DNA of 63,542 nt, filler included, from Reclinomonas americana ATCC 50394 (GCA_048213135.1; 16 parts of 16 records of this genome joined end to end with filler, not necessarily neighbours in it), one strand, 5' to 3'; counted from the first letter of the whole stretch, positions 1 through 63,542 are shown. The notes: generated by a model from the letters alone, not told the origin. Numbers and translations: made by a program.

Positions 1-23670: not shown

Positions 23671-24189
23671 GCTGCTGCTGCGGCGGCGACGACGACGACG
23701 ACCAAGACGACGACAAAGGCGGCGGCGGCGAGGGGCGGCAAGAAGGGAGGACGAGGTGCTGGGCGTGGTGGAGCGAGGGGGCGTGGTGGAGGACGCGGTC
23801 GTGGCCGGCCGCCTGGATCGACCTCGCGAAAGAAGCAGCAGCAGGAAGAGGAGGAGGTGGAGGAGGAGATGCTGAGCAATGCCGATTTCCTCTCCATGAT
23901 TGTCGAGTCGGAGCATCCGCCGGGTCACCAGGAGGCTCCTATACCGCCGCCGGCGCCGGCGCGTCGAGAGCGGCGCATGCCTACAGTGCTGCAGGCGGCG
24001 TGGGACGAGGATGTGGTGCTCGGCATTCGCGTGCTGAGCTCCGCCACGCCATTCGACGATTCCGCGTTTATTGGTGGCGACGACGTCGATGCTGAAGTCG
24101 GCGACCAAGATGCACCAATGCAGGCCAACGGCCATGTGCAGGGCATGGTCGACGACGGCGATGAGGAAATGCTCGACAATGAATTGTGA
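23671..24189 (+). CDS. 3' fragment of a gene encoding an AT-hook/RGG-rich, acidic protein
   Basis: Open frame from the gap: AAAATTTT..RGGKKGGRGAGRGGARGRGGGRGRGRPPGSTSRKK...EEMLDNEL*. GRP is an AT-hook core. Confidence 0.6.
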   Translation, partial: AAAAAATTTTTKTTTKAAAARGGKKGGRGAGRGGARGRGGGRGRGRPPGSTSRKKQQQEEEEVEEEMLSNADFLSMIVESEHPPGHQEAPIPPPAPARRERRMPTVLQAAWDEDVVLGIRVLSSATPFDDSAFIGGDDVDAEVGDQDAPMQANGHVQGMVDDGDEEMLDNEL

Positions 24190-24405
24190 TTGCTTTTTTG
24201 CAACACAACTTTCTCTCAGTTTTTCTTCATTAGCTCCTTCGCCCACTAACAAACACACACGCAAATGGAGACACCAGTGCCACCACGTCTCTCGAACTTA
24301 TGCGAGACGGTGCAAAGGTTGTTTCTTTTTTTCCCGTATTTTTTCTTATTCGTCGACGCCCGTCAAGAAGAACCTGCACGAAGTACACGAGTGAGCTTTT
24401 CGAGA

Positions 24406-27400
24406 TCAGCATGCGCCCCTGCACACAACACCACTCACCCTGATCCGTCTCCCTTGGTTGGTAGCGGCTCGGCGGGCTTTGACAACGCGGACGGTGATGA
24501 AGCGGCACTGGCCGCTGGCTCCACCATGACCGAGGTCGGCGACAGCGTCGGCGCGGGTGATGCGCGAACAGAAGAAGATCCTGCGCCTTGCGTGAGACCA
24601 AGAACGAAACAACAGGGTGGGGAGGAAAGAGGGTTGCGTGGCGAAACCTTCTGGTCTCTTGAGAGGTGGAGACGATCCAGCGGCCTTCTTGCGCGAGCTG
24701 TCGCGACTCGAAGATTGCACCGACATGTTGGCGGCGGCCACAGGCGGCGGTGATGGTGCCCTCCGGCTGCTCATGGTCATCGAGGCATCCATGGGCATCA
24801 CCGGAGGCGCATAGTGCACCTGGGTGAGCTCCAGCGGCTGCGGCGGCTTCTTGGGTGGCAAGTGCGCCTCGCAGATTTTATCCAGGTACGAAATCTCAAT
24901 CAGTGTTCTGCAATTGCCAAGCGTGGGTGAGTGAGTGTGACCCCGATTTCACGACGTGATGTGCTGCAGGGACACGCAACGAGTCGTGCATGTGCAGCTG
25001 GCAGGTGAGGCACACTTGAATGGTACGATCGAGGAACGAATCCTGTTCGCACAAGAGAGCGAACTGCTTCTCCACCTCCGCCTGCGGCACGTAGGCCGAG
25101 GGACGCAACAGAGGTTCCACCTTTTGGATGAGGAACGGAACGTTGGCTGAGAAACCGAGCTCGGCCAGCGTCTCTGGGGTGGAGAAATCAAACAGGTTCT
25201 CTTGCGGATCGCGATGGTTGTTTGCACCTGCAATTTCTCCGACACGTGAGGCACACACACATAGGTGTGTTCACGAGTAGGGTAACGCACCTAGGGGACT
25301 ATTGGTAATCATGCGCAAGTGCCGAAGCACGGCGCGGTATGAAATCGTAAACTTCTCTCCCGGGTCGATCCACGCATTACAGCGCGGACACATGGACTTG
25401 AGATTGGCGGTGAGCAGGTCACGCAGTTTTCGATTCTGCAGCACGCTGGTGAGACAAAGCTAGTCCCTTCCACTGAAACACATACAACAAACCTCCGTAT
25501 CCTCCGACTGCAAAATCGTGGAGGCGGCCTGACGCATGGCCATTCCGCGGCTACCGGCAGCCACCTGCAGCTTCGCCTTGTTGGTCTCCAGCGCCACCTC
25601 CAGCACCACGTTTGGCGGCAGCGTCGGCTTTTGCAGCGACTGAACGTTGCTGGCCAACCGGAGGGCCTCGCAGTACGTCACGCAGTACTGGCCGGCACGC
25701 AATGGCCGCAAGTACACGACCATTTGCCGCACAATGGCGTCGGTGGGCACGTCCAGCGTCAACTCGTTGCGCGCCGTGATGCTCTGCTTAATCATGTCGG
25801 CAATCGTGTACGCGATCTGCGAGAGATGCTCTCGCGTCTCGCGGTGCTTGATGTGGACCGGCATGGAGAACACGTCGGGCGCATCGAATGTTCCACAGCG
25901 TTCGTTCGGCGGCAAGTAGAACTCCTTCAGCAGGCTGTTGTTCATGCGCTTCTCGCATTGCACCATGCGGTTGGAGAGCGTGATCTTGACCAGCGTGTGC
26001 CGCTCGGTGGGTGGGTGGATGAACTTTTGCAAGTAGCCGACCTGGTGCGTGTTGTTGTGCACCACGTGCTCTGTTGATGAAGGAAGGACTGGTGAGTGGA
26101 CAAGGCGAAAGTGCGGAAGGTGGGGATGTGAGAGAACGCAACTGAATGCCTCTTCGTCGAGGTACGTGGTCTGCATGCGGCCCTCGGCCACAAAGACGAG
26201 CATGGCGACCACATAACCGCGTGGGTGGCCGGCGCAGTTGCGCAGGAATCCCTCGATGATGGTCGCCGGAGTGATTTCTCGCGGCTCCTTCTTCGACACA
26301 AAGCCGTGTGAGTCCGTAAAGTACCACGCCGCCGGCTGACCGTAGTTGTAGAGCACTGTGTCGGGCACGAACACGTCGGCGTGACGAACGCGCGCTGACA
26401 GCGCCAGCAGTTCGAGGAACGTGAAAACGTCGGCCGTCTTCGGATTCCTCGAATCCAGCTTCGACTCCCACTCCTCCAACCGCGTGCGTCGCATGAGTGC
26501 GGCCATGTTCGCCGACGACTGCACCGACTGCTGCTGCGCCTGCTGTTGTTGCTGCTGCTGTTGTTGCTGCTGTTGCTGTTGTTGTGACTGTTGCTGCTGC
26601 TGCTGCATCTGTTGTTGTTGCTGCTGCTGACCCTTGCCCATAGTTTGGAATCCGGAGAGCAGCGAACCGTCCAGCACACCCGACGTGACCGACATGGTGC
26701 GCGATCGCATTCCCACCTGCGGCAGCATCGGGCTGCTGCCGGCACCTCCGAGTGCCGGTGTCGACATGCTGTTCGAGCCACTGGAGGGTGGCGGAACGCC
26801 GGGCGACTGACCGACGGGCTGGAGGATGCGGCGATTGAGAACGAGGCGCGGACCACCATTGCTACCGCCGGCAACAACGCGGTCGGGATCAAACGAGCTC
26901 GACGGATCGTCGTCACCCATGTCGTCGTCGTACTGCGCCGACAAGTCGCGGTGGTGGTGCGGGTGACGGTGTGGGTGATGTTGCTGCGGGTGGTGTTGCG
27001 AGTGGTGCGGATGATGGTGCATGTGGTGATGTTGTTGTTGCGGATGCAAGGAGCGCTGCGGTTGGGCGTCGTCATCCTCGCTGTCGTCATCATCGTCGTC
27101 CAACATGAAATCCGCCGACGGCGACGCCTCAGAGAACGACGGGCTGCGTGAGCGAGAGGCCATGGGCATTCCGCTGCTGTCGAGCAGGTGGACGCGTCGA
27201 CGCGACGGAGAGCCGCCGCTGGCCATTGACGACTGTGACGGCGAGGCGACTTGCGTGGTGATCAATGTGGGCGCCGCCGGTGATCCGGGTGCGCTCTGCG
27301 TGAATCCGTCGCCGCGGTAATCCGCCGTGCCGGTGCGCTCCGGCGACACCGACTGCATGCGTTGTGTGTGGGAGCGTTCCTGATACCGCCGCCGACTGTG

Positions 27401-28856
27401 GTCGCGCACTTGTCGAGCGTACAGTTTGCCCTGCTCGATGCTCTCCATTCGGTCCGACGGGACCACGTTGCGCTTGGGGCGTGTGATGGCAGGCTGGGGA
27501 TGGAAGCAATGGGGGAAAGTGAGTGTGGGTGGAGGGCGAAGGGGGAGAGGGGGAAGGGGGAAGACGGATGGAAGGGAAGACGGAGGGGGAGACGAAATGG
27601 GGGAAGTCGGAAGGGGGAAGACGGAAGGGGGAAGACGGAAGGGGGGAAGACGGAAGGGGGGAGACGAAATGGGGGAAGTCGGAAGGGGGAAGACGAAGGG
27701 GGAAGACGAAGGGGGAAGACGAAGGGAGGAAGACGAAGGGAGGAAGACAAAGGGGGGAAGCATAAGGGAAGACGGAAGGGAAGACGGAAGGAGTGGACAG
27801 GAAAACAAAAAGAGAGCAGACCATCAGCCAGACACGAGGCGACAAGAAAGACAGAAAGGACAAGCACCGATAAACAAACACACATCGTCGAAGACAGACA
27901 GAAACAGCAAGAGAGGGAGAGAGAGAGAGAGGATGGTCGATGACGCACCACCAGCTCCCGCGGAACAAACGCCTTGACCAGCGCCAAATCAAACGCCGGT
28001 TTCGTCTTCCCACTGCGATCGCCACCGGCGCTGCTGCTGGCGAACCCAGCTCCGGGGCTGACACTCCGCGACGTCGGTCGCCCATACACATTCGACACAT
28101 GCGCATTGGCGTGCCAGCTGCCTCCGCTCTGCCCACCCGCCGACATGGGCGGCTGCGGCGGCACACTTAGCCGCCCCGAGGCCGACGCCGACGCCGCGCC
28201 TGCATTCTCATCAATCGGCTGCAAATGATGCGGCCGCCGTCGCGAGTCCGGGTGCGGTCTCGGCTTGCCGGGACTGCGTCCCGAACGCGTGGCCGGCCAC
28301 GATCCCAACGACGCCGGTGCAGTCGGCGGCGGTCTCAGCACGCCATCATATCCTGTCGTCAGCGTGGTAACTGATGGTCGAATGAGACCAGCTCGAGGTG
28401 CCGGCAATTCGACCAAATACGGCGACCGGTTCATGGCCTGCCACACACCAAGGCAGTTGTCAGCGGAACAACAACAGCAGTGTAACTCCATGCGCGTTGT
28501 CGATACCTTGCGGTACTGTGACATGTGCTCCTGATGATGCGCATCCAGCGATGCACCACCGTCCATCATCATCATCAGTGGCGTTCCTCGCTTCTAATGC
28601 ACTCGAATCAGTGTTGCTTGCAGTGTGAGAGAGACACACACACACACGCGCGCGCGCTCACCACCATGTATGCCTCACTGGAGACGGGCATGATGCTATC
28701 CCCAATGATCTCCTCCTCCTCCTCCTCTGCCTCTTCTGTATCTCTTTCGATATCATGAGGAGCAGCGTTTTCACGATTGCTGCTCGACGACGACGCAGGT
28801 CGCTGCTGTTGCTCGCTGCTTGTGATGCGTGCCACCTCGTTGTCAAGCACCTCCAT
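24406..28856 (-). CDS. Large hypothetical protein: disordered polyQ/His N-half plus a globular C-half with CxxC pairs (about 10 exons)
   Basis: In-frame exons from MEVLDNEV (28856) through FVPDTVLY..AWYFTD..GFVSKK, YLQKFIHP, CPRC..FTISYRAVLRH and FLDRTIQVCLTC. The last exon's end is uncertain (24365-24406). Confidence 0.7.
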
Positions 28857-29392
28857 GATCACAGGCTCCTCCTGTGAGTGAGTGAGTGTGAGTGAGTGAT
28901 TGACTCGTTACAACACGTGCCCGCTGCAATACACCGCCGACTCTCTCTCCTGTGTGTGACTCTCTCTCGTGCGCATTGAACACACCTGTCTGTGTGCACA
29001 CACGAGCGCGGGGAGACAGCGAGAGAGAGAGAGAAAGAGAGGCACGTGCGCGTGAGTGACAAGTGCTCCTCTTGTTCTCGCAAGAAATCACAATGGCCTC
29101 TTTTTAACGGCCTCTTTCGCGGTTTGCCCTCAATTATTTCTCGACAGTTTTTGTGACTCCGTGCGCACTCTCCCCATCTCACTCTTCGCATGCGCGCACA
29201 CACACAGACAGAGAGACAGACAAGTCACCATCATATAGTCGTTTTCCGAGAACCTGCTGAGGTGTGCGCGTGCCCTCGACCGGCTAATGCGATTGGACGA
29301 TGACAGGTGTCACATCAACACGATTCACTCACTGCAAGATCGTTCGCCGGGGGGGTCTCTATCCCCTATCTTGCTCTCTCTCTCTCTGTTGC

Positions 29393-30509
29393 TTAGCTGG
29401 AGCGCCCGGGTCCGGTGGCGTGACCGCCGCCCAGCGACGACTTGGCCTTGTTTCCGCCACTCCTGGCCGGTCGGCCGAGCAGCGACTCGAGGCGCTCGCA
29501 CGAGGCCAACGGTCGTTCCTCGTACTGAGCATTCACTCGGTTGCGCGCCTCCTTTCGTATCCGCTCCTGCATTCGATGAGCGACGGAGATATAATACTGC
29601 AGCGTAATAACAGCACGAAACTTCGTTTCGCTCGTTTTGGCACATGTGAGTCAGAATCCGCATGGCCTCGCGCTTGACTTTTTCCTTTAGCACACGCATG
29701 TTGTGGGGGTTTTGTCGGTTCTCTGTGTAGAATTCCTTGGTCACCCAGAACTGTGCGAGGCCAACATGGTAAGCACACAGATTGACCAATGCAAGTGTAC
29801 ATCTCTCTCTCTCTCACACGAACCGGTATTGTCTCATTGTTCTCCGTGACGGTCATTGGTACGGTGTGCACGTCCGTCTGCTCCATCGACCATGGTGACG
29901 ATGGCGAACTGCCCAGGGTCGACAAGAGCGACACGACGACAATCAACAGGATCGGCAACAGGTGCACCAACTGGCCAATGCCGATGTTTTCGGCCGGTGG
30001 TCGTGGACCTCTGCGTCACACACACACACACGTGTGAGGTGTGAAGAAAAATGCCACTGCTCCTGATTGTGAGGAGAAAACTAACCTTTGTTGCCGCGCA
30101 TACATGTACTCATCCTCGTCCCGCTCGTCCACCTCTGCCGTGCGCGCATGCTGCCGCCGCCGCATGCCTGGCTGCGCAAAGAATGGTGACGGGCCGCCAA
30201 AGAACCGATAAAAGATGTAGTCCTCTGCGGTCATGCCGTGTGGCATACCCGCGGCAAAGTGCATGTCTGCGACGAGACAATGAGGCAGAGGACAGGGGGG
30301 CGAGAAGGGGAAAGCAACGCACCATCGGGTGATCCGCCGCCCCGCTTCAAGCCCTCCTCGCCGCGCTCGTCATAGATGCGACGCTTGTCGGCGGTGTTGA
30401 GAACGGTGAAGGCCTCGGTGAGGCGCTTGAAGGCGTCTTGTGCCTTCGGGTGGCGGTTTTTGTCGGGGTGGACGCGGAGGGCGAGTTTGCGGTAGGCTTT
30501 CACGATGTC
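29393..30509 (-). CDS. DNAJB12: DNAJB12/B14-like ER membrane J protein; 5' end missing
   Basis: [37 protein letters not shown] segment [21 protein letters not shown]1977-like tail with CQNE...ASCERL. Confidence 0.8.
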
Positions 30510-30750
30510 CTGTATGAGGGGGGAGGTTAGAAGGAAGGGAGGGGGAAGGGGATAGGGGGGGAAGGAGGGGAAGAGGGGAGAGGGGAAGGGGAAAGGGGAG
30601 GGGAAAGGGGAAGGGGAAAGGGGAAGGGGAAAGGGGAAGGGGAAAGGGGAGGGGAAGGGAAGGGGAAGGGAGCGTGTGAGGGAGAGATAGAGAATGTGCA
30701 GTGCTTCTCTCGTTCTCGGTGATTGAGTGTGTGGCACTGCGTGTAAGTGC

Positions 30751-30782
<32 letters not shown>

Positions 30783-31041
30783 AAGAGAGAAAGCAGGCTG
30801 GACGAGTACGTGTAAGTATGTGTGCGTGAGAGAGAGAGAGAGAGTAACGAACGGTGAATTCTCTCCATCTCTATCTCCATGAGTGCGTGAGGGGGAAAGT
30901 GTGTTTGAAAGTGAGAGAGCAAGCGCACAGAAAAAGAGACANNNNNNNNNNNNNNNNNNNNNNNNNNNNNNNNNNNNNNNNNNNNTTAATTAATTAANNN
31001 NNNNNNNNNNNNNNNNNNNNNNNNNNNNNNNNNNNNNNNNN

Positions 31042-31240
31042 AGGAGCAGCGAGAGCAGCGAGAGGAGGAGCAGCGAGAGCAGCGAGAGGAGGAGCAGCGA
31101 GAGCAGCGAGAGGAGGAGCAGCGAGAGCAGCGAGAGGAGGAGCAGCGAGAGCAGCGAGAGGAGGAGCAGCGAGAACAGCGAGAGGAGGAGCAGCGAGGCG
31201 AGGAGCAGCGAGAGGAGGAGCAGCGAGAGGAGGAGCAGCG
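31042..31240. repeat. 24-bp tandem repeat (ggagcagcgagagcagcgagagga)n, probably intronic
   Basis: Directly visible; runs into a gap. Confidence 0.9.
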
Positions 31241-31330
31241 AAAGGAAGAAGACCGAGATCAGGAAACGAATCCGAGAGGCGAAGACAAGTGCACAACTGG
31301 AGCATCCACGCAGCCTGCCGCATTACAAAC

Positions 31331-32056
31331 CTCGCGAATGCGGGCACACGCACGTAATCGCCGCCGCAACGGCACACATCACCATACTGCAGAACGCAAA
31401 CAGCACCGAGGCCGCCGGTCCCGTCATGCTAAACAATTCCGGCTATACAGACAATCAAATACATCATTACAACAGCGCTCCCATCATCCAGCACAGCCGT
31501 CCTCCTTCTCCTGCGCAACTTTCGACGCCGACATGACCGCCGGCAACGCCCCACTCATCGCAATCAACAGCCCGCCCAGCACACGCACTTGCAAATCGTG
31601 AAGCGCATCGCGATCCCCTTCCACGCCCTCATTGCGCAACACGGTCGACATCGACTTCCGCCGCCGCTTGCGCTGCTGCTCGGCCTCGCTCGCCGGCGGG
31701 ACAATGACACGAACAACCCTCCGATGATGATGATGATGATGTGTGGATGCTGAAGCTGAGGACGACGATGAAGTGCGCTTGTGACGTCGTCGTTTCCGTC
31801 GGGCAACCGGCACCGGTGTCATGTCCTCCTCGACGAGTGCGATGGTGGTCTCACCCGCCGACTGTGTGTGAATGACGGTGCTGTTGAGTGTGGTGGCACG
31901 CGTGTCATCATCATCTTCTTCCTCGTCATTGTCTTCCTCCTCCTCGTCAGCAGTGAGGTCGGCGTTGGGTAATGAGCGTGTGACCATGTGTGAGGGAGGC
32001 ACGTCGTCGGTGATGGGAGAGAGTGGGGGTGGAGAGGAGCGCGTGCCGACCGGCAT
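31331..32056 (-). CDS. Hypothetical membrane protein, 5' part
   Basis: MPVGTRSS... acidic/basic disordered region, then hydrophobic segments VLGGLLIAMSGALPAVM and AASVLFAFCSMVMCAVAAAITCVC joined by an intron starting at 31519. Confidence 0.55.
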
Positions 32057-32355
32057 GTCGAACAAAACACACACGCGCGCGCACCAGTGCACACGAGGGA
32101 TGAGAGAGAGTGGGGAGAGAGAGAGAGAGGAGATTGAGAGCGCGTAATGGGCTTGCGCGTGTGTGTGTAGTGTGTGACAACAATGCACTGTAGATGCCCG
32201 TTTCTGCGGGTTGTCTACAGAAGATTCGAATGAACAACTTTACTTGTCCACAGCTGCATGCTGAGCACCACTACGAGTAACTGAGACATCCCAGACACAG
32301 TTGTGTGAGAAAAAAAGTCGAAATGTCGTGAAAACACTTCATCCACCACACAACA

Positions 32356-32393
32356 ACAATTCATTCACCAACAAACAAGCAACAGCTGTCTTG
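32356..32393 (+). repeat. Truncated copy of a dispersed repeat
   Basis: 38 bp identical to 47351-47388. Confidence 0.9.
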
Positions 32394-32458
32394 AATAGGA
32401 AATGGAGGAAAGCACACGTGACAGAAGCTGACGGCCCCAGCCTCCCATGGCAATCGGC

Positions 32459-33667
32459 TCACAGATGCCTCTCAGGGTCGCCAAACGATCGCTGCACCAC
32501 GACCTCCGCCTCCTCGACGATGAAACAGCGCAGCACCATCTCAGGCAGACATCGTGAGTCCAACTCTTCCTCTTCCTCCTGCTGCTGCCGCTGCATCTCC
32601 TGCACAACCATCATTGCTGAGCGCGCTGCGAAGAGTTCCAGCTGCGCGAGGCCGCATGGAGTGGACCAAACACGCAATCTCTTGTCCGCACTGCCGCTCA
32701 CGATGTGTTGACCATTGGAAGCGATGGCGACTGACTCCACCGAAAATGAGTGTCCCTCCAGTCGGTGCACTTCCTCCCCGCTCGCCAGTGACCACACTCG
32801 CACAGTCTTGTCCTCACTGCCACTCACGACATGCTTGCCGTCGGGAGTGCAAGCGAGAGACCGCACCCATCCAGTGTGCCCTTCCAACCGGCGCACTTCT
32901 TCGCCGCTCGCAACAGACCACACTCGCACTACTCTGTCCTCACCCCCACTCACCACGTGCTGCCCGTCGGGAGAGAAAGCGACAGACCACACCCAATCTG
33001 TGTGTCCCTCCAGCCGTCGCACCTCTTCCCCACTCGCCAGTGACCACACACGCACTGTCATGTCATAGCTTCCGCTCACAACATGCTGGCCATCGCGAGC
33101 GACGGCGACAGACATCACCCAATGAGTGTGTCCCTCCAATCGTCGCACCTCTTCCCCANNNNNNNNNNNNNNNNNNNNNNNNNNNNNNNNNNNNNNNNNN
33201 NNTTAATTAATTAANNNNNNNNNNNNNNNNNNNNNNNNNNNNNNNNNNNNNNNNNNNNCCTCTCCACTCTCAAATGAGCACACACGCACGATCTTGTCCA
33301 TACACGCAGTTACCACATGCCGACCATCGGGTGTGATGGCGATAGACGTAACCCCGTGGGCGTGTCCCTCGAATCGCCGAACCTCCTCCCCACTCACCAG
33401 GGACCACACTCGCACTGTTCTGTCCCATCCCCCGCTCACAAAGTGCTGACCGTCGGGAATGGCGGCCACAGTCCACACCACAAGAGTGTGTCCCTCCAGA
33501 CATCGCACTTTCTCCCCAGTTGCCAGTGACCACACTCGCACAGTCTGGTCGTTTCCCCCACTCAAGACGTGCTGGCCATCGGGAGTGACGGCAACAGCAT
33601 ACACACCCCAGATGTGTCCCTCCAAGATATGCTGGCAGAGGAAGACAGGGCGAGGAGTCGTTGACAT
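32459..33667 (-). CDS. Intronless 7-bladed WD40 protein with conserved tail (paralog of 18698-19794); spans a gap
   Basis: MSTTPRPVFLCQ start, 3 repeats before and 4 after the gap, in-frame tail WSTPCGLAQLELFAARSAM...RCLPEMVLRCFIVEEAEVVVQRSFGDPERHL*. Confidence 0.88.
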
Positions 33668-35044
33668 TGTGCGTGAGAGGGGCGAGAGATGCTGTGCGTG
33701 CGAGATTGAGAGAAAACTGAATGTCCCCTCTTGCGTGACGGATTCTCGACGTCGTCGTCTCCAAGTGCACACGGTGAGTTAATCGAGGATGCATCTGAGG
33801 GAAGAGGGGAATGCACCAATGGCTGTGCTCCAACGCATACGCAGCGCAAACGCTGACGTCGAATTCGAATTCGCGGTCGAAGTATCGTCAAGATCTTGGC
33901 ATGCGCATCTCCATGTGGGCCCCGGATCCGGACCTGGACCCAAGGGAGACAGTGCTATTATCTGCTGGTGCGTCTTGCATGCAGACGCGTACGTGCAGCT
34001 GCATGCAGGACGTCGACTTCGCGAATGAATTCGAATTCATTCCTCAACTTCCAAAGCTCCAGCAGATCGAATTCTCCGCGACTGCATGTAGCAGATTAGC
34101 CTCTACACAGTGGTTACTCTGCCTCTTTCTTTGAAACGAGTGCTTCGAATTCTTCCGAATCCGGACTTTCGATCGCGATCGTTCCGAATTCGTTGGACAA
34201 TCGATTAAAATGGCAGTGGCCTCGCCGCCCTTCGCGTCGTCTACTCTGCCAACGCCGTCGTGGCGGGTGTGATCTCCCTCATGTCCATCTTCTCTNNNNN
34301 NNNNNNNNNNNNNNNNNNNNNNNNNNNNNNNNNNNNNNNTTAATTAATTAANNNNNNNNNNNNNNNNNNNNNNNNNNNNNNNNNNNNNNNNNNNNTTCTT
34401 CTGCTCCCGTGCTGGAGCAGAGGTCAACGTCGGTCTTCCCAACTCCTTGCTCACTGGCCACACCATGACTCAAGTTGCCCTCGCCAGCGACTACTCACGA
34501 TTCATTGTTCCTTGTGTTTCTGTCACACTTACGCAGTGCACGACTCCTTTCCCCTTGCTCGGTGCCAGATTGTTCCTTGTTCACTGGCCACACTATTACC
34601 GGGCAGTTGCTCGTGCCTTTCGTCGCCACCGTTTTCCTCGCTCGACCGTCCACTCATCTGAGCCCCACACCACCTCCTTCTCGTGTTTTTCTCATCATGG
34701 AGACGCCATTCATTCATATAAGTTCCTTCTTGTTGTACCATTCGTCGACGTCGCCACCACCACACCCATATTTTTCTTCGAGTGTGGAGTCGACGACAAG
34801 GACAACTAGAAAGCATAGTAGTGCACAAGTGGGCGCGCAAGCTCAACGTGCACGCACACATTTAAAAAGAAGCATGGAGAAGAAGACAGCAAACAGGGAG
34901 TGGAGCACCCACAAGCAGTATAGCTCACGCGAAACTCAAAGAAAGAAGAGTTGTGGGGTGGGTGAGGTGATTGCCAAGTGTGTTTTTTGTGGAGCAAGAT
35001 AAAAGTGAGCTTGAGAACAAAGGGTGCTGAGTATACAAGGGGGT

Positions 35045-36784
35045 TCACGGAGCAAGGCCGTCGACGCCAAGCATCGCTTCCGCGTCGCTGCCGTACTCGG
35101 CGGCGTACTCGAGGCCACCAAAGAAGCCATCGAGGGGCGCGGGCGCCTCGGGGTCCGCCATGAAGCTGCTGGACGAAGAGCGCAGCATCCAGGCGTTGTG
35201 TCGGCTGCCGTCGGCCAGGGCCATGGTCGGCGACGGCGGCAGCAGCGACGGGAACGATCTCGCCGTCGTCCACGCCGTTTCGGTGGCGTTGATGTGCAGC
35301 GCGGTCGATGAGATCGACGAGGCGGCAGCTGCGGCGGCGGCGGCGGAGGCACCGACCTGCTGCACCACCGCCGCCGGAGCGGTCGATGTGGGTGACTGCA
35401 TGTCGACCATGTCCATGTCGGTGCCGGTGGCGCACGAGGCACCCACCAGCACTTGCGGTGGGTACATGGCCGGCAGCGCCACTTGCACGTGCATGCCAGT
35501 CAGGCCGCCAGTCGGGCTCATGAAGCCGCCGCCAAACGAGAACGCCGCCGGCGCTGCTGGCGGAGGCATGGCAGTAGTGGTAGTCGTGGTGGTAGTGGTG
35601 GTGTGGGCGCCGGTGGGCGACACCATGTGCACGTAGGCGGCCTCGTTGTACTCGTACGCCTCCTCCCGCTTGTACTGCACGTACGGCAGCGACGGTGGCG
35701 GCAGCTGCGAGGTCTCCACCTGCAGCGGTGGCGACGGGAAATAACGTCGCTGTTGCTGCTGCTGCTGCTGCTCCTCACGCTCGCATTCCTGCTTCTGCTG
35801 CTGATCGGCGTGTCGCGGCGACGTGTTGGCGCTGACCTGGATCGACGCACCGAGCGCGGCCATCATGGCCTCGGAGCCAAAGTAGTTGGCCTCCATCTCC
35901 TCATCGGCCGACGACGACGACACCATCGACGAGCCCGACGTGGTGCGGCTGTGGAAGCCGTGCCGCAGCGCGGCCAGTCGCTCCCGCAGAATCGCATGCT
36001 GCGTGCACACCAGCGGATCGACCTCGTCGGGGGTGATCTCCTCGGGGCTGCGGTACTTGCGGTTCGGCTTTGGTCGCTTCGTCTGCGACAAAGCCTGTCC
36101 GCGCGCCACCTTGCGCGACAGACTCGAGTTCCAGCGGTTCTTCACCGAGTTGGCGGTGCGTCCGGGCAGGTGCGCCGAGATCTTCGACCATTGATTGCCA
36201 AACGACCCGTGCAGCGCCACAATCAGCTCGTCCTCTTCCAGTGTCCACCAGGCCTTGTTCAGCGCAGGGTTCAGATGGTTCGACCAGCGCTCACGGAGTT
36301 GCTTGCCGGTTCTAAAGGAGAAAAGAGAGAAAAGAGTGAGAAGCATATTCAAAAGCTCTTGTGTTCACTCACTCACTTCACAAGCACACACTCTTGCTCC
36401 CTTGTCTTCCTCACACTCTTTCCCTCTCTCTTATCTCTCATTCACTCCCTTCTCTCCCTCTTCCCCTCCCTCCCTCCCTCCCTCTCTCACTCACTCTCAC
36501 ACTCTTTCTCACACACTCTTTCCCTCCCTCTTGATTGCTCAATCTGTGTCCGATTGCGAGACAAACCTTCCAGGCATGTGCTCTGCGAGATATCTCCATC
36601 GACTGGCGCCATTGCGCTCGACCAGCAATAGCAGCAGCTCGTCTTCTTCTTGTGTCCACGCGCCTGTCACAAGAAGAGAGAAAAGAAAAAAAGAGAAAAT
36701 GAGTTTTTGCTTATGTAGTGAGAGTGAGCGGGTGTGTGTACCTTTCACGACTGGCAGCGTGCTTGTTGTTGTTGTTGTTGACAT
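35045..36784 (-). CDS. R2R3-type MYB transcription factor (3 exons)
   Basis: KGAWTQEEDELL..RWRYLAEHMPGRTGKQLRERWSNHLNPAL..WTLEEDELIVALHGSFGNQWSKISAHLPGRTANSVKNRWNS. Confidence 0.92.
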
Positions 36785-37900
36785 GAGCAATGAGTCACTG
36801 TGTGTGAGAAGAGAGAGAGAGAGAAGGATGTGAGTGTGAATGATCAATCAAGAGAGGCATGAACCGTTGCAAAAGGGTGCTCGGAAATGTGACACTCAGA
36901 GAAAGAGAGAGCACAGGGCAAGAGAGAGTGTGTGTGAAAGTGAGAGTGAGTGAGAACACACACCTTGACATGCTTTTTTCGATATCGTATCGCGACGCGC
37001 GCACCACGACGATGATTTTTTCTTCTCACACACTCTCACTCTCTTGTTCTCACTCACAGTCTCTTTGTCTTGTCACACACTCAATCACTTCTTGTGTGCG
37101 TGTGTGTGTGTTGGGAGAGAGTATCTCTCGCTCGCAGTGGCAGGCTAATGTGTCTTTCGCTCTCACTCACACTCGCACTCGAAAACAAGCTCAATTTTTC
37201 TCCCCGCGCATTGATTTGAAGGCTATTGTTAGATGCCTCGCGCGGCAAATTCGGAAATGCAACCGATTCTTGTACTTCCCGTGGTGCCTAGCGTGCATGC
37301 ATAGGGGCGCTGAGTAGAGCAGCGTGTGGAGAAGCGAATGCTCTGCGCGGTGTGTTGCAACTCGGTGCAGAACAGTGTCGATTCACTTGTCTCGGAAATA
37401 CTGGATCGTCCAAAAGCAAGAGTAACCGATTATTTCGCGGGTGTTTCTTTGTGTCTGTGTCGTTGATGAAGTGAGGCGGAATAAATAGCTCTGCTCCGTG
37501 GTGCAATGTGCGTGCTGTTGTTGAGGTGCGGTCAACGCGGGCGGGTGGGCGGGAGGGCGGAAGGAGATGCCGAATTGCACTCGCAGCCGAACATTCCCGC
37601 CACGAGTGCAAGGGAGCTTTCTCATCTTTTGCGGAACCGGCCATCGGACACCACTCGATCAGCCGTCGGTGCAGGCCAATACATCCCCACCCTGCGAAAG
37701 CGGGTAACATGCTGGCGCTGTCCGGCTGCGGGGGGTGTTTACGATCCGAGCAATGCTCCTCCTGCGGTTCACCACCCTTGATGATGATGACATCGATCCC
37801 AAACACCGACGCACACCGTAAATTAGTAGTTGAGAGGAAACTGTGACAAGAAAGGAAGAAAGAAAGATAGAGAAGCAAGAGTACAACTGTGGACAACTAC

Positions 37901-39785
37901 TCATCGCCGAGTGGGTGACGAGGCAATGATGGTCGGCGTGGTGGCGGCGGCGGCGGCTGCTGCGGCAGTAGTCGTCGAGTCCTCCATGTCGGAGGTGTGC
38001 CGCAGGAACACCAGCTTGCCTTCGTCGACTCCCGCAGCCGCTGCTGCCGTCGAAGATAGCTCCTCGTCGCTGCTGCCGTGCCGCGTGATGGGGGGTGGCG
38101 GTGGTCGGCGGGCAATGACAAACACGCCGGCGAAGAGGGAGAGAACGGAGAGGACGAAGACGGCCACTTGCCAGCCTGCAGAAGAGAAGGGAGAAGGGAG
38201 AAGGGTGATGAGGAAAAAGTGGAATGGAAGAAGGAATGAAGTAGAGAGAAAAGCTGCAATGAAAGGAGAAGGAAGCGAGAGAGCGAGAGAGAGTGGAATA
38301 GAAAATGAGCAGCGGATGGTGGAGTAGAAATTAACGAGGAGAGGACAAGCAGAGGGGAGAGAGAAGGAAAGATGAGAGTAGAGCATTCGAGCGAATGTAC
38401 ACACGGGAAGGAAGAGTTCTGTGACTGTCGGCGCGTTTCCCTCATTGATATAGCGACAAACCTTGAAACTGTACAAACTCGCGCATCCACAGGCCCGNNN
38501 NNNNNNNNNNNNNNNNNNNNNNNNNNNNNNNNNNNNNNNNNTTAATTAATTAANNNNNNNNNNNNNNNNNNNNNNNNNNNNNNNNNNNNNNNNNNNNGAT
38601 GAAGACTCTCATTCCCCAAAGTGTGAGGGGCACAACACAGACCATGTCCAGTTGCAGCACGATACTGCTCTATCATCCATCGCCGCTTGCTCGGCGTTCA
38701 CCAGGCCCTTGCGCTGGAGCACCAGGCCGAGGGCCTCGCAACTGTGCGTGATGATTCTTGAGTGGACGGAAAAGGAAAGAGGGAAAGGGGGGAAAGGGTG
38801 AAGGTAAAGGGGGAAGAGGGAAGGGGCGAAGGAGAGGCAAAGGGAAAGGAAAGAAAAGCGGTTAAGTGAAGGAATTGAGTGAGAGATCGAAAAGTGTGTG
38901 CGATTGAGTGAGTGAGGGAGCGGGAGGGAGATGAAGAGAGTGAGAGGGCAAGAAAACGGAGGGACAAGATGATGGAGAATGAGATACTGCGAATGTGTGC
39001 GATCGAGTGAGCAAGTGAGTGAGTGAGACAGAGGGCAAGTGAGCGCAGTGGAAGGAATGTAATAGGAGCAAAGATGCGTAATCGAGAATTGCATTGAATG
39101 AGCAAGCGACGGCGCGTGAATGAGAGAGGGAAAGGAGGAGAGCGCGAGAGTGTGATGGAACGCAAGGGAACGGAGGGAAGGTCAAGGAGATACTGAGAGG
39201 ACAGTGTGTTGAGCGAGTGTGTGGGATGGAGTGCGTGAGTGCATTGGTGGAGAGGCAAGAGAGCCCAAGGGGAAGGATTGCGTGTGGAGCGTGAGAGAGA
39301 GGAGGGCAAGGAGATATTGAGAGGACAGTGTGATTGAGCGAGTGTGTGGGATGGAGTGCGTTGGCGAGCATGGGAGTGAGTGAATGAGGGTGCGAGTGTG
39401 TGTGAGAGTGAGAGAGAGTGAAGGAAAGCATTGGAACGGGTTGAAGATCAAGGAGATACTGGACAGTGCGTCACTGATGGGACCTGGAGGATCGAGTGCG
39501 TGTGTGTATGTGAAAGAGTGAGAGGAGAGAGTGAGGGAACCTGAGAGAAAGCAACGGACGGGGTTGAAAAGATTAAGGAGATACTGGGAGAAGTGCGTCA
39601 CTGAGACCATGTAAGAGGATCGAGTGAGCAAGTGAGTGTGTGTGTGAGAGAGTGAGAGAGTGAGAGAGTGTGAGAGTGAGAGAGCATGAGAGAGAGAGTG
39701 AGAGCGAGTGCGACACAGCTGGTTTTCTGAGAGACACACACCATGTGGCGGCTAATGCGAGGCCCACGCCAATGAACTCGCTCAT
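37901..39785 (-). CDS. NIPA-like (DMT superfamily) putative Mg2+ transporter; middle in gap
   Basis: N-terminus MSEFIGVGLALAATCCEALGLVLQRKGL and last TM WQVAVFVLSVLSLFAGVFVIA resemble NIPA termini. Confidence 0.65.
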
Positions 39786-40069
39786 TGTGAGACTGACTAA
39801 GAGTGAAGAGAGAGCGAGTGTGTGCGACACCGCGCGCACACTCTCAAGTGATGCAGCACAACGCAACGGATCCGACAGAATCCACCCACACTTCAATTGG
39901 ACCGCGCGACACACAGACACACAATGGGCGGCGGGTCATCACGGGAACACTCATGGGAGACGGTATGCATTCACCCACATACAAACACGCGTGCGCGTGT
40001 GTGTGTGCGTGTGAAAAAAAAAAGTCGACCAAAGTCACATTCACACAGGCGATTGAGAAGCTGGGCAAG

Positions 40070-41281
40070 ATGGCCGACTCGGGGCGCCGCCGCACGCTGG
40101 CACAGAGCGAGTTGGAAGCAATCTGGAATCAAGTGCGCAAGAAAGACACAGAGAGAGATGATTTTTCCTTTCTGGCACTTTGGTCACCATGTCTCTGTGC
40201 GCGCGCAGTTTGATGTGAATCACGACGGGGTGTTGTCGTTCAGTGAGCTCGGTCAGCTGTTGCGGGAGGTGTACCGCGCCTATGTGCGCATGGATGATGA
40301 GTTGGAGCCGGATGTGCGAGAACGGTGTGTGTGTTTGTATGCACGTGCACTTTCATGTGTGTCTCTTTCAACCTGTCTCTGCTTTTCTTATGCTCGTCGT
40401 GCGTGTCTCTCTGCACGTGGCTTTTGCTCTCACCTCTGTTTCTGTTTCTTGTATACCGTGTCTGCTCGTGACTTTCACTTCTTGTATTCGTGTGTTTCGT
40501 TTTCATGTTTTGTCTGCTCTTCCTTCTTGTGTACGTGCATGCGTGTATTCCATGTCTCTGCGCGTGGTTTTCGCTCTCATCTCTGTTTGTGCTTGTATTT
40601 CTGCTCGTGACTTTCGCAGCTTCTTGTATTCGTGTGTTTCCCTGCGTGTGGCTTTCGTTTTCATGTTTTGTCTGCTCTTCCTTCATGTGCACGTGCGTGC
40701 GTGTATTGCGTGTCTCTGCACGTGGCTTTCATGTGAGTGTGACTCTGCTTCTGTTTCCTGTATTCCGTGTCTCTGCTCGTGACTTTCACTTGTGTTCGTG
40801 TGTTTCCCTGCGCGTGGCTTTCGCTTTCATGTTTGGTCTGCTCTTCCTTCTTGTGCTCGTGTGCTGTGTTCCGTCTCTACACGTGATTTTCACTTCCATG
40901 TGCCTCTTCCTTCTCGTGTCTCGTGCGTGTTTCATGGCTTTCTCCGCATGTGGCTGGTTTCACTTTCGTGTGTCTCTCATGCTCTTCCTCTTGTTTCTCC
41001 TGCTCTTCTTGCTCACTTCTCTCTTTTCTCTCTCTTTCGCTCTCTTTCTTTCGAGTTCCTTACACGCCTTGTGGTCGTGGGGAGCAGGTTGGCGGAGGAC
41101 GCCCCGCTGCCGGAGAAGCGAGTCATTCGCGCGATTTTTGGTTTCGTCTTTTGTCGCGCAAAGTGTGCCTGTCAGTTTCTCACTCGCAGCTTGTGTTGTG
41201 TGCACAGCGGAGATGGACGAGGATGGCGATGGAGAGATTAGTAAGCGGGAGTTCTTTGCGCGTTATCAGTCGCTTATTTGA
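40070..41281 (+). CDS. Small two-EF-hand calcium-binding protein (4 exons)
   Basis: FDVNHDGVLSFSEL and MDEDGDGEISKREF loops joined in frame by GT-AG introns. Confidence 0.85.
40380..40880. repeat. Degenerate intronic tandem repeat
   Basis: tctgctcgtgactttc..cttcttgtattcgtgtgtttc and ttcatgttt.gtctgctct.ccttc each recur three times. Confidence 0.75.
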
Positions 41282-42008
41282 GAGGGGAGACGGAGAGGGG
41301 TGTGCGCCCGGGGCGGCTCGTTGTTAAGGAGTAAGTGAACGTCGCGCGCGAGGAGGAGTACATGGTTTGGTGTTCTGCGTGTCACTGCGCAATGCTTGAG
41401 TTTAATGGCGGTGAGGAGGTGCACAGAGTGAGCAGTTTTGTGGACCAACGTTGCGAAGTGAGCGTGAGTGCGCGAGTTATCGGCAGCTATCATGTGCAGT
41501 GATACTTGAGTGTTGCTCGGCGAGGAGCTGTGCAGCATCGTGGCGAGTGTATCTGGCGAGGGTCGGCTTGGGCGACGTTAACCCGACCTAACGATGTCTG
41601 GTGTACGAGTGCGAGCTGCACTGAAGTCGATTGCTTTCCAAGCGTTTAAGTCATGTGCTCGGAAACGAGCAAGGATACAGCGTTGGCCACTGAGGGTGCA
41701 GCCGGCGACTCGAGAAACTGCAGTACCATGTTGCGTCAACGTCGACGACTGATGATCACTGTTGCTTGTCGGAAGAATGTGGAGACGTTCCAGAAGGCGC
41801 ATGATAACACCTGCCCAGAGACGCGGATCCCTTGCTCAGGCACAAGAGCATTGGCTTGTTAGGGGAGATATTGTCCGCCAATCGCCGTCCTGTCTGCCCG
41901 TGGACCCCNNNNNNNNNNNNNNNNNNNNNNNNNNNNNNNNNNNNNNNNNNNNTTAATTAATTAANNNNNNNNNNNNNNNNNNNNNNNNNNNNNNNNNNNN
42001 NNNNNNNN

Positions 42009-44749
<2,741 letters not shown>

Positions 44750-45071
44750 GCTGTGAGTTTTGCGAAACGGACTGTACGGTGCGCTTGATATCGCAGCGCA
44801 GCGATTACTTTGCCTCCGTTGGAGAGAAATATTGTGCTTGGTGTCTCAGTTTCTGGTGCTCACTCAAGATGGTGATCATCATGCAGCTGTGTTGCTGTTG
44901 CGATTAGTAAAGTTGTTGTTGTCGCTGTTGTCGTGATTGGCTGATATTCGCGGCACATTATTGGCGCAGGAGACAACTGCAGGACATCAACCAAAGTCCT
45001 CTCTCTCTCTGCCCTCTCTCCCTCTCCTTCCCTCTCGCGCGTGTCAACCCTGCTCTCTTGTGGGGAGCACC

Positions 45072-45835
45072 ATGGCTGGACACAGGCGCGTGTCTCTTCA
45101 CCATGCTCATCACACACACAATGCACTCACTGCGCCCTCTGTCCCCGCCACAGAAAGCGCGCCTGGGCCATGGCCGAAGAAGGCGACGTGGAGACACTGC
45201 GCGAGCTGGTGGCGCGCGAGGGCGCACCCACTCTTCTGCACAAAGAGGAGATGCATGAGCCGTCGGGTTTCTCGCCATTTGTGGTGGCCGCCTGCGAAGG
45301 CCACCTCGCCGTGATGGAGTACCTGTGGGAAGAGAGCGGAGTCGGACCGCAACTCGCACGCATGCTCGGTGACGGTGGCGTGACATCGCTCATGGCGGCT
45401 TCCGTAAATGGTCATGTGCAAGTGGTGCACTGGTTGCTGGCCGACAAGCAACGCTGTCCGCCCGAGATTGTTCGTGCGGTCACCAATGATGACAGCAGTG
45501 TACCGCTGTCGACGGCGTTGCACGATGCAGCCGAGGAAGGCAGCGAGGAGATTGTGCGACTGCTCGCCACGCGCTTCCCCGATCTCATTCCGCGCATCGA
45601 TGCGGCCGGCAAGACGGCGACGCAGCGGGCGCGCGATGAGGGACACGAGGAGGTGGCGGTGTTGCTTGAGCGCCTGGCTGCGGAGGCGGCTGTGGCCGTG
45701 GTACGTCAGCTGGCCGAGAAGGAGGCGACGATTGCGCAGCTGCGGCGTGAGGGCGGTGAGCTGGCGCGTGAGAATGAGCGGTTGCGGGGCGAGGTCGATC
45801 GGCTGCGTGGTGAGCTGGCGCAGGCCGGGAAGTGA
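45072..45835 (+). CDS. Ankyrin - short coiled-coil protein; kinase-less paralog of the upstream gene
   Basis: Four ankyrin-like repeats; VRAVTND..STALH.AA..LLA.R.PDLIP..GKTA and ARENERLR.EVDRLR.ELA are shared with 42009-42624. Start is 45072 (via a possible GC-AG intron 45086-45153) or 45170. Confidence 0.85.
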
Positions 45836-46650
45836 CGGGGAAGAGGGGAAGGGGAAAGAAAGGCAACTAGCTGTTGTATTTCATTGGTGAATGAAGTCAT
45901 GAGAAAAGGAGAGAATAGGTGCTCCTTCCACTTGGCCCAAGGAGGCATGGAAAGCGGCAGATATACAAGGGCAAAAAAGAGAGAGAGAGAAGAACGGAAA
46001 AGGAAGACTCTCACCCAGTTTGCTGACTTCCTTGCATGGTTCTTCTCTCTACCTTGGTAGTTGCTGGGTCCGTGAACGTGCAACAACGCGACTGGGAGAA
46101 TGATAGAGGGCATGCAACAGAGTCAGGATGAGGACAAGGGAAGAGAGGGAAAGAGAAACTGAAAAGAGAAGGGAGAAGGAGAGGAAAGAAGGGGAAAGGG
46201 TATCCCTACCCCAGCACGTGTCTCTCTTTTCTACAAGTCTTGCTCATCCTGATTCAACCGCTGATAAGCGGCTCAAGTGAGCAACTCAAATATGCGATAC
46301 AATGACGAGAAGAGGGCACAGATTAGGGAGAGAAAGAAAAGGGAAGAAGCATCCTTCCGCCTGCCGGCACACTTCTTTCTGTGCTGTCACCATCTCAGTC
46401 AGTTTCGGTCATGCAGATCTCCTGCTAAGGAGCGGCTCAAGTGATCAACTTACGCAAGCGATGCAGAGACGAGAAAGGGCAACAAGAGAGGAGTGAAGGA
46501 GAAGAACAAGAGGAGAGAGAAAAAGAAACTGAAAACGAGATGGAGAAGACGAAGAAAGGAGAATCCGTCTCCATGCAAGCTTCTCTCTGTCTCCCCCCCT
46601 CCCCTCCTGTCCCCCTCCTCTTGCCTTCCACCACTCTCCTCTTTTTCATT

Positions 46651-46933
46651 TCACCTCTCCTGCCGCCGCGTCTCCGCATCCTCACCCTCCCCCGGCCGCC
46701 GCACCGCCTCGAGCTTGCGCTTCAAATCCTGCACCAACTCGGTCACTCTCTCTTCCACCTCCCTCCCACCTCCCTCCCACCTCACCACGCACCTCCAGTG
46801 ACTCTCGCTCCAGCCTCTTTCGCGTCTCCTCGCGTCGCTGCTGCTGCTCCTCCGGCTCCTCACCACTCCACCACCGCTGCAGGCGATCGTTGAAGAGCCA
46901 GCCGCCGAAGGCTCCCACTGGCATCACCAGCTG
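46651..46933 (-). CDS. 3' fragment of a hypothetical coiled-coil protein
   Basis: LVMPVGAFGGWLFNDRLQRWW..RKRLERESLE, donor GTGCGT, then VEERVTELVQDLKRKLE...*. Confidence 0.4.
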
Positions 46934-47350
46934 GTGAGGGGGAGAGGGAGAGTGAGATAGGAGGAGAGGGNNNNNNNNNNNNNNNNNNNNNNNNNNNNNN
47001 NNNNNNNNNNNNNNTTAATTAATTAANNNNNNNNNNNNNNNNNNNNNNNNNNNNNNNNNNNNNNNNNNNNACGACAAAGAGGACAAACAGGACAGACAAC
47101 TCGTTTCTTCCTCTGACAAGCATCAGTTGCGATGGCTGTTGCAGGTGTATTTGTATGAGACGATCATCTTCTCCTGCCAGCGGTACGGTTGGCTGGAGCC
47201 GCGTGATGGTATTTTGCAGCAATATCGATCGACGTTCGGATTTGGATTCTGACCTTTCGCAGCAGCGGCAGCGCTAGCAGCAGCAACAGCAACAGAGCTG
47301 CGTGGTGATCGCCAAGCCGAGTGAAAATGAGAATGGAGGCATCACGGATC

Positions 47351-47520
47351 ACAATTCATTCACCAACAAACAAGCAACAGCTGTCTTGCAAATGATGACC
47401 AAGTCCAGCCGTATTCAAAACGTCAACACAAACACCAATCTTGAGGCAGCAGCTGGTGTCTTGTGTGCGTGCGTGTTTGCTCTCGCAATTGGAGCTTCGA
47501 GCAAATCAATCTTCACCGCA
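47351..47520 (+). repeat. Dispersed ~170-bp intergenic repeat (possible non-autonomous element remnant)
   Basis: Aligns with the reverse complement of 56558-56760 and with 32356-32393. Confidence 0.85.
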
Positions 47521-47875
47521 ACGCACAAAATAAACCGGAGCTGCGCTTCTGCAAGAAACCCCTTGACCCTTGACCCCCTTGACCACGGCACGTGACAATC
47601 TACGCGTCTCCAGACAGGTGGTCAACACGGCCGCTGTGTCAAGCCCCTCTCCACGTACACGTACACCCTCGCACACGCAAGAGGTTTTATAACCAAACTC
47701 GCCATGGCGACGAATGAAAAAAGAAACAGGACACAAAGTGAGAGACAGCGGTGACCGCGCCACTTACTTAAGCGATGGGCGCGGCACACACACAGATTTT
47801 TTCCGCATTGAAAAAGAAAGACGACAAAAACAGCAGCGATTCAAAAAAGCGAAACAGGGCAAGCAAAACAAGAAA

Positions 47876-50800
47876 TCACGGAAAGCGTGAGGTAAACGAA
47901 CGAGTGGAAGCATACGGGTCAAATACATGCAACGAGGCCGCCGCCGGCGGGGGATTGGTAGGCGCAGCTGGCAAGGTCTCAGTGATTGATTGGGATGGTG
48001 GTGGTGGTGGCGCCGCTGTCGGCAGAACAGAACGCGACAGCAACGACGTGTACGGCACTGCCGACATTGCAGCAGCGGTGGTGGCGGGCGACAGCATCGA
48101 GTACGTCGGGCTGTGATACATCATCGCCATTTGTTGTTGGTGGTGGTGGTCCGCGGGCCGCTGGCCGTGGGAGCTCAGCATGGCGGCCACCGACTGCGCT
48201 GGCACATGCGCACTGATGAGGGGCGAGAAGGTTGTCGTGACCGACTGTGGTGAGGCCACCATGAACGCAGTGGTCGCCTCGGGGGTGTACGACGGCAGGA
48301 GGGGAGACGGCAGGCCGTAGGGTGCGGCGGACAGCTGCGCTGCAAGGTATTGCGCATGCATGCTGCTGGTGTGGCGGGGTGATGCGGGCTCGGGTTTCAA
48401 TGGAGGTGAGACGACTGGACGACAAGGGCAAGTGAGAAGAGGGAAGGGGGAGTGGTGGTGGCAGAGCAGATCACGGACCAGAAGATGCGGGGGATTGAGG
48501 GGTGGTGGTGGTGGTGGTGACCGGTCTTGTGGCATCAGATCCCGTCACGTCACCAGGCACTACTGGTCGATGCATTTGTCGCATCTCGTTGGCCATGCGC
48601 ATTTTTCGTCGGGTGAACCACTTGTAAATGCTGTGAAGAGGAAGGAGAAGGGGGAGGGTGGGTGATGAGAGAGAAGGGAGGGATGGGAGGGAGGAGGAAG
48701 AGTGAGTGATAACAGCACGACGAGAACCAGCCTTGAAAAAGTTGGCGAATTAGAGAGAGACAGCGTCATGAACGAGAAACAAAGTTGATGGCGTGGACGA
48801 GAAGAGAGAAAGAGAAGGGCAGAGACTTGGAGGATATCAACGAGAGCAGTGTTAGCAGAGTGACTGAGAGAGAGAGAAGACTGCAGACGCCTCGTTGGCA
48901 ACATCAACGAGGAACAGAGGGAGAGAGAGAGACAACTGCGTGAACGAGAAGCAGAGTTGAAAGATTTCATGAGAGAGTGGCTGCTGCAGAAACGTGAAAC
49001 GGAGTTGACAGAGTGACACAAGAGAGAGAATAACAACAGAGGCTGCTGGGACATTCCGACTGAGGGCAATACCAACAAGCAGTAGAGTTGACAGAGTGGA
49101 CGAAGAGGAAGAAAAAAGAGAGAGAGAGACCAGCATCAACGAGCAGTTTCAACAGAATGGATGGAAGAGAGAGGCTGCTTCAGAGGATAACGCCAACAAG
49201 AAAGGAAATTATGAGGGTGGATGAAGTACAGAGACAACTGCAAACACGTCGTTGATATCAATATCGTCAATACGAAACAGAGTAGACAGAGTGGGAGAGA
49301 GAGAGAGAGAAGAGAGAGGAGAGAGAGAGGTAGGTATCAGAGTGGACTGATTATGAACAACCAACACACCTCTCAAAATCACGCCCGAGTTCCGCCGCCA
49401 GTTGTTCGACCACGGTTGAATTCCTGCACGCAGCATCAGCACCAGCGCNNNNNNNNNNNNNNNNNNNNNNNNNNNNNNNNNNNNNNNNNNNNTTAATTAA
49501 TTAANNNNNNNNNNNNNNNNNNNNNNNNNNNNNNNNNNNNNNNNNNNNAATGCGCAAAAGTAAGCAAAGTAGACAGACAGACTGCCTTCCGCTAAACCAA
49601 CGACGCAACGGATAGCACGTCACCGGCACGGCGAGAGCGGACATGCGCGACATGTTCTCCTTGGTGAACCGGCGGTATTTCCCGTCGTCTCGCGGGAGAG
49701 AGCGGACGCGAGAACCACTCCCCGACGACGACCGCCTCCTCCTCTTGGTCTCCGGCTCGCCCTCCACCTCCGACTCGGAGCTGCCACTGCTGGTTCCATC
49801 GCTGTCACGCTGCCGCCGACGATCGCGACGTCGCTGCGGTTGTTGTTGATCGGCCGCGGTGGTGTCCATTTCGTCGGGGAGGCTGGGGTTTGGTGAGTTC
49901 CACTCGACGGTGGTTGTGGTCGTCGTCGAGGAGTGACAGCTGCCGACAGATCCGGTTGACGATGGCAACGGCTGTAATTGCAACGAGGAGGAGGAAGGGG
50001 AGGAGCGAATGGGAGGGCCCATGCTGGCACGCTCGGCGGCCTCGCTGAGAATGTCCAGCACTCTGCAGCATGCAGAGAAGTGAGAAGGGGAAGGGGAGGG
50101 GGAAGGGGGAGGGTGACAGGGAGTGGGGAGGAGGAGGGGAAGGGGGAAGGGAAGGGAAGGGAACAACAACAACATCTGCATGACGGTCACCATCTTGAGT
50201 GAGAGCACCAGAAACTCAGACATCATGGAAACAGTGACAGGGAGTGGGAATAAGAGTCTTCTCTATTCATGTGCAGCCTTCGTAGCACTCGTATCTCTTC
50301 TCTTTCTCCACCACACAGCAGACGACACATTTACCAATCCCTACAACGAAAGAAAGTGCACAAGATTTGTTCGCGGTCGCTGGTGGATGCCATCAGCTGT
50401 GTATGTGTCCAGTGAAAGAACATCTATGATTGCCAACAACCACCGAGTGGGATGACAGTCCCCACAGTCTCTCCCTCGCCCACCACACTGCTACCCCCCC
50501 TGTCGCACCCACGTCACACCCTTCCACCCTGCACTTGTGTCTCTCCTCCTTTCTCCACCACACTGTCCCCACAATGATCACAGGCCTCTCCTGCTCACGT
50601 TCATTTCTGCCTCCTCTCGCATCGAGTTCATGATCACAAACTTCCACTCTGACAAGCATCTGCCAACAAGTCTTGAGTGCATCTGCAACTGAAACTGGCA
50701 TGTTGATCAGCAGGAGAATAAATCATTCGTGTCCCCACCTCACTACATGCTCTCTCCAACTGCTCCTCTCGCATCTTCTTCACAAATTGCGCCCTCCTTC

Positions 50801-51438
50801 TCTTCTCTCCGCACTGTTACAGAAGATCCACAAACAACGACGAGCGCCAACCAGTGATCGCCATAAAAATCTCGCGTGCTGTTCTTCCCAAAACTGGCAT
50901 GTTGAGAATAAAGCATTCTTGTCTCCACTTAGATCACCCACGTTCTCTCTCTCTTTACCGTCACACTGCTGTCCTCTTTTTGCTTCATCGTCACATCCTT
51001 CCACCCAGCACTCGTGCTCCCTTTCTGCTCTCACCCTCATTCTTGTGCACCACATTGATCACTCGTCTCTTCTTCACCCCACATTCTCTCTCTCTCTTTA
51101 CCGTCACACTGCTGCCACCTTCTCGCATCATCGTCACATCCTTCCACCCAGCACTCGTGTCCCCTGTCTTTCCTCCACGCTTTGTACAGATTCTTGGACA
51201 TGACCCCACATTGACCACTCTCGTCCCTCCTTCGCCGACAGTCTCTCCCTCTCCCATTCCCGTTATCTCCACACACTTCTACCCATTCCACGCACCTTGG
51301 TTGTGTCTGTGGGGGCGCGGTCTGAGTGGCGTACATGGCATGATTCGAAGTCGAACTCGCGATGGAGGCCGGCGCCGGCACCACTGGTCTCAGGAAACCC
51401 AGCGCGCCCAACACATTGTGTGCGTGCGCTGCCTCCAT
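47876..51438 (-). CDS. Atypical homeodomain transcription factor (about 5 exons; spans a gap)
   Basis: Spliced KYRRFTKENMSRMSALA...NSTVVEQLAAELGRDFESIYKWFTRRKMR gives homeodomain helices with WF..R. The exon at 51438-51297 joins VLDILSEAAER in phase; the C-terminus is Pro/Ser/Ala-rich. Confidence 0.72.

Positions 51439-63542: not shown

Follow-up and report, generated by a model that had tools for sequence, protein, structure and literature searches.

Tandem or overlapping palindromic sites are known from promoters, and the footprints left by transposon excision consist of palindromic inserts of variable length (usually 1–4 nt) between target-site duplicates of fixed length. Among the dyad-symmetric promoter elements described so far, NRF1 binds GCGCATGCGC as a homodimer (PMC10810270) and the palindromic CGCG element TCTCGCGAGA is described as driving bidirectional transcription in TATA-less promoters (PMC6192621). 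Hairpin intermediates on the flanking DNA are described for hAT, Transib and MULE elements, and in the element Muta1 the terminal inverted repeat is reported to be 145 bp long, with nine subterminal repeats and a terminal motif that is palindromic (PMC5499845). Very short templated inverted duplications are described at yeast breaks, where foldback in that system spans a 41-nt loop (PMC11724301), and template switching is described as creating and perfecting hairpins (PMC8794818, PMC7954356).

The locus examined here is a 361-bp cluster of palindromes at 33850–34210 of the window, by which we mean the whole stretch of DNA analysed (63,542 nucleotides, filler included). It shares with the NRF1 site and the CGCG element the use of short, GC- or CpG-rich dyad-symmetric words, and the TATA-poor promoters of those elements are matched by the rarity of TATA in this window. 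The NRF1 site is itself made of two overlapping palindromic hexamers and thus has the form X-rc(X)-X, in which a triplet X is followed by its reverse complement and by X again; GCATGCGCA, at 33899, matches it in part. Unlike in these elements, however, the dominant word TCGAATTC matches neither of them, perfect symmetry extends to 20 bp, and eight different words lie within 350 bp. The hairpin footprints (P-nucleotide-like) of hAT, Transib and Mutator-like elements are comparable in their short palindromic additions beside a duplicated target triplet or hexamer, whereas here the insert length is fixed, one word recurs, and neither an element nor a transposase was seen in the ORFs scanned. Similarly, snap-back SD-MMEJ, Pol-delta foldback inversions and quasipalindrome template switching create or perfect short inverted repeats locally and can cluster, but their products usually contain a loop or spacer and represent single events, whereas this locus holds many spacer-less palindromes with a strict period of 6. 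Lastly, the subterminal arrays of MULE and foldback elements such as Muta1 pack many copies of short words, some of them palindromic, into 150–350 bp; in contrast, copy spacing here is irregular, no terminal inverted repeat with target duplication was found, and the array occurs as a single copy in the window.

The window is made of 16 contigs (1.0–8.1 kb) joined by 15 N44-TTAATTAATTAA-N44 spacers, the spacers spanning 8101–61192. The host is a eukaryote, as indicated by short GT-AG introns and by Myb, ankyrin, TPR and zuotin domains in the window. No close relative was found in the protein collections searched, the best identities being 43–46% (zuotin ORF) and 59% (WD40 protein). Rfam and tRNA scans of the whole window returned no match. 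TATA (0.45 per kb) and CTAG (0.42 per kb) are both strongly under-represented in the whole window, and GTGCAC, TGCGCA, GCATGC, CAGCTG and GCCGGC occur 41–48 times each where about 15–18 occurrences would be expected. Elsewhere in the window, coding sequence at 57501–58330 is broken by GT...AG introns of about 50–75 nt, with no Pfam family found for the two ORF pieces tested, and a tandem array at a contig start (31042–31260) encodes GAARAARGG-like or EEQREQREE-like low-complexity repeats. A minus-strand ORF at 54100–55176 weakly matches the 'Predicted AAA-ATPase' family PF09820 (E = 1.2e-8), a mostly prokaryotic family.

The palindrome cluster sits on the shortest contig (33259–34295, 1037 bp), 190–540 bp 5' of the ATG at 33667 of a minus-strand ORF on the same contig that matches Pfam WD40 (E = 7.5e-33). 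The earlier note had placed the cluster upstream of a WD40 paralog, and this position is borne out by that ATG. The WD40 piece on this contig ends in ...SGE, and the piece after the spacer starts with GEEV...; the three blades of the one and the four of the other make up the seven blades of the paralog at 18698–19813. At the level of the predicted protein, the unbroken WD40 repeat phase across the spacer and the three plus four blades, against seven in the paralog, show the contig order at the 33158/33259 junction to be real. The features of the locus are as follows, with the strand given where a feature has one.

32462 to 33157, minus strand: 232 codons (four blades plus tail) of the WD40 gene, on the adjoining contig, with the repeat phase kept over the gap
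33260 to 33667, minus strand: first 136 codons (three blades) of the same WD40 gene, with the ATG at 33667–33665 and the frame running into the spacer gap
33668 to 33785, minus strand: proximal upstream region or 5' leader; a weak alignment links it to the sequence upstream of the paralog at 18698, and the word ACGACGTCG lies in it
33747 to 33754: palindrome CGACGTCG within the shared ACGACGTCG, with the paralog copy at 18623
33850 to 34210: palindrome hotspot, with 30 hexamer palindromes, 11 X-rc(X)-X matches and 14 palindromes of at least 8 bp
33859 to 33873: (TCGAAT)2.5, holding the 14-bp perfect palindrome CGAATTCGAATTCG (33860–33873), with X-rc(X)-X at 33861 and 33864
33889 to 33908: 10-bp palindrome CAAGATCTTG abutting GCATGCGCAT, with X-rc(X)-X at 33899 and the 8-bp palindrome ATGCGCAT at 33901
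33922 to 33932: CCGGATCCGGA, a 10-bp palindrome plus X-rc(X)-X at 33924, with the near-copy CCGAATCCGGAC at 34155
33976 to 34017: chain of overlapping palindromes, namely TGCATGCA, ACGCGTACG (33985), TGCAGCTGCA (33994), CTGCATGCAG (33999) and GACGTCGAC (34009)
within 33976 to 34017: period-10 run TGCAGCTGCATGCAG, part of the palindrome chain
34018 to 34042: TTCGCGAA overlapping the perfect 20-bp palindrome GAATGAATTCGAATTCATTC (34023–34042), with X-rc(X)-X at 34027 and 34030
34067 to 34074: extra copy of TCGAATTC
34144 to 34152: TTCGAATTC, an X-rc(X)-X match with another TCGAATTC inside
34170 to 34206: CGATCGCGATCG, a 12-bp palindrome with X-rc(X)-X at 34170 and 34173, followed by CGAATTCG (34185) and AATCGATT (34199)

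An exhaustive scan of the hotspot returned 11 X-rc(X)-X matches at eight loci. The eight nonamers listed in the earlier note were all found where it had placed them (33861, 33899, 33924, 33985, 34009, 34027, 34144 and 34170), and the matches at 33864, 34030 and 34173 are in-phase continuations into 12-mers; its estimate that about 0.1 would be expected by chance also agrees with the value of 0.09 under uniform composition. As a null model we used 5000 dinucleotide-preserving shuffles of 33850–34210. X-rc(X)-X was observed 11 times against 0.15 ± 0.41 in the shuffles (maximum 5), hexamer palindromes 30 times against 7.0 ± 2.6, and palindromes of at least 8 bp (arms of at least 4) 14 times against 1.9, the observed value being reached by none of the 5000 shuffles in each of these comparisons. 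A chance origin of the cluster was thereby ruled out. Perfect palindromes cover 146 of the 361 bases, the longest being the 20-mer at 34023, the 14-mer at 33860, the 12-mer at 34170 and five 10-mers. Ranked among 1156 sliding windows of 300 bp, the hotspot comes first with 23 palindromic hexamers (mean 4.3, sd 2.9), followed by those at 52749 (16), 56549 (15) and 58151 (14). The window as a whole is not palindrome-rich, with 283 palindromes of at least 8 bp against about 240 expected by our own estimate under uniform composition. Single-strand folding of the hotspot beats that of 100 of 100 shuffles (z = -4.56), and local inverted and direct duplications of 12–23 nt lie inside it. We also considered one large degenerate palindrome spanning the region and rejected it, since the best alignment of the region to its own reverse complement is no more than the 20-mer (score 40; null maximum 36).

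The X-rc(X)-X motifs had been read in the earlier note as a symmetry rule in which X varies. Inside the hotspot the symmetry stands, with X-rc(X)-X found 11 times against once for X-rc(X)-rc(X) and never for X-X-rc(X), but X is not free. Palindrome centres lie 3 bp apart 11 times and are never 1, 2 or 4 bp apart. When the length t of the duplicated flank and the length j of the palindromic insert were scanned together, an excess was found only at t + j = 6, with 5 matches at (2,4), 11 at (3,3), 5 at (4,2), 6 at (5,1) and 6 at (6,0); for t = 3, j = 1 gave 4 matches (1.4 expected) and j = 2 and j = 4 gave none. Because the enrichment is confined to t + j = 6, the X-rc(X)-X signal is described as 1.5–2.5 tandem copies of self-complementary hexamers nested in longer palindromes, and splitting the motif into a 3-bp X is an arbitrary, not a unique, description. 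Palindromic hexamers present in 1.5–2.5 tandem copies place two palindrome centres 3 bp apart and in this way produce the X-rc(X)-X signal. Examples of such tandem hexamers are GAATTCGAATTC, CGATCGCGATCG, GCATGCGCA, GGATCCGGA, ACGCGTACG and GACGTCGAC; some tetramer units occur too (for example TGCATGCA), as does one period-10 run. TRF reported only (TCGAAT)2.5 at 33859–33873 in this stretch, the other loci having 1.5–2 copies.

This regularity is confined to the hotspot. In the rest of the window 42 X-rc(X)-X matches were counted, and the two sister patterns reached 36 and 30, so that the rule does not hold window-wide; of the 1447 period-6 runs of at least 9 nt in the whole window, 77 (5.3%) repeat a self-complementary unit, where we calculate about 4.7% for random hexamers. 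Since the sister patterns are similarly frequent outside the hotspot and self-complementary units are near their random share, no genome-wide symmetry-generating process is seen in these 62 kb.

The constancy of t + j also bears on the name 'footprint' under which the cluster had originally been reported. On that explanation transposons were excised, or double-strand breaks repaired, again and again at this site, and each motif is a scar in which rc(X) was inserted between copies of X when a hairpin was opened or by snap-back synthesis. The hairpin intermediates described on the flanking DNA of hAT, Transib and MULE elements (PMC5499845) and the very short templated inverted duplications described at yeast breaks (PMC11724301) lend it a mechanism, X differs at five of the eight loci, and nested palindromes could reflect repeated events at one site. 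Yet the insert length shows no spread: between duplicates of t = 3, inserts of j = 1, 2, 3 and 4 were found 4, 0, 11 and 0 times, and variable-length hairpin inserts are thus absent, only t + j = 6 being enriched. Moreover, a single word gives five of the 11 matches, a scan of 88 of the 143 ORFs found no transposase, outside the hotspot X-rc(X)-X does not stand out from the sister patterns, and the yeast foldback products, as described in PMC11724301, extend an inverted repeat across a 41-nt loop rather than forming spacer-less palindromes. A collapse test, in which rc(X)-X was removed, gave a best score of 25.6 bits against the other contigs both before and after removal; these equal scores carry no weight, the window being without a homologous locus to match. 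We consider excision or repair scars improbable here. The same holds for an extended form of this explanation, in which a few promoter-proximal spots would break repeatedly, hairpin or fold-back repair would add the reverse complement of the last bases, and palindromes would grow stepwise and nest, for instance from GAATTC to GAATTCGAATTC and on to the 20-mer; the period-6 chains would then represent, instead of binding sites, a germ-line mutational signature that has not been described before, a proposal to which we give similarly little credence.

Period-6 repeats of every kind are raised in the hotspot, with 38 X-Y-X matches against 5.6 expected; about ten of the X-Y-X loci are non-palindromic and eight are palindromic, where about 0.1 would be expected. 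In addition, the arms of the 20-mer and of the 14-mer, as well as those of an 18-mer at 56596, each end in a palindromic hexamer. Both observations favour a non-adaptive local repeat, in which hairpin-forming self-complementary hexamers and tetramers passed through repeated rounds of slippage or short-range template switching and so gave rise to tandem and nested palindromes. The 12–23-nt local duplications, the strong single-strand folding and the capacity of template switching to create and perfect hairpins (PMC8794818, PMC7954356) point in the same direction. Against this, the share of self-complementary units among the 1447 period-6 runs makes no general mutational bias visible, 1.5–2 copies are too few for classical slippage, and the recurrence of one 8-mer at five sites with unrelated flanks is left unexplained. 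We regard such growth of a local repeat as a doubtful explanation.

That recurrence runs counter to the earlier argument that, because X varies, the motifs follow no consensus. The 8-mer GAATTCGA/TCGAATTC occurs seven times in the hotspot (a strand-collapsed count, TCGAATTC itself being found at five sites) and not once in the remaining 62 kb. In 2000 shuffles the commonest 8-mer reached at most four copies, and did so in only 2 of the 2000. GAATTC/TTCGAA accounts for five of the 11 X-rc(X)-X matches and for three of the eight loci, X being different at the other five, and 7 of the 13 GAATTC sites of the window fall in these 361 bp. The X-rc(X)-X motifs are thus not independent of one another in sequence. 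The flanks of the TCGAATTC copies are dissimilar and their spacing is irregular (6, 166, 36 and 78 bp). Other words are repeated as well, CTGCATGC three times and TGCATGCA, GACGTCGA and ATCCGGAC twice each. With regard to TCGA, the two densest windows of the sequence are a cluster at 56.4 kb (8) and the hotspot (7), against a mean of 1.36.

The two WD40 paralogs, at 18698–19813 (plus strand) and 33667–32462 (minus strand), are identical at 83 of 136 residues in their N-termini. They form a pair of seven-blade proteins whose internal repeats are highly similar, with a 126-bp period, and the C-terminal tail of one can be matched to the other only after a change of frame (ORF 32365–32610 against the tail of the 18698 gene), which suggests a frameshift or an intron. 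Their 120-bp proximal upstream segments are weakly alignable, with a score of 20.5 where 200 shuffles gave at most 19. In both paralogs the palindromic ACGT-core word ACGACGTCG precedes the ATG by about 75–80 nt and falls within this segment, the one part of the upstream regions that can be aligned; two more copies of GACGTCGA are found in the hotspot. Upstream homology stops near 33785, about 70 bp before the hotspot; no comparable palindrome cluster was found upstream of the paralog at 18698, where the hotspot is without a counterpart. The hotspot as an insertion relative to the paralog was considered and rejected, the homology not resuming and the best distal match (16.5 against a null maximum of 16.0) lying about 1 kb away.

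The end of paralog homology just before the stretch is nevertheless what an insertion would give, and it is one of the points in favour of a remnant of a DNA transposon end, or of a foldback element or MITE, carrying subterminal copies of a short transposase-binding word. The confinement of TCGAATTC to this locus within 62 kb, an imperfect 23-nt inverted repeat (33861–33883 against 34016–34038, 78% complementary) and the precedent of Muta1, described with subterminal repeats and a palindromic terminal motif (PMC5499845), speak for it too. We consider it unlikely. When the flanks were read, no matching target-site duplication was seen at the candidate ends; BLASTN found no second copy in the window; the paralog homology does not resume beyond the stretch; and the best self-reverse-complement alignment is only the 20-mer. 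With a best inverted pair of 23 nt at 78%, no flank duplication seen and a single copy in the window, the stretch does not, as far as this window goes, show the terminal inverted repeats with target-site duplication and the multiple copies that define a MITE or foldback element, and Pfam transposase families were absent from the 88 ORFs scanned among the 143 ORFs of at least 140 aa in the window.

Other palindrome-rich regions occur in the window. At 56390–56850 the sequence is rich in palindromes and in TCGA, with an 18-bp palindrome TCGGAGCTCGAGCTCCGA at 56596, three copies of TTGCAATTG and a direct repeat of about 27 nt (TGCATCrACyTGTCGTCA...) at about 56452 and 56524. This cluster (56.4–56.75 kb) lies about 100–450 bp 5' of a predicted protein-like ORF with its first ATG near 56845. 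Consistent with the earlier statement that the two hotspots are not homologous, BLASTN between them gave only chance-level matches of 12–20 nt. Weaker clusters lie on one further contig, at 51330–51700, with GCCGGCGCCGGC and two copies of AGATCTAGA, and at 52680–53060, with GCTCGCGAGCTCG, GCATGCGCA and TCCGGATCC and a (GC)7 run at 52637. The four palindrome-rich regions share 4–11 8-mers, no more than random pairs of regions do (7.3 on average, sd 5.2). Identical 12–13-mers at the unlinked loci 4473/34170, 23949/51368 and 42420/52822 were dismissed as not significant, since by our own calculation chance alone should yield hundreds of such 12-mer pairs in 62 kb. A crude codon-usage gene map, trained on 1270 codons, lacked the power to locate genes around the other clusters.

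A metagenome scan for the 20-mer palindrome returned eight loci, three of them one sequence. BLASTN of these loci against the window found nothing beyond the 20–21-mer (24 nt at 96% in the locus L005), tBLASTx found nothing, and their local palindrome counts are ordinary; as candidate relatives they were set aside as chance or unrelated matches. In three of them (L002, L003 and L006) the 20-bp palindrome GAATGAATTCGAATTCATTC directly abuts the ATG of an ORF starting MVDDNNNNN, the loci being otherwise unlike the window.

The presence of similar, weaker clusters on other contigs also weighs against an assembly or library artefact, such as a very short contig formed from concatenated linkers or adaptors or from chimeric reads. 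Suspicion could arise from the small size of the contig (1037 bp) and the many gaps of the scaffold, and from the 16 different kinds of six-cutter recognition sequence in the stretch, with seven EcoRI sites among them. The stretch runs without a break into a genuine gene start, however, and the sequence just upstream of that start can be aligned with its counterpart in the paralog; a vector or plasmid origin was rejected, BLASTN against 72,556 plasmid records having given no match. An artefact is in our judgement highly improbable.

Overall, we tentatively favour binding sites: the stretch may be a TATA-poor promoter in which dyad-symmetric sites are clustered, which we regard as possible though short of probable. 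On this reading, intergenic DNA close to the promoter of a seven-blade WD40 gene would consist for the most part of dyad-symmetric words, to which dimeric or dimer-of-dimer DNA-binding proteins would bind. Direct observation covers the enrichment, where the cluster lies with respect to the ATG, the period-6 signal and the homotypic clustering of TCGAATTC; protein binding to these words, and a role of the region in driving or modulating transcription, are what we infer. Binding sites are favoured because of the position, the homotypic 8-mer cluster with unrelated flanks, the ACGT-core palindrome in both paralogs and the promoter elements with overlapping palindromes that are already known. We also count in their favour the second cluster at 56.4–56.75 kb, which likewise lies 5' of a predicted ORF, the other repeated words, and the hotspot-specific, strictly period-6 form of the symmetry rule. 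Several observations count against them: TCGAATTC is absent from the other 62 kb and so is not widespread as a regulatory word in this sample; upstream of the paralog the cluster is missing, the homology ending before the hotspot; perfect symmetry over 20 bp here and 18 bp at 56596 is longer than that of typical sites; and 8-mer sharing among the palindrome-rich regions is not above the null.

The cluster is real, a statistically extreme local set of short perfect palindromes in 5' intergenic DNA. The X-rc(X)-X count equals a count of tandem self-complementary hexamers, and its use needs period-6 and sister-pattern controls. If the palindromes are products of repair or slippage, hairpin-prone hexamers can build 20-bp perfect palindromes locally, which bears on the origin of cruciform-forming DNA near genes. 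If they are binding sites, the hotspot would be an unusually dense module of perfectly symmetric sites in a lineage that has no close relative in the protein collections searched, with TCGAATTC, TGCATGCAG, GACGTCGA and CGATCGCGATCG as candidate cis-elements.
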